A DNA stretch of 15,065 bases from a virus (taxonomy: Duplodnaviria > Heunggongvirae > Uroviricota > Caudoviricetes), in the IMG/VR virus record IMGVR_UViG_648276665_000002, positions 1 through 15,065 of that record. One strand, 5' to 3'. The notes beneath the pieces were generated by a model. That model was given only the letters and a program-made list of their open reading frames with translations, had not been told where the DNA came from and did no database searches. Positions within the stretch are counted from its first letter, which is position 1. Every line of letters starts with the position of its first letter. Of the stretch, positions 1 through 15,065 are shown piece after piece. The translations under genes were made by a program, and so were the position numbers.

Positions 1-524
1 CCCTGTGAAGATAATAATTGTCGCCCGGCATCTACCCCGCGCCCATCATCCCAGCCACGAATAAACTCACCACGTAAATCAGGCAATTTATTTGTCGGGT
101 AAGCCTTCGCCAGTTTTGGATATTCAACGGCAGAAAAAGCCGCACCGTTGCATTTCAGCCAGCCAGTAGGCGGTGTGGCTGAAGGCCACGGAACAGGCAC
201 ACCAACGGGTAATGCCGAACCTTCTCCCAAACCAAGGTTTTCGAGAGCCGTTTTCACCGTGCCATCCGATTTGATATCACCAAACGGATTCTTGCGGCTT
301 AACAGCAGCGCACGAAGCGCAGTAAGCAGCTGGTCGTGCCTCTCCTTCTCCAGGCTGGCACCGGATGCCTCCACCACGCTGCAGAGTTCTTCCTGCAACA
401 TATCAAAGTAGTCATCATCCAGATCGGTGGCAGGTGTGCCGGTCTGGGGGTTACCACGGGTAAAACCGTTCTTACCCGCGCCGAACTTATCCTTCTGCGC
501 GGTTTTCGTGTCTATACGATGCAT
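1..524 (-). CDS. Tail fibre / tail-collar domain protein, N-terminal 174 codons only (3' end beyond the left window edge)
   Basis: ATG at 524..522 with GGAG about 8 nt upstream; frame open to position 1. Translation [40 protein letters not shown]...[54 protein letters not shown] matches the phage tail collar pattern (PxGW..C.G......YP.L.......LPDLRG.F.RG) by eye. Confidence 0.6.
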
Positions 525-527
525 GGA

Positions 528-641
528 TTACTCCGGATACCCCAGCTCGCGGACATCCTTCCCGGTAGGCTCATCAAACTCCAGTACGGAGAGTGTCTCG
601 CCATGAGCAGTAATCGGTTTATTTAACTCAAGCTCTTTCAT
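528..641 (-). pseudogene. 37-codon remnant resembling the N-terminus of a P2 gpE / Mu-type tail assembly chaperone
   Basis: ATG at 641..639 overlaps the tail tube TAA (TAATG). Translation MKELELNKPITAHGETLSVLEFDEPTGKDVRELGYPE stops at TAA 530..528, far shorter than intact chaperones of this type (about 90-140 aa). The tail-fibre ATG follows one codon later in the same frame. Confidence 0.3.
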
Positions 642-997
642 TACTGGTAATCCCCTTCTTCACCGTGGAACTCAAGATCAACCGTACCTTCTTCGGCATT
701 ATGGTTCGCTTCGCCGTGCAGCCAGGCAGACGACAGTACATAGACCTGACCGTTCGCCAGCTCGGCAGTGATAGTCATCTCATCAGACGAGGTGATTTTG
801 TTCACCGGAAAATTCTTCGGCACCTTGAAAGTCCCTTTGACATAAGGCGCACGGTGAGTTTCCTTGCGGTCCACTGAACCGTCCAGGCCGATGATGTCAT
901 CATTGACCGTCCTGTTCATGGGCACCTCAATGCCGCCGGTCAGCGATAGCTGTTGACCGTCAATTTTGAAATAACAGGTTCCCCCGATACGGGCCAT
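641..997 (-). CDS. Contractile tail tube protein (Mu gpM-like)
   Basis: 118 aa, directly downstream of the sheath gene with abutting boundaries; size, position and sequence character fit myovirus tail tube proteins. Confidence 0.75.
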   Translation of the reverse strand: MARIGGTCYFKIDGQQLSLTGGIEVPMNRTVNDDIIGLDGSVDRKETHRAPYVKGTFKVPKNFPVNKITSSDEMTITAELANGQVYVLSSAWLHGEANHNAEEGTVDLEFHGEEGDYQ

Positions 998-2493
998 TAT
1001 GCAGACTCCTCTGAATACTGAAGACGGAACTGGTTAACCACGGCAAAGACACGCAACTGGTTAACATAGTCAGGCGGGAACAGCGTGTTCAAGCGGTTCG
1101 GATCGCTGGCATCACGCTCCACAACCAGGTACTGCTTAAACAGTTCGTAGTTTTCCACGATCCCCGCACGCTCAAGCTGACGGTAGGTTGCCAGCAGTTC
1201 CCCTTTGATCACCGCCGGGGTGACAATCGCCTGACCGGGACCAAAGCGGGTACCGTCGCTGGCAAGCTTGTGACGCCCGTACTTACTGGTAATGACGGAT
1301 TTCAGTTTGCGCAGCACATACGCGCTGGTATGCAGCGTCTCGCTGTCGAGGTAGCTGTTATCCGCAACACCGTAAGCGTTTTTCCTGTACGTGGTGACAT
1401 CACGCTGAATGCGCAGCACCCCGCTTTCGACATACGCCGTTGCCACGCCATGAGACAGCAGGGTCTGTTGTTCGGTCATCGTGAACCGTTTCCCCTTCGG
1501 CGCAGGCAGCATACCCACCAGCTCACCGGTCTGCGTGGGACGTGCCGGATCGTTGCGAATAAACACCGCTGCGCGGGCGGTACGGCTTGCCGCCAGCTCG
1601 TCGGCAGGCGTCTGGGTCTCTTTTTCGTATCCCGCCAGGGTAATGTGCTGCTGGTTAAACTGGTCACCTGCGGTCACCAGTTCTGACAGCGTGCCGATCT
1701 TTGCCGTATACACATGACCATACAGCTGACGCGCATAGCTCCAGCGACCGCTGGTATCGTTCATCTCGGTCACCAGCGTGTTAACGGAGGCCGTGTCGTT
1801 GAACGGCAGGCCGATATAATCAAACGGCTCATCCGCCATTGCAGCCACCGCGCCGGTGAGAACAGGAGCGCCCGTTCCGGCGGTACCCGTCGCCACGGCA
1901 ATCTGTACGCCCGCTGGCAGCACTTCGCCCCCACCAAAGCCGTAGTAATTGAGGCTGACAGGAATTTCATTCCCGCAAAGCCCCTTATGACGCGCGGTCA
2001 GTGTGACCACGCCTGCCGAAGATGAGGCAGTAAACGGCAGGGTCGGAACGGCATTGATGGCATCTTTGATACTGCTGGCAATCGTCGCGACGTTATCGCC
2101 GTTGGTCACCGGTGCCTGCACGCGGGTACGTCCCACATACACATTCACCGTGCCGGTTTCGGTTGCCTCCCCGGTCACCGTCAGCGTAACCGTTGCCGCC
2201 GCGCCTGTGGCTTCCGGAACGGCAATCACATACAGCTCGCCAAACGGGTCAGTCTGGCGATAAGCCTCGACCATACGCGCCAGCTGACTTCCCGCACCAC
2301 AAATCTGGCGTGCATAGTCTGCCGACGGCATCAGCACCAGACTGTTGGCAACAATCTCTGCACCGTTATTGGCATGACCAATCAGCAGCGATGCTCCGCT
2401 GTCCTGTGCAGTATTCGCCGCCTGGTTATCCATTTCCGCATAAAACAACGGAACCAGCGTATTCGACGGAATGGTGTTAAAGCTTGTCGTCAT
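997..2493 (-). CDS. Contractile tail sheath protein (Mu gpL-like)
   Basis: 498 aa; ATG at 2493..2491; size and sequence character typical of Mu/SfV-type sheath proteins; followed by the tube gene. Confidence 0.8.
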   Translation of the reverse strand: MTTSFNTIPSNTLVPLFYAEMDNQAANTAQDSGASLLIGHANNGAEIVANSLVLMPSADYARQICGAGSQLARMVEAYRQTDPFGELYVIAVPEATGAAATVTLTVTGEATETGTVNVYVGRTRVQAPVTNGDNVATIASSIKDAINAVPTLPFTASSSAGVVTLTARHKGLCGNEIPVSLNYYGFGGGEVLPAGVQIAVATGTAGTGAPVLTGAVAAMADEPFDYIGLPFNDTASVNTLVTEMNDTSGRWSYARQLYGHVYTAKIGTLSELVTAGDQFNQQHITLAGYEKETQTPADELAASRTARAAVFIRNDPARPTQTGELVGMLPAPKGKRFTMTEQQTLLSHGVATAYVESGVLRIQRDVTTYRKNAYGVADNSYLDSETLHTSAYVLRKLKSVITSKYGRHKLASDGTRFGPGQAIVTPAVIKGELLATYRQLERAGIVENYELFKQYLVVERDASDPNRLNTLFPPDYVNQLRVFAVVNQFRLQYSEESA

Positions 2494-2647
2494 CGGTATT
2501 CACCTTTTTATTCACGCGCCGGATATCACCCGCTGCTTCACGGCGCAGCCAGTAGTTGTTCTCGTCAACATTTCGCCCTTCGGCGGGCAAAAGGTCGTCG
2601 CGGGCAGGGTCAGGCACTGACCGCCCTTTAACAGGTTTGACAAACAT
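2477..2647 (-). CDS. Small protein preceding the sheath gene (DUF2635-like, Mu-type tail module)
   Basis: ATG at 2647..2645 with GAGGA about 5 nt upstream; 56 aa, MFVKPVKGRSVPDPARDDLLPAEGRNVDENNYWLRREAAGDIRRVNKKVNTDDDKL; overlaps the sheath start by 17 nt. Below the 60-aa cutoff of the ORF track, found by manual translation. Confidence 0.45.
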   Translation of the reverse strand: MFVKPVKGRSVPDPARDDLLPAEGRNVDENNYWLRREAAGDIRRVNKKVNTDDDKL

Positions 2648-2655
2648 GAGGATCC

Positions 2656-3216
2656 TCAGGAAGGAAGGGTTATTTCGGTGTGATGTTCGATATCGCCGTC
2701 AGGCCCGTTACCGGGATCGAGATAATCGACATCAATCGCCAGCGTTTGCAGTTCATCCAGACTGTTCAGATCATCCTGCTGGCGGGTATCGTCTTCAGTC
2801 AGCTCGCTGATGACCGAAAAATCGAACTGATAAATCAGCTCATGACGATTCAGATCCAGCAGCGTGCCGCCGTCATAGGTAATCGGGTTACCGCACGCTT
2901 CCGGGTTCCAGCCCAGCAGGGCCTTAAAGAGCATCTGCCGGACATCGTCCACCACATCATACGAGGCAAACTGACCGCGCTCATCACGCCCGTTACTCAG
3001 TATGACAACCACGGAGAAACCCTCTTTCAGCTCCTGCCAGTAGTCGGTCTGGCTTTTGTTTTCTCCCGGAGAATCATCACCCGGTACAACATATGCCGCC
3101 GGGAGTTTCAGCTTTCCGACCTCCGGCAGATTTTTGAACTGGGCCGCGCCTGCAACCCGGTTTTCAAAATACGGACAGCGGGCACGCAGTGCAGCAATAA
3201 CAGGCGTCAGTTTCAT
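2656..3216 (-). CDS. Putative tail terminator / neck protein of Mu-type tail module
   Basis: 186 aa; ATG at 3216..3214 overlaps the upstream TGA (ATGA); acidic C-terminal half; sits between head-completion genes and the sheath gene. Confidence 0.45.
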   Translation of the reverse strand: MKLTPVIAALRARCPYFENRVAGAAQFKNLPEVGKLKLPAAYVVPGDDSPGENKSQTDYWQELKEGFSVVVILSNGRDERGQFASYDVVDDVRQMLFKALLGWNPEACGNPITYDGGTLLDLNRHELIYQFDFSVISELTEDDTRQQDDLNSLDELQTLAIDVDYLDPGNGPDGDIEHHTEITLPS

Positions 3217-3719
3217 CTGTGTCGTCGCTCCGGCTTCAGTGATTTACGCAATTCCCGCGCCAGAAAATAGCGTGTCCAGCTGCGGTTCTTTTCAAGCGTT
3301 TCCACCATGAAGTTATTACGTGGAGCCAGTCGCCAGCCGCTGCCACCGGATGCACCACGATGATGACTACGACGACGTTTTGCTCCTCCCCGGACACCAA
3401 AAAACAGAAACGCCGGATAGAAGTCACCAGAGATCATCCGGTTCCCCTTCCCGTTGCGCTGGTTAGGGGCAATGCGTGTCATAAAACCGGCTCGCTTTTT
3501 ACTGGCTCTCGGCACCATATAACCAATCGAACGAGCCAGGCGTCCGGTCTGATAACCGGGGTTTTCACCCGGTGCCGACCGCGCACGGCGCATCACCAGC
3601 CGACGGGCATCACGCATATGACGCTGCCCAATCGTGACAAACGCCCGCCGGACACGAGCGCGGTTAAAGCGCATCTCGGCGGGCTGCTGAACATCAACGT
3701 GAAAAAAGGGAGTCGCCAT
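3213..3719 (-). CDS. HK97 gp10-family head-tail joining / tail completion protein
   Basis: 168 aa; GGAGG 6 nt upstream of ATG 3719..3717; motifs TGRLARSI, FYPAFLFFG and APRNNFMVETLEKNR resemble the gp10 family. Confidence 0.65.
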   Translation of the reverse strand: MATPFFHVDVQQPAEMRFNRARVRRAFVTIGQRHMRDARRLVMRRARSAPGENPGYQTGRLARSIGYMVPRASKKRAGFMTRIAPNQRNGKGNRMISGDFYPAFLFFGVRGGAKRRRSHHRGASGGSGWRLAPRNNFMVETLEKNRSWTRYFLARELRKSLKPERRHR

Positions 3720-4104
3720 TGCTGCCTCCGTGACTCTGCCTACATTCGCCCAGCTCCGTACACTCCAGCAGCAGAAAGCGCCGCGCCCCGTTCAGATCGC
3801 GCTGACGTTTCACCCGGTACACACTGTCATCACAGACCACCTCATAATCAGCAGTGATCCCCCGGCGGTAGCGAATGGTGATGTAATGGGTGATGGCGTC
3901 TCCGGTCTGCGCGGTTTCCTGCCAGGTGGTGGCACTGGTCTGGATAACCTTCGCCCATGCCCGGAACGCAACCGGGTATTGAGGCTCCACGCCAAAGTTA
4001 TCCGCGGGCATATCCACCCGCTGGCGGATCAGGACGCGTTTATTCAGTTCGCCGGGGTCCGGCAGAATGTAGGTTGCGCTGGTCTGCGCCTGACGAATTT
4101 TCAT
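3694..4104 (-). CDS. Head-tail adaptor / head closure protein
   Basis: 136 aa; ATG at 4104..4102 overlaps the connector TGA (ATGA coupling); position between connector and gp10 genes. Confidence 0.6.
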   Translation of the reverse strand: MKIRQAQTSATYILPDPGELNKRVLIRQRVDMPADNFGVEPQYPVAFRAWAKVIQTSATTWQETAQTGDAITHYITIRYRRGITADYEVVCDDSVYRVKRQRDLNGARRFLLLECTELGECRQSHGGSNGDSLFSR

Positions 4105-4424
4105 AGTGGTATAAGGCGATAAGGAACAACCAACCAGTTAAAACTCATTGGCAACTCCATTTTCTCAACGTCTGTAACCGTTGAGCGGTTTTCGTAGAAA
4201 TGGCTGACAAGTAGCAGAAGCGCCAGCTTCACATCATCAGATATCACAAGCCCATCAGGATCATCCGCAGGCCTGTCATCTGCGGTTGCATACAACTTAC
4301 GGTTAAGGAAGTTTTCCGTACGACTCTGAGCGGCCTTACCAAGCAGTTCAAGCAACTCATCTTCATCAGAGAAATCATCATCCAGACGGAGCTGAAGCTT
4401 AATCTCTTCCATTTTTAACAGCAT
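4101..4424 (-). CDS. Head-tail connector protein (gp6-like)
   Basis: 107 aa; AGGAGG 4 nt upstream of ATG 4424..4422; acidic N-terminus (EEIKLQLRLDDDFSDEDELLELL) typical of the connector family; first gene after the major capsid gene. Confidence 0.65.
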   Translation of the reverse strand: MLLKMEEIKLQLRLDDDFSDEDELLELLGKAAQSRTENFLNRKLYATADDRPADDPDGLVISDDVKLALLLLVSHFYENRSTVTDVEKMELPMSFNWLVVPYRLIPL

Positions 4425-4452
4425 AAAACCTCCTGTGCCCGCCAGAACGCGG

Positions 4453-4480
4453 GCCCAAAAAAAACCGCATTACGCGGCGT
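4453..4480 (-). terminator. Candidate partial terminator/attenuator downstream of the major capsid gene
   Basis: On the minus strand a short hairpin (ccgc-gtaat-gcgg) is followed by T8 (plus-strand A8 at 4457-4464), then a second GC-rich hairpin (plus 4445..4456) just before the connector RBS. The stem is short, so low confidence. Confidence 0.25.
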
Positions 4481-4503
4481 GCTGTATTACGTAAAAAGAC
4501 TAA

Positions 4504-5733
4504 TCAACCACCAACGCTACCTTTCCCCACCAGCGCTTTAATGGCAGAGGTGTCTTCCAGGATACAGTCAAAACGATGGAAGGCCAGAAAACCGGTCTGA
4601 TCATATTCCGCGTAACGCTCAACCAGACGTTTAAGAATCATGTATCGCACACGACGGATAATGAAGCGATCAAAGTCACCACAGAACATGAATTTTTTAC
4701 CCGCCCCGATATCATCAATTTCCTGATCAATGACATACGGTACATTCAACACTGAAGCAGGTGCCACACCAACAATATCCGGCAACCATAAAGGGCGTCC
4801 CTGACCGTCTTCCATCTCACTGATCAGTTTCAGCGTATTATCGTTAAATGCCAGGCGGAATTTCGGTCCGCGACGATATGCAGGATCAATGCTGTGTTTC
4901 AGAGCCAGAATTTCCTGCCACTTCACCGCATTTGCCGCGGCAGTCTGTGTTGTGCCGGTCACTGATGCTGCCAGCCCTTTGGGTTGTTTAGGCGTACCAG
5001 CCCCCGTCCCCTGAATCAGATAACGGGCTTCACCACGACCAATACGTTCAGCAATGCGACGGGCAAGATAAGCTTCCATATCGATCGCGCTGTCCTGCAG
5101 CAACTCATTAGACACACGAATGATTTTCGATGTCATTTTGAGCGCCCCAAGGCTTCCCATACCGAAATCGGTGTCTTCTTCACCGGCTTCTTCATTTTCG
5201 CCCAGCAGAACACCAACTTCGGAAGTACCATCAGCTGTTGCCCACTCCATAGTGCGACCGTCAGAAGTGGTCAGAATCTGCGCCACACTGGCGATGCCAC
5301 CGTAGGATTTCATTTTCTCAACAACTTTCGCCAGGAATGTTTCTGGTACGGTATATCCGCCCTTTTCATCCTGAGCTACACCCTGGGCACGAAGTTCACG
5401 CAACGCCTTTCGTTCTTCTGATGTCAGCTCACTGGCACCGTGACGCATCCACTTATCAAAAACCTGAGCTCGTTTCTCATCCTGTTGTGGATTGTTTTCC
5501 GGATCAAGATTCTGACGCTGCTCTTCCTCATTGCTTTCAATGTACGCCTGATCTTGACGACGCAGTTCTTCTTCGCGTGCAATTCGTTCATCAAGCGCTT
5601 CCAGTTCGGATTTTGCTTTGTTCCACTCAGTGCGCTGCTCTTCCGTCCATGCGTTATCACCAATTTTTTCATTCAGGGCGCGCATGTCAGTTGCGATAGT
5701 ATTACGTTTCTGTTTCAGTTCATGCAGTTTCAT
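4504..5733 (-). CDS. Major capsid protein, HK97 fold, with N-terminal scaffolding (delta) domain
   Basis: 409 aa; AAGGAAA RBS; N-terminal ~120 aa highly charged coiled-coil-like region (KQKRNTIATDMRALNEKIG...EEELRRQDQAYIESNEEEQRQ), then a capsid body; directly downstream of the prohead protease. Confidence 0.9.
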   Translation of the reverse strand: MKLHELKQKRNTIATDMRALNEKIGDNAWTEEQRTEWNKAKSELEALDERIAREEELRRQDQAYIESNEEEQRQNLDPENNPQQDEKRAQVFDKWMRHGASELTSEERKALRELRAQGVAQDEKGGYTVPETFLAKVVEKMKSYGGIASVAQILTTSDGRTMEWATADGTSEVGVLLGENEEAGEEDTDFGMGSLGALKMTSKIIRVSNELLQDSAIDMEAYLARRIAERIGRGEARYLIQGTGAGTPKQPKGLAASVTGTTQTAAANAVKWQEILALKHSIDPAYRRGPKFRLAFNDNTLKLISEMEDGQGRPLWLPDIVGVAPASVLNVPYVIDQEIDDIGAGKKFMFCGDFDRFIIRRVRYMILKRLVERYAEYDQTGFLAFHRFDCILEDTSAIKALVGKGSVGG

Positions 5734-5743
5734 GATGTTTCCT

Positions 5744-6364
5744 TTACGCGTTAAGAAGGGTCAGGACGCGTTCACGCGCCATACGTTGATTAATGGCTTT
5801 CTGTAGCGCGCCGCTGTTGCGCGCCTCCTGCCATGCTTTCATGGAGCGAACAGCCGAGTCAGCCTCCTGATAGGCAGGATATGTCACAGGACTGACATCC
5901 AGCAGACGGGAAAAGCGGGTTATCTCGCGAATAACAACCCCGTCCTCATCCTGATACCACTCCTCGCCGTCACGGGCGACACGGAAAGCAAAAGATGACT
6001 GGTTAATATCTCCACGTTGCATCGGGGCCAGCACCAGATCACGAATGGTCTGTGTCTCCGGAGCCTGGATGTCATAGCGCAATCCGCGCTCATCAACTGA
6101 AAGATTCAGCGTGCCTGCTGCACTACGCCCAAGAATAAAATTAGGATCGTGGTTAAACAGTGCGCGTACATCATCACCAAGCACATCGTCAAAAGCGCCG
6201 GGCCGGATGATTTCGCGGAATGAACCAAATATCAGCTCAGAACGACAGTCAAACACCGATCCATAACCGATAATGTGCGCAGGGTTATCGTCATGCCGCT
6301 CAGCACGCACCTCACCGCTGTAACAACGGATTTCACGGTCATTCATTGGTTTTTCCCTCATCAT
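5744..6364 (-). CDS. Prohead maturation protease (HK97 family)
   Basis: Position between portal and capsid genes; sequence character fits HK97 prohead proteases. The ORF-track start at 6403 overlaps the portal gene; ATG codons at 6364, 6361 or 6346 are more likely starts (6346 lies 2 nt past the portal stop). Confidence 0.85.
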   Translation of the reverse strand: MMREKPMNDREIRCYSGEVRAERHDDNPAHIIGYGSVFDCRSELIFGSFREIIRPGAFDDVLGDDVRALFNHDPNFILGRSAAGTLNLSVDERGLRYDIQAPETQTIRDLVLAPMQRGDINQSSFAFRVARDGEEWYQDEDGVVIREITRFSRLLDVSPVTYPAYQEADSAVRSMKAWQEARNSGALQKAINQRMARERVLTLLNA

Positions 6365-7565
6365 TTTTTGGGGGCTTAAAATCTCCTGCCGGGTTAGCAG
6401 CATTCACGCTTACCAGCATCTCATCCAGCCCTTCAACCGGATTCATATCCTCGAATGCGCGGGCCTCATTACGGCTCATCCATCCATCGGTAATAGCGAA
6501 GTGATAGAATTGCGCGCGCTCCTGCGGAGTTCCGCGTAAAAGCCCTGTCAGATTGAACCTGACGTAATACCCGGCGGCTAACTCAGCGCGGGTAAACAAG
6601 CGACGGTTAAGCTCCTGCTCCCAGTTCGTCACCCACGGCATCATCGTGTAACGGACAAACTGAATAGCCTGCGCAGAAATATTGGAGAAGGTGGCTTTTT
6701 CGAGGTCATTAATCATGTGCGCAGGAATATTGAAAATACCGGCAATCATTGAACGGTTCAGTTTCATCATGTCAATGATCTGAGCGTCAACTGGCGACAC
6801 AGTCAGTGCCTTGTAATCCAGATCGGCTGGCAGCAGCATGGTTTTGTTTTCCTGGCTGCGTAACGCCTGCGATGCCTTCTGCCACTGTTCTTTAAGCCAG
6901 CCCCAGCTGTCCTTATTGAGTCCGCTTTTAACGGATACTATCCCCGCCGGACGGGCATTACCGCTGAAGAAGCTTTCTGTGTATTTCTGACCGCTCATCC
7001 CCATGCCTATTGTTTCGGCATGTTGCATAATCGGACTCAGCCCCATCTTCTGATTATTACCCAGCGCACGGATGTGGATCATATCGTCGGGGCTGATCGC
7101 AAACGCCCCATATTCGTTGTACAAACCGTAGGTGTATCGGCCACCAGTATTCATCAGCGTCGTTTCCCACGGCATACAGCAATCCAGGGATATGACTTCA
7201 CCGCGACGATTACGTTTCACCCAGGTATACCCATTCCCCCAGCCAAGGATGTGACGTTGCTTCAGTTCGCGCCATTTGTAACTGGTTTGCCAGGTATTGG
7301 GCTCATCATGAACCAGATAAAACGCCGGATGATCGCGTGCGGGCTCAACCTTCCCATTGTGCCTGCGCATAACATGCAACGGCATCTGGGCAAGGCTGGA
7401 AGACAGGACATAGATACAGGAATACACCGCAGCCAGTTTCATCGCAGTTTCAGGACTGACATAAACGTCTGCCCGGAACAGCCCATCAGTATCAACGGTA
7501 TCCCCGGTTATCGGGGTGGAAGGATTCTCCAGTGATTTACTTCTGAACAGAGCATCAAGCAGCAC
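6339..7565 (-). CDS. Portal protein (HK97 family)
   Basis: 408 aa; the start at 7565..7563 is GTG, preceded by AAGGGGGA; canonical terL-portal-protease-capsid order. Confidence 0.9.
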   Translation of the reverse strand: MLLDALFRSKSLENPSTPITGDTVDTDGLFRADVYVSPETAMKLAAVYSCIYVLSSSLAQMPLHVMRRHNGKVEPARDHPAFYLVHDEPNTWQTSYKWRELKQRHILGWGNGYTWVKRNRRGEVISLDCCMPWETTLMNTGGRYTYGLYNEYGAFAISPDDMIHIRALGNNQKMGLSPIMQHAETIGMGMSGQKYTESFFSGNARPAGIVSVKSGLNKDSWGWLKEQWQKASQALRSQENKTMLLPADLDYKALTVSPVDAQIIDMMKLNRSMIAGIFNIPAHMINDLEKATFSNISAQAIQFVRYTMMPWVTNWEQELNRRLFTRAELAAGYYVRFNLTGLLRGTPQERAQFYHFAITDGWMSRNEARAFEDMNPVEGLDEMLVSVNAANPAGDFKPPKNDEGKTNE

Positions 7566-7716
7566 GCGTCCCCCTTCTGGCCATAGCCAGTGCGCCCACC
7601 AGCAGTAAACCGCCGGACAGCATCAGAGCCGGAGCCATACCAAACTGCAGGTAAAACCCGCACGTAAGCAGGCCAAAACCAGCCAGCCCGATAACATCAG
7701 CAATTAGTGATTTCAT
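7555..7716 (-). CDS. Small putative two-helix membrane protein between terminase and portal
   Basis: ATG at 7716..7714 overlaps the terL TGA (ATGA). 53 aa, [53 protein letters not shown], two hydrophobic stretches; overlaps the portal start by 11 nt. Found by manual translation. Confidence 0.4.
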
Positions 7717-9446
7717 AGAATTAAGAGAGCATCGTCCGGATCAAGAGATGAGAGGAAATCGTCGGGTTCTTTGAGCATTGCCCGACCGATCGCCATAATC
7801 AGTGCAACCGCACCATCGATTTTGTTTTCCGCCTGCTCCTTGACAGGCTTCACCACATCATCGTTACCCGGAATGGTTTTGCCGACCACGTTGCCGATAC
7901 ACCAGGTCATGATGGGATTGCCATCATGATGAAAGCGCCCCGATTCAATTGCCGCTTCCAGCTCTTTCATCGGGTCGGACATGTTGGTGTAGTTCTGAAT
8001 GATAGTGATGGGGTTCAGGTCTTCATCAGCAAGGTCATGTGACAACCCGGTCGCCCCGAAGGGGTCGATGGGTGACTCACTGACCGGGCTGATTTTGTTC
8101 GCCGCTTTGGCCTCCTCGAGGATGTAGCGATAATCCACCTCCGCACCATCGGTAACGGTCAGAACGCCCATTTCCACCCATTTCTGAAAGCGTTCGGCTG
8201 TCCGGCGATCTTCATTTTTCTCGACGCTGTACACCGTGTCATACGGTACCCAGAAGCGCGGAGCCACACTGTAGTAATGCGTTTTACCGTCAATCTCGCG
8301 GGTATAAAGTCGCGCCATGCTGTTCATATCCAGCTTACGCGCCAGGTCAAAGGCCAGAATGCACGGCTGCCCCTCGAACTGCTCAAGGGTCAGTGATTTA
8401 TCCTCGCAGCTCTGCCAGCTCACCAGGTTGAAATACGCCGAACGCGCCGACACCCAGATATTGAGGTGTTTTGTTTTAAAGACGTTTGCCAGACGGGCGT
8501 TATTTTTCGCACGCTGCTGCTGACTTAACAAAAATTCGCGATAAACCGACACGCCAATATTTGGATTGGCTTTTTCCAGCACCTGCGGGTCGGTCCAGTC
8601 ATCGCCTTCGTCAACGGTATAGATGATCCCGAACAGTTCATCGTTGGGTACCGAACCGTTGAGCATCTCGATAACTTCCCGCCGCTTGTCGTAGCACGGC
8701 CCCTCAATGTTGTACCCGGCGGTGGTGATGGCCCACATCAGTGGCTGACGTCGCGCGCCCATCCCGGTAAGCATCGTGGTATAAAGCGCATCGGTGGCGT
8801 GCTCGTGATATTCATCCACCACGGCACAGTGGGGTGATGAACCATCACCGGGGTTACCGATCAGCGGTTCAAACCGCGCGCCATCCTCCGGACGGTTCAT
8901 GTTTGAGGCGTTAACCTCAATCCCGAACGCTTCCGTCAGCATGGGTGTGCGTTTACACATCAGTCGCGCCGGGCGAAAGACTTCCCACGCCTGTTTCTCT
9001 GTCGTGGCACCGGAATACACTTCCGCGCCAAACTCGTTATCACAGGCAAAACAATACAGGGCAACACCGGCAGAGATTGCCGATTTGCCGTTCTTACGGG
9101 GGATTTCGGTATACACCTCCCTGAAGCGGCGCAGCCGGGAGCCTTTATTGACCCAGCCAAACGCACAGCAGATCACAAAGAGCTGCCACGGTTCCAGCGT
9201 GATGGGCATCCTCTTGAATGCCCACTCCCCCTTGGTGTGTGGCAACAGCTGAATAAATTTCGCGGCCCGTTCAGCCAGGTCCTTGTCGAAGCGGTAACGA
9301 AACGACTTACTTTTTTCCGCCATCAGGTCATCAAGATGGCGCTGGCAGGCCTGAATCACAAACTGGCAGGCCACAATCTTTCCGCGCACGACATCACGGG
9401 CATACTGATTGGCAGCATTTACGTTGGGGTAAGATTTCCGGCTCAT
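7713..9446 (-). CDS. Terminase large subunit
   Basis: 577 aa; ATG at 9446..9444 overlaps the terS TGA (ATGA); N-terminal ATPase-like and C-terminal nuclease-like regions; followed by the portal gene. Confidence 0.95.
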
Positions 9447-9937
9447 GATTCGATGATTTTCAGAAACGGGTTAGTGGCTTTCTTCTGCCCCGCCAGGCCA
9501 ATCAGACGCTGGCGGCTGCTGGGGTCGAGTCCGAGCATTGCCCCCGTGCTGCTCATCTCGGACTCCTGTTCTTTCTTGGCGGTCAGCTCCGGATTTTTGA
9601 CCATGCCACCCATTGCACCGGTGATGGTGTTGCCCTGTCTGGCAATATTTTTCACGGCACGCCGCCAGAACTCGTAGGCCACGCACCACCGCTCAAGCAC
9701 CGCGAGGTCAGTCACGCACAGCAGGCCCTGACCGCAGAGTTCTTTGGTTGTCAGTTGCCACATGATCGTGGCGAGAGGGAGATCTTCTTCAGCGAACCAC
9801 TCCGGTGGCTCAACACCTTTGATGGGCGTAAAAACAGGTTCATCTTTATTCAGGGCTCGCTTGCCGGGGTTTCCGGCCAGCGCCTTGCGCGCCGTTGGCT
9901 TGGGGCGACGCCCGGAACGCCCCGCCGTTCCAGCCAT
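9443..9937 (-). CDS. Terminase small subunit (P27-type)
   Basis: ORF-track start at 9946 is GTG; the likely start is ATG 9937..9935, with AGGAG about 8 nt upstream. Basic N-terminus ([13 protein letters not shown]); sits immediately before terL, downstream of the HNH gene. Confidence 0.8.
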
Positions 9938-9961
9938 ATGCGGCACTCCTGGTTAAATTTC

Positions 9962-10045
9962 ATTTTTCGCGGGTATAAAAAAACGATGGGGCGGGCAGTC
10001 CGGAAGACGTCAGGTCACAGGGATTTGACCCGCCCCTCCCCTCTG
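9962..10045 (-). other. Structured intergenic region between HNH and terS: long hairpin plus T7; candidate terminator/attenuator or cos/terminase recognition region
   Basis: Perfect 8-bp inverted repeat ggggcggg (9988-9995) / cccgcccc (10030-10037) with inner palindromes (gacgtc; ggtca/tgacc); on the minus strand it is followed by T7 (plus-strand A7 at 9977-9983). Confidence 0.3.
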
Positions 10046-10062
10046 GCAGTTGAGAACTATTA

Positions 10063-10413
10063 TCACTTTAACCGTTCACGGGCCGTCTTCGCCTTATGAC
10101 ACGGCCAGCACAGACTCTGCAGATTACTGTCGGCATCAGTGCCGCCATGCGCTTTAGGGATGATGTGGTCAACAGTTTTCGCCTCACGCACCACACCAGC
10201 GCGCAGACATAACTGACACAGGCCTTTGTCACGCTTCAGGACACGCGCGCGGATACTGTCCCACTTCGAACCGTAGCCGCGCTGATGACGGGATTGTCCT
10301 GGTTTGTATTGCTTCCAGCCTTCGCTTTTGTGGCTTTCGCAGTAGCCTGACGGGTCTGTGGTTGTAGAGCGGCAGCCGCGAACACGGCAGGCTTTTGGGG
10401 TTCGAGGGGGCAT
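10063..10413 (-). CDS. HNH endonuclease (terminase-associated)
   Basis: 116 aa; N-terminal CxxC pair (CRVRGC...C), then HNH motif DHIIPKAHGGTDADSNLQSLCWPCH; directly upstream of terS as in HK97-like packaging modules. Confidence 0.85.
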   Translation of the reverse strand: MPPRTPKACRVRGCRSTTTDPSGYCESHKSEGWKQYKPGQSRHQRGYGSKWDSIRARVLKRDKGLCQLCLRAGVVREAKTVDHIIPKAHGGTDADSNLQSLCWPCHKAKTARERLK

Positions 10414-11170
10414 TATTAATGTCCTAAATAGTTTCCTCTCTAAAAACTAATTTGTGTTAGGGAAATCATTAAATGAAGTGAACCTTTTAGTACCCACTGT
10501 AAAATTCACTTCATTAATATTTAACCAAATACAATGAATGTTCCAAAAGATGCTAATGATATATTTATCAGAGAATCCATACGAGCCTTAATTTCTGGCG
10601 TATTCTCGACCTCAGTACGCCATTGATTGACTGCCTCAATCATATCTCGACAAAACACATCTATTTGCAACTGAAGTTTGCCATTTAAGTGATTTAAATG
10701 CACTTGGCAATTTGTCCTAGGTGGTGGTGTAAAATTAAACTGCATCATTCTTTTCCTGTTCTCTGGATCCTGTCCAGCATGTAAACAAGAACAACGATAC
10801 AGCCAAAAATCATCCGCATAAAATCGACACTGTTCATGTGTACCGGATGTATATTTATTTTCAAGATAACGAGAAACCCAATCTTTATACCATTTCCCTG
10901 TTTCACCCTTACCTATTTTGGGACGTTCAACGCTCCTGCAAATATCAGGCATAGCAAGAGCCATAAACAATGCCGCTAACCAATTCTCACTTTCAATTGA
11001 AGATTCAATTGATTTTATAAACCTTTCCATAACTCACCTTTATATTATTTGATGATTATATTTATAGCACAGTTACAATCATTTTCCGGAAAATATTTAT
11101 TCATTTTGATATCCTATTTTTAGAATATCCTTTTTATCTCTATTGCATTGCGCTAATGCAGATAACAAAC
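10414..11170. other. AT-rich cargo island A between the lysis cassette and HNH/terminase
   Basis: Base composition drops visibly between about 10414 and 11170 relative to flanking phage genes; contains one well-formed ORF with its own RBS. Confidence 0.6.
10521..11030 (-). CDS. Hypothetical protein of unknown function (cargo of island A)
   Basis: 169 aa; AGGTGA 5 nt upstream of ATG 11030..11028; TAA stop at 10523..10521; AT-rich codon usage unlike neighbouring genes; hydrophobic C-terminal segment (LINISLASFGTFIVFG); no family recognised. Confidence 0.6.
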   Translation of the reverse strand: MERFIKSIESSIESENWLAALFMALAMPDICRSVERPKIGKGETGKWYKDWVSRYLENKYTSGTHEQCRFYADDFWLYRCSCLHAGQDPENRKRMMQFNFTPPPRTNCQVHLNHLNGKLQLQIDVFCRDMIEAVNQWRTEVENTPEIKARMDSLINISLASFGTFIVFG

Positions 11171-11414
11171 TCACATTCAGTTCCAGGCTAGCACCATATG
11201 TCAGTGGACTAGGTACAACTGGAATCGGTGTTTCAGAAGTCAGGCTGGCTGGCAGTGGTACCGCCGGAGTGTTCACGTAAACTGTCCGCGTACTTCCGCA
11301 ACCGGTCAGCAGCGGCAGCAGGCACAGGACGTGAAGCACAATCATCATCCGCAACAGCCACTTTGATATCTTCCTGGGTTCTCTGTGACTCCAGTGCAAT
11401 CTGCTGTTTTGCAT
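11097..11414 (-). CDS. o-spanin (Rz1-like outer-membrane lipoprotein), embedded in/overlapping Rz
   Basis: Out-of-frame ORF overlapping the 3' half of Rz; contains a signal peptide plus lipobox MMIVLHVLCLLPLLTGC and a Pro-rich region. Start is uncertain (ATG 11414 with AGAGG RBS, or ATG 11348/11345). The 3' end lies in AT-rich island DNA. Confidence 0.55.
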   Translation of the reverse strand: MQNSRLHWSHREPRKISKWLLRMMIVLHVLCLLPLLTGCGSTRTVYVNTPAVPLPASLTSETPIPVVPSPLTYGASLELNVSLLSALAQCNRDKKDILKIGYQNE

Positions 11415-11625
11415 GCTGGTTAGCCTCTATAACTGTATTGATGATTTGCAGTGATTGCAGAACGTTACGGGTAATGGCAGTTGCTGATTCAGCATTTCGT
11501 ATAGCCTCATCAGCACGCTCCTTTTCGTGCAGATATTTGCTGTAGTAATGCCCGGCAGACCAGATGAAGGAACCAATGACGGTAACAAAGAAGGCAACAA
11601 TAACCAGCTTATATCTCAGCTTCAT
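11233..11625 (-). CDS. i-spanin (Rz-like)
   Basis: 130 aa; N-terminal TM segment (LVIVAFFVTVIGSFIW) then a long charged helical region; directly downstream of the endolysin and containing the Rz1 ORF. Confidence 0.7.
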   Translation of the reverse strand: MKLRYKLVIVAFFVTVIGSFIWSAGHYYSKYLHEKERADEAIRNAESATAITRNVLQSLQIINTVIEANQHAKQQIALESQRTQEDIKVAVADDDCASRPVPAAAADRLRKYADSLREHSGGTTASQPDF

Positions 11626-12085
11626 TTACCACCCCACCAGCCTCTTTAAACCGGGAAATCAGGTCGCTAATTTTATGTTCATACTGACCGTAACCTGCAC
11701 CAGGTAAAGACGCCCAGATATTGCTGCAACGGTCGATTGCCTGACGAATATTGCCGCGATCAATCATCGGTAAAGCGCCACGCTCTTTAATCTGCTGTAA
11801 TGCCACTGAGTCCTGGCTTCTGGGAGAGAAGTCTTTCAGCCCAAGCTGCTTGCGGTAAGCATCCCACCAACGTGAAAGAAGTTGATAACGGCCTGCAGCT
11901 GTTGATTTGAGTTTCGGGTTTAGCGTGACAAGTTTGCGAGGGTGATCGGAGTAATCAGTGAAGAGTTCGCCACCGACAATAACGTCATAACCGTGGTTAC
12001 GTGTCGGTTGTCGCCCGTTATCCGTTCCTTCTGACCATGCCACCATATCCAGGAAAGCTTTACGCTGGGAATTTAGTACCTGCAT
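11609..12085 (-). CDS. Endolysin, lambda R-type lytic transglycosylase
   Basis: 158 aa; near-colinear match by eye to lambda R (QRKAFLDM.AWSEGTDNGRQ.TRNHGYDVIVGGELFTDYSDHPRKLVTLNPKLKST.AGRYQLLSRWWDAYRKQLGLKDFSP). Confidence 0.9.
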   Translation of the reverse strand: MQVLNSQRKAFLDMVAWSEGTDNGRQPTRNHGYDVIVGGELFTDYSDHPRKLVTLNPKLKSTAAGRYQLLSRWWDAYRKQLGLKDFSPRSQDSVALQQIKERGALPMIDRGNIRQAIDRCSNIWASLPGAGYGQYEHKISDLISRFKEAGGVVNEAEI

Positions 12086-12088
12086 AAA

Positions 12089-12415
12089 TTACTCCTTAGA
12101 GCCACCAAACTTATTACCGATTACTCTCATTGCAGCCCCACGAATAGCATCGACCCCGATCAGCCCAACGCCGCCACCAATGGCAACAGAAAGAGATTTA
12201 GGCCATCCGACATACTCAAGAGCGGATGCAAAAGTCAGCGTCAGAGCACCACAGAGCAAAATCTCGAGCGTTTTTCGTTTCCAGCCACCACCACCGCCAA
12301 AATAGGCAATGCGCAAGCCAGCCATAACGATCGACATAATCACTGCGCCCAGCGGTGTGTCTCCACGCCACCAGCTCTGGACCAACTCCAGCCAGGTATT
12401 TGGGTTATGAGGCAT
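12089..12415 (-). CDS. Holin
   Basis: 108 aa; hydrophobic Gly-rich segments consistent with 2-3 TM helices; immediately upstream of the endolysin. Confidence 0.75.
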   Translation of the reverse strand: MPHNPNTWLELVQSWWRGDTPLGAVIMSIVMAGLRIAYFGGGGGWKRKTLEILLCGALTLTFASALEYVGWPKSLSVAIGGGVGLIGVDAIRGAAMRVIGNKFGGSKE

Positions 12416-12557
12416 TTGTAGTTATCTCTCACCTCGCTGATACAGCAGGTGCAAATTGAGGGAACATCATGTACCGCAAATCAGAAGCGGAAACGTCAAA
12501 GAAGCCGAACCAATGGATAACTGCGGGATAGGTCAGGCCCAACGAATAGCCGGGGCC

Positions 12558-12596
12558 AGAAACGACAAAACCCGCTCGAAGACGGGTTTAAGCTGT
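12558..12596 (-). terminator. Candidate tR'-like intrinsic terminator upstream of the holin
   Basis: Plus 12568-12589 aaacccg-ctcgaaga-cgggttt; on the minus strand the 7-bp stem is followed by ttgtcgttt. Position upstream of the holin resembles the lambdoid pR'-tR' arrangement. Confidence 0.3.
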
Positions 12597-12599
12597 GTG

Positions 12600-12697
12600 G
12601 CGAAGTAACCACTCTTAACAGATTACAAGAATTTTTGCGTACGCGTTAATTTTTTTGTATTTTTCTCATTACACAACATATAAACCCTATGTAAAAA
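12600..12697. promoter_or_regulatory. AT-rich divergent promoter region: candidate late promoter (minus strand) and candidate promoter of the island B operon (plus strand)
   Basis: Plus strand: TTACAA...TTAATT and TTGCGT-17nt-TATTTT hexamer candidates upstream of ATG 12698. Minus strand: TTAACG-16nt-TGTAAT about 40 nt upstream of the tR'-like hairpin. All by eye. Confidence 0.25.
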
Positions 12698-13981
12698 ATG
12701 ACAGCAGAAATAGCCGTATTTAACAAGACCGCAGTAGCTTTAGCCGCAGATTCAGCTGTAACGATTTCTGGAGGCGGCAAACATAAAATCTATAATGGCG
12801 CTGAAAAGCTTTTCGCTCTAACTAAACATCATCCTGTAGGTTTGATGGTATATGGAACTGGTGATCTCTGCACAGCTCCATGGGAGCTTATCATTAAGGC
12901 TTATAGAAAGGATTTAGGCTCTAAATGTTTTGACTCTTTGGAGGAATATGCTGAGGATTTCTTCAATTATCTACAGTCGGCTAAATCAATCATCACACCA
13001 GGTATGCGTGAGGCTCATCTTTATCACTTCCTGAGCGAGATTGTATTCAGCATGCTTGTTGATGCTTTTTCTGAAGGTCTCGAACCAACATATTTCGTTA
13101 ACTTCGATAAGAATCAATTTGTTACAGACCTCACGAATTATTGCAACGATCTCCTTACAAAATTATCTGATATTAATTACTTTGATGGTTTTACTCCGGA
13201 TGATGAACAAGCAGCCCAAACCTATGCTTCATCAGTTACCCAACGCATCATTGCTCAAAAGTTTAGTGACTTTGATTCAATATCCATAACCCCACAGTTG
13301 ACAAAAGCAGTTAGTGATGTATTGGCAGCTATGATATGCAAGCAAAGTGATATTGGTTCCGTCTCTGGGATTGTGATTGCAGGTTATGGCGATAAAGACT
13401 ATTACCCTAAAGTATTATCATATGAAGTTTGTGGCTTCTTTAATGATAAAATCAGGAAAACCACAGATGCTGACAAGTGCTGCATCACTCCTAATTGCGG
13501 AGTGACTCCCTTTGCGCAAGAGGATGAAGTTTCTGCTTTCATGCAAGGAGCTAGTTCACATCTTATTCAAAATCTTCATGCTGAGTATCAACGTTCTATC
13601 GGCGATTTACTTGATGGTATTGATTCAGTAATCACAGATTTGGTGCCCACTTCAGATATCGAAGGAGCCAAGGATGCTATAGTTGATGTAGTGCGCAGGA
13701 CTGTTTCCGATTGCAAGGGGCGTATTGATAGCTTTGTCCGAGAAAACTATGTTGACAAAGTCGTAAATATGATCGAGTTTTTACCCAAGCAAGATTTAGC
13801 TTATATGGCTGAATCATTAGTAAATTTAACCGCTTTCAAGCGCAAGGTCTCCGATGATACTGAAACAGTGGGAGGCCCCATAGATGTTGCAATCATTTCT
13901 AAAGCTGATGGTTTTATCTGGGTTAAACGTAAGCACTATTTTGCAAAAGAACTGAACCATCACTACTTTTCACGGTCATAG
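12698..13981 (+). CDS. 427-aa protein with a putative N-terminal-nucleophile (HslV/proteasome-beta-like) hydrolase domain and an unassigned C-terminal region
   Basis: ATG 12698, TAG at 13979-13981. Begins M-T (MTAEIAVFNKTAVALAADSAVTISGGGKHKIYNGAEKLFAL..VGLMVYGTGDL); compare HslV [24 protein letters not shown]...KKVRRL...AGFAGGTAD. Thr directly after Met, Asp at the Asp17-equivalent position, KLF as in proteasome GKKLF, a GxG-D motif, and CGVTPFAQ (267-274) versus HslV GSGGPYAQ. No clear SD upstream. Confidence 0.6.
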   Translation: MTAEIAVFNKTAVALAADSAVTISGGGKHKIYNGAEKLFALTKHHPVGLMVYGTGDLCTAPWELIIKAYRKDLGSKCFDSLEEYAEDFFNYLQSAKSIITPGMREAHLYHFLSEIVFSMLVDAFSEGLEPTYFVNFDKNQFVTDLTNYCNDLLTKLSDINYFDGFTPDDEQAAQTYASSVTQRIIAQKFSDFDSISITPQLTKAVSDVLAAMICKQSDIGSVSGIVIAGYGDKDYYPKVLSYEVCGFFNDKIRKTTDADKCCITPNCGVTPFAQEDEVSAFMQGASSHLIQNLHAEYQRSIGDLLDGIDSVITDLVPTSDIEGAKDAIVDVVRRTVSDCKGRIDSFVRENYVDKVVNMIEFLPKQDLAYMAESLVNLTAFKRKVSDDTETVGGPIDVAIISKADGFIWVKRKHYFAKELNHHYFSRS

Positions 13982-14004
13982 CAACAAATAGACAAGGGGA
14001 ACAC

Positions 14005-14154
14005 ATGTCACTTAAGCAAGCCTATGAAAGAACTCAACCCAAAAGCATCAATGATTTCTTTCAGTTGAGTACTTCTGGAAAGAGTCGACGTACTGTAACA
14101 AGCCAATCTAACTTCTTTACTAAATTGAACAAAACATTACCTGCACAATCCTAA
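14005..14154 (+). CDS. Small hydrophilic basic protein (49 aa), second gene of the island B operon
   Basis: AAGGGGA 5 nt upstream of ATG 14005; MSLKQAYERTQPKSINDFFQLSTSGKSRRTVTSQSNFFTKLNKTLPAQS; TAA at 14152-14154 immediately followed by the terminator hairpin. Confidence 0.4.
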   Translation: MSLKQAYERTQPKSINDFFQLSTSGKSRRTVTSQSNFFTKLNKTLPAQS

Positions 14155-14193
14155 AAAGTTAAAAGCCACTACGGTGGCTTTTAACTTTTATTT
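14153..14193. terminator. Bidirectional intrinsic terminator shared by the island B operon (+) and the Q gene (-)
   Basis: Perfect 12-bp stem gttaaaagccac / gtggcttttaac (14158-14169 / 14174-14185) with tacg loop, flanked by A5 on the 5' side and ttttattt on the 3' side, so a U-tract follows the hairpin on either strand. Confidence 0.65.
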
Positions 14194-14538
14194 ACATGCA
14201 ATAACGCTCGTAATACCCTCTACAAAACCAATTGCAGTTTGCAATTCCTTTCTAATCGTGCCATCTGAACACCTTCTCTTTTTGGCAATAGTGCGTAATG
14301 AGATACCAATAACAAAGTGGGCTATGATGAGCTCATATTCCTCTGGTTTATACCTTCTCAACCGAGCCACACAACTGTCTATCATAATGCCTTCGTCATC
14401 ATCACACTGAATCCGTGACTTTTTGCCATGAGGTAAAAGCCCCTTGAAGCCTGCTGCTATCGGCTGCCAGTCCACGCCACTGTTATCTGCTGCAGCCCAT
14501 GCTCCCCAGCGGTCCAATACTTCATACATATCACGCAT
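14188..14538 (-). CDS. Late-gene antiterminator Q (QuuD-like)
   Basis: ORF-track start at 14553 is TTG; likely start ATG 14538..14536 with GGAGAAAG upstream. MRDMYEVLDRWGAWAAADNSGVDWQPIAAGFKGLLPHGKKSRIQCDDDEGIMIDSCVARL parallels E. coli DLP12 QuuD (VLERWGAWAA...IAAGFKGL...SRPQCCDDD) as recalled from memory. Confidence 0.8.
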   Translation of the reverse strand: MRDMYEVLDRWGAWAAADNSGVDWQPIAAGFKGLLPHGKKSRIQCDDDEGIMIDSCVARLRRYKPEEYELIIAHFVIGISLRTIAKKRRCSDGTIRKELQTAIGFVEGITSVIACK

Positions 14539-14555
14539 CAACTTTCTCCACAAAA

Positions 14556-15065
14556 TCAGGCCAGCACGCCAATTGCCAGCGCACGATCGATAAAACGAAA
14601 TACCAGCTCCAGCTGGGAGCCATACTTCTCTTCAAATGCCACGGTATCCGCATGCAGCTCGTCGTGATGCTTTCTGCACAAAGGCAACACAAAGAGGTCA
14701 TGCGCTTTTGTACCCATCCCACCCTGACCGTGGCCTATCAGGTGGTGGGGATCATCAGCAGGCTTTCCACAACATGCACACGGCTGTGTCTTAACCCAGC
14801 GCGTGTACTTTTCATTAACCCAGCGGCGACGTTTTGGGCGTAACATAAAAGACTCCGGCGACTCCGGATCCACTTTCAGCGCCAGCACCTTTTTCGCCTT
14901 ATCCTGGATGATGCTGGTAGCAGGAACCGAAGGCACAAGGTCACTTTCCCGGGTAACAGACGGCACAACAGGCTTCGGTAATCTCAGTGCCTTACGGGCT
15001 GCACTTTCCGGTAAGGCATCCGCCAGGTCATTACGAACCAGCCACCAGCACAGTTCCGGCAGTCG
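14556..15065 (-). CDS. nin-region protein, DUF968-like (putative nuclease); 5' end beyond the right window edge
   Basis: Cys/His-rich motif CACCGKPADDPHHLIGHGQGGMGTKAHDLFVLPLCRKHHDELH. The reading frame stays open upstream of the ORF-track start (GTG at 14966) to position 15065 (…RLPELCWWLVRNDLADALPESAARKALRLPKPV-VPSVTRE…), so the gene probably starts outside the window. Confidence 0.55.
   Translation of the reverse strand, partial: RLPELCWWLVRNDLADALPESAARKALRLPKPVVPSVTRESDLVPSVPATSIIQDKAKKVLALKVDPESPESFMLRPKRRRWVNEKYTRWVKTQPCACCGKPADDPHHLIGHGQGGMGTKAHDLFVLPLCRKHHDELHADTVAFEEKYGSQLELVFRFIDRALAIGVLA

Follow-up and report, generated by a model that had tools for sequence, protein, structure and literature searches.

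The DNA analysed here, a stretch of 15,065 nucleotides from a virus record of IMG/VR (IMGVR_UViG_648276665_000002, positions 1 to 15,065; hereafter the window), very probably represents the late operon of a lambdoid prophage of the SfV/SfI/e14 type that has lost 7.2 kb by a deletion between two TATCC pentamers, the left end of which lies in a recurrent breakpoint, GGGGTATCCC, within the gene for a tail assembly chaperone. An initial annotation, made from the letters of the window, had already proposed that an internal deletion removed the tape measure and baseplate genes and had suggested an alignment with intact relatives as a check. That alignment confirmed the loss and allowed us to place the breakpoint to the base.

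All genes under study are encoded on the minus strand (Table 1). The sheath is equal in length to SfV orf11 and to the sheath of a prophage of E. coli UTAK-10 (L003), and an identical protein is recorded from E. coli MS 78-1 as EFK75959.1, which points to MS 78-1 as the likely source strain. The TAA stop codon of the tube gene (643-641) shares base 641 with the ATG of the following open reading frame (TAATG), as expected from the earlier description of a gpE-type chaperone start overlapping the tube stop. This frame of 37 codons scored 27.2 bits against the Pfam profile PF10109 (Phage_TAC_7, 'E, or 41 or 14'; cutoff 25), to which it aligned over positions 2-31 of 79, compared with positions 2-78 and 60.3 bits for the intact 89-aa relative. 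Moreover, the chaperone portion matched L003 and SfV base for base up to ...GAGCTGGGGTATCC. Judged from the profile match, the stub is the N-terminal third of a gpE-type chaperone, and this match stops short of the full-length profile, which marks the stub as a fragment of a PF10109 family member and not as a functional member.

Downstream, the TAA of the stub (530-528) is separated by a single codon, TCC (527-525), from the ATG of the fibre gene (524-522) in the same frame, in line with the order that had been read earlier, and the fibre frame carries a Phage Tail Collar domain (PF07484, E=2.4e-15). Two details of that reading had to be refined. The GGAG that was taken as the fibre gene's own ribosome-binding site is present at 534-531, ahead of the fibre ATG, but it is part of the native junction between ymfQ and the fibre gene; likewise, the stop after 37 codons exists, but the stop codon belongs to ymfQ and is met in frame by the chaperone remnant. 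The ymfQ gene of L003 matches PF10076 (Pfam), and window 1-539 aligns to adjoining ymfQ and stfP sequences in hundreds of E. coli genomes. The left edge of the window (1-3) is a contig end within the fibre gene, whose downstream part is repeated in the genome.

Table 1. Features of the prophage late operon and of the deletion junction in the window.
Feature	Position	Strand	Remarks
stfP-type tail fibre gene, 5' part, 174 codons	3..524	-	cut by the window/contig end
ymfQ (Mu gp48 baseplate gene), last four codons	528..539	-	TAT CCG GAG TAA; aligned with the end of L003 ymfQ
37-codon stub ORF	528-641	-	translation MKELELNKPITAHGETLSVLEFDEPTGKDVRELGYPE*
Deletion junction, sole kept TATCC copy	535..539	-	TATCC at both deletion ends in L003 and SfV
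Decamer remainder GGGGTATCC of GGGGTATCCC (chaperone nt 99-108)	535..543	-	recurrent breakpoint in many other genomes
Chaperone (gpE type) remnant	535..641	-	nt 1-107 of a 270-nt gene
Tail tube gene	641..997	-	118 aa, full length; PF10618, E=3e-33
Tail sheath gene	997..2493	-	498 aa, full length; PF04984/PF17481/PF17482
Rest of late operon	2477..12415	-	all full length; collinear with L003
cos cohesive-end decamer TGCCCGCCCC	9988..9997	-	between the HNH and TerS genes

To delineate the missing segment, we compared the window with phage SfV (NC_003444) and with L003. Both show the order that the initial annotation had regarded as normal, in which chaperone, tape measure and baseplate genes precede the fibres: tube, 89-aa chaperone, tape measure, DNA circulation protein (Mu N), baseplate P, gp45, gp46, gp47, gp48/ymfQ and fibre. 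The tape measure gene of L003 (13370-15206) is annotated as frameshifted, and the UTAK-10 prophage may therefore be defective too, which makes SfV the safer comparator. Megablast searches against 5,426 complete E. coli genomes and 50,697 phage records returned matches of 97-99% identity to window 535-2500 from SfI, SfII, SfV and many E. coli prophages. The homology began at exactly window 535 both for SfI, SfII and SfV (97-98%) and for the E. coli prophages (99%), and the homology to the ymfQ end and stfP stopped at window 539-540. No record in either collection covered 80% of window 1-2500, and the best whole-window relatives contained approximately 7-8 kb of extra DNA between the two window parts. 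Chaperone nt 107 is fused to the last 12 nt of ymfQ (the match of window 1-539 takes in the last 15 bases of ymfQ and the fibre gene), and 7,192 bp are missing relative to L003 and 7,191 bp relative to SfV. Since the homology to intact phages breaks exactly at this junction, the arrangement is not a chance pattern. Furthermore, intact relatives that naturally have this layout, which would have offered another reading, were found in 0/50,697 phage records and 0/5,426 complete E. coli genomes; the gene order of the window is therefore no natural arrangement.

The two ends of the missing segment in L003 read ...GGGGTATCC/CTACC in the chaperone gene and ...AAATATCC/GGAGTAA in ymfQ (the slash marks the break), 7,192 bp apart. 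In longer context, the intact sequences are ...GAGCTGGGGTATCC/CTACCAG and, at the end of ymfQ, ...TTTTTAAATATCC/GGAGTAATCCATG, and the window joins them as ...GAGCTGGGGTATCCGGAGTAATCCATG with a 5-nt overlap and zero inserted bases. A random junction would show at least 5 nt of microhomology with a chance of approximately 0.005 (about 0.5%). A direct repeat at both ends, a single copy left and no foreign DNA characterize the junction as that of a microhomology-mediated (illegitimate) deletion, and a single illegitimate recombination between the two TATCC pentamers very probably removed the 7.2 kb. Both pentamers encode Tyr-Pro in their respective genes and lie in one reading frame; because they share this frame, the stub reads into the ymfQ stop and the fibre gene retains its native upstream context. 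An IS-mediated deletion was considered and rejected, with no extra bases at the window junction and no IS186 at the site in the 5,426 genomes or in the junctions that we fetched.

The segment lost comprises chaperone codons 37-89 together with the frameshift extension, the tape measure gene, the gene for the Mu-N-like DNA circulation protein, baseplate P, gp45, gp46, gp47 and gp48/ymfQ except for its last four codons. For this part of intact relatives (L003 15206-15617), several database proteins (P0046, P0052 and P0161) run from the chaperone frame into ...RLNTSLIAFFDCASYWRINPFELLNMPISEIPLLVSQANRIEQEKRTHG, the sequence expected of a frameshift-extended (gpE+E'-like) chaperone product. Taken alone, the window deletion is ordinary prophage decay, a textbook short-homology deletion.

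The prophage is lambdoid and combines an HK97-like head with the Mu-like contractile tail of the SfV/SfI/e14 group, and the remainder of its late operon is intact. The late genes upstream of the sheath encode a DUF2635 protein, tail terminator, neck, head-closure and connector proteins, capsid, protease, portal, TerL, TerS, HNH and the lysis proteins, with the same lengths as in L003 and SfV. Window 535-12655 aligned to L003 at 98.1% identity over 12,121 columns (spans of 12,121 bp and 12,120 bp, respectively), and it was collinear with the SfV/SfI/e14-type prophages at 97-99% identity and essentially free of indels against L003. Every gene present thus has the order and identity of an SfV/e14-type prophage with a Mu-like tail, and the block from tape measure to gp48 is absent through the deletion. 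On these alignments, the deletion is apparently a single and recent lesion in an otherwise complete late operon; it looks recent because all other late genes are full length.

Several further observations concern regions outside the deletion. In the cos region (approximately 9988-10035, minus strand), the element GGGTCAAATCCCTG lies 24 nt upstream of TGCCCGCCCC and is nearly invariant across seven phages of E. coli, Salmonella and Klebsiella, and GGGGCGGG and CCCGCCCC form an inverted repeat flanking the cos cut site. Between the holin gene and the Q antiterminator gene, a 427-aa ORF (window 12698-13981, plus strand) takes the place of the L003 cargo genes. It had no match in Pfam, NCBIfam or PADLOC, and the cargo segment containing it was covered by only 9 complete genomes. 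ETEC strains have the same gene in a lambda-like prophage, there placed after Q. The gene resembles a mobile 'moron'. The ETEC prophage had been a candidate for the closest intact relative by virtue of this cargo gene; being a lambda-like siphovirus prophage, it was useless for the tail comparison.

We considered whether the junction could be an artefact of assembly or library construction, with an intact tail module in the real genome. The exact 37-aa product is recorded on one contig, Logan SRR088923_177 (14,611 bp), which ends at window 3 and is identical to window 3-10641 over the 10,639 bases compared (0 mismatches). The exact junction was found zero times in GTDB representatives, JGI metagenomes and IMG/VR, and it was absent from the 5,426 complete E. 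coli genomes and the 50,697 phage records. That the junction is known from one sample only, and that the window begins at a contig end within a repeated fibre gene, would suit an artefact. However, the 5-nt overlap is far under the k-mer of any assembler, so that a graph collapse cannot have made the junction; the two assemblies, that of the window source and that of Logan, agree over 10.6 kb, although they may share one read set; and other strains show like junctions at this site, both in complete genomes and in long contigs. Given an overlap too short to collapse the two regions and the comparable junctions in finished genomes, we hold an artefact to be very unlikely.

The left end of the deletion coincides with a position at which many other genomes break. 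In public assemblies, approximately 26 independent rearrangements have a breakpoint within GGGGTATCCC (codons 34-36), with both directions represented; this number derives from called ORFs in protein clusters and not from a uniform breakpoint sample. In the 90%-identity cluster of the stub, the other stubs are 34-47 aa long and lose chaperone identity after ...RELG, ...RELGY or ...RELGYP; two of them are simple frameshifts in the C run and one stems from a noisy assembly, and the rest are true rearrangements. In their contigs, deletions of 454 bp, 5.3 kb, 6.2 kb and 7.1 kb join the chaperone gene to the tape measure gene, gp46, gp47 and ymfQ, respectively. Inverted partners included a fibre-assembly gene, a fibre fragment beside an invertase gene and an HNH gene, and host partners beyond the prophage were found on the prfC side and the potB-phoQ side. 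At the DNA level, chaperone identity ended after nt 102-108 in 11/11 junctions, and the left-retained junctions shared 1-5 nt with the partner wherever the partner was found in L003.

The breakpoints were counted from both sides. With chaperone residues 1-40 as the query, short forms were recovered in 28 clusters; of the true junctions among them, 16 fell in codons 34-36 versus approximately 9 at the other detectable codons (binomial p = 2e-13). The mirror-image query with residues 37-89 identified ten hybrids, in which unrelated N-termini were joined to the chaperone from codon 33-37, versus two elsewhere (p = 9e-10). The partners in these hybrids come from genes that lie upstream in this type of prophage (sheath, tail completion, portal, LexA-like and early genes), and each shares 2-9 nt with GGGGTATC. 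The left-retained ends extend as far as nt 108, whereas the right-retained ends start from about nt 100; the overlap of approximately 10 nt is GGGGTATCCC itself. Judged by the position of its left end, the window deletion is one member of this junction set. The 34-aa stub type is present in eight complete genomes, and strain LR-46 carries an HNH'::'chaperone fusion beginning at nt 103. In LR-46 (NZ_AP027537; L150 6863-7168), the fused gene is annotated by RefSeq as a 101-aa 'phage tail assembly protein' beside DLP12-type lysis genes, and the protein consists of residues 1-46 of an HNH-like endonuclease followed by chaperone residues 35-89.

Hotspot events are rare per copy. In complete genomes, 904/912 records were intact across the hotspot. 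Among the IMG/VR loci with the 18-mer left of the site, 117/119 were true chaperone genes, and since all 117 (117/117) were intact at the hotspot, this sample added no junctions; L097 and L129, which had been candidates for IMG/VR breaks, proved to be chance 18-mer matches in unrelated GC-rich phages. A query with the full-length chaperone protein gave no short forms among the best 120 matches listed. No paper on a recurrent breakpoint in this chaperone gene was found in the limited literature searched. In addition, two weaker recurrent breakpoints were observed at L003 sense positions 20400-20404 and 22184-22187 (window approximately 3457-3461 and 1674-1677), each represented by three independent remnants with breakpoints within 4 nt. 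The former lies just after GGGTGAAAACCCC in a 168-aa gene (window 3213-3719), and the latter lies at GCTGGTG/A in the sheath gene, a 7/8 match to Chi.

Because its left breakpoint is non-random, the window event was probably begun by a DNA end or replication end at GGGGTATCCC. Such an end, arising by cleavage or from stalled replication, would form at GGGGTATCCC and would then be joined via 1-5 nt of microhomology. We tentatively propose, with slightly less than even confidence, that GGGGTATCCC (codons 34-36) is a nucleotide-precise, two-sided E. coli hotspot for prophage-inactivating rearrangements at which something cuts or stalls, possibly the terminase or the HNH protein acting on a cos mimic, and that the window deletion is one outcome. 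If this is true, the decay of SfV/e14-type prophages would be driven in part by a built-in fragile site and not by random deletion. Models of prophage decay usually assume random deletion and subsequent selection; a site broken within one stretch of 10 bases in dozens of independent lineages, whichever way the rearrangement runs, would represent a concrete, testable case of sequence-directed prophage inactivation and would offer a handle on the enzyme.

As to what acts at the site, a mechanism without any nuclease is conceivable but doubtful: replication would pause at the near-palindrome CTGGGGTATCCCTACCAG, and the nascent end would switch template via microhomology in a copy-choice or MMBIR-like manner. 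The junction microhomology of 1-9 nt agrees with this, as do the several inverted partners (L013, L017 and L020), which are typical of template switching, and the use of the site as leaving point and landing point alike, but the predicted hairpin is very weak (3 + 2 bp, by eye). Template switching fits the inverted partners equally well as the packaging nuclease does. In the latter case, the prophage's own TerL/TerS and HNH would occasionally cut GGGGTATCCC as a mimic of a conserved cos element, and the ends would be joined by microhomology, which we consider unlikely. The pattern GGGT-N(0-4)-ATCCCT occurs just twice in the 38.9-kb L003, on the same strand and against an expectation of 0.38 per locus, one copy being the hotspot and the other the cos element GGGTCAAATCCCT, whose conservation extends from phages of E. 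coli to those of Klebsiella. Furthermore, the ends at nt 108 and approximately nt 100 resemble a staggered cut of about 10 nt, the length of the cohesive end of SfI (PMC3636060), and TerL, TerS and HNH are intact in the window. Nevertheless, the mapped cos nicks are 24 and 34 nt downstream of the GGGTCAAATCCCT element and not inside it, the motif match came after several other motifs had been tried, and packaging cuts occur in cells that normally lyse. A direct likeness of the hotspot to the cos cut site, tried separately, was weak (local alignment scores of 14-16; 11/21 for the cosN decamer by hand) and was discarded.

Transposition offers a further route. Elements of the IS186/IS4 type prefer targets composed of a G-run, a spacer and a C-run and generate target duplications of approximately 10 bp; a published IS186 study is said to give a consensus target sequence. 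Insertion of such an element by its transposase with later excision or deletion could accommodate the composition of the site, which is G4-N3-C3, the position of IS186A of K-12 in GGGG-ATCACT-CCCC, and a further recurrent breakpoint, which adjoins GGGTGAAAACCCC. Yet IS186 was joined to the site in 0/5,426 complete genomes (a chimeric query of chaperone and IS186 had no match at a coverage of at least 80%), no junction contained IS186 sequence, and no stub read into an IS186 end, which leaves this route improbable. A one-sided Chi-like model, in which RecBCD would cut 4-6 nt downstream of GCTGGGGT, a hotspot sequence matching Chi at 6/8 positions, fitted the first left-retained junctions and was ruled out by the reciprocal ones; a Chi-stimulated RecBCD end is rejected because the junctions lie on both sides. 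The 26 junction partners comprise tape measure, gp46, gp47, ymfQ, tfa, sheath, portal, HNH and host genes, and site-specific recombination by Pin or an integrase, for which the partner needs a fixed site, does not fit because these partner sites are all different. A Pin/Gin pseudo-site (gix/hix half-site) placed by eye was one base out of register and predicted a crossover outside the breakpoints. CRISPR targeting of the hotspot likewise received no support: a 75-nt query at an E-value limit of 10 gave no short match outside chaperone genes in the 5,426 genomes, the weakest match being a 43-nt prophage junction.

Contractile-tail phages of the Mu, P2 and T4 types build the tail on the baseplate around the tape measure with the help of the chaperone. 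Since the baseplate and the tape measure are gone, no tail nucleation would be expected, and there are good grounds to conclude that the prophage should be unable to make tails alone. The head, packaging and lysis genes look intact, and the sheath, tube and fibre genes remain; we infer that induction would yield at best DNA-filled tailless heads together with free sheath and tube protein, and that a related helper would be needed for spread. Tailed phages as a rule build heads and tails apart from each other before joining them, and tails could in principle come from a related prophage in the same cell. The arrangement might accordingly be functional, either as a tail-less, helper-dependent element or with tail genes elsewhere acting in trans. 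Besides the separate assembly of heads and tails, the intactness of all head, packaging and lysis genes and the presence of more than one such prophage in many E. coli genomes (up to 4 places per genome) speak for this idea. However, the retained sheath and tube serve no purpose alone, a chimeric 37-codon ORF is left at the junction, and the allele is a singleton with no conserved lineage; in addition, the sequence is 98-99% identical to complete phages, which leaves no time for adaptation. A functional arrangement is thus highly improbable, and the deletion is best read as marking the prophage as tail-defective, which helps the annotation of the strain, probably E. coli MS 78-1, and the prediction of infectious phage release.

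With respect to known systems, SfV, SfI, SfII, SfIV and intact e14-like prophages have the same gene order as the window, with 97-99% DNA identity from the lysis genes through the tube, and the identity with the SfV group resumes at the ymfQ end and the fibre gene. Compared with this group, the window is without 7.2 kb from chaperone codon 36 to the ymfQ end and carries a different cargo gene between holin and Q. SfI belongs to the myoviruses and has a contractile tail, and the organisation of its morphogenesis genes follows that of SfV and e14 (PMC3636060). Defective e14-type remnants are common, and in those of strain 2018-05-2CC (NZ_AP027877) and of the 34-aa stub type (P0003), short-homology deletions likewise fuse the chaperone to downstream tail genes. 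These remnants have other end points and more deletions in head and sheath genes, whereas the window prophage has only one lesion. In 2018-05-2CC (L001 9651-9720), an independent deletion runs from chaperone codon 59 to mid-ymfQ through a repeat that agrees at 9 of 10 nt (GTGCGGCTG and GTGCGGATG); its start at codon 59 lies outside the hotspot, and the prophage also has sheath and head deletions.

Tailocins and cf-PICI satellites are likewise derived from phages and carry a partial set of virion genes. Tailocins keep tails and lose heads, which is the opposite of the window prophage, and satellites form conserved lineages and have a regulation of their own; the window, by contrast, represents a one-off deletion in a standard phage genome. 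An identity as tailocin or satellite was therefore rejected, the allele being a singleton, nearly identical to full phages, with sheath and tube kept in the absence of a baseplate. Short-homology illegitimate recombination in E. coli is a class studied by assays of lambda Spi- aberrant excision; papers on this class include PMC11372144 and PMC3375238. The window junction resembles this class in being clean, with few shared bases and no mobile element. In contrast to that class, one partner site is here reused within a few bases and in both directions, and this reuse of a single site argues for a site-specific cause over the random pairing of short repeats.

Follow-up and report, generated by a model that had tools for sequence, protein, structure and literature searches.

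The interval between the HNH endonuclease gene and terS in the window, the whole 15,065-nucleotide stretch of viral DNA analysed here, is very probably the cos site of a lambdoid prophage that resembles SfV/SfI and carries a packaging module of the HK97 type. Late in infection, the small and large terminase subunits, TerS and TerL, with help from the adjacent HNH nuclease, would recognise a site of about 90 bp (10041..9953) on concatemeric DNA and nick the two strands on either side of TGCCCGCCCC, as read on the coding strand. The result would be 10-nt 3' cohesive ends and the division of replicated phage DNA, at each cos, into genome-length pieces. The terS-proximal end would become the left end of the genome, from which packaging would run, and a G-rich element upstream of the cut, the G-box, may act like cosQ of lambda when the motor reaches the next cos. 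Downstream of the cut, a T-tract and the sequence ACCCGCGAAAAATGAAATTTAA would serve as the TerS site, working as in HK97 through the G:C pair of ACCCG and the adjacent A-tract. The features of the locus are collected in Table 1.

Table 1. Genes and cos sub-sites of the late operon in the window, listed in the direction of transcription. A2 is the alignment of relatives described in the text.
Feature	Position	Strand	Remarks
Holin gene	12089-12415	minus	
Endolysin gene	11609-12085	minus	
Rz/Rz1 spanins		minus	between endolysin and ORF 10521-11030
ORF of unknown function	10521-11030	minus	between Rz/Rz1 and HNH gene
HNH endonuclease gene	10063-10413	minus	Pfam HNH, E 2.3e-16
HNH-terS gap, 125 bp			carries cos region
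G-box GGGGAGGGGCGGGTCAAATCCCTG	10041..10018	minus	A2 columns 26-49, up to 2.0 bits per column; several columns 99-100% conserved
G-box conserved core GGGGCGGGTCAAA	10036..10024	minus	
Variable spacer	10017..10002	minus	mostly <0.8 bits; length constant within 1 nt
Cut-site core GGAC, cut, TGCCCGCCCC, cut, ATC	10001..9985	minus	in register with SfI, phi644-2/phiE125 and HK97 ends
Cohesive end 5'-TGCCCGCCCC-3'	9997..9988	minus	predicted 10-nt 3' overhang; identical to SfI 10-nt gap
T7 tract (A-tract DNA)	9983..9977	minus	+5..+11 from cut; T in 84-100% of sequences, A2 columns 87-91
Block C ACCCGCGAAAAATGAAATTTAA	9974..9953	minus	candidate TerS binding site (cosB-like)
AGGAG Shine-Dalgarno of terS	9950..9946	minus	
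terS, small terminase, P27 / Terminase_4 family	9443-9937	minus	Pfam PF05119, E 2.3e-21; PHROG 83
terL, large terminase, ATPase + nuclease	7713-9446	minus	Pfam TerL_ATPase, TerL_nuclease

A single late operon, all of it on the minus strand, runs from holin, endolysin, Rz/Rz1 and HNH through cos to terS and terL, followed by the portal and prohead protease genes and a capsid gene whose product has the HK97 fold. Pfam matches bear out the placement of the region between HNH and terS that the first-pass annotation, made from the DNA letters, had proposed. The layout is that of an HNH-type cos module, with the HNH gene directly upstream of terS-terL and cos between them. The HNH protein is 38% identical to HK97 gp74 over 65 amino acids, and among solved structures the closest is that of the packaging-associated HNH protein of phage GVE2 (5h0m, E 2e-12); by homology, it is probably an accessory nuclease for cos cleavage, as in HK97-type packaging. 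For HK97 itself, gp74 is reported to stimulate terminase cleavage at cos (PMC9410871, PMC11331095). TerL aligns with HK97 gp2 over 520 columns at 25% identity (E 2e-29), and the two proteins have two Pfam domains in common.

The strongest evidence for the cos reading, which was one of two readings offered at first pass, is identity to a phage whose genome ends have been mapped. By megablast against phage genomes, the HNH-cos-terS segment of the window shares 93-99% identity with its counterparts in Shigella phages SfV, SfIV, SfI and SfII, and E. coli phage SKA5 and Salmonella phage 118970_sal3 belong to the same identity group over HNH-gap-terS. Run-off sequencing of SfI virion DNA termini, compared with the prophage, left a 10-nt gap, 5'-TGCCCGCCCC-3', and the authors classified packaging as cos-type, not headful (pac) (PMC3636060). 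The final bases of the SfI GenBank record are this same TGCCCGCCCC, and the record starts with the next base. The cos of SfIV was stated to be identical, and that of SfV was postulated (PMC3851460). All four Shigella phages have the same 10-nt end and the same gene order as the window, with few flanking substitutions; the base after the overhang, for example, is A in the window and SfV but G in SfI. Where the cohesive end of the window lies, and how long it is, are therefore predicted by transfer of the cut from SfI, with 10 of 10 positions identical.

Database records of the Shigella phages also break within the HNH-terS gap, although the break point is not always a physical one. Position 1 of the SfV record, NC_003444.1, corresponds to window position 10004, 7 nt upstream of the 10-mer (TCCGGAC, then TGCCCGCCCC), and so is not where the DNA molecule physically ends. 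Arbitrary break points within this gap are also seen in the SfII and ST64B records.

Comparison with other experimentally mapped cos sites, one of the checks suggested at first pass, agreed with the assignment, as the cuts of SfI, phi644-2/phiE125 and HK97 all fall in the same alignment columns. Phages phi644-2/phiE125 of Burkholderia have a 10-base 3' single-stranded extension, 5'-CGCCCGCTTC-3' (PMC2920897), and Burkholderia phage phiBtTUL1a carries CGCCCGCTTC in the columns occupied by the SfI 10-mer. HK97 ends likewise are 10-nt 3' overhangs (PMC9410871, PMC11331095). The HK97 record ends in ...TGAC, cut, CGCCGCCAAA and restarts with GTTTG, in register with GGAC, TGCCCGCCCC and ATCG of the window, although the HK97 overhang itself is unlike that of the window. 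For the SfI group, 3' polarity of the overhang is likely by analogy with HK97 and phiE125, and because run-off reads stop short of a 3' overhang, leaving a gap, whereas a 5' overhang would give overlapping reads.

Relatives came from three sources: phages of Klebsiella, Burkholderia, Pseudomonas, Moraxella and Psychrobacter with TerS 40-88% identical to that of the window; a one-genome-per-species collection, which gave 80 loci; and HK97 itself. The alignment, A2, contains 79 distinct sequences, each taken with 92 nt before and 27 nt after a CGCGAAA anchor, and is almost gap-free. These relatives span Enterobacterales, Pseudomonas, Comamonas, Burkholderia, Moraxella and Psychrobacter. Within A2, cos appears as a series of blocks in fixed geometry: a G-box of the form GGGG.GGGTCAAA, a variable spacer, GAC, cut, N10, cut,.TC, a T-tract, and block C. 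In 78 of the 79 sequences, 24 or 25 nt separate the G-box from the A of GAC, and in 76 of the 79 the distance between GAC and the CCCG of block C is 29 nt. In the cut core, every sequence has the A of GAC, and conservation of the flanking C, G and C is 90-95%. Part of block C, CCGCGAAA, is 97-100% invariant among the 79 relatives, whose TerS proteins are only 40-50% identical at the extremes, and the block occurs once in the window. Prophages of Xenorhabdus, Photorhabdus, Morganella and Providencia carry 50-70 extra nt between block C and the ATG of terS; block C therefore belongs to cos, rather than to the ribosome-binding region. Comparison across these relatives shows cos to be made of linear double-stranded DNA blocks at fixed spacing, and no hairpin.

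A second G-box-like match in the window, at 4695-4707 in the capsid gene, was rejected, since it has no cut motif 25 nt downstream and is within chance expectation. Vibrio phage H2 (L090) encodes the same TerS family with an HNH neighbour, but there just 6 nt separate the HNH and terS genes. That HNH-terS junction has neither a G-box nor a cut site nor block C, and the cos of the H2 branch must therefore lie elsewhere or inside a gene.

What had first drawn attention to the region was an 8-bp inverted repeat, and this is indeed present (GGGGCGGG at 9988-9995 and CCCGCCCC at 10029-10036, complementary at 8 of 8 positions and 33 nt apart). Also as described are the palindromic pieces GACGTC (10006-10011), GGTCA (10013-10017) and TGACC (10026-10030), and a T7 run on the coding (minus) strand that begins 4 nt past the stem. 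The accompanying description of the region as highly structured and GC-rich fared less well. Its RNA fold, at -29.9 kcal/mol against a shuffle mean of -27.5, has a z of -0.67, and its DNA fold a z of -0.90; G+C richness is real locally, but the region overall is 53% G+C versus 51% for the whole window. Statistically, the repeat is unexceptional: perfect inverted repeats of 8 bp with a loop of 3-60 nt arise about 14 times per dinucleotide shuffle of the window, and such a repeat turns up in 5.7% of shuffles of the 101-nt region alone. A search of the region against Rfam gave no match at the gathering or the E-value threshold.

Nor do the comparative data fit a hairpin that encloses the site: the arm at 9988-9995 is contained in the cohesive end, while the arm at 10029-10036 is part of the G-box, a separate conserved element. 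Across A2, the eight stem pairs are formed in 66.8% of cells, compared with 68.3% in column shuffles (492 of 500 shuffles score at least as high) and with 56-64% in slid controls, in which the partner was moved by 1-3 columns. Neither covariation between the repeat arms nor, by RNAalifold, a single predicted pair (0 pairs) was found in the 79-sequence alignment. Perfect 8-bp complementarity of the arms is confined to the E. coli/Shigella/Salmonella lineage. The palindrome halves GACGTC and TGACC, both in the variable spacer, are not conserved in the relatives of A2. We infer that the perfect repeat is incidental, the consequence of a C-rich cohesive end lying opposite a G-rich box.

These results bear on the other reading offered at first pass, a rho-independent terminator in which the GGGGCGGG/CCCGCCCC stem and U7 would stop lysis/HNH transcripts before the packaging genes. 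We consider this improbable, although a G+C-rich stem of 8 bp does stand 4 nt upstream of the coding-strand T7. Such terminators have a loop of 3-8 nt and a U-run 0-2 nt away, whereas here the loop is 33 nt and the spacer 4 nt; a consensus terminator scan makes no call at the repeat, the fold is no better than that of shuffled sequence, and the stem is paired in relatives no more often than in the column shuffles described above, with no covariation and no pair from RNAalifold. A strong terminator at this place would, moreover, split the late operon unless antitermination overrides it. As many as 65 of the 79 relatives keep the T-tract without any terminator-shaped hairpin before it, so the tract is conserved for another reason, most simply as A-tract DNA in a packaging site. 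Unlike the window and most relatives, a Xenorhabdus subclade has a canonical hairpin of 7-10 bp with a 6-8 nt loop directly before the T-run; termination on top of cos is thus possible in the family, and would not exclude cos function. In these Xenorhabdus prophages (L123, L124, L126-L129 and L140), the loop of the terminator-shaped hairpin is the cohesive-end core, and T6-7 follows. In that subclade, termination may be superimposed on cos.

Similarly improbable is the idea that the inverted repeat is functional in itself, taking part in terminase recognition by cruciform or hairpin extrusion or through a symmetric dimer bound to both arms. All relatives, HK97 included, do have a G-rich box upstream and a C-rich end downstream, so that partial dyad symmetry is always present, and GAC...GTC often flanks the 10-mer. 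The arms nevertheless fail to covary and pair no better than shuffled or slid controls, their perfect complementarity is limited to the enterobacterial lineage named above, the DNA fold (z = -0.90) is unexceptional, and just one arm is cut in SfI, phiE125 and HK97. We give almost no credence to the last alternative, a chance repeat in an intergenic spacer with headful (pac) packaging from elsewhere: the repeat alone is within chance expectation, but SfI virion DNA has defined ends at exactly TGCCCGCCCC, from which cos rather than pac was concluded (PMC3636060), and phages of several bacterial orders conserve about 90 bp at fixed spacing, but not the flanks or the spacer.

In HK97 too, cos lies between HNH and terS, and TerL (gp2) and HNH (gp74) are homologous to those of the window. 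The HK97-type loci, counted as HK97 plus the 65 loci in which both G-box and cut site could be located, have 25 nt between G-box and cut core, as does the window. Downstream of the cut, in contrast, they carry a sequence of their own, AACGCTAACCCGATTTTTTT, block C is absent, and their TerS is a different one. HK97 and the window both have ACCCG and an A/T-tract downstream of the cut, at +19..+22 in HK97 and 4 nt closer, at +14..+18, in the window, where CG and then A5 follow. The HK97 TerS site spans +15..+29 and needs the C:G pair of ACCCG and the adjacent A-tract (PMC11331095).

Similarity between the two small terminases is not detectable at the level of sequence: BLASTP, Pfam and hhalign found none between the TerS of the window and HK97 gp1, which is not a Terminase_4 member, and a sequence search with the TerS profile against solved PDB structures returned nothing. 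An AlphaFold model of TerS has a pLDDT of 76, with a basic N-terminal region, residues 1-25, below pLDDT 50. When the model was used in a fold search, the HK97 TerS-DNA complex, 8pop, came second and was the best meaningful PDB neighbour (probability 0.91, target-normalised TM 0.56, E 0.54). The E value of 0.54 is not significant, and the weak resemblance of the modelled fold to HK97 TerS is at most suggestive.

The two halves of the site appear to follow different proteins. Since HK97, whose TerL and HNH are homologous, has them too, the G-box and cut core would be recognised by the TerL/HNH side of the machinery. Block C occurs only with the Terminase_4 small-terminase family and is therefore, together with the T-tract, a candidate for, and probably is, the binding site of the P27-family TerS. 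Such assignments of blocks to proteins are correlative, and the apparent modularity is drawn from two terS families, since HK97 with its close relatives counts effectively as one lineage. The block ACCCGCGAAA(A/T)(A/T)T.AAA.TT is conserved from Enterobacterales to phages of Pseudomonas, Burkholderia and Moraxella. We offer, tentatively and with rather less assurance than the cos assignment itself, a description of the 90-bp cos as a modular site. A G-box 24-25 bp upstream of the cut would be required, and would be read by TerL/HNH in a cosQ-like or positioning role, across unrelated TerS proteins; the P27-family TerS would recognise ACCCGCGAAA(A/T)(A/T)T.AAA.TT.

Among other known systems, Burkholderia phages phiE125/phi1026b/phi644-2 have the same TerS family (about 50% identity), the same block layout and an overhang in the same columns, but 4 of the 10 overhang bases are not the same, their G-box is more degenerate, and they infect other hosts. 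In lambda, the order cosQ-cosN-cosB-Nu1 is analogous, with an upstream element, a nick site, a TerS site and the terS gene in succession, and a bend-prone A/T tract follows the nick site as it does in the window. This is an analogy, not family membership. Lambda has 12-nt 5' overhangs and no HNH protein as partner, and its TerS, Nu1, is unrelated and works with R-sites and IHF. Assignment of the window to the lambda type of cos was rejected, its TerS being of the Terminase_4 family rather than Nu1 and its overhang 10 nt long.

The cos site of the SfV/SfI phage group is already known, having been mapped in SfI (PMC3636060), and the HK97-type packaging class is well studied. In a non-exhaustive literature search, we found no description of a G-box at fixed spacing common to HK97-type and P27-type systems, and none of the ACCCGCGAAA block as a candidate P27-TerS site; the only biochemically defined sub-site in HK97-type packaging that the same search found was the HK97 TerS site. 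The dissection into sub-sites is a modest, testable addition and introduces no new kind of element. It supplies four sub-sites (G-box, cut, T-tract and ACCCGCGAAA block) that can be tested for HK97-type packaging.

The site is a common one. Among 5426 complete E. coli genomes, 1162, about one fifth, contain the 125-bp gap between HNH and terS, and no annotated feature stands at it among the eight E. coli matches listed. More than 590 viral contigs encode a relative of the TerS of the window, and the best 80 of these are 99-100% identical to it. The result therefore marks the genome ends of a common E. coli prophage type at an otherwise unannotated site, which is useful for calling prophage boundaries and orientation, for work with read-start pile-ups, and for predicting mobilisable satellites or plasmids that carry cos.

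Many SfV-type and HK97-type cos regions have a Fur-box-like inverted repeat (AAATGAGA-N5-TCTCATT, or AATGATAATCATTATCATT) 10-25 nt upstream of the G-box. The copy in the window, at 10048-10066 on the minus strand, overlaps the HNH stop codon and matches 13 of 19 positions; clearer examples occur in relatives L107, L145, L151, L156 and L157 and in HK97 (L006). At least 13 positions of the 19-mer Fur consensus are matched in 14 of the 79 sequences, compared with 0.4% of shuffles. The repeat could belong to cos as an additional sub-site, or serve as a regulatory operator.

Two other inverted repeats in the window are perfect. One, of 11 bp (AATGAAGTGAA ... TTCACTTCATT, 10472-10515, 22-nt loop), lies in the A+T-rich DNA that separates ORF 10521-11030 from the HNH gene. 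The other is a 16-bp hairpin with a 4-nt loop (AAAAGTTAAAAGCCAC TACG GTGGCTTTTAACTTTT, 14154-14190), flanked by an A-run and a T-run and so shaped like a bidirectional intrinsic terminator. It stands just after a plus-strand ORF, 12698-13981, which is on the other strand from the late operon, with the regulatory region on one side and the holin gene on the other. The 427-aa product of this ORF matches PHROG 5990 (function unknown) over its full length (E 1e-236), and the placement of the gene is moron-like.

What the first reader, a model, noticed from the sequence alone, without database searches (positions are those of the whole stretch)
10414..11170. Second AT-rich island with an unrecognised 169-aa protein between the spanins and HNH/terminase
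A single well-formed gene (10521..11030, minus strand) with a strong AGGTGA RBS and AT-rich codon usage sits between Rz/Rz1 and the HNH gene. The protein has several Cys residues (CRFYADDFWLYRCSCLHAG) and a hydrophobic C-terminal tail (ISLASFGTFIVFG) but no motif I can assign. It is co-oriented with late genes, so it could be expressed during lytic growth as well as from its own promoter.
Basis: partly seen in the sequence, partly recalled or inferred. Interest (0 to 1): 0.6.

Follow-up and report, generated by a model that had tools for sequence, protein, structure and literature searches.

The report
Prophage cargo gene: solo HEPN-like RNase
The 169-aa "unrecognised" protein is a real, self-contained cargo gene of an SfV-like E. 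coli prophage, and it most likely encodes a small HEPN-fold RNA-cutting enzyme of a large unnamed family, making it a good but untested candidate for a single-gene anti-phage defence.

Summary
The ORF (10521-11030, minus strand), its AGGTGA ribosome-binding site and the AT-rich island are all real. The island (10414-11096) is a cargo insertion between the Rz1/LysC stop codon and the HNH start codon of an SfV-like prophage. That slot is empty or holds unrelated genes in related prophages. This gene is in 19 of 5,426 complete E. coli genomes.

The cassette looks like a classic moron. An extended -10 promoter (TGcTATAAA) is invariant across relatives of 40-99% protein identity, and relatives carry an intrinsic terminator.

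There is no conserved partner gene. Relatives lie in accessory positions of temperate phages. One subgroup lies between hsdS and hsdR of type I restriction-modification operons, as PrrC does.

Best reading: a solo HEPN RNase acting in abortive infection or exclusion, analogous to HepS. RNase activity and a defence role are inferred. The tail-anchor idea is not supported.

The parts
10414..11096 (-). Cargo island (683 bp, GC 0.343) inserted between the lysC stop codon (11097-11099) and the HNH start codon (10411-10413)
   Evidence: Alignment with an empty-site prophage (L003) and an alternative-cargo prophage (L002): homology resumes exactly at the HNH ATG and is lost near the lysC 3' end. Composition.
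10521..11030 (-). CDS, 169 aa, predicted solo HEPN-fold protein (family without a name)
10779..10796 (-). Codons for R79-C-S-C-L-H84, the Rx4H motif and predicted catalytic centre
   Evidence: R79 and H84 are the only invariant residues in 172 and in 133 diverse sequences. They lie at the end of model helix 72-83. Codons checked.
10944..10946 (-). Codon for D29 (PDIC motif), the conserved acidic residue in helix 2
   Evidence: D in 171 of 172 sequences. Helix 17-35 in the model. The HEPN literature places an acidic residue in helix 2 near the motif.
10698..10700 (-). Codon for H111, a second conserved histidine in the beta-sheet insert between helix 3 and helix 4
   Evidence: 97% conserved. 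Strands 98-101, 112-115 and 118-122 in the model. Absent from the R-M-embedded subgroup.
10524..10574 (-). Codons for the C-terminal tail, residues 153-169 (SLINISLASFGTFIVFG): low-confidence, variable, beta-prone, not a membrane helix
11034..11039 (-). Shine-Dalgarno AGGTGA, 3 nt before the ATG
   Evidence: Conserved as GGTGA in enteric relatives.
11061..11069 (-). Extended -10 promoter-like element TGcTATAAA, about 30 nt upstream of the ATG
   Evidence: TG.TATAA is invariant in 8 loci whose proteins are 45-77% identical, while the flanks diverge. It is present in all enteric-phage relatives of 40-99% identity. The simple sigma-70 scan, which requires a -35 hexamer, did not list it.
11081..11094 (.). 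Perfect 14-bp palindrome ATTTTCCGGAAAAT over the expected -35 position; function unknown (possible operator)
   Evidence: Relatives carry a different short inverted repeat (AGGCA..TGCCT) at the same place.
10472..10515 (-). AT-rich hairpin 6 nt after the stop codon, followed by UUUAAUGAUUU; a weak terminator-like element
   Evidence: Inverted repeat I2. RNA fold -19.7 kcal/mol, z = -2.6. Relatives have a canonical GC hairpin plus T-run at the equivalent place. The terminator scan did not list it.
11097..11414 (-). Upstream flank: Rz1-like o-spanin LysC
   Evidence: PF23793, 6e-16.
10063..10413 (-). Downstream flank: HNH endonuclease of the packaging module
   Evidence: PF01844, 2e-16.

Best explanation
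The island is a 'moron': a promoter-gene-terminator cassette dropped between the last lysis gene (Rz1/LysC) and the first packaging gene (HNH) of an SfV-like prophage. Its product is a small stand-alone HEPN-fold protein. Its R79-x4-H84 motif, helped by D29 in helix 2 and probably by N16 and H111, would form a metal-independent endoribonuclease site, most likely across a homodimer as in other HEPN enzymes. The proposed working model has three steps. First, the gene is transcribed from its own extended -10 promoter in the lysogen, and also by read-through of the late operon. Second, the protein sits as an inactive oligomer. Third, a component of a superinfecting phage activates it, and it then cuts tRNA, mRNA or rRNA, stops translation and aborts the infection, protecting the lysogen population. 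This is the logic shown experimentally for HepS and Tha. Shown here: the gene, its cargo status, the conserved promoter-like and terminator elements, the HEPN-like fold prediction, invariance of the motif, the lack of a partner gene, and the phage and R-M contexts. Inferred: RNase activity, oligomerisation, expression in lysogeny, the defence role, and any trigger.
Confidence: 0.55

Rival explanations
1. A phage-serving RNase or counter-defence factor. The HEPN-like enzyme would be made late in the prophage's own lytic cycle to degrade host or competitor RNA, or to destroy cyclic-oligonucleotide immune signals, benefiting the phage instead of protecting the lysogen.
For: The gene has the same orientation as, and sits inside, the late operon between the lysis and packaging genes. 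The same slot is used in other enteric phages. Some HEPN sites degrade cyclic oligoadenylate (abstract of PMC6599890).
Against: The gene is dispensable: it is absent from SfV and most related prophages. It carries its own conserved promoter-like element and, in relatives, its own terminator, which is typical of genes expressed in lysogeny. In Arthrobacter phages it lies next to the integrase and opposite to the tail genes. Relatives also occur inside cellular R-M operons.
Confidence: 0.13
2. The toxin of an addiction or toxin-antitoxin module. The RNase would be held in check by an unrecognised antitoxin, such as a small RNA, a tiny ORF, or a protein encoded elsewhere in the prophage, and would mainly stabilise the cassette or the prophage.
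Against: There is no conserved neighbouring ORF in 66 genomic and 46 viral locus clusters. The island has no ORF of 30 aa or more outside the gene and no Rfam match. The flanking intergenic stretches are only 66 and 107 nt.
Confidence: 0.1
3. A non-catalytic HEPN-like helical protein, acting as an adaptor, nucleotide-binding or regulatory protein, for example one that modulates a host or phage factor without cutting RNA.
Against: Non-catalytic HEPN branches typically lose the Rx4-6H motif. Here R and H are the only invariant residues across about 170 sequences sharing 21% mean column identity, which is the signature of a catalytic site.
Confidence: 0.1
4. A tail-anchored membrane protein or lysis accessory factor, or a Cys-rich metal-binding protein.
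For: It lies next to the spanin genes. It has a hydrophobic C-terminal 13-mer and six cysteines.
Against: The best 19-residue hydropathy mean is 1.39, and the tail is too short, low-confidence and variable, with charged residues in close homologues. Only C31, C80 and C127 are conserved. They lie on the buried faces of helices and are each replaced singly by A, V or N in different sequences, which is unlike a metal site. The gene is absent from most phages that share the same lysis cassette.
Confidence: 0.02

Closest known systems
HepS (HEPN Solo defence element) of Salmonella prophage Gifsy-1 (Nature 2026, PMC13043305)
   Same: A single-domain HEPN protein with an Rx4H motif, encoded on a lambdoid-type prophage in an accessory-gene slot. 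It has no partner gene, and its homologues are scattered from Bacillaceae to Enterobacteriaceae. This is the closest functional model.
PrrC / RloC anticodon nucleases (HEPN RNases embedded in type I R-M loci)
   Same: A distant subgroup of this family sits between hsdS and hsdR with abutting reading frames and keeps the Rx4H motif (RNxxLH in two of five members, RCxxLH in three). This is the classical prr locus layout (established knowledge, and for the PrrC HEPN).
   Different: PrrC and RloC are large proteins with an N-terminal ABC-type ATPase. These proteins are about 170-200 aa with a single domain. The window's own gene is not in an R-M operon.
AbiV (Lactococcus HEPN abortive-infection RNase; PDB 9bj5-9bj7)
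   Different: The Foldseek E-value is about 1 (not significant) and there is no Pfam HEPN_AbiV hit. The PDB entry calls AbiV a two-component system. The AbiV family often lacks the motif His.
Tha (tail-activated HEPN anti-phage system of S. aureus prophages, PMC11087260)
   Same: A prophage 'moron' encoding a HEPN RNase (R265NSIMH270) that aborts infection when triggered by a phage structural protein.
   Different: Tha is 301 aa with an extra N-terminal region, and it is paired with the inhibitor Ith. No such partner exists here.
HEPN-MNT type II toxins (e.g. SO_3166, PDB 5yep, 7ae2)
   Different: They are defined by an adjacent MNT antitoxin gene, which is absent here and in relatives.
Lambdoid 'morons' (Juhala et al. 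2000; cited)
   Same: A promoter-gene-terminator unit of deviant base composition, present or absent between conserved phage genes at a module boundary.
   Different: This is a genetic architecture, not a protein family. In the window the terminator is only a weak AT-rich hairpin.

Membership tests
HEPN superfamily | [quoted passage not shown] | tested here: met
HEPN superfamily | Conserved Rx4-6H motif | tested here: met
   R79-CSCL-H84. R and H are invariant in 172 of 172 and 133 of 133 sequences and are the only invariant columns.
HEPN superfamily | [quoted passage not shown] | tested here: met
   The model helix ends at residue 83 and H84 is the first loop residue. The criterion is taken from PMC3710099. 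This rests on a predicted structure.
HEPN superfamily | Polar residue (N, D or H) immediately after the Arg (typical, not universal) | tested here: not met
   Cys80 here. In the family it is C in 95% and N in 5%; the R-M-embedded subgroup has RN in two of five members and RC in three.
HEPN superfamily | Conserved acidic residue in helix 2 near the motif | tested here: met
   D29 is present in 171 of 172 sequences and lies within helix 17-35. Its spatial proximity to the motif was not measured because no coordinates were returned.
HEPN superfamily | Sequence-profile match to a curated HEPN family | tested here: not met
   No Pfam, NCBIfam or PADLOC hit for the protein, for 133 relatives or for the R-M subgroup. 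The PDB profile search was empty.
HEPN superfamily | Metal-independent endoribonuclease activity, with a dimer forming a composite active site | not testable with these tools
   Needs biochemistry or multimer modelling.
HepS-type solo HEPN prophage defence | Stand-alone HEPN gene without a conserved partner, frequently on prophages | tested here: met
   compare.
HepS-type solo HEPN prophage defence | Homology to HepS (more than 200 aa, R100/H105, terminal sensor strands) | tested here: inconclusive
HepS-type solo HEPN prophage defence | Protects against phages by abortive infection; activated by a phage protein; anticodon nuclease | not testable with these tools
   Needs experiments.
PrrC/RloC-type R-M-linked anticodon nuclease | Gene embedded in a type I R-M operon | tested here: not met
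   Not the case for the window gene. It is met only for distant relatives L071, L075, L076 and L079, and partly L078.
PrrC/RloC-type R-M-linked anticodon nuclease | N-terminal ABC/NTPase regulatory domain | tested here: not met
   The protein is a single domain of 169 aa.
HEPN-MNT type II toxin-antitoxin | Adjacent minimal nucleotidyltransferase antitoxin gene | tested here: not met
   The island has no other ORF and there is no recurrent neighbour.
Phage moron | Own promoter | tested here: inconclusive
   An invariant TGnTATAAA lies upstream of the start codon (about 30 nt in the window) in all enteric relatives. This is sequence conservation only; there is no transcript evidence, and the consensus scan was negative.
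Phage moron | Own terminator | tested here: inconclusive
   Relatives have a canonical GC hairpin plus T-run. The window has only an AT-rich hairpin, -19.7 kcal/mol with z -2.6.
Phage moron | Presence/absence polymorphism between otherwise collinear phages, and deviant base composition | tested here: met
Known anti-phage defence hotspot | Alternative occupants of the slot are recognised defence systems | tested here: not met
   Eight alternative cargo proteins gave no PADLOC 2.0 hit.

The most novel reading that the evidence does not exclude
This protein represents a very large, unnamed and unannotated HEPN family (about 2,850 clusters at 50% identity, found across bacterial phyla including CPR, in one archaeon and in many temperate phages). 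It would work as a complete one-gene abortive-infection system, spreading as a promoter-gene-terminator cassette, with the sensor built into the small protein itself (the family-specific beta-insert with His111, or the variable beta-prone C-terminal tail). A sister branch would have been recruited into type I R-M operons as a PrrC-like back-up without the ATPase domain.
Probability: 0.35. Interest if true: 0.65.

Novelty: new member of a known kind. Interest (0 to 1): 0.5.

Why it matters
If the reading is right, the gene adds a widespread, currently invisible family to the set of single-protein HEPN defences. No Pfam, NCBIfam or PADLOC model detects it, so defence-annotation pipelines miss it. 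It offers a compact 169-aa system in E. coli for asking how a solo RNase is kept silent and how a phage switches it on. It also flags the Rz1-to-HNH junction of SfV-like prophages as a cargo slot with at least seven alternative contents, none annotated, which could be screened for new functions. The R-M-embedded relatives would extend the PrrC idea, an RNase back-up to restriction, to a minimal protein without an ATPase.

Tried and rejected
- Sequence-family searches found nothing. Pfam, NCBIfam and PADLOC had no hit for the protein. Pfam had no recurrent hit for 133 relatives, for longer or fused members except one TPR fusion, or for the R-M subgroup. PHROGs gives only 'unknown function'.
- PDB sequence searches with the single protein and with the profile returned noise only.
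- Foldseek against the PDB gave nothing significant. The afdb50 library was unavailable. BFVD returned only two uncharacterised phage relatives.
- A search for a conserved partner or antitoxin gene found none, apart from the R-M subgroup. The recurrent tRNA-synthetase neighbours are too few to interpret.
- The zinc-site idea for the Cys and His residues was rejected because C31, C80 and C127 are lost independently of one another.
- The transmembrane or tail-anchor idea was rejected.
- Rfam gave no match in 10300-11300. The island has no other ORF of 30 aa or more outside the gene.
- The simple promoter and terminator scans were negative. The promoter call rests on cross-locus conservation instead.
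- The 5'-UTR stem that would mask the Shine-Dalgarno sequence is recurrent, but it has no compensatory changes and only -3.9 kcal/mol for the consensus. It is left as an observation.
- I tried to get the HepS sequence for a direct comparison. LT2 Gifsy-1 has no matching ORF and the paper's supplements are not held.
- The literature search for the protein accession and the PHROG id found nothing.
- PADLOC on the alternative cargos of the slot gave no hits.

Full report

Yes. The minus-strand ORF 10521-11030 (ATG to TAA, 169 aa) exists. It is preceded by AGGTGA at 11039-11034, 3 nt before the ATG. The island is AT-rich: 10414-11096 has GC 0.343 against 0.509 for the window. The ORF has GC3 0.28, against 0.59-0.68 for HNH, TerS and TerL.

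Upstream are Rz1/LysC (PF23793, 6e-16) and Rz (DUF2570), and downstream is HNH (PF01844, 2e-16). The ORF is a real gene: PHROG 18591 matches at 1e-74, and homologues at 33-77% identity exist in other genera.

Two corrections are needed. The "hydrophobic tail" is a 13-residue stretch that varies even among close homologues and has low model confidence. The best 19-residue hydropathy window is 1.39, which is not a membrane anchor.

**2. Where it sits**

The window is an SfV-like prophage of E. coli, with an HK97-type head and P27-family small terminase. Alignment with an empty-site prophage and with an alternative-cargo prophage shows that homology stops near the lysC 3' end and resumes exactly at the HNH start codon. 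So 10414-11096 is an insertion at the boundary between the lysis and packaging modules.

In phage SfV and many E. coli prophages the slot is empty, with 27 bp between lysC and HNH in L003. Elsewhere it holds:
- an unrelated 168-aa protein;
- a two-gene cassette on the opposite strand (111 + 189 aa or 111 + 219 aa);
- a 124-aa or a 64-aa hypothetical protein;
- a GrlR-family regulator;
- about 420 bp without an annotated gene.

None of these alternatives matches a PADLOC 2.0 model. The slot is therefore a cargo hotspot, but it is not shown to be a defence hotspot.

The gene is in 19 of 5,426 complete E. coli genomes. It is always single-copy and at least 98.8% identical, whereas identity over the whole 1.7-kb interval, flanks included, falls to 95.6%. 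This suggests recent exchange of the cassette.

**3. The cassette is a self-contained transcription unit**

I aligned the upstream region from eight loci whose proteins are only 45-77% identical to this one. The columns TG-n-TATAA are invariant and everything else drifts. The element, TGcTATAAA, is an extended -10 promoter. It lies at 11069-11061 in the window, about 30 nt upstream of the ATG, and is present in every enteric-phage relative of 40-99% identity. Firmicute-phage relatives carry TGnTAT(T/A)AT at a similar distance.

The generic sigma-70 scan requires a -35 hexamer and missed it. Immediately after the stop codon, relatives have a textbook GC hairpin plus T-run. The window has an AT-rich hairpin instead (10472-10515, -19.7 kcal/mol, z -2.6), which does not meet the terminator rule.

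Promoter, ribosome-binding site, gene, terminator, deviant composition and presence/absence polymorphism together define a classic phage moron. Expression itself was not tested.

**4. What the protein is**

No Pfam, NCBIfam or PADLOC model matches it, and all database names for it are "hypothetical protein". Yet a profile search of 1.84 billion cluster representatives finds 2,854 clusters at E<=1e-3 and 1,733 at E<=1e-10. Most are 160-200 aa. None of 133 diverse members hits any Pfam family.

Across 172 sequences (and again across 133) only two residues are invariant, R79 and H84. Next in conservation are P28 and D29 (99%), W137 (98%), H111 and F126 (97%), and C31, C80, G86 and W51 (95%).

The AlphaFold2 model is confident (pLDDT 87, pTM 0.83). 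Its elements are helices 2-13 and 17-35, a helical insert 44-61, helix 72-83, a short helix plus a three-stranded sheet (89-122), and helix 123-141.

The published description of HEPN domains (PMC3710099) gives these features:
- an up-down four-helix bundle with an insert between helices 2 and 3;
- a conserved acidic residue in helix 2.

The model matches each one. H84 is the first residue after helix 72-83, and D29 is in helix 17-35.

Three departures remain. The residue after the Arg is Cys (Asn in 5% of the family and in two of the five R-M-embedded relatives). A beta-sheet insert carrying the conserved His111 lies between helices 3 and 4. No sequence profile links the family to any curated HEPN family, and Foldseek is not significant, although AbiV tops its list.

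The three conserved cysteines lie on the buried helix faces. In different sequences each is replaced singly by A, V or N, so a metal site is unlikely.

**5. Who else has it, and with what neighbours**

The family is patchy and very broad. The genome scan found it in Proteobacteria, Firmicutes, Actinobacteria, Bacteroidota, Cyanobacteria, Chlorobi, Planctomycetes, Verrucomicrobia, Acidobacteria, several CPR lineages and a Woesearchaeote. It gave 94 matches in IMG/VR viral contigs.

Cultured phages that carry it include Escherichia phage ECP1, where the ORF is unannotated, SPbeta-like phages, 35 Arthrobacter phages, and Gordonia and Acinetobacter phages. All the annotated copies are called hypothetical.

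In enteric phages of three different architectures it holds the same post-lysis, pre-terminase slot. These are the SfV-like prophages, lambda-like phages with Nu1/GpA terminase, and P22/Mu-F-like phages. In Arthrobacter phage Nandita it lies next to the tyrosine integrase and is oriented opposite to the tail genes. In a Bacillus SPbeta-like prophage it follows a recombinase.

Viral neighbours within two genes are integrases, S24 repressors, KilA-N, NinX, Q, endolysins, holin, portal and terminase. These are accessory positions of temperate phages.

No partner gene is conserved, with one informative exception. In gut Clostridia MAGs a divergent branch lies between hsdS and hsdR of a type I restriction-modification operon, with abutting or overlapping frames. 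The branch has the same N-terminal 90 residues and keeps the Rx4H motif (RNxxLH or RCxxLH), but has a different C-terminal half. This is the layout of the PrrC anticodon nuclease.

In Melainabacteria the gene lies beside an AAA_15/21 ATPase with a small partner and a DEAD/ResIII helicase. Many other chromosomal copies sit among housekeeping genes, so the context evidence for a defence role is suggestive but not uniform.

**6. Most likely mechanism**

I read the gene as a solo HEPN-type endoribonuclease carried as a moron. In the working model it is expressed from its own promoter in the lysogen and also by late read-through. It is held inactive as an oligomer, and a product of a superinfecting phage switches it on. 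It then cleaves tRNA, mRNA or rRNA and aborts the infection.

This follows what has been shown for the prophage-encoded solo HEPN protein HepS. HepS is constitutively made, forms an inactive tetramer, is opened by the tail-tip protein J and acts as an anticodon nuclease (PMC13043305). It also follows Tha (PMC11087260).

By analogy with HepS, whose disordered termini form a beta-sheet with the trigger, two elements are candidate sensors: the variable, beta-prone, low-confidence C-terminal tail, or the family-specific beta insert. This last point is speculation.

Shown here: gene, cargo status, conserved regulatory elements, predicted fold, motif invariance, absence of a partner, and contexts. 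Inferred: RNase activity, oligomerisation, expression in lysogeny, the defence role and the trigger. I give about 0.8 to "HEPN-fold with a catalytic Rx4H site" and about 0.55 to the whole statement including the defence role.

**7. Rivals**

- A lytic-cycle or counter-defence RNase (0.13). The late-operon position favours it. Dispensability, the gene's own promoter and terminator, the integrase-proximal position in actinophages and the R-M-embedded relatives argue against it.
- A toxin with a hidden antitoxin (0.10). There is no conserved neighbour, no extra ORF and no Rfam hit. The recurrent 5'-UTR stem that would mask the ribosome-binding site has no compensatory support.
- A non-catalytic HEPN-like binder (0.10). 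It is disfavoured because such branches usually lose the motif, whereas here the motif is the only invariant feature.
- A membrane, lysis-accessory or metal-binding protein (0.02). It is not supported.

**8. Comparison with what is known, and novelty**

The protein works like HepS, AbiV or Tha, and its relatives resemble PrrC in context. I cannot file it in any named family. It meets the structural and motif criteria of the HEPN superfamily but fails every sequence-profile test. It differs from HepS in size, motif position and architecture. It lacks the ATPase of PrrC, the MNT partner of HEPN toxins and the Ith partner of Tha.

I therefore rate it a new member of a known kind: a new family within the HEPN superfamily, with the known logic of a prophage-borne solo RNase. 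Its value is practical. It is a large family invisible to current annotation and defence-finding tools, with a compact E. coli representative and clear mutational targets (R79, H84, D29, H111).

**9. Limits**

Noticed in passing
window 12600-14400 (ORF 12698-13981, + strand): This is the other AT-rich island (GC about 0.40). It holds a 427-aa ORF on the opposite strand, between the holin and the upstream late-regulatory region. It matches PHROG 5990 ('unknown function', 1e-236) but has no Pfam, NCBIfam, PADLOC or PDB-sequence hit. The same slot holds an ATP-binding protein, an SDH-family Clp-fold serine protease or a DNA methyltransferase in related prophages, so it is a second cargo hotspot.
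   Followed up: partly
window 11081-11094: A perfect 14-bp palindrome, ATTTTCCGGAAAAT, lies just after the lysC stop codon, over the expected -35 position of the cassette's extended -10 promoter. Relatives have a different short inverted repeat (AGGCA...TGCCT) at the same place. It could be an operator for an unknown regulator.
   Followed up: no
window 11031-11060 and the equivalent 5' UTRs in L011, L015, L016, L087, L095, L097, L101, L102: There is a recurrent stem in which an upstream UCACC (UCAUC in the window) pairs with the Shine-Dalgarno GGUGA. This could mask the ribosome-binding site. The only changes seen are C-to-U wobbles, there are no compensatory changes, and the consensus energy is only -3.9 kcal/mol.
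   Followed up: partly
L071, L075, L076, L078, L079 (gut Clostridia MAGs), about 3.7-8.6 kb in each locus: A divergent branch of the family is embedded in type I R-M operons in the order hsdM-hsdS-X-hsdR, with overlapping frames. It keeps the Rx4H motif (RNxxLH in L075 and L079, RCxxLH in the others) but lacks the His111 region.
   Followed up: partly
L045 and L057 (Dehalococcoidia), L053 (Acidobacteriota), L041: In these loci family members sit directly downstream of aminoacyl-tRNA synthetase genes, some overlapping them: a class II Lys/Asp/Asn-type synthetase in L045 and L057, and TyrRS in L053. There are too few cases to interpret, but it is curious for a suspected tRNA- or RNA-targeting enzyme.
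   Followed up: no
L162 665-1670 and L167 665-1672 (E. coli CDF6 and 2023CK-01509), the same Rz1-HNH slot: An alternative cargo is a two-gene cassette on the opposite strand: a conserved 111-aa protein plus a variable 189- or 219-aa protein. Both are annotated as hypothetical and have no PADLOC hit. It is another unexplored moron at this hotspot. Other occupants include a GrlR-family regulator (L166).
   Followed up: partly
L143, L146-L151 (IMG/VR contigs), ORF about 3998-5030: A subgroup of about 341-344 aa carries only the N-terminal 86 residues of the family, fused to a C-terminal region of about 250 aa with no Pfam match.
   Followed up: no
L160 3501-3944 (Escherichia phage ECP1, KY979108.1 8614-9057): A 45%-identical homologue lies in an unannotated gap of a cultured lambdoid phage, between the lysis genes and the terminase. 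The neighbouring 'glycosyltransferase' (ECP1_021) occupies the position expected for the small terminase subunit and may be misannotated.
   Followed up: no
L001 3707-5439 (E. coli 22AR0750): In this otherwise near-identical prophage the large terminase gene is annotated as frameshifted, so some carriers of the cassette may be defective prophages. In the window TerL (7713-9446) is intact.
   Followed up: no

What the first reader, a model, noticed from the sequence alone, without database searches (positions are those of the whole stretch)
12556..12697. Candidate late promoter/terminator upstream of the holin, back-to-back with the island B promoter
On the minus strand, -35/-10-like hexamers (TTAACG-16nt-TGTAAT) are followed about 40 nt downstream by a hairpin plus U-rich tract (12568-12589), like the short pR'-tR' transcript that Q antiterminates in lambdoid phages. 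If correct, island B is inserted between Q and its target promoter, and the cargo promoter shares the same AT-rich segment in divergent orientation.
Basis: inference. Interest (0 to 1): 0.4.

Follow-up and report, generated by a model that had tools for sequence, protein, structure and literature searches.

The report
Phage late promoter-terminator, displaced from Q
This stretch is the prophage's late-gene promoter with its built-in stop signal, the switch that the phage Q protein opens at lysis; it is a known kind of element, but here, as in most relatives, a slot for accessory (often anti-phage) genes separates it from the Q gene.

Summary
The hexamers and the hairpin plus U-rich tail are at the stated coordinates. 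As a single sequence they do not exceed chance; conservation makes them real. A module of about 100 nt (window 12664-12567, minus strand) recurs in 83 phage records and downstream of 77 of 80 Q genes across Enterobacterales.

The module holds a -35-like hexamer, an 8-bp palindrome plus A-tract, a -10 of form TAnnnT, the invariant TGnTAAGAGTGG around the start site, a small 5' hairpin, and a hairpin followed by a T-run.

The window's Q belongs to the phage 21 family (PF06530), not the lambda or 82 family. The layout matches the annotated phage 21 pR' and the 933W/Sp5 pR', whose start site was mapped by dRNA-seq.

The palindrome falls into seven classes that track the Q protein clade: 0 exceptions in 119 loci and 76 of 77 in an independent set, whether Q is adjacent or up to 3 kb away. 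So this is Q's target, and the island does lie between Q and its promoter.

That gap is a recurrent cargo slot, often holding defence genes. The divergent cargo promoter remains unverified.

Verdict: interpretation supported; a new member of a known kind.

The parts
14188..14553 (-). Antiterminator Q gene, Q21 family; relatives start at MRDMYEVL, i.e. ATG at 14538
   Evidence: PF06530 E=2.2e-44. A profile of 14 relatives hits phage 21 Q structures 6P18/6JNX at E=3.8e-10. Alignment.
14154..14189 (.). Perfect inverted repeat with 16-bp arms (AAAAGTTAAAAGCCAC cgta GTGGCTTTTAACTTTT), overlapping the Q stop codon and abutting the end of the 49-aa cargo ORF; candidate bidirectional terminator
   Evidence: Read from the sequence. 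Not flagged by the consensus scan. The mEp390 record annotates terminators on both strands at the same place.
14005..14154 (+). 49-aa ORF, second gene of the cargo island
   Evidence: No family hit. A 55-aa ORF follows the Vibrio homologue of the 427-aa gene.
12698..13981 (+). 427-aa cargo gene (island B), predicted proteasome-beta-like Ntn hydrolase with large helical inserts
   Evidence: No Pfam, PADLOC or NCBIfam hit. More than 6300 homologues, with invariant N-terminal M-T and D18. AF2 pLDDT 84; Foldseek matches 20S proteasome beta subunits at E~1e-4.
12655..12684 (+). Candidate divergent cargo promoter: TTGTAT (12655-12660), 18-nt spacer, TATAAA (12679-12684), 14 nt before the ATG
   Evidence: Read from the sequence. 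Not reported by the scan. TTTTGTA recurs next to pR' in loci with other cargo, but no common -10 was found. Inference only.
12650..12664 (-). A-rich tract AAAAATACAAAAAAA upstream of the -35; UP-element-like, and the upstream edge of the conserved module
   Evidence: Homology to SfII and Stx phages starts at 12659-12664. A-tracts sit here in all classes, whatever lies upstream.
12644..12649 (-). -35-like hexamer TTAACG (CTAACG in most relatives)
   Evidence: At -36..-31 from the inferred start site.
12632..12644 (-). Putative Q-binding element: palindrome GCGTACGC plus A5, in the -35/-10 spacer
   Evidence: Seven palindrome classes match Q clades with 0 exceptions in 119 loci and in 76 of 77 Q-anchored loci. 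It lies 27-28 bp upstream of TAAGAG/AAGAGT; the phage 21 QBE start lies 28 bp upstream of its SDPE.
12620..12625 (-). -10 hexamer TAATCT (family consensus TAnnnT)
   Evidence: T, A and final T are conserved in every class. The homologous TATCAT in Sp5 lies 7 nt upstream of the dRNA-seq start site.
12609..12620 (-). Near-invariant TGTTAAGAGTGG; contains the inferred start site A12613 and the best candidate sigma-dependent pause element, AAGAGT+GG (12616-12609)
   Evidence: At least 90% conserved in Q-anchored loci. Resembles the phage 21 SDPE TAAGCTG. Start site inferred from Sp5: the 258-nt RNA and the GU/AUU cleavage at +173 both place +1 at A746 of L018, equivalent to A12613.
12597..12612 (-). 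5'-proximal hairpin of the transcript (GUGGU-uacuuc-GCCAC), +2..+17
   Evidence: Folds. The stem is kept across genera while the loop varies; at pair 12-21, GC 19, GU 14, AU 7.
12568..12589 (-). Terminator hairpin AAACCCGU-cuucga-GCGGGUUU (tR'-like)
   Evidence: Scan hit with 8 pairs. dG -10.3 kcal/mol, z -3.06. A hairpin plus T-run was found in nearly all of 68 unique variants, weak in a few, including unrelated stems.
12558..12567 (-). U-rich tail UGUCGUUUCU; expected 3' end of a terminated RNA of about 50 nt; 12567 is also a mosaic junction
   Evidence: Homology to Stx phages and to E. coli H3-type prophages stops at 12567.
12416..12557 (-). Leader between the terminator and the holin start; no further terminator seen
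   Evidence: Shared with SfII.
11233..12415 (-). First late genes read after antitermination: holin (12089-12415), endolysin (11609-12085), Rz-like spanin (11233-11625)
   Evidence: PF05106 E=5.7e-25 for the holin and weak DUF2570 for Rz. Matching SfII annotation S, R, Rz.

Best explanation
Window 12664-12558 (minus strand) is the late promoter cassette (pR' - Q-binding element - pause region - tR') of a lambdoid prophage whose antiterminator Q belongs to the phage 21 family.

Proposed mechanism, by analogy with phage 21:
1. In the lysogen, sigma70 RNA polymerase starts constitutively at about A12613. The promoter is a -35-like TTAACG, an 18-nt spacer and the -10 TAATCT, helped by an upstream A-tract.
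2. It makes an RNA of about 50 nt that stops at the hairpin 12589-12568 and its U-rich tail.
3. After induction, Q is made from 14188-14553. It binds the palindrome GCGTACGC plus A-tract in the promoter spacer, probably as a symmetric dimer.
4. Q is handed to polymerase held by sigma at the -10-like AAGAGTGG next to the start site.
5. Q then travels with polymerase through the terminator into holin, endolysin, Rz and the rest of the late operon.

Because Q acts in trans, the cassette need not touch the Q gene. Here a 1.5-kb cargo island on the opposite strand sits between them, as in most relatives.

What is shown: homology, layout, Q-palindrome co-variation, conservation of the terminator, and the insertion.

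What is inferred: the start site (from the Sp5 homologue), the pause element, the mode of Q binding, and constitutive activity.
For: Q family:
- PF06530 at E=2.2e-44. PMC9388147 names PF06530 as the Q21 family.
- A profile of 14 relatives hits Q21 structures at E=3.8e-10.

Position of the module:
- A homologous module lies 5-40 nt after the Q stop in 34 of 119 loci, including 933W-type phages and PhiR5_1.

Known references:
- The phage 21 record annotates -35, QBE between -35 and -10, start site, SDPE at +2..+8 and terminator at +3..+50. That is the same compact plan.
- In Sakai Sp5 the homologous promoter is the dRNA-seq-mapped pR'. The 258-nt length and the +173 cleavage site both put +1 at the base equivalent to A12613.

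Q-palindrome co-variation:
- Palindrome class matches Q clade with 0 exceptions in 119 loci.
- It matches in 76 of 77 Q-anchored loci from other genera.
- This holds across dozens of different cargo inserts.

Other support:
- A hairpin plus T-run was found in nearly all of 68 unique variants, weak in a few, including unrelated stems.
- Q, island and module travel as one block at 98.6% identity in E. coli H3-type prophages, ending exactly at 12567.
- The palindrome-to-AAGAGT spacing (27-28 bp) equals the QBE-to-SDPE spacing of phage 21 (28 bp).
Against: - By consensus the promoter is weak (4/6 and 3/6 matches, 18-nt spacer) and the scan does not call it.
- The window's terminator has a G-U pair in a 5-bp GC core and only four consecutive U.
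- In Sp5 the homologous first hairpin, with seven U, is evidently read through often enough to give a 258-nt RNA without Q. Termination efficiency here is therefore unknown.
- The best pause-element candidate overlaps the inferred start site (-3..+3), which is unlike lambda or phage 21.
- The putative QBE is a palindrome, not the tandem 8-bp direct repeat of phage 21.
- Q-palindrome co-variation could partly reflect physical linkage rather than recognition.
- No expression data exist for this locus.
Confidence: 0.85

Rival explanations
1. The module is primarily a free-standing small-RNA gene: a constitutive promoter plus terminator making a regulatory RNA of about 50 nt in lysogens, like StxS. 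Q control would be secondary or absent.
For: The transcribed part, +1 to about +25, is more conserved than the promoter spacer. A 5' hairpin is kept with some compensatory change. In Stx phages the pR' short transcript is an Hfq-binding sRNA.
Against: The window shares no sequence with the part of StxS that is functional; homology to Stx phages ends at the first terminator, 12567. The spacer palindrome tracks the Q clade. The module always lies between Q and the late or lysis genes. No Rfam family matches. The two roles are not exclusive.
Confidence: 0.07
2. The real Q target is elsewhere, for example directly after Q as in textbook cassettes. On this view 12664-12558 is a relic, or just a terminator insulating the late genes from the cargo island.
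For: Textbook cassettes place pR' directly after Q. A strong inverted repeat follows the Q stop.
Against: No second copy of the module exists in the window at up to 3 mismatches. No promoter-like site lies in 13900-14400. 36 of 37 loci of the same palindrome class have Q and the module 1.1-3.0 kb apart, as do all 59 such loci in the Q-anchored set, at 152 nt or more. Such a pattern is not expected of a relic.
Confidence: 0.03
3. The promoter-like hexamers are chance matches in AT-rich DNA. Only the hairpin is functional, as an ordinary terminator.
For: The scan finds fewer promoter-like sites than in shuffles and does not call this one. The single-sequence fold is not significant.
Against: The -10 positions T, A and T, the -35-like hexamer and the spacer element keep their register across seven sequence classes and about 40 genera. 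The homologue in Sp5 has a mapped primary start site.
Confidence: 0.03

Closest known systems
Phage 21 late regulatory cassette (Q21, pR'21, QBEu/QBEd, SDPE, terminator; Guo et al. 1991; Yin et al. 2019; annotated in OL657228)
   Same: Same Q protein family (PF06530). A Q-specific DNA element sits between -35 and -10. A -10-like TAAG motif sits at the start site. The spacing from QBE to that motif is the same (27-28 bp against 28 bp). The terminator ends about 50 nt from the start, giving a very short terminated RNA.
   Different: The Q proteins align significantly only by profile (single sequence against Q21: E=1.6e-3), and the DNA is not alignable (38%). The phage 21 QBE is a tandem direct repeat (ATTGAGCA AATGAGCA), whereas here it is an 8-bp palindrome plus A-tract. 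In phage 21 the cassette abuts Q and the SDPE lies at +2..+8. Here the cassette is 1.5 kb from Q and the motif overlaps the inferred start.
pR' of 933W / Sakai Sp5 Stx2 phages and its short transcript StxS (Sy et al. 2020, PMC7547250)
   Same: The DNA module is homologous: about 61% identity over 114 aligned columns in the multiple alignment, with TAAGAGTGGTTAC identical. It has the same -10 register, the same 5' hairpin and a hairpin plus U-tract at the same place. The Q proteins are 46% identical. The Sp5 start site is mapped.
   Different: In 933W the module starts 17 nt after the Q stop and its palindrome is ACGATCGT. Transcription continues to a second terminator at +258, and the 3' part is processed into the sRNA. 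The window has no counterpart of that 200-nt segment.
PA-2 lc / DLP12 nmpC arrangement (Q - reverse-strand porin gene - module - S)
   Same: A cargo gene on the opposite strand lies between Q and the same conserved module, which precedes the holin.
   Different: The cargo is a porin with a 370-bp regulatory region of its own. The palindrome class is ACGTACGT, with QuuD-type Q.
Lambda pR'-qut-tR' (6S RNA) and phage 82 pR'
   Same: Same logic: a constitutive promoter, a QBE in the spacer, a sigma-dependent pause, an early terminator and Q antitermination. AAGAGTGG resembles lambda's pause element AACGATGGG (the lambda sequence is from my own knowledge).
   Different: The Q proteins are unrelated (PF03589 and PF06323). 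Lambda's terminated RNA is 194 nt. The 82 pause is at +25. There is no DNA homology.

Membership tests
Q21-family (PF06530) Q-dependent late cassette | A Q protein of family PF06530 encoded by the same phage | tested here: met
   PF06530 E=2.2e-44. A profile hits Q21 PDB chains at E=3.8e-10. The family assignment of PF06530 comes from PMC9388147.
Q21-family (PF06530) Q-dependent late cassette | Sigma70-type promoter carrying a Q-specific binding element between -35 and -10 | tested here: met
   Conserved -35-like and TAnnnT hexamers. The spacer palindrome class matches the Q clade in 119 of 119 and 76 of 77 loci. Binding itself was not tested.
Q21-family (PF06530) Q-dependent late cassette | QBE made of two tandem 8-bp direct-repeat subsites, as in phage 21 | tested here: not met
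   The window has GCGTACGC plus A5. Six of the seven classes are perfect or near-perfect inverted repeats and the seventh (ACAATCGT) is a degenerate one; none is a tandem repeat.
Q21-family (PF06530) Q-dependent late cassette | Sigma-dependent pause element (-10-like) just downstream of the start site | tested here: inconclusive
   AAGAGT+GG is near-invariant and correctly spaced from the palindrome, but it spans -3..+3 of the inferred start. The alternative TACTTC at +7..+12 is not conserved.
Q21-family (PF06530) Q-dependent late cassette | Intrinsic terminator shortly downstream, upstream of the late genes | tested here: met
   Hairpin plus U-rich tail at 12589-12558. The feature is kept in nearly all of 68 variants, weak in a few, including unrelated stems. 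Holin starts at 12415.
Q21-family (PF06530) Q-dependent late cassette | Cassette immediately adjacent to the Q gene | tested here: not met
   1570 nt from the Q stop to the TAAGAG core. Adjacency is seen in 34 of 119 related loci. Adjacency is customary rather than mechanistically required, since Q acts in trans.
Q21-family (PF06530) Q-dependent late cassette | Q-dependent readthrough of the terminator | not testable with these tools
   Needs in vitro transcription or reporter assays.
StxS small RNA | A 258-nt pR' transcript whose 3' portion is released by RNase E and binds Hfq | tested here: not met
   Homology with Stx phages ends at 12567, at the first terminator. No Rfam hit.
Lambda-type (PF03589) or 82-type (PF06323) Q cassette | A Q protein of that family | tested here: not met
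   Only PF06530, plus a weak ECF-sigma hit, was found for the Q ORF.

The most novel reading that the evidence does not exclude
In this large branch of the Q21 family three things may hold.
1. Q reads a two-fold symmetric site and loads at a pause element that overlaps the transcription start, a loading geometry not yet described.
2. The gap between Q and its promoter is a dedicated slot, found across Enterobacterales, where anti-phage cargo is carried on the opposite strand and expressed divergently from the same AT-rich region as pR'.
3. The RNA of about 50 nt with its conserved 5' hairpin has a function of its own in lysogens.
Probability: 0.25. Interest if true: 0.55.

Novelty: new member of a known kind. 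Interest (0 to 1): 0.3.

Why it matters
- For annotation: in this Q family the late promoter should be sought next to the lysis or late genes, not next to Q. The conserved core TGnTAAGAGTGG plus a terminator is a usable landmark. The spacer palindrome predicts which Q controls which late operon, including stx operons.
- For phage biology: the Q-to-pR' gap appears to be a recurrent accessory-gene slot. Six of ten sampled cargo proteins hit anti-phage defence models.
- For mechanism: the palindromic QBE classes offer a natural specificity series for Q21-type proteins.
- None of this changes the established picture of Q antitermination.

Tried and rejected
- I first assumed from memory that the Q was of the phage 82 type, and matched the window to published 82 features (GCC at +15-17, pause at +25). 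That was wrong: PF06530 is the Q21 family.
- Full-text searches for the module sequence in papers found nothing relevant. Supplements with template sequences or start-site tables are not held. Older J Bacteriol and Mol Microbiol papers are not held.
- Rfam at E<=1 found nothing in 12200-12900.
- TACTTC at +7..+12 as the pause element: rejected, because these positions are the variable loop of the 5' hairpin in other genera and mEp390 lacks the A.
- An upstream -10 ("hexamer 1", 12630-12625), which would make TAAGAG transcribed as in phage 21: unlikely here. It reads TCTTGT with no A at position 2, no -35 sits at the right distance, and the Sp5 start-site data point to the downstream start.
- A common -10 for divergent cargo promoters across different cargos was not found.
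- Literature on a Q-to-pR' cargo or defence hotspot: nothing specific found.
- K-12 start-site evidence for essD: nothing usable.

Full report
**The observation.** On the minus strand the window reads ...AAAAATACAAAAAAA TTAACG cgtacgcaaaaattct TGTAAT ctgttaagagtggttacttcgccacacagctt AAACCCGTCTTCGAGCGGGTTT TGTCGTTTCT.... The hairpin is at 12589-12568.

On its own this does not exceed chance:
- The consensus scan does not call the promoter. It finds 4 terminator-like sites in 2.3 kb, against 1.9 expected.
- The 61-nt RNA folds with z = -1.45.

**Surroundings.** The window is the late region of a lambdoid prophage, read on the minus strand. In order it holds:
- a DUF968 gene (14556-14966);
- an antiterminator Q of Pfam PF06530 (14188-14553, E=2.2e-44);
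- a perfect inverted repeat with 16-bp arms at the Q stop;
- a low-GC island (36-43% GC) with two + strand ORFs of 427 and 49 aa;
- the element under study;
- holin (PF05106), endolysin and Rz.

**Conservation.** BLAST of 12420-12700 against phage records shows a conserved block from about 12664 to 12567. Its flanks differ from phage to phage.
- In SfII, Stx2a_1447, Stx1_14744, cdtI, mEp390, a Klebsiella phage, PA-2, DLP12 and 434B, the block follows one to three reverse-strand genes that lie after Q.
- In PhiR5_1, Stx2_EH2201 and the 933W-type phages, a homologous block begins 17-40 nt after the Q stop codon.
- E. coli H3-type prophages carry Q, the same island and the block at 98.6% identity, ending exactly at 12567. 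Other E. coli prophages have the same flanks with different cargo.

**Which Q family.** I first assumed a phage 82 type from memory. The literature corrects this: PF06530 is the Q21 family, PF03589 the lambda family and PF06323 the 82 family (PMC9388147).
- The window Q hits the phage 21 Q structures weakly on its own (E=1.6e-3).
- As a 14-sequence profile it hits them clearly (E=3.8e-10).
- It is 44-46% identical to QuuD and to the 933W Q.

**Comparison with mapped promoters.** The phage 21 genome record annotates the following:
- -35 TTGACA;
- QBEu and QBEd (ATTGAGCA AATGAGCA) between -35 and -10;
- the start site;
- the SDPE TAAGCTG at +2..+8;
- a terminator at +3..+50.

The window element has the same compact plan. 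It has a -35-like hexamer, a spacer element, a -10, a TAAG motif at the start and a terminator ending about 50 nt downstream.

For the 933W/Sp5 homologue, Sy et al. mapped the pR' primary start by dRNA-seq, 258 nt upstream of the tR' 3' end, with an RNase E cut in GU/AUU at +173. In the Sakai sequence both numbers place +1 at A746, the fifth base of TAAGAG and 7 nt after TATCAT. The equivalent base in the window is A12613, 7 nt after TAATCT (12625-12620).

All sequence classes keep T, A and the final T of this hexamer.

**Is it Q's target?** I collected two sets of loci.

Set 1 is 138 loci carrying the core motif.
- The spacer holds a short inverted repeat followed by an A-tract, in seven classes: GCGTACGC (the window), GCGGTCCGC, ACGATCGT (933W), ACGTACGT (DLP12), ACAATCGT, TGTTATAACA and GGAATTCC.
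- I clustered the upstream Q proteins at 70% identity. Every cluster goes with one class or one closely related group of classes. There is no exception among 119 loci that have a Q ORF.
- The Q stop is 5-40 nt from the module in 34 loci and 0.5-3 kb away in 85.

Set 2 is independent: 80 loci found through the Q protein alone, in about 40 genera of Enterobacterales.
- It gave a module downstream of Q in 77.
- The palindrome class agreed with the nearest Q class in 76 of 77. The odd one has an intermediate site, GCGCTACGC.
- All 59 loci of the window's class in this set have at least 152 nt, usually 1.1-2.9 kb, between Q and the module.
- One viral contig of a related Q cluster has Q and a GCGCACGC module adjacent, the "empty site" (L061).

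Linkage alone could give some of this association. However, it holds across about 74 different intervening segments.

**Terminator.** Nearly all of the 68 unique variants of the transcribed region have a hairpin directly followed by a T-run; a few are weak. This includes variants whose stem is unrelated in sequence, such as CCUCGC/GCGGGG, CCCUGCC/GGCGGGG and CCCAC/GUGGG. The window copy carries a C-to-U change that turns one G-C into G-U, and it has UUUU then GUCGUUUCU. It is weaker than the common form (-6.8 against -8.5 kcal/mol for the core; -10.3 with the A-U extension).

A caution comes from Sp5. There the homologous first hairpin, with seven U, does not prevent accumulation of a 258-nt RNA that ends at a second terminator. 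That study purified RNA with a column that, to my knowledge, loses small RNAs. The efficiency of the first terminator is therefore unknown.

**Pause element.** In the Q-anchored, hence unbiased, alignment the block TGnTAAGAGTGG is at least 90% conserved. The following GGTTACTTCGCC is variable.
- The variable part keeps a hairpin, GUGG(U)...(G)CCAC, at +2..+17. At pair 12-21 the counts are GC 19, GU 14 and AU 7. Its loop holds the TACTTC that I had first considered as the pause element, so I reject that candidate.
- The best -10-like sequence is AAGAGT followed by GG (12616-12609). It resembles the phage 21 SDPE TAAGCTG.
- It lies 27-28 bp downstream of the start of the palindrome. The phage 21 SDPE lies 28 bp downstream of the start of its QBE.
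- It spans -3..+3 of the inferred start, which is unusual. This assignment therefore stays tentative.

**An unexplained detail.** TAAG is complementary to a conserved CTTA at about +21. There is one double change, TAGG/CCTA. The variable base before TAAG pairs with the base after CTTA in 50 of 71 sequences (UA 32, AU 15). Yet TAAG lies upstream of the inferred start, so this cannot be RNA pairing in the pR' transcript.

**The cargo side.**
- The island start codon (12698) is 48 nt from the pR' -35.
- A + strand TTGTAT-18-TATAAA (12655-12684) could drive it with a leader of only about 7 nt. The scan does not report it.
- I found no common -10 across different cargos, although TTTTGTA next to pR' recurs. 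The back-to-back promoter idea stays an inference.
- Six of ten sampled cargo proteins from this slot hit PADLOC models: PDC-S20/PifA-like, HEC-04/OLD-like, NsnA, MBL/LmuA-like and PDC-M53A twice.
- The window's own 427-aa protein has no family hit. It belongs to a family of more than 6300 proteins with an invariant N-terminal Met-Thr and Asp18.
- It is predicted with pLDDT 84 to have a proteasome-beta-like Ntn-hydrolase fold with large helical inserts.
- A Vibrio homologue lies beside an integrase and a type I R-M system and is followed by a 55-aa ORF.

**Verdict.** The element is a new member of a known kind, the Q21-family late cassette. The recurring separation of Q from its promoter by a cargo slot, and the palindromic QBE classes that track Q clades, are modest additions. 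I did not find either described in the searchable literature.

Noticed in passing
window 12698-13981 (+): The 427-aa cargo protein has no Pfam, PADLOC or NCBIfam hit. It has more than 6300 homologues with an invariant N-terminal Met-Thr and Asp18. Its AF2 model (pLDDT 84) matches 20S proteasome beta subunits (Foldseek E~1e-4), with long helical inserts. It is a candidate Thr-protease-like defence gene.
   Followed up: partly
window 14005-14154 (+); L220 5376-5543: A 49-aa ORF follows the 427-aa gene. The Vibrio parahaemolyticus homologue is likewise followed by a 55-aa ORF and sits beside an integrase and a type I R-M system. This may be a two-gene unit.
   Followed up: no
between Q and the module in L001-L218 (window 12665-14187): The gap between Q and its promoter holds dozens of different, mostly reverse-strand gene sets across Enterobacterales. 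Six of ten sampled proteins hit PADLOC defence or candidate-defence models.
   Followed up: partly
window 12632-12644 (-) and the homologous positions in 138+77 loci: Seven classes of inverted repeat in the promoter spacer track the Q protein clade (0 exceptions in 119 loci; 76 of 77). This differs from the tandem direct-repeat QBE of phage 21.
   Followed up: yes
window 12614-12617 and 12589-12592 (-): The conserved TAAG is complementary to a conserved CTTA about 22 nt downstream, with one double change (TAGG/CCTA) and partial co-variation of the neighbouring base. TAAG lies upstream of the inferred start site, so this is unexplained. 933W itself lacks the CTTA.
   Followed up: partly
window 14154-14189: A perfect inverted repeat with 16-bp arms overlaps the Q stop codon and abuts the end of the cargo operon. 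It is a likely bidirectional terminator that the consensus scan missed. mEp390 has terminators annotated at the same place.
   Followed up: partly
window 12567: There is a mosaic junction inside the terminator T-run. Homology to Stx phages and to the E. coli H3-type Q-island-module block stops here, and SfII-type leader and holin sequence continues.
   Followed up: yes
L018 765-795 (Sakai Sp5) and L008: 933W-type phages have a hairpin plus U7 at about +27..+52 of pR'. The StxS paper does not mention it, since it treats the terminator at +258 as tR'. A product of about 50 nt may have been lost in RNA purification.
   Followed up: partly
window 10521-11030 (-): There is a second low-GC stretch (28-39% GC) with a 169-aa ORF that has no Pfam, PADLOC or NCBIfam hit. 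It lies between the lysis genes and an HNH endonuclease gene (10063-10413). It may be another cargo insertion.
   Followed up: no
L014 1251-2480 (phiP27); L022 and relatives: A minority of loci carry forward-strand cargo in the same slot. Examples are a GIY-YIG nuclease in phiP27 and a 214-aa ORF in the TGTTATAACA class. Orientation is therefore a preference, not a rule.
   Followed up: no

What the first reader, a model, noticed from the sequence alone, without database searches (positions are those of the whole stretch)
12600..14193. AT-rich two-gene island between Q and the lysis cassette, oriented against late transcription
The DNA from about 12600 to 14193 is markedly more AT-rich than the flanking phage genes. 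It carries two plus-strand ORFs (427 aa and 49 aa) while every phage gene in the window is on the minus strand. The island sits between the Q gene and the candidate late promoter/terminator upstream of the holin, so it would not be part of the Q-antiterminated late transcript. That pattern fits cargo expressed from the lysogen: horizontally acquired, own promoter, insulated by a terminator.
Basis: partly seen in the sequence, partly recalled or inferred. Interest (0 to 1): 0.7.

Follow-up and report, generated by a model that had tools for sequence, protein, structure and literature searches.

The report
Prophage cargo: proteasome-like protease plus partner
The AT-rich island is a swapped-in two-gene cassette sitting in a prophage slot that in related phages holds known anti-phage genes, and it encodes an uncharacterised proteasome-like threonine protease with a conserved tiny partner protein, found across bacteria and archaea and probably a new kind of phage-defence module.

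Summary
Bases about 12664-14187 have 39% GC against 53% for the rest of the window. They carry two plus-strand genes (427 aa and 49 aa) among minus-strand phage genes.

Related prophages show the island fills a variable slot between the Q stop codon and a conserved Q-linked block that looks like the late promoter and terminator. In other E. coli prophages this slot is empty or holds Kiwa, a TIR protein, DUF6650 or hypothetical genes, always on the opposite strand.

New here:
- A small ORF follows almost every homologue across Bacteria and Archaea, with a conserved aromatic-aromatic-Pro motif. Close relatives give dN/dS 0.05.
- All 14 annotated contexts I inspected are prophage cargo slots, satellites or integrase/restriction neighbourhoods.

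My best reading is a lysogen-expressed defence or abortive-infection module in which the protease acts on, or is held by, its partner. The function is inferred, not shown.

The parts
12566..12663 (-). Conserved Q-associated block, the putative late promoter/qut region plus short-leader terminator. It is not part of the cargo.
   Evidence: 85-100% conserved in prophages with different cargo and in E. coli H3, whose lysis genes differ. It directly abuts the Q stop codon in the cargo-less phage PPyecE_EH1910. It contains the invariant TAACCACTCTTAACA (12606-12620). The promoter function is inferred, not shown.
12568..12589 (-). Terminator-like hairpin followed by a T-run on the phage (minus) strand, a candidate tR'.
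   Evidence: Terminator scan. Folding gives -16.9 kcal/mol, z -2.1. The stem is conserved and the loop variable in relatives.
12635..12663 (+). Candidate outward-facing promoter for the cargo: -35 TTGCGT (12635-12640), 17-nt spacer, -10 TATTTT (12658-12663).
   Evidence: Read from the sequence. The same arrangement appears upstream of other cargos that share this allele: L002 TATTTT, L003 TAGTAT, Cronobacter TATTTT, Salmonella TATATT. The consensus scan did not call it. It is absent from the GCGGACCGC allele. Low confidence.
12664..14187 (.). Cargo island proper: the horizontally acquired AT-rich cassette.
   Evidence: GC 0.392 against 0.531. Similarity to prophages with other cargo stops at about 12663 and resumes at the Q stop codon.
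12698..13981 (+). Gene for a 427-aa proteasome-beta-like N-terminal-threonine hydrolase with two helical inserts (PMI-type proteasome homologue).
14005..14154 (+). Gene for a 49-aa hydrophilic partner protein, preceded by AAGGGG (a Shine-Dalgarno-like sequence) 6 nt upstream.
   Evidence: A small ORF at this position accompanies nearly every homologue. It is conserved in K. oxytoca, Enterobacter, Cronobacter and Salmonella, with dN/dS 0.05. The exact protein is called on 115 contigs.
14154..14189 (.). Perfect 16-bp inverted repeat, a bidirectional intrinsic terminator between the convergent small ORF and Q. It overlaps the Q stop codon.
   Evidence: Inverted repeat I3. RNA folding gives -25.4 (+) and -26.4 (-) kcal/mol, z -8.1 and -6.1. 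There is one compensatory T-A to C-G change in E. coli H3. Analogous hairpins sit at the same place in Cronobacter and Salmonella.
14188..14553 (-). Antiterminator Q gene (context; right border of the slot).
   Evidence: PF06530, E 2.2e-44; phrog_79.
12089..12415 (-). Lambda-family holin, first gene of the lysis cassette (context).
   Evidence: PF05106, E 5.7e-25.

Best explanation
The island is a self-contained two-gene cassette that was acquired horizontally. It sits in a recombination-variable cargo slot of lambdoid prophages, between the stop codon of the antiterminator gene Q and Q's own late promoter/terminator block. It points away from the late operon and is closed by a bidirectional terminator, so it is placed to be expressed from the prophage independently of lytic late transcription.

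Gene 1 encodes a cytoplasmic enzyme of the proteasome family. After the initiator Met is removed, Thr becomes residue 1. Together with Asp and Lys at the canonical positions, this forms the Ntn catalytic centre. Two helical inserts (about residues 95-215 and 287-360) evolve roughly ten times faster than the core. They probably prevent ring assembly and provide specificity.

Gene 2 encodes a small partner, about 45-80 aa, tightly linked to gene 1 and often overlapping it. In most lineages it carries a basic N-terminus, a conserved S..E[FYW].[KR].[FY][FLY]-P motif and an amphipathic helix.

I propose that the partner is the enzyme's cognate ligand. It would occupy the active-site cleft through the aromatic-aromatic-Pro motif. 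It would be either a pseudo-substrate or inhibitor, or a specific substrate cut or transpeptidated at the X-Pro bond, as connectase does at Asp-Pro. Phage infection would perturb this pair and release protease activity that blocks the infection, either as abortive infection or by destroying a phage protein.

Shown: the composition, the boundaries, the variability of the slot, the fold, the catalytic-residue conservation, the conserved partner ORF, and purifying selection on both genes.

Inferred: the late promoter assignment, expression in lysogens, protease activity, the enzyme-partner interaction, and the anti-phage role.
For: Slot and cargo:
- Only 9 of 5426 E. coli genomes carry the cargo, while 2452 match the flanks.
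- The same slot is empty or holds Kiwa, TIR, DUF6650 or hypotheticals on the opposite strand.
- The same module sits next to Q in prophages of Cronobacter, Salmonella, K. variicola, K. oxytoca and Enterobacter that have different lysis and terminase modules.

Other positions:
- Directly downstream of, and co-oriented with, the CI-like repressor in K. pneumoniae, a rexAB-like position.
- Just after the primase or replication gene of integrase-bearing satellite-like elements in Serratia and Alteromonas.
- At the end of Streptococcus satellites.
- Next to an integrase and a type I restriction system in Vibrio.
- In Providencia and Stenotrophomonas phages beside the holin.

Neighbours in 38 diverse loci include restriction/modification methylases, Eco57I, ResIII, DrmMI, mad2, SoFic, zeta toxin and PADLOC candidate systems. 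No third gene is conserved.

Enzyme:
- M1, T2, D18 and K37 are invariant, and the C-terminal motif GGPIDVAIISK.DGF aligns to the Thermoplasma beta subunit at 168-187.
- Nearly all of about 5000-6000 clusters at 50% identity align from residue 1.
- dN/dS is 0.01 in the core and 0.05-0.10 in the inserts. Between E. coli and Alteromonas the core is 75% identical and the inserts about 20%.

Partner:
- An HMM built from 22 non-gammaproteobacterial partners hits 37 loci at E<=1e-3. Every hit lies directly downstream of the enzyme gene, and none lies among about 9300 other small ORFs.
- dN/dS is 0.05.

Precedent: connectase, a proteasome homologue with a helical insert, recognises a tag of about 20 residues and cuts Asp-Pro, forming an amide with its own Thr1.
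Against: - There is no experimental evidence of any anti-phage effect, toxicity, proteolysis or enzyme-partner binding.
- There is no hit to any PADLOC model.
- The defence-neighbourhood signal is qualitative and was not compared with a control gene set.
- Fuchs et al. 2021 reported no informative genomic context for these homologues.
- The window's own 49-aa protein is not detected by the partner HMMs. It is linked to them only by position, size, composition and a loosely similar L-x-Q-x-x-x-[KR]-x-x-P-K stretch.
- A few homologues (Rahnella, two Vibrio) lack a downstream ORF of 35 aa or more.
- The inserts are under relaxed purifying selection, not positive selection.
- No consensus sigma-70 promoter or Shine-Dalgarno sequence precedes the 427-aa ORF in the window.
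- In Providencia phage the module is co-oriented with the late genes, so a role in the phage's own lytic cycle is not excluded.
Confidence: 0.5

Rival explanations
1. It is a toxin-antitoxin-like addiction module. The protease is toxic when free, the labile small protein neutralises it, and the pair stabilises the prophage, satellite or island rather than defending against phages.
For: The architecture is two genes with a tightly coupled or overlapping small second gene. It is carried exclusively on mobile elements in the 14 annotated contexts I inspected. HicAB pairs lie alongside it in Salmonella and K. oxytoca.
Against: Toxicity was not tested. The enzyme at 427 aa is far larger than typical type II toxins. 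No DNA-binding antitoxin domain is visible. The slot-mates Kiwa and TIR are defence genes rather than addiction genes. The two roles overlap in practice, because many TA modules act as abortive-infection systems.
Confidence: 0.2
2. It serves the phage itself, as a counter-defence or host-takeover protease that degrades host immunity or regulatory proteins, or as a processing enzyme used during lytic growth.
For: In Providencia phage PSTRCR_117lys the module is on the same strand as Q and the lysis genes, between them. Homologues exist in isolated phages. Other proteasome homologues (PPH, AAH) are phage-borne.
Against: In the window and in at least seven other prophage backgrounds it is antisense to the phage genes, outside the inferred late transcript, and behind a terminator. 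It also occurs in satellites, beside restriction systems, downstream of a CI repressor, and in many non-phage loci of archaea and bacteria.
Confidence: 0.12
3. It is a housekeeping or regulatory protein-modifying enzyme unrelated to phages, for example a connectase-like ligase whose only substrate is the small protein. It would merely hitch-hike on mobile elements.
For: Core conservation is extreme (dN/dS 0.01). The distribution spans Bacteria and Archaea. There is a connectase precedent for a specific, non-degradative reaction. No functional context was found in the 2021 survey.
Against: The distribution is patchy and strain-specific (9 of 5426 E. coli genomes). The composition is foreign. 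The module repeatedly occupies cargo slots, which is typical of accessory rather than housekeeping genes.
Confidence: 0.13
4. It is a decaying or functionless insertion, with the 49-aa ORF arising by chance.
For: Every database name is 'hypothetical protein'. The small ORF is not annotated in E. coli H3.
Against: dN/dS is 0.01-0.10 for the large gene and 0.05 for the small one. There are about 5000 full-length clusters. The partner HMM hits only the position immediately downstream of the enzyme gene.
Confidence: 0.02

Closest known systems
[quoted passage not shown]
   Same: Proteasome-beta core with Thr1, Asp17 and Lys33 and no propeptide. Long insertions after helices H1/H2 and between H3/H4. 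Found in Proteobacteria, Firmicutes, Actinobacteria, Bacteroidetes, PVC, Cyanobacteria, Euryarchaeota and phages. It is the most populous PMI group.
   Different: That paper was a sequence and structure catalogue. It stated that no genomic context or co-occurrence suggested a function. The conserved small partner, the prophage, satellite and defence-hotspot locations and the core/insert rate contrast are not in it. I could not compare directly with the PMI-4 representative HDY66466.1, so the subgroup number is unverified.
Connectase (MJ0548/Mm connectase; PMC7980362)
   Different: Connectase lacks helices H1/H2 and has its insertion between S3 and S4. It is restricted to methanogens and its substrate MtrA is not an adjacent small gene. 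Here H1/H2 are present, the inserts are at other sites, and no reaction has been shown.
HslV / 20S proteasome beta / Anbu / BPH
   Different: There are about 240 extra residues in two inserts, which by the 2021 models should hinder ring stacking. There is no adjacent AAA+ unfoldase. The gene is accessory, patchy and carried on mobile elements.
Prophage and satellite defence hotspots and lambdoid morons (lambda rexAB downstream of cI; P2/P4 hotspots of Rousset et al. 2022; Tai systems upstream of packaging genes, PMC11364771)
   Same: A fixed position in a conserved phage backbone with interchangeable, compositionally foreign cargo that includes bona fide defence genes (Kiwa, TIR). The cargo faces the opposite way and has its own terminator. 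Homologues also lie downstream of CI and after satellite primases.
   Different: The precise site, between the Q stop codon and Q's own late promoter block, is upstream of where Stx toxin genes sit. I did not find it described as a hotspot in the papers searched. The cargo here matches no listed defence system.
Protease-based immune modules with a cognate small target (from my own knowledge: CalpL-CalpT, Craspase-Csx30, gasdermin-protease pairs)
   Same: The logic of a specific protease encoded next to the protein it cleaves or is controlled by.
   Different: The protease families are different (Lon, caspase-like, and so on). Those systems have an identified upstream sensor, and none is identified here. 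This resemblance is recalled from memory and was not tested.

Membership tests
Proteasome-like (T1) Ntn hydrolases | Four-layer alpha-beta-beta-alpha proteasome subunit fold | tested here: met
Proteasome-like (T1) Ntn hydrolases | Nucleophilic Thr (or Ser) as the first residue of the mature chain | tested here: met
   M1-T2 is invariant in 58 of 58 aligned sequences. 74 of 74 loci start M-T-[AST]-[EQ]. Profile hits align from residue 1. Met removal is inferred.
Proteasome-like (T1) Ntn hydrolases | Asp17, Lys33 and Gly47 (oxyanion) equivalents | tested here: met
   D18 and K37 are invariant and G48 and G53 nearly invariant. Positional equivalence is judged from strand order in the model, not from a residue-level superposition.
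Proteasome-like (T1) Ntn hydrolases | Peptidase or transpeptidase activity | not testable with these tools
   Needs biochemistry.
PMI-4 subgroup (Fuchs et al. 2021) | Insertions after H1/H2 and between H3/H4, and no insertion between S3 and S4 | tested here: met
   The model has helices at 101-214 between H2 and strand 223-229, and helices 287-360 between H3 (275-283) and H4 (364-385). Only a loop occupies 23-34.
PMI-4 subgroup (Fuchs et al. 2021) | Sequence clustering with the PMI-4 representative (HDY66466.1) | not testable with these tools
   The sequence could not be retrieved and the supplement holds no sequences. The taxonomic spread and abundance fit PMI-4 best.
Connectase | Lacks H1/H2, has a two-helix insertion between S3 and S4, and is restricted to methanogens with an MtrA KDPGA substrate | tested here: not met
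   H1/H2-like helices are present at 62-94, there is no S3/S4 helical insert, and the family is pan-prokaryotic. It works like connectase at most; it is not a member.
HslV | About 175 aa without inserts, encoded with the AAA+ partner HslU | tested here: not met
   The protein is 427 aa with two inserts. No AAA+ gene is conserved among 145 neighbours.
Known anti-phage defence systems (PADLOC-DB 2.0) | Match to a model of a listed or candidate system | tested here: not met
   No hits at E<=0.1 for either protein. There is also no NCBIfam (June 2026) or Pfam family.
Anti-phage defence systems (generic) | Preferential location in defence islands or mobile-element hotspots | tested here: inconclusive
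   All 14 annotated contexts are prophage cargo slots, satellites or integrase/restriction neighbourhoods. Slot-mates include Kiwa and TIR. Neighbours in 38 loci include restriction/modification, DISARM, MADS and SoFic models. No control set or per-locus statistic was available.
Anti-phage defence systems (generic) | Protection against phage when transferred | not testable with these tools
   Needs plaque assays.
Lambdoid moron | Foreign composition, placement between conserved phage genes, and presence or absence among relatives | tested here: met
Lambdoid moron | Own promoter and terminator, and expression from the repressed prophage | tested here: inconclusive
   The terminator hairpin is strong. 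The promoter is only a weak candidate. Expression is not testable here.
Type II toxin-antitoxin | A small labile antitoxin that neutralises an adjacent toxin, usually with a DNA-binding domain for autoregulation | not tested
   The two-gene layout is compatible. No DNA-binding domain was found in the partner. Toxicity and neutralisation need experiments.

The most novel reading that the evidence does not exclude
A pan-prokaryotic, two-gene immune module built on a proteasome-family N-terminal-threonine enzyme. The variable helical inserts would sense or select the target. The cognate small protein would be bound, cut or transpeptidated at its conserved aromatic-aromatic-Pro motif, in a connectase-like way, to arm or restrain the enzyme. 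This would be the first phage-defence system based on a proteasome homologue. It would also give the first function to one of the 22 orphan proteasome-like families, and it would define the Q-to-late-promoter gap of lambdoid prophages as a defence hotspot.
Probability: 0.3. Interest if true: 0.85.

Novelty: new variant of a known kind. Interest (0 to 1): 0.68.

Why it matters
Proteasome homologues with insertions were catalogued in 2021 as a large set of enzymes with no known function and no informative context. This locus supplies three concrete handles:
- An obligatory small partner gene with a conserved X-Pro motif.
- Repeated placement in the cargo slots of prophages and satellites that otherwise hold Kiwa or TIR defence genes.
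- A compact 1.6-kb E. coli cassette that can be cloned and tested directly.

If the module is defensive, it adds a new enzyme class to bacterial and archaeal immunity and links the proteasome family to antiviral defence in prokaryotes. If the enzyme is a specific ligase or protease like connectase, it could also be a useful tool.

The comparison also maps a defined, exchangeable cargo site between Q and its late promoter in lambdoid prophages. That site could be mined for further systems.

Tried and rejected
- Pfam, NCBIfam and PADLOC scans of both proteins gave nothing. PHROGs gave only an unnamed family.
- Sequence searches of the PDB with the protein and with the 58-sequence profile gave no meaningful hit. 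Only fold comparison revealed the family.
- Foldseek against viral models gave only a marginal proteasome-like hit. The AFDB library was not available.
- Rfam found no RNA family in the window.
- The sigma-70 scan found no plus-strand promoter upstream of the ORF.
- dN/dS between E. coli, Cronobacter and Salmonella was unusable because synonymous sites are saturated. Closer relatives solved this.
- Partner HMMs built from other phyla or from other Gammaproteobacteria do not detect the window's 49-aa protein. Its homology to the wider partner family therefore rests on position and pattern only.
- I rejected the idea of diversifying selection on the inserts, because omega is 0.05-0.10.
- A 404-aa 'member' of the small protein's cluster is an unrelated FtsX-like permease, a clustering artefact.
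- I suspected that the DUF968 gene was truncated, but it simply runs off the window.
- A 'resident promoter' shared by all cargos was weakened by finding a second allele of the block that lacks TTGCGT.
- Literature searches for proteasome or Ntn homologues in phage defence, for WP_000123148, and for follow-ups of the 2021 catalogue found nothing relevant.
Full report
**1. The observation**

The window is the late region of a lambdoid, HK97-like prophage, read on the minus strand. It carries capsid and portal genes, TerL (7713-9446), TerS, an HNH endonuclease, Rz/Rz1, a lysozyme, a lambda-family holin (12089-12415), the antiterminator Q (14188-14553; PF06530, E 2e-44) and a DUF968/HNH gene that runs off the window end.

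Between the holin and Q, GC drops to 0.375-0.407, against 0.52-0.54 on both sides. For the island as delimited below (12664-14187), GC is 0.392 against 0.531 for the rest. GC3 is 0.32-0.34 against 0.43-0.65 for neighbouring phage genes. Two plus-strand ORFs lie there: 12698-13981 (427 aa) and 14005-14154 (49 aa). The description is therefore correct. The only adjustments are that the foreign DNA begins near 12664 rather than 12600, and that a second AT-rich patch exists at 10414-11096.

**2. Boundaries and the nature of the slot**

A megablast search of 12400-14600 against 5426 complete E. coli genomes matched the flanks in 2452 genomes. Only 9 genomes carry the island, at 98.6-98.7% identity. 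Alignment with syntenic prophages shows three segments.

- The holin side is conserved up to about 12663. It includes a block (12566-12663) that holds a minus-strand hairpin with a T-run (12568-12589), the invariant TAACCACTCTTAACA, and TTTTTGCGTACGCGTTAATTTTTTT.
- Similarity then disappears.
- Similarity resumes exactly at the Q stop codon.

In phage PPyecE_EH1910, and in many E. coli prophages where the match spans only 533 bp, the block abuts Q directly. In E. coli H3 the block, the cargo and Q are shared with the window (98.7%), while the lysis genes beyond the block are different. So the block travels with Q.

This is what is expected of Q's cognate late promoter, Q-utilisation site and short-leader terminator. 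I adopt that reading as an inference, because I could not identify convincing -35 and -10 hexamers. The cargo therefore sits between Q and its own late promoter, upstream of and antisense to the late operon. Stx genes lie at a different site, downstream of the late terminator (my own knowledge of Stx phages).

**3. The slot is a cargo and defence hotspot**

In other E. coli prophages the slot carries different genes. In every case the cargo is on the strand opposite to the phage genes.

| Cargo | Source |
|---|---|
| KwaA + KwaB (Kiwa) | L003 |
| TIR-domain protein | L111 |
| DUF6650 protein | L112 |
| Two hypotheticals | L002 |
| 148-aa hypothetical | PhiR40_1 |

That criterion is clearly not met.

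**4. Terminator and promoter**

A perfect 16-bp inverted repeat (14154-14189) lies between the stop codons of the small ORF and of Q. As RNA it folds at -25.4 kcal/mol on the plus strand and -26.4 on the minus strand, with z-scores of -8.1 and -6.1. T-rich sequence follows on both strands. E. coli H3 has one compensatory T-A to C-G change in the stem. Cronobacter and Salmonella have different hairpins at the same place.

The consensus scan found no sigma-70 promoter upstream of the large ORF. By eye there is TTGCGT, a 17-nt spacer and TATTTT at 12635-12663. The -10 position is kept as TATTTT, TAGTAT or TATATT in four other cargo-bearing relatives. A second allele of the block, GCGGACCGC, lacks this element. 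The promoter therefore remains a weak candidate, and expression in the lysogen is untested.

**5. The 427-aa protein**

Pfam, NCBIfam (June 2026), PADLOC and PDB sequence searches all give nothing. PHROGs places it in phrog_5990, of unknown function.

It has thousands of full-length homologues. 6311 of 8000 scored candidates reached E<=1e-3. In a library clustered at 50% identity, 6040 clusters reach E<=1e-3, 4992 reach 1e-10 and 3341 reach 1e-30. Nearly all are 417-457 aa and align from residue 1. Species-representative genomes show the family in Gammaproteobacteria, Bacteroidota, Planctomycetota, Chloroflexota, Actinomycetota, Bacillota, Nitrospirota, Acidobacteriota and Cyanobacteria. It is also in archaea, including Methanosaeta, ANME-1, Methanophagales and Hydrothermarchaeota, at 32-45% identity over the full length.

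In a 58-sequence alignment reaching down to 40% identity, M1, T2, A3, E4, D18, S19, K37, G392, G393 and D396 are invariant. This reads like the proteasome set Thr1, Asp17 and Lys33.

The secondary-structure order places two helical insertions. One is after H1/H2 (about 95-215) and one is a long helical hairpin between H3 and H4 (287-360). There is none between S3 and S4.

This matches the 'PMI' proteasome homologues of Fuchs, Alva and Lupas 2021, most probably PMI-4. That is their most abundant PMI group, found in all the major phyla listed above, in Euryarchaeota and in phages. I could not obtain their representative sequence to confirm the subgroup. That paper explicitly found no genomic context or co-occurrence suggestive of function. 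I found no later paper giving these proteins a function or linking them to phage defence.

**6. Selection**

The core is extraordinarily constrained and the inserts much less so.

| Region | Mean frequency of the commonest residue |
|---|---|
| N-terminal core | 0.81 |
| C-terminal core | 0.87 |
| Central core | 0.63 |
| Inserts | 0.40 and 0.35 |

Between E. coli and Alteromonas the core is 75-76% identical and the inserts about 20%. Among close relatives (K. oxytoca and Enterobacter, dS 1.1-1.8), dN/dS is 0.01 for the core and 0.05-0.10 for the inserts. The inserts evolve about ten times faster, but under purifying selection, not positive selection.

**7. The small ORF is a real, conserved partner**

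Scanning downstream of the enzyme gene in about 90 loci shows an ORF of about 42-80 aa in nearly every one. It starts between -58 and +24 nt of the stop codon and often overlaps it.

Outside the Gammaproteobacteria these ORFs share three features:
- a basic N-terminus;
- the motif S..E[FYW].[KR].[FY][FLY]P;
- a second conserved segment, [LF]G..LA.E[ST]L..[IF][RK]..L.

An HMM built from 22 of them hits 37 loci at E<=1e-3. Every one of those hits is the ORF immediately downstream of the enzyme gene. None lies among about 9300 other small ORFs in the same loci.

Gammaproteobacterial partners from Alteromonas, Vibrio, Mangrovibacter, Serratia and a Providencia phage carry a shorter version, L.[QE]W[RKQ].[KL]F[LN]P. 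They connect only weakly to the main family, at E 0.02-0.3.

The window's 49-aa protein belongs to an enterobacterial subgroup with its own conserved pattern: M.L[KR]Q[AS][FY][EQ][RK][ST]Q[PQ]K[ST][IV][NK]DFF ... N.FF. The HMMs do not detect this subgroup. Its relationship to the other partners is positional, plus a loosely similar stretch (LKQAYERTQPKS against LNQWRAKFLPKE).

It is nevertheless clearly coding. K. oxytoca against Enterobacter gives dN 0.053, dS 1.04 and omega 0.05. A Shine-Dalgarno-like sequence precedes it in all four genera. The exact protein is called on 115 contigs. No third gene is conserved: no Pfam family occurs in more than 4 of 145 nearest neighbours.

**8. Where the module lives**

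Every annotated context I inspected (14 in all) is a mobile-element cargo position.

| Position | Hosts or elements |
|---|---|
| Next to Q, opposite strand | E. coli (two backbones), Cronobacter, Salmonella, K. variicola, K. oxytoca, Enterobacter; prophages with different holins, endolysins and terminases |
| Directly after, and co-oriented with, a CI-like repressor (the position of lambda rexAB) | K. pneumoniae |
| Just after the primase or replication gene of integrase-bearing satellite-like elements | Serratia, Alteromonas |
| Last genes of the element | Streptococcus satellites |
| Beside an integrase and a type I restriction system | Vibrio |
| Beside the holin | Stenotrophomonas phage (opposite strand); Providencia phage (same strand) |

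The position downstream of the primase gene has been called an accessory or immunity region of PICIs.

In 38 diverse loci, the four nearest neighbours include several defence-related families:
- N6 and Eco57I methylases and ResIII;
- DrmMI, mad2 and SoFic;
- zeta toxin;
- PADLOC candidate systems;
- integrases.

This picture is consistent but qualitative. I had no control set.

**9. Mechanism**

Several features argue for a catalytically competent Thr-nucleophile enzyme. They are the invariant Met-Thr start without a propeptide, the invariant Asp and Lys, and omega of 0.01 in the core.

The two inserts occupy the positions that Fuchs et al. argue would obstruct ring formation or stacking. A monomeric or small-oligomer enzyme that is specific, rather than a degradative barrel, therefore seems likely.

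Connectase provides the precedent. It is a proteasome homologue with a helical insert. It binds a tag of about 20 residues as an added beta-strand, cuts the Asp-Pro bond of KDPGA, and carries the N-terminal fragment on its own Thr1. The partner's most conserved feature is an aromatic-aromatic-Pro tripeptide inside a motif of about 12 residues.

I therefore propose that this segment docks in the active-site cleft. The partner would be either a pseudo-substrate, since an X-Pro bond is a poor scissile bond for most peptidases (general knowledge), or the enzyme's specific substrate.

The genomic setting is shared with Kiwa, TIR, rex-like and satellite hotspots. On that basis the most likely biological role is protection of the lysogen against other phages. 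The partner would hold or arm the protease until infection perturbs the pair. An addiction (TA-like) role is the closest rival and is not mutually exclusive. A phage-benefit role fits the Providencia arrangement but few of the other contexts.

**10. Verdict**

The content is more interesting than 'two ORFs'. It is a member of a large, functionally orphan proteasome-homologue family. That family can now be tied to an obligatory small partner and to mobile-element immunity slots.

The function is inferred only. My confidence is about 0.9 for the cassette, slot and fold statements. It is about 0.5 for a defence or abortive-infection role, and about 0.25 for the specific enzyme-partner mechanism.

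Noticed in passing
window 10414-11096 (ORF 10521-11030, minus strand): This is a second AT-rich cargo patch (GC 0.343, GC3 0.28) between the HNH gene and Rz1. It encodes a 169-aa protein (phrog_18591) with no Pfam, NCBIfam or PADLOC hit. The slot holds a GrlR-family gene in L003 and is empty in L002. Homologues are scattered in Arthrobacter, SPbeta-like, Acinetobacter, Gordonia and E. coli ECP1 phages. It lies 'upstream of the packaging module', where Tai defence genes were reported.
   Followed up: partly
window 12637-12646 and the same place in L104, L111, L112: The conserved block next to the cargo carries a short dyad that exists as two alleles. One is GCGTACGC (window, L001-L003, Cronobacter, Salmonella). 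The other is GCGGACCGC (empty-slot phage, TIR and DUF6650 prophages). The symmetry is kept in both, which suggests a protein-binding site or a small hairpin linked to the Q allele.
   Followed up: partly
window 12689-12700: An ATG-TAA start-stop mini-ORF (12689-12694) sits three bases upstream of the 427-aa start codon, inside an A-rich leader with no Shine-Dalgarno sequence. Homologues in Salmonella, Providencia and Serratia do have purine-rich Shine-Dalgarno-like sequences.
   Followed up: no
L095 5131-5784; L113 4102-4733: HicA/HicB toxin-antitoxin pairs lie on the holin side of the conserved block in the Salmonella and K. oxytoca prophages that carry the same module. Their orientations are opposite in the two. 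This points to a second cargo site just downstream of the putative late promoter.
   Followed up: no
L105-L107 6467-8469: In K. pneumoniae prophages a 44%-identical homologue and its 51-aa partner lie directly downstream of, and co-oriented with, the CI-like repressor. This is the position of lambda rexAB and implies co-expression with the repressor in lysogens.
   Followed up: partly
L100 3501-4975 (Providencia phage PSTRCR_117lys): Here the module (48% identity, with a 58-aa partner) is on the same strand as Q, Dam and the lysis genes. The 'against late transcription' orientation is therefore not a fixed property of the module.
   Followed up: partly
L014, L015, L016: The Rahnella homologue and two Vibrio homologues (40-41% identity) have no downstream ORF of 35 aa or more. 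Rahnella has only a 34-aa ORF. Either the partner is dispensable in some lineages or it is encoded elsewhere.
   Followed up: no

What the first reader, a model, noticed from the sequence alone, without database searches (positions are those of the whole stretch)
12698..13981. Prophage cargo gene encoding a putative HslV/proteasome-like N-terminal-nucleophile hydrolase with a large extra region
The translation begins Met-Thr and its first ~60 residues follow the proteasome-beta/HslV pattern position by position: Thr right after the initiator Met, Asp at the Asp17-equivalent position (AVALAADSAVT vs HslV [11 protein letters not shown]), a Lys in a KLF context as in proteasome GKKLF, and a Gly-rich GTGD motif. 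Further on, CGVTPFAQ (267-274) resembles the HslV GSGGPYAQ segment, with Cys or Gly where the Ser would be. The protein is 427 aa, more than twice HslV, so it carries insertions and an unassigned C-terminal region. It sits in an AT-rich island, on the opposite strand to all phage genes, with its own promoter region and terminator, in the Q-to-lysis slot where lambdoid phages carry lysogenic-conversion or defence cargo. I do not recognise this as a described anti-phage or phage accessory system. It could be a self-contained protease effector, or a protease that borrows the host HslU ATPase; both are speculation.
Basis: partly seen in the sequence, partly recalled or inferred. Interest (0 to 1): 0.85.

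Follow-up and report, generated by a model that had tools for sequence, protein, structure and literature searches.

The report
Proteasome-like hydrolase gene pair in prophage
This prophage cargo gene does encode a proteasome-fold threonine hydrolase with two large helical insertions, it belongs to a very widespread family of unknown function, and it always travels with a tiny, previously overlooked partner gene in the slots where phages keep genes that work in the lysogen.

Summary

It is not HslV. There is no PF00227 hit and no ATPase neighbour. The extra mass is two hypervariable helical insertions (about aa 101-214 and 287-360), not a C-terminal domain.

The family is large (about 6,000 clusters at 50% identity) and has no Pfam, NCBIfam or PADLOC model. 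By architecture and phyletic spread it fits "PMI-4" of Fuchs, Alva and Lupas 2021, a catalogued family of unknown function.

New here: the 49-aa ORF at 14005-14154 belongs to a partner gene class found directly downstream in 103 of 109 representative loci. No other neighbour is conserved. The pair recurs in prophage accessory slots: between Q and the lysis genes, directly after the repressor (the rexAB/sieB position), and at the ends of satellites.

My best reading is a self-contained two-gene proteolytic module used in phage or mobile-element conflict. The fold and catalytic residues are shown. The biological role is inferred.

The parts
12698..13981 (+). Gene for a 427-aa proteasome-like (T1-type Ntn) threonine hydrolase, probably family PMI-4
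12698..12997 (+). Core, N-terminal part (aa 1-100): strands S1-S5 and helices H1-H2, with Thr2 (nucleophile after Met removal), Asp18, Lys37 and Gly48/Gly53
   Evidence: Secondary structure. Invariance 83/83 for T2, D18, K37. In register with Thermoplasma beta T1/E17/K33.
12998..13339 (+). Helical insertion 1 (aa 101-214, five helices) after H2, hypervariable
   Evidence: Helices 101-126, 130-134, 138-156, 167-188, 199-214. Mean top-residue frequency 0.28 against 0.64-0.79 in the core. dN about 7 times that of the core.
13340..13555 (+). Core, middle part (aa 215-286): strands S6-S9 and helix H3, with invariant G229, G231, P237, A273, Q274, G284
13556..13777 (+). Helical insertion 2 (aa 287-360, long helical hairpin) between H3 and H4, hypervariable
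   Evidence: Helices 287-315 and 318-360. Conservation 0.29.
13778..13978 (+). Core, C-terminal part (aa 361-427): H4, S10, S11 and a short C-terminal helix. This is the most conserved segment (LPKxDLAYMAESLVNLTAFKRKVS...ETVGGPIDVAIISKxDGFIWVKRKHYF).
   Evidence: Conservation 0.79. GGPIDVAIISKADGF aligns to GGMIDVAVITRKDGY of Thermoplasma beta.
13994..13999 (+). Shine-Dalgarno-like AAGGGG, 5 nt before the small ORF's ATG
   Evidence: Read from the sequence.
14005..14154 (+). Partner gene: 49-aa basic protein (pI 10.6) with a KS-I-N-DFF motif and a second NFF motif
   Evidence: ORF. Conserved and co-diverging in relatives whose large protein is 86-60% identical. dN 0.14 with saturated dS. A same-strand small ORF follows the large gene in 103/109 representative loci against 38% for control genes. 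An HMM of the distant subfamily hits only directly-downstream ORFs: 48-50 hits among 12,020-21,681 ORFs. AF2 single-sequence model: three short helices, pLDDT 69.
14154..14189 (.). Perfect 16-bp hairpin flanked by an A-run and a U-run. It is a likely bidirectional terminator that ends the two-gene operon and, on the other strand, the Q gene.
   Evidence: RNA fold dG -22.7 kcal/mol, z -6.9, 0 of 200 shuffles as stable.
12567..12664 (-). Boundary landmark (phage backbone, not cargo): a conserved block found next to Q genes in many lambdoid phages. It is probably the late-promoter region, with a tR'-like terminator at 12589-12568.
   Evidence: 83-93% identical in many phages next to Q. Kept upstream of all window-subfamily loci, even where the protein is only 60% identical. 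Minus-strand terminator.
14188..14553 (-). Flank: antiterminator Q gene
   Evidence: phrog_79 E 5e-47; RefSeq annotation.
12089..12415 (-). Flank: holin gene, followed by endolysin (11609-12085) and Rz/Rz1
   Evidence: phrog_126, phrog_90, phrog_214; LysC/Rz1.

Best explanation
The locus is a self-contained two-gene operon carried as prophage cargo.

Gene 1 encodes a proteasome-fold N-terminal-nucleophile hydrolase.
- Shown: the initiator Met is followed directly by Thr in essentially every family member, with no propeptide.
- Inferred: methionine aminopeptidase exposes Thr as the nucleophile, which works with the invariant Asp18 and Lys37 as in 20S beta subunits.
- Shown: two hypervariable helical insertions sit after H2 and between H3 and H4.
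- Inferred: in proteasomes these sites make the ring and ring-to-ring contacts, so the protein probably does not build a canonical barrel and needs no AAA+ unfoldase. The insertions probably form a lid or a recognition surface.

Gene 2 is a small, basic, fast-evolving protein.
- Shown: it is translationally coupled or closely adjacent to gene 1.
- Inferred: it is the hydrolase's dedicated partner, either an inhibitor or adaptor or its first substrate.

Biological role.
- Shown: the pair moves as a unit between phages, satellites and chromosomes. In prophages it occupies slots typical of genes expressed in the lysogen.
- Inferred, about 40-45% likely: it acts in phage or mobile-element conflict, as exclusion or abortive infection by triggered proteolysis.

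My confidence that it is a catalytically competent proteasome-like hydrolase is about 0.9. That it forms a two-gene module, about 0.85. For the whole statement including the conflict role, 0.45.

For: Active site: T2, D18 and K37 are 83/83 and in register with T1/E17/K33. In the 150 best of 6,015 family clusters the match starts at residue 1, so there is no propeptide.

Insertions. They are hypervariable but still under purifying selection.

Partner gene. Start/stop overlaps of -3 to -22 nt are common.

No other conserved neighbour and no ATPase: the largest neighbour cluster covers 10 of 110 loci, and 143 immediate neighbours fall into 167 Pfam families.

Mobile, accessory positions:
- Q-to-holin slot here and in Salmonella, where it sits beside hicAB, and in Providencia phage PSTRCR_117lys.
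- Directly after the cI/RacR-like repressor on the same strand in Klebsiella and in 13 E. coli genomes, including a decayed prophage.
- The extreme accessory end of Streptococcus satellite phages.
- An integrase-AlpA-primase island in Serratia.
- Beside a type I restriction-modification system in Vibrio.
- 154 IMG/VR contigs.

Distribution is patchy: 22 of 5,426 complete E. coli genomes.

Fuchs et al. 2021 independently argued that such insertions are incompatible with stacked rings, and they found no AAA+ partner.
Against: There is no experimental datum for any member.

No PADLOC model matches. The immediate neighbours across phyla are heterogeneous, with DNA methylases in only about 5 of 143. 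A defence-island association is therefore not established for the family as a whole.

In the Providencia phage the pair is on the same strand as the late genes, which would fit a lytic-cycle role.

No promoter was identified.

The Ser129 equivalent is not conserved, and no coordinates were available to inspect the active-site geometry.

The interaction between the two proteins could not be modelled.

No dN/dS above 1 was seen in the insertions, although dS was saturated.
Confidence: 0.45

Rival explanations
1. Same enzyme and partner, but the pair is an addiction or toxin-antitoxin-like module, or a general or regulatory protease that merely hitch-hikes on mobile elements. It would stabilise the element or adjust host physiology rather than act against phages.
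For: The two-gene architecture has a small, probably labile basic protein with translational coupling. It is adjacent to hicAB in Salmonella. It is retained in a decayed prophage. Many family members in diverse phyla lie among ordinary metabolic genes.
Against: The small protein lacks any recognisable antitoxin or DNA-binding domain. The gene order (large gene first) is atypical for most type II systems. The recurrence in the rex/sieB and Q-S slots and at satellite ends fits conflict genes at least as well.
Confidence: 0.2
2. The enzyme is a sequence-specific transpeptidase or processing enzyme, like Connectase, whose dedicated substrate is the small protein. It would either mature the small protein into an active peptide or ligate it to targets as a tag.
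For: Connectase shows that a monomeric proteasome homologue with helical insertions can be a specific ligase (PMC7980362). The small proteins have a conserved N-proximal motif, hydrophobic-x-[DE]-[FWY]-x-[KR]-x-[FY]-[FLN]-P, followed by a variable tail. That layout resembles a leader and core. The strict one-to-one linkage fits an enzyme-substrate pair.
Confidence: 0.12
3. The pair serves the phage during lytic growth, for example by degrading a host defence or regulatory protein (counter-defence or takeover).
For: In Providencia phage PSTRCR_117lys the pair lies between Q and the holin on the same strand as the late genes. Relatives occur in isolated phages of Stenotrophomonas and Porphyromonas.
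Against: In this window and in Salmonella the operon is on the opposite strand, convergent with Q and upstream of the late promoter block. In the Klebsiella and E. coli Rac-like prophages it follows the repressor gene on the repressor's strand. Most family members are in cellular genomes of many phyla and archaea, away from phage genes.
Confidence: 0.12
4. One reading: an HslV surrogate that assembles into rings and borrows the host HslU ATPase.
For: The proteasome-like fold and the Met-Thr start are as in E. coli HslV.
Confidence: 0.03
5. A catalytically dead scaffold or a spurious ORF.
For: There is no Pfam or NCBIfam model. The Ser129 equivalent is missing.
Against: Core dN/dS is about 0.02. 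There are more than 6,000 homologue clusters of uniform length. Thr, Asp and Lys are invariant. The fold prediction is confident.
Confidence: 0.02

Closest known systems
PMI-4 ('Proteasome homolog with Multiple Insertions 4') of Fuchs, Alva and Lupas, Bioinformatics 2021 (PMC8665760)
   Same: Proteasome-like core with Thr1/Asp17/Lys33. A long insertion after H1/H2 and an insertion between H3 and H4, with no S3/S4 insertion. It is the largest of the newly described families. It is found in Proteobacteria, Firmicutes, Actinobacteria, Bacteroidetes, PVC, Cyanobacteria, other bacteria, Euryarchaeota and phages. No AAA+ partner and no known function. All of this matches what I found.
   Different: That paper reports no informative gene context. 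Here a conserved small downstream gene and recurrent prophage and satellite accessory slots are seen.
20S proteasome beta subunit (MEROPS T1, Pfam PF00227)
   Different: No PF00227 match. No propeptide, no alpha-subunit partner, 427 aa rather than about 200, two helical insertions at the ring-contact sites, and Ser129 not conserved.
HslV (ClpQ) of the HslUV protease
   Same: Met-Thr start with the nucleophile exposed by Met removal, and the same superfamily fold.
Connectase (MJ0548; PDB 6ZW0), a monomeric proteasome homologue that is a specific protein ligase
   Same: A proteasome-fold enzyme with helical insertions that probably does not form rings. It is a precedent for a non-degradative, sequence-specific reaction on a dedicated partner.
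Lysogen-expressed prophage exclusion genes in the same slots (lambda rexAB after cI; sieB in Rac and P22; cargo between Q and S such as stx). From general knowledge.
   Same: Same genomic positions, low GC, own terminator and patchy distribution.
   Different: No sequence or fold relation. Function here is untested.

Membership tests
Proteasome-like (T1) Ntn hydrolase superfamily | Alpha-beta-beta-alpha sandwich with proteasome beta topology (S1-S11, H1-H4) | tested here: met
Proteasome-like (T1) Ntn hydrolase superfamily | Thr (or Ser) as the first residue of the mature chain | tested here: met
   Thr2 in 83/83. MT[AST]E at the start of nearly all loci. Matches start at residue 1 in the 150 best family clusters. 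Met removal itself was not tested.
Proteasome-like (T1) Ntn hydrolase superfamily | Asp/Glu17 and Lys33 | tested here: met
   D18 and K37 in 83/83, in register with E17 and K33 of the Thermoplasma beta subunit.
Proteasome-like (T1) Ntn hydrolase superfamily | Gly47 oxyanion hole; Ser129/Asp166/Ser169 support network | tested here: inconclusive
   G48 78/83 and G53 65/83. E389 77/83 lies near the Asp166 position. The Ser129-equivalent positions 269/270 are hydrophobic and the Ser169 equivalent is Val391. No coordinates were available to check the geometry.
Proteasome-like (T1) Ntn hydrolase superfamily | Match to Pfam PF00227 (Proteasome) | tested here: not met
   No hit even at E up to 10. PDB profile search E 1.6. 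hhalign 76% probability over 20 residues only.
Proteasome-like (T1) Ntn hydrolase superfamily | Thr1-dependent peptide-bond hydrolysis or transfer | not testable with these tools
   Needs biochemistry.
PMI-4 (Fuchs et al. 2021) | Long insertion after H1/H2 | tested here: met
   Five helices, aa 101-214. Family description.
PMI-4 (Fuchs et al. 2021) | Insertion between H3 and H4, and no helical S3/S4 insertion | tested here: met
   Helical hairpin aa 287-360. The S3/S4 region (aa 22-34) is only a short low-confidence loop.
PMI-4 (Fuchs et al. 2021) | Broad spread over bacterial phyla, Euryarchaeota and phages; the largest new family | tested here: met
   Table 1 of the paper.
PMI-4 (Fuchs et al. 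2021) | Sequence clustering with the family representative HDY66466.1 | not testable with these tools
HslV | Compact subunit of about 175 aa without insertions, encoded with hslU | tested here: not met
Connectase | No H1/H2; two-helix insertion between S3 and S4 | tested here: not met
   H1 (62-73) and H2 (81-94) are present and there is no S3/S4 helices.
Known anti-phage defence systems (PADLOC-DB 2.0.0) | Match of either protein to a defence-system model | tested here: not met
   0 families for both proteins at E up to 10.
Type II toxin-antitoxin module | Small neutralising protein with a recognisable antitoxin or DNA-binding fold; toxicity of the large protein alone | tested here: inconclusive
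   No Pfam family for 48 small proteins. Toxicity was not testable.

The most novel reading that the evidence does not exclude
A proteasome-fold threonine hydrolase and its small, fast-evolving partner form a previously unrecognised and very widespread two-gene immunity or conflict module of phages, satellites and their hosts. It would be the first proteasome-like effector in prokaryotic anti-phage defence. The conserved catalytic core would act as the executioner, the hypervariable helical insertions as the sensing or substrate-selecting surface, and the small protein as the trigger-sensitive inhibitor or first substrate.
Probability: 0.3. Interest if true: 0.85.

Novelty: new member of a known kind. 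Interest (0 to 1): 0.6.

Why it matters
Proteasome homologues in bacteria are numerous, but apart from HslV, the actinobacterial 20S and Connectase they have no known function. The 2021 catalogue found no gene context to guide experiments.

This locus supplies three things:
- An E. coli-borne member in a well-understood lambdoid prophage, which makes it experimentally tractable.
- An obligate small partner gene that annotation pipelines mostly miss.
- Recurrent placement in slots associated with lysogen-expressed exclusion genes.

Together these turn 'function unknown' into concrete tests: a Thr2Ala mutant, the operon with and without the small gene, and a phage panel. If the conflict role is right, it adds a new enzymatic logic, proteasome-type proteolysis without an unfoldase, to prokaryotic immunity. 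If not, it still gives a route to the biochemistry of what appears to be the largest of the newly catalogued uncharacterised proteasome-like families (PMI-4), if membership is confirmed.

Tried and rejected
Searches that found nothing useful:
- Pfam, NCBIfam and PADLOC gave nothing for the large or the small protein.
- PHROGs gave only an 'unknown function' family.
- Single-sequence and profile searches of PDB sequences were non-significant, best E 1.6. The best hits were nevertheless proteasome beta subunits.
- hhalign to the Thermoplasma beta subunit matched only 20 C-terminal residues, and hhalign to E. coli HslV matched nothing.
- Foldseek against the BFVD viral structures gave no significant match. 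The afdb50 library was unavailable.
- Rfam and tRNA scans of the window were empty.
- Literature searches for a proteasome-like or Ntn defence system, for HslV-like phage genes, and for the RefSeq accession WP_000123148 found nothing. No experimental follow-up of the 2021 catalogue was found.

Tests that came out negative:
- I looked for a conserved third gene, especially an ATPase, by all-against-all clustering of 1,202 neighbours in 110 loci. None was found.
- I looked for defence-gene enrichment among the immediate neighbours. There were only a few methylases.
- I looked for a sigma-70 promoter upstream. None reached consensus. The best candidate by eye is TATAAA at about 12679-12684, and I do not rely on it.
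- I looked for positive selection in the insertions. dN/dS was about 0.1 with saturated dS.

Not possible with these tools:
- The two proteins could not be modelled as a complex.
- Model coordinates could not be inspected.
- I did not try to fish out HDY66466.1 by consensus search. The chance of success was low for the cost.
Full report
**Observation.**
The window is the late region of a prophage on the minus strand. It reads, in order: Q antiterminator (14188-14553), holin (12089-12415), endolysin, Rz/Rz1, an AT-rich unknown ORF, HNH endonuclease, small and large terminase, portal, S78 prohead protease, capsid, connectors, tail sheath and tail tube. The holin region resembles Shigella phages SfII and SfIV.

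Between Q and the holin lies a low-GC island, 0.37-0.41 against 0.50-0.60 elsewhere. It holds the plus-strand ORF 12698-13981, 427 aa, starting Met-Thr-Ala-Glu. The ORF is under strong purifying selection against relatives at 86% identity: core dN/dS about 0.02, insertions about 0.1.

**What the large protein is.**
Sequence libraries are silent. There is no Pfam, NCBIfam or PADLOC hit, only PHROG 5990, 'unknown function'.

An AlphaFold2 model built on 44 homologues is confident (pLDDT 84.4, pTM 0.79).
- Lower down come Anbu (14.1), BPH (12.0), HslV (11.3) and Connectase (10.9). Other Ntn hydrolases score about 10.
- Foldseek agrees. All 50 top hits are proteasome subunits, and the best is the Thermoplasma beta subunit at E 1.7e-4, probability 1.0.

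A profile of the family has the Thermoplasma beta subunit as its best, though non-significant, hit among PDB sequences. The register puts Thr2 on Thr1, Asp18 on Glu17 and Lys37 on Lys33, and aligns GGPIDVAIISKADGF with GGMIDVAVITRKDGY.

In 83 homologues from most bacterial phyla and several archaeal lineages, Thr2, Asp18 and Lys37 are invariant. In the 150 best of 6,015 family clusters the match begins at residue 1, so there is no propeptide. From established knowledge, Thr in position 2 allows removal of Met1 by methionine aminopeptidase, as in E. coli HslV.

The Ser129 equivalent is not conserved, and I could not inspect the geometry.

**Anatomy.**
The model maps onto the proteasome beta topology as follows:

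| Element | Residues |
|---|---|
| S1-S5 | 4-53 |
| H1 | 62-73 |
| H2 | 81-94 |
| Insertion 1, five helices | 101-214 |
| S6-S9 | 223-271 |
| H3 | 275-283 |
| Insertion 2, long helical hairpin | 287-360 |
| H4 | 364-385 |
| S10-S11 | 395-411 |
| Short C-terminal helix | 417-425 |

The 'extra' half of the protein is thus two internal insertions, not a C-terminal domain. Conservation is sharply split. The core has a mean top-residue frequency of 0.64-0.79 with 68 positions at or above 90%. The two insertions are at 0.28-0.29 with none.

**Relation to what is known.**
Fuchs, Alva and Lupas (2021; PMC8665760) catalogued 22 new proteasome homologue families in silico. One of them, PMI-4, has exactly this architecture: a long insertion after H1/H2, an insertion between H3 and H4, and no S3/S4 insertion. 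It is the largest new family. It is also the only new family they list in all the named bacterial phyla as well as in Euryarchaeota and phages.

They note that such insertions should hinder ring and double-ring assembly. They found no AAA+ partner and 'no genomic contexts ... suggestive of a specific function'. I found no later functional work.

I could not obtain the PMI-4 representative sequence. Membership is therefore very likely, about 0.8, but not proven.

**The partner gene.**
The 49-aa ORF at 14005-14154 has an AAGGGG Shine-Dalgarno sequence 5 nt upstream and a pI of 10.6. It is followed immediately by a perfect 16-bp hairpin at 14154-14189 (dG -22.7, z -6.9), which also lies just past the stop codon of Q on the other strand.

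Four lines of evidence say the ORF is a real, conserved partner gene.
- In relatives whose large protein is 86-60% identical, the small ORF is kept and co-diverges: M.LKQs[YF].r.QPK[ST][VI][KN]DFF, then a K-rich stretch, then N[NS]FFtkL. dN is 0.14 with saturated dS.
- Other subfamilies carry their own versions in the same place, for example ..ELREWQKKFNPS.. and ..SMKEFEKKYFPKS.. followed by an amphipathic helix.
- An HMM built from 12 of the latter and iterated finds 48-50 ORFs among 12,020-21,681 mechanical ORFs. Every one lies directly downstream of a family member on the same strand. The sub-threshold list is dominated by the downstream ORFs of the other subfamilies, including the window's own.
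- Overall, 103 of 109 representative loci have such an ORF starting between -80 and +40 nt of the stop codon, often overlapping it by 4 nt (ATGA; offset -3). The figure for control genes is 38%.

A joint alignment lines up a shared aromatic-aromatic-Pro core. No Pfam family matches. Public gene calls almost never include it: 5 clusters in 5.8 billion sequences, and RefSeq omits it. Alone, it is predicted as three short low-confidence helices.

**Context across genomes.**
No other neighbour is conserved. The largest cluster of neighbours, Q antiterminators, covers 10 of 110 representative loci. The 143 immediate neighbours fall into 167 Pfam families, led by DNA methylases with 5.

Where the surroundings are interpretable, the pair sits in accessory positions of mobile elements:
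- Between Q and the lysis genes: here, in nine ETEC-type E. coli genomes, in Salmonella next to hicAB, and in Providencia phage PSTRCR_117lys, where it is on the late-gene strand.
- Directly after the cI/RacR-like repressor on the repressor's strand, in Klebsiella and in 13 further E. coli genomes, one of them a decayed Rac-like prophage. From general knowledge, this is the position of lambda rexAB or sieB.
- At the extreme end of Streptococcus satellite phages, after terS.
- After the primase of an integrase-AlpA-primase island in Serratia.
- In an integrase/GPA island in Alteromonas.
- Beside a type I restriction-modification system between integrases in Vibrio.

IMG/VR holds 154 contigs with relatives. 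Plasmids rarely carry it: 10 of 72,556. Within E. coli it is patchy: 22 of 5,426 complete genomes.

**Mechanism, with the steps marked.**
- Shown: the proteasome fold, the invariant Thr/Asp/Lys, the absence of a propeptide, the two hypervariable insertions at the ring-contact sites, the obligate small downstream gene, the terminator, and mobility and accessory-slot placement.
- Inferred: Met removal exposes the nucleophile. The enzyme works without a barrel or an unfoldase. The insertions gate or select substrates. The small protein binds the enzyme as inhibitor, adaptor or first substrate.
- Speculative, about 40-45%: the module acts in phage or mobile-element conflict by triggered proteolysis.

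The rivals are an addiction or housekeeping role (0.2), a Connectase-like ligase or peptide-maturation enzyme acting on the small protein (0.12), a lytic-cycle or counter-defence role (0.12), an HslU-dependent HslV surrogate (0.03), and an inactive or spurious ORF (0.02).

**Verdict.**
The gene is a new, experimentally tractable member of a catalogued but functionally unknown family of proteasome homologues. The added value here is the conserved partner gene and the recurrent lysogeny-associated slots. Interest 0.6.

Noticed in passing
window 10521-11030 (-), within the low-GC stretch of about 10250-11250: A second AT-rich island (GC 0.36-0.41) holds a 169-aa ORF with no Pfam hit and only PHROG 18591, 'unknown'. 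It lies between Rz/Rz1 and the HNH endonuclease on the phage strand. It may be another cargo gene.
   Followed up: partly
window 12567-12664, with a minus-strand terminator at 12589-12568: A block of about 100 bp just upstream of the cargo gene is 83-93% identical to sequence next to Q genes in many lambdoid phages. It is kept in all window-subfamily loci, even where the protein is only 60% identical. It is probably the late promoter/tR' region, so the cargo sits exactly between Q and that block. Whether it also drives the cargo divergently is unknown.
   Followed up: partly
L182 5790-7190 (E. coli TD225-C4, WP_001619338.1); also P0062, P0112, L062, L069: Public gene calls often start the large gene at an upstream in-frame codon, 32 extra residues in the RefSeq E. 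coli entry. This hides the Met-Thr N-terminus that defines an Ntn hydrolase. The conserved MTAE is internal to these calls.
   Followed up: yes
L082 7311-7517 and 7514-7708: One actinobacterial locus carries two tandem copies of the small partner gene after the large gene.
   Followed up: no
Small ORFs of the 43-48% subfamily (for example L010 7289-7438, L122-L136): These partner proteins end in a hydrophobic-Phe-[STCN]-[WLIR] motif at the extreme C-terminus. It is loosely reminiscent of the HbYX tails with which activators dock on proteasomes. This is a resemblance only and was not tested.
   Followed up: no
L179 7131-7784 (Salmonella): In the Salmonella prophage, a hicA/hicB toxin-antitoxin pair lies directly upstream of the module on the same strand, in the same Q-to-holin slot. 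The slot therefore accumulates several accessory modules.
   Followed up: no
L001 (E. coli ETEC-2265, NZ_CP023346.1 1783695-1801528): In the ETEC prophage that carries the identical module, the slot between it and the holins also holds a DNA methyltransferase and two tRNA genes (Gly, Thr). The iss serum-survival gene lies beyond the lysis genes.
   Followed up: no

Follow-up and report, generated by a model that had tools for sequence, protein, structure and literature searches.

A short gene missed by RefSeq in Escherichia coli accompanies the gene of a predicted proteasome-like hydrolase in a mobile two-gene cassette

The 49-codon open reading frame (ORF) located at the end of a low-GC insert in the window, i.e., in the whole 15,065-nt stretch of viral DNA that was analysed, is a genuine protein-coding gene, which has been missed by RefSeq in E. 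coli. Comparison of loci indicates that it is the second gene of a two-gene unit, composed of a weak putative promoter, a gene encoding a 427 aa protein, a 23-nt spacer, the gene encoding the 49 aa protein, and a terminator. The two genes are inherited and move together, and the small protein appears, from the loci compared, to be a near-constant genetic companion of a predicted threonine hydrolase of the proteasome superfamily. Of the functional explanations that can be considered for this pair, the one that we favour as a whole, with moderate confidence, is that the small protein binds and gates the proteasome-like hydrolase within a two-gene mobile cassette.

The coordinates and signals given for this ORF in the original prediction, which had been made from the sequence of the window, could be read directly and are all correct (Table 1). 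The ORF starts 24 nt past the stop codon of the 427-aa gene and is preceded by a clear AAGGGGA Shine-Dalgarno site, while the large gene has no visible one: the sequence upstream of it, ccctatgtaaaaaATG, contains no purine-rich site. In 10 of 10 diverged loci the small gene has a strong Shine-Dalgarno site in the same place, and the orthologous large genes have weak A/G-rich leaders only. The stop codon of the small ORF abuts a terminator hairpin, as predicted, its last base being the first base of the stem. The hairpin is wedged between two stop codons, as its far end overlaps the stop codon of the convergent gene of antiterminator Q. Its stem (-24.5 kcal/mol, z = -8.1) was not equalled in folding by any of 200 shuffled sequences. 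Moreover, both partners of one stem pair are substituted (T14159C and A14184G) in the nine cassette-bearing E. coli genomes, so that the stem is kept; this compensatory change supports a functional hairpin. Another substitution in these genomes, A14157T, results in a mismatch at the end of the stem. The small ORF itself does not differ in these nine genomes from that of the window by any substitution. A GC-rich hairpin is present directly 3' of the small ORF in every orthologous locus.

Table 1. Positions of the features of the window that are discussed in the text
Feature	Position	Strand	Remarks
Holin gene	12089-12415	-	Prophage context
tR'-like terminator of the phage late leader	12568..12589	-	Upstream of the holin gene
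Candidate sigma-70 promoter of the cassette	12635..12663	+	TTGCGT, 17 nt, TATTTT; read from the sequence
Inserted cassette	12654..14187	.	Low GC, antisense, between the Q gene and the phage late-promoter/terminator region
Large ORF: gene of predicted proteasome-beta-like Ntn hydrolase, 427 aa	12698..13981	+	TAG at 13979-13981; Met1-Thr2 invariant; helical insertions ~95-215 and ~285-362
Shine-Dalgarno site of the small gene	13994..14000	+	AAGGGGA, 4 nt before the ATG
Small gene	14005..14154	+	ATG at 14005, TAA at 14152-14154, 49 codons; product MSLKQAYERTQPKSINDFFQLSTSGKSRRTVTSQSNFFTKLNKTLPAQS
Bidirectional intrinsic terminator hairpin	14154..14189	.	16-bp stem, 14154-14169 with 14174-14189
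Antiterminator Q gene	14188-14553	-	Pfam Phage_antitermQ, E 2e-44; PGAP annotation in locus L001; convergent with the cassette
DUF968 gene	14556-14966	-	Prophage context

The peptide encoded by the small ORF had been described as hydrophilic, basic, and rich in serine and threonine, with no transmembrane segment. Our analysis agrees with this description: its pI is 10.6, its GRAVY value is -0.88, 14 of its 49 residues (29%) are Ser or Thr, and there is no hydrophobic segment. The protein is predicted to be mostly disordered; its AlphaFold2 model (pTM 0.26) contains only two short helices, comprising residues 3-10 and 37-43.

The coding function of the ORF is indicated by the comparison with its counterparts in other enterobacteria. 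When the peptide was compared by tblastn with 80 genome loci encoding homologues of the large protein, it matched the position immediately behind the large gene with 60% identity (E 3e-12) in Enterobacter and with 42% identity (E 2e-8) in Buttiauxella, where the preceding large-gene homologues are 74% and 66% identical, respectively. Further loci, representing Klebsiella, Enterobacter, Citrobacter-like bacteria, Cronobacter, Salmonella, Serratia, and Pectobacterium, encode large proteins that are 57-89% identical to that of the window. In these enterobacterial loci, an intact ORF of 43-55 codons lies 13-23 nt past the stop codon of the large gene, flanked by a strong Shine-Dalgarno site on its 5' side and by a GC-rich hairpin on its 3' side. 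Ten diverged enterobacterial copies retain the frame, the ATG, and the strong Shine-Dalgarno site, and their indels are multiples of three. Alignments of the small proteins (A2 with 10 and A3 with 24 sequences) show orthologues of 31-98% identity with invariant M1, Q5, F18, F37, and F38 and with the conserved pattern MxLKQx[F/Y]xx[S/T]QPKx[V/I]xDFF, followed by a Lys-rich linker of variable length and NFFxxL. Synonymous sites, in turn, are saturated (pS 0.5-1.0, pN 0.05-0.48), with pN/pS of 0.09-0.6 in general and 0.09-0.18 in the closest informative pairs. For instance, pS is 0.84 and pN is 0.15 between the window and locus L082, and loci L082 and L084 differ by 17 synonymous vs. 6 non-synonymous changes. 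Two very large protein collections contain 26 clusters and 15 representative clusters of such proteins, all enterobacterial, free-standing, and 39-59 aa long, and the locus tags of several cluster members are adjacent to those of the large gene.

Because the amino acid sequence is conserved while the synonymous sites are saturated, and neither the frame nor the start codon nor the Shine-Dalgarno site is lost, we conclude that the ORF is a gene. Conservation of the ORF and its frame downstream of homologues of the 427-aa gene, which had been proposed as a check, was thus found in ten diverged enterobacterial loci. Frameshifts or stops in this region beside an intact large gene, named in advance as evidence to the contrary, occur in none of 15 diverged enterobacterial loci, and all 26 protein clusters are intact. 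The reading that the region is not a gene, but a spacer that happens to be open or a stretch in which the act of translation matters and its product does not (e.g., by keeping ribosomes up to the terminator), draws on the shortness of the ORF, the AT-richness of this DNA, and the fact that RefSeq/PGAP leaves the ORF unannotated in the nine E. coli carriers of the cassette, where the large gene is described as "hypothetical". However, other annotation pipelines do call the small ORF, and in composition-matched shuffles of the downstream region of the window, an ORF of 49 or more codons with its start no more than 40 nt from the stop codon arises in 3.6% of trials. Contradicted by the pattern of substitutions, by the in-frame indels, and by the conserved motifs, this reading is effectively excluded, and the non-coding spacer of the original prediction has to be rejected.

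The window belongs to a lambdoid prophage, and the order of features on its minus strand is DUF968, Q, tR'-like terminator, holin, lysis cassette, HNH gene, small terminase subunit, and large terminase subunit. The 427-aa ORF and the 49-codon ORF are the contents of a plus-strand block between Q and the late leader, the GC content of which is 36-40%, as compared to 54% in the first 10 kb of the window. The cassette is carried by 9 of 5426 complete E. coli genomes, mostly of ETEC isolates, with 99.2% identity. In 145 further E. coli genomes only the flank is present, the match being limited to the first 57 query bases, which belong to the phage late region, and the similarity of the window to other E. 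coli prophages ends at about 12656. In ETEC H10407, the common sequence stops at the equivalent of about 12652, and a KAP NTPase gene with a hairpin of its own occupies the same slot; the comparison with this slot places the borders of the cassette at about 12654 and about 14187. The foreign composition, the own terminator, and the presence or absence between related prophages are the features of a moron.

The morons that lambdoid phages carry between Q and the lysis genes, such as stx of Stx phages, are likewise inserts of foreign composition with their own terminator, located in the Q-to-holin interval, and their content is exchangeable between related prophages. In the case described here, by contrast, the cargo runs antisense to the late operon and converges on Q; it is located upstream of the region of the late promoter and therefore lies outside Q-dependent late transcription. 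The interval between Q and the late promoter is an exchangeable slot for antisense cargo, the KAP family NTPase gene of H10407 (L102:2540-3975) being accompanied there by a bidirectional hairpin.

A candidate sigma-70 promoter (Table 1), which may be the own promoter of the cassette, overlaps the sequence shared with the phage late-promoter region of the opposite strand. The block with this candidate is kept in 9 of 10 enterobacterial loci. The candidate was not reported by a scan for consensus promoters, as only 8 of its 12 positions matched the consensus. A larger block, cacTCTTAaCAGATTACgAtAgTTTTTGCGTACGCGTTA...TTTGTATTTT (window positions 12600-12665), with the palindrome GCGTACGC at 12637-12644, is almost invariant in nine enterobacterial loci, the coding regions of which are synonymously saturated. 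Most of this block is also present in prophages without the cassette, and therefore it is probably the Q-dependent late promoter with the qut region, acting on the minus strand. Possibly, it doubles as a divergent promoter for the cargo. As for RNA alternatives, no Rfam family and no tRNA was detected in the window.

The product of the large gene, originally described as hydrolase-like, can be characterised more precisely: by its modelled fold and its catalytic residues it is a predicted threonine Ntn hydrolase of the proteasome superfamily, with a proteasome-beta fold, an N-terminal nucleophile, and no propeptide. The model displays the four-layer alpha-beta-beta-alpha fold of proteasome subunits. 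It consists of core strands (residues 5-53), a helix (62-94), a helical insert (101-214), strands (223-271), a helix (275-283), a second insert (287-360), a helix (364-385), and strands (395-411). Residues M1, T2, D18, and K37 are invariant in 59 homologues. The HMM alignment to the Thermoplasma beta subunit equates D18 with Glu17 and K37 (of KLF) with Lys33, so that all of the N-terminal Thr, Asp/Glu17, and Lys33 have their counterparts; the Thr would be exposed through removal of the Met. The second-shell residues Ser129, Asp166, and Ser169 are not preserved. The position of GSG is occupied by G229-Y230-G231, with Tyr in place of Ser129, while the "DxxSGG" motif reads T388-E389-T390-V391-G392-G393, in which the GG is kept and the Ser and Asp are out of register. 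The positions of Asp166 and Ser169 are not conserved, and the catalytic shell is only partly canonical.

Sequence searches with the large protein returned no hit in Pfam and nothing meaningful in PDB when the single sequence was used, and the best result of a PDB profile search was the Thermoplasma beta subunit with E of only about 1. Therefore, the assignment to the superfamily rests on the fold and the catalytic residues. No family was found in Pfam, NCBIfam, or PADLOC for either protein, and PADLOC-DB v2, candidate systems included, gave no hit for either of them at E up to 1. The viral structure library BFVD contained no match. Among PHROGs, the large protein corresponds to phrog_5990 (unknown function), and the hit of the small one is insignificant. 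The loop VTISGGGKHKIYNGA (residues 21-35) between strands S2 and S3 of the large protein belongs to its best-conserved stretches, with K30 and N33 invariant, yet the model is least confident there (pLDDT about 36). The loop may therefore be a mobile part of the active site, becoming ordered only upon the binding of a partner or a substrate.

Homologues of the large protein are numerous: more than 6300 were recognised among 8000 scored candidates, and they represent many phyla. The architecture of the protein, with a long insertion after H1/H2 and another one between H3 and H4, fits the description of the groups PMI-3 and PMI-4 of proteasome homologues (Fuchs, Alva and Lupas 2021, PMC8665760), and the taxonomic range together with the presence in phages and satellites appears to fit PMI-4 better than PMI-3. 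The similarities comprise the proteasome-beta-like core without a propeptide, the position of both insertions, and a broad distribution over Proteobacteria, Firmicutes, Actinobacteria, Bacteroidetes, PVC bacteria, one archaeon, and phages. PMI homologues are the most populous of the uncharacterised groups, and their insertions should prevent the formation of self-compartmentalising, stacked rings (PMC8665760). No genomic context or co-occurrence pattern suggestive of their function was found in that study (PMC8665760), in contrast to the near-universal presence of a co-encoded small ORF that we observed.

Results of our analysis indicate, namely, that in 95% of 78 usable loci an ORF of 45-90 aa (median 63 aa) begins no more than 40 nt from the end of the large gene, as compared to 25-29% in shuffled sequences and 44-51% on the antisense strand. 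These loci span Proteobacteria, Bacteroidota, Verrucomicrobiota, Planctomycetota, Chloroflexota, Acidobacteriota, Actinomycetota, Bacillota, Saccharibacteria, and one archaeon. The small ORFs often overlap the stop codon of the large gene (ATGA). Their products form several subfamilies, each with its own motifs, e.g., [L/F]xx[F/W]xxx[L/F]xP followed by an amphipathic helix in Gammaproteobacteria or LxxAIxxTQxxIxxAF in Alphaproteobacteria. Purifying selection is also seen in close pairs within these other subfamilies. Among enterobacterial pairs, the non-synonymous distances of the two genes are strongly correlated (r = 0.93), the small gene evolving about 1.7 times faster. As PMI-type homologues make up one of the largest uncharacterised parts of the proteasome family, a small protein that is almost always co-encoded with them and usually unannotated is the first genetic clue to the control of this family. 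To our reading of the literature, this near-universal partner was previously unreported, and its function is proposed here by inference. In practical terms, the 49-aa gene is an addition to RefSeq E. coli records, from which it is absent.

Whether the partners of different subfamilies have one origin was considered on the basis of profiles. An HMM of the ten enterobacterial small proteins matched none of those at distant loci, and local hhalign comparison of five subfamilies joined only C and E (probability 79.5%, E 1.5e-5), with E of at least 0.28 between subfamily A and the others. A likeness of the enterobacterial proteins to the alphaproteobacterial partners (LKQAxExTQxxIxxxF) was noticed by eye, and it is not claimed as homology, the profile comparisons being insignificant. 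Pfam contained nothing for ten small partners from other subfamilies. One ancient family of partners is thus suggested by position and not by sequence, and repeated replacement is a possible alternative.

Exceptions to the pairing are few. At the locus of Trichococcus palustris (L049:3989-5257), no small ORF follows the homologue of the large gene, and the next gene, 143 nt downstream, encodes an amino-acid permease; therefore, the large protein can exist alone. At locus L078 there is no ORF at the canonical position, and this is perhaps a second homologue without a small ORF. In searches of protein collections the small protein was never found alone, the context being known for part of the hits. 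No other gene was conserved around the pair in a survey of neighbours of the loci.

Prophages, phage satellites, and integrase islands all carry the pair as a self-contained unit of cargo. In enterobacteria it is nearly always convergent with Q, and its other flank is formed directly by the holin gene or by extra genes, which encode HicAB, TerB with DUF3927, or a DNA methyltransferase accompanied by tRNA genes. In Klebsiella, it follows a short CI-like repressor gene of a Rac-like prophage, in Alteromonas it is placed at the cargo end of a P4-like element, and in Vibrio it is enclosed by integrase genes, with a type I restriction-modification system as its neighbour. Streptococcus satellites carry it at the last position, at their cargo end. 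A small ORF of the pair is annotated in the satellite Javan103 (55 aa) and in a Providencia phage record (58 aa). The option of the original prediction that the small protein could be a partner of the large one (a regulator, inhibitor, or adaptor) has genetic support, as the two genes are together in every context examined and an equivalent small ORF follows about 95% of distant homologues; the partnership may also be a physical one.

What this partnership could consist in is suggested by the properties of both proteins. The basic (pI 10.6), largely disordered small protein would bind the acidic (pI 5.0) hydrolase by means of its N-terminal helix, MxLKQx[F/Y], and two [D/N]FF motifs, and would control the access to an active site that is otherwise constitutively exposed, thus acting as a gatekeeper or an antitoxin-like inhibitor. 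The strong Shine-Dalgarno site suggests that it is made in excess, and, being disordered, it is probably labile. The hydrolase would be released once the small protein is lost or displaced, and the cassette would most likely be of use to the lysogen in conflicts, under stress, or against phages. We infer the gating from the absence of a propeptide (Met1-Thr2 invariant) together with insertions that have been argued to exclude rings (PMC8665760), from the opposite charges of the two proteins, from the fast evolution of the small protein in step with the enzyme, from its predicted lack of a fold, and from its stronger ribosome-binding site in every orthologue. A role in conflict is suggested by the KAP NTPase in the same slot, by HicAB or TerB beside some relatives, and by the adjacency of Bub operons at 7 of 80 loci. 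Arguments against gating are that the large protein can exist alone and that its activity, with a catalytic shell that is partly canonical, is a prediction. An antitoxin-like role is further weakened by the second position of the small gene and by the lack of a DNA-binding domain in its product, both of which are atypical for classical type II antitoxins.

The comparison with toxin-first type II toxin-antitoxin systems (HigBA, HicAB, MqsRA), as well as with prophage cargo composed of a protease and a small regulator, is instructive in this respect. The similarities include a self-terminated, mobile cassette of two adjacent, co-transcribed genes, of which the second is smaller and has a stronger ribosome-binding site, and HicAB is a neighbour of the pair in some relatives. 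However, neither of the proteins has a known toxin or antitoxin domain, and the small one has no DNA-binding fold.

The conserved [D/N]FF motifs might also be read as marks of a dedicated substrate or tag. The hydrolase, with a high specificity for its sequence, would then cleave the small protein near these motifs or transfer the peptide by transpeptidation, and the active product would be a processed peptide, an N-degron fragment, or a tag. A precedent is offered by Connectase (the MJ0548 family), a structural neighbour of the large protein, which is also a non-ring proteasome homologue with Thr1 and without a propeptide and which works on one specific short peptide motif, the recognition peptide of MtrA. 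Connectase differs from the large protein in having an insertion between S3 and S4 and no H1/H2, and its substrate is not encoded alongside it; the large protein keeps H1-H4, its insertions are different, and it is not known to have ligase or cleavage activity. Moreover, the large protein has a conserved active-site region but the motifs of its partners differ completely between subfamilies, the C-termini of the small proteins are variable and offer no Gly-Gly or GGQ-like handle, and the pair is not accompanied by any modification or export genes. We consider this explanation unlikely, and gating of the enzyme by the small protein remains the reading that we prefer.

Short disordered proteins tied to a proteasome-type enzyme are known in other systems, namely Pup, which is encoded beside prcBA and thus shares an operon with the protease genes, Ump1/POMP, and PI31. 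None of them has sequence similarity to the small protein, which lacks the GGQ/GGE of Pup and an HbYX-type C-terminus, and no Mpa/PafA-type partners are encoded near the pair. The idea of a Pup-like or ubiquitin-like tag was abandoned, since the C-termini vary (PAQS, PSNT, SHTS, SQPI, and others) and the protein has two short helices only and no beta-grasp. A PIP-box or beta-clamp motif was likewise discarded: Q11..I15..F18F19 has one residue too many between the Q and the hydrophobic position. Besides, the ligand of PIP boxes, PCNA, is absent from bacteria.

Ump1 is a small natively disordered protein that is needed for the assembly of the 20S proteasome and is degraded on its completion. By analogy, and given the lack of a propeptide in the large protein, the small protein might be an assembly factor, similar to Ump1/POMP or to a propeptide supplied in trans, that templates oligomerisation of the hydrolase and is then destroyed. 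We regard this as highly improbable, since the two insertions occupy positions argued to be incompatible with stacked rings (PMC8665760).

The roles of both proteins could also be reversed, so that the small basic protein would be an effector or toxin acting on nucleic acid or a host target and the hydrolase would control it by continual degradation or sequestration. Its very basic, Lys/Arg-rich composition with paired aromatic motifs and the high synthesis suggested by its Shine-Dalgarno site are compatible with such a role, as is the preference of proteasome-type enzymes for degrading disordered proteins without ATPases (PMC8665760). The rapid divergence and the turnover of subfamilies, however, fit a partner coevolving with the enzyme better than an effector of a conserved target, and it is the large protein that is far more conserved and, rarely, alone, the small one never being alone in the searches made. 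In our opinion this reversal of roles is quite unlikely.

Bub ubiquitination-like ("6E/DUF6527") operons directly adjoin the pair at seven loci (L022, L050, L055, L060, L063, L066, and L078) of three phyla, assigned as Alphaproteobacteria, Actinomycetota, and Eisenbacteria. Those of type I encode a Multi_ubiq Ubl, Prok-E2_E, JAB-ThiF E1, and DUF6527, and those of type II encode DUF6791-ThiF and DUF6527. The operons are co-directional with the pair and immediately upstream of it in L055, L060, and L063, and convergent with it in L050 and L066. In L055, the Bub operon (1244-3988) is directly followed by the proteasome-like gene, which starts at 4001. The papers on Bub and on the proteasome homologues that were found do not mention a link between the two, and the literature search yielded no paper linking this family of homologues to defence, no relevant follow-up on PMI proteins, and no relevant mention of the RefSeq accession. 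The location of the cassette where prophages, satellites, and integrase islands typically accumulate cargo, taken together with the Bub adjacency, points to a role in phage-host conflict. A more specific proposal, according to which the pair is a regulated-proteolysis module of conflict or stress systems allied with Bub pathways, in which the small protein would be the gate or sensor, is speculative and has a low probability in our view. If true, this alliance would be a phage-borne bacterial counterpart of the axis composed of ubiquitin-like conjugation and the proteasome.

Regulatory genes are also found next to some pairs. In a Klebsiella pneumoniae Rac-like prophage (L096-L098:4467-6469), the gene of a CI-like HTH repressor without a peptidase domain is immediately followed, in the same direction, by the genes of a 44%-identical homologue of the large protein and of its 51-aa partner; in lambda, this place belongs to rexAB. 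A Cro/C1 HTH gene separates the module from the Bub operons in L022, L055, and L078. By analogy to ImmR/ImmA or CapH/CapP, a relation in which the protease acts on the repressor is conceivable.

Another piece of cargo may be present in the window itself. A second patch of low GC content (33-40%), located at 10521-11030 on the minus strand between the Rz1/LysC-like gene and the HNH endonuclease gene, contains an ORF of 169 aa with no match in Pfam.
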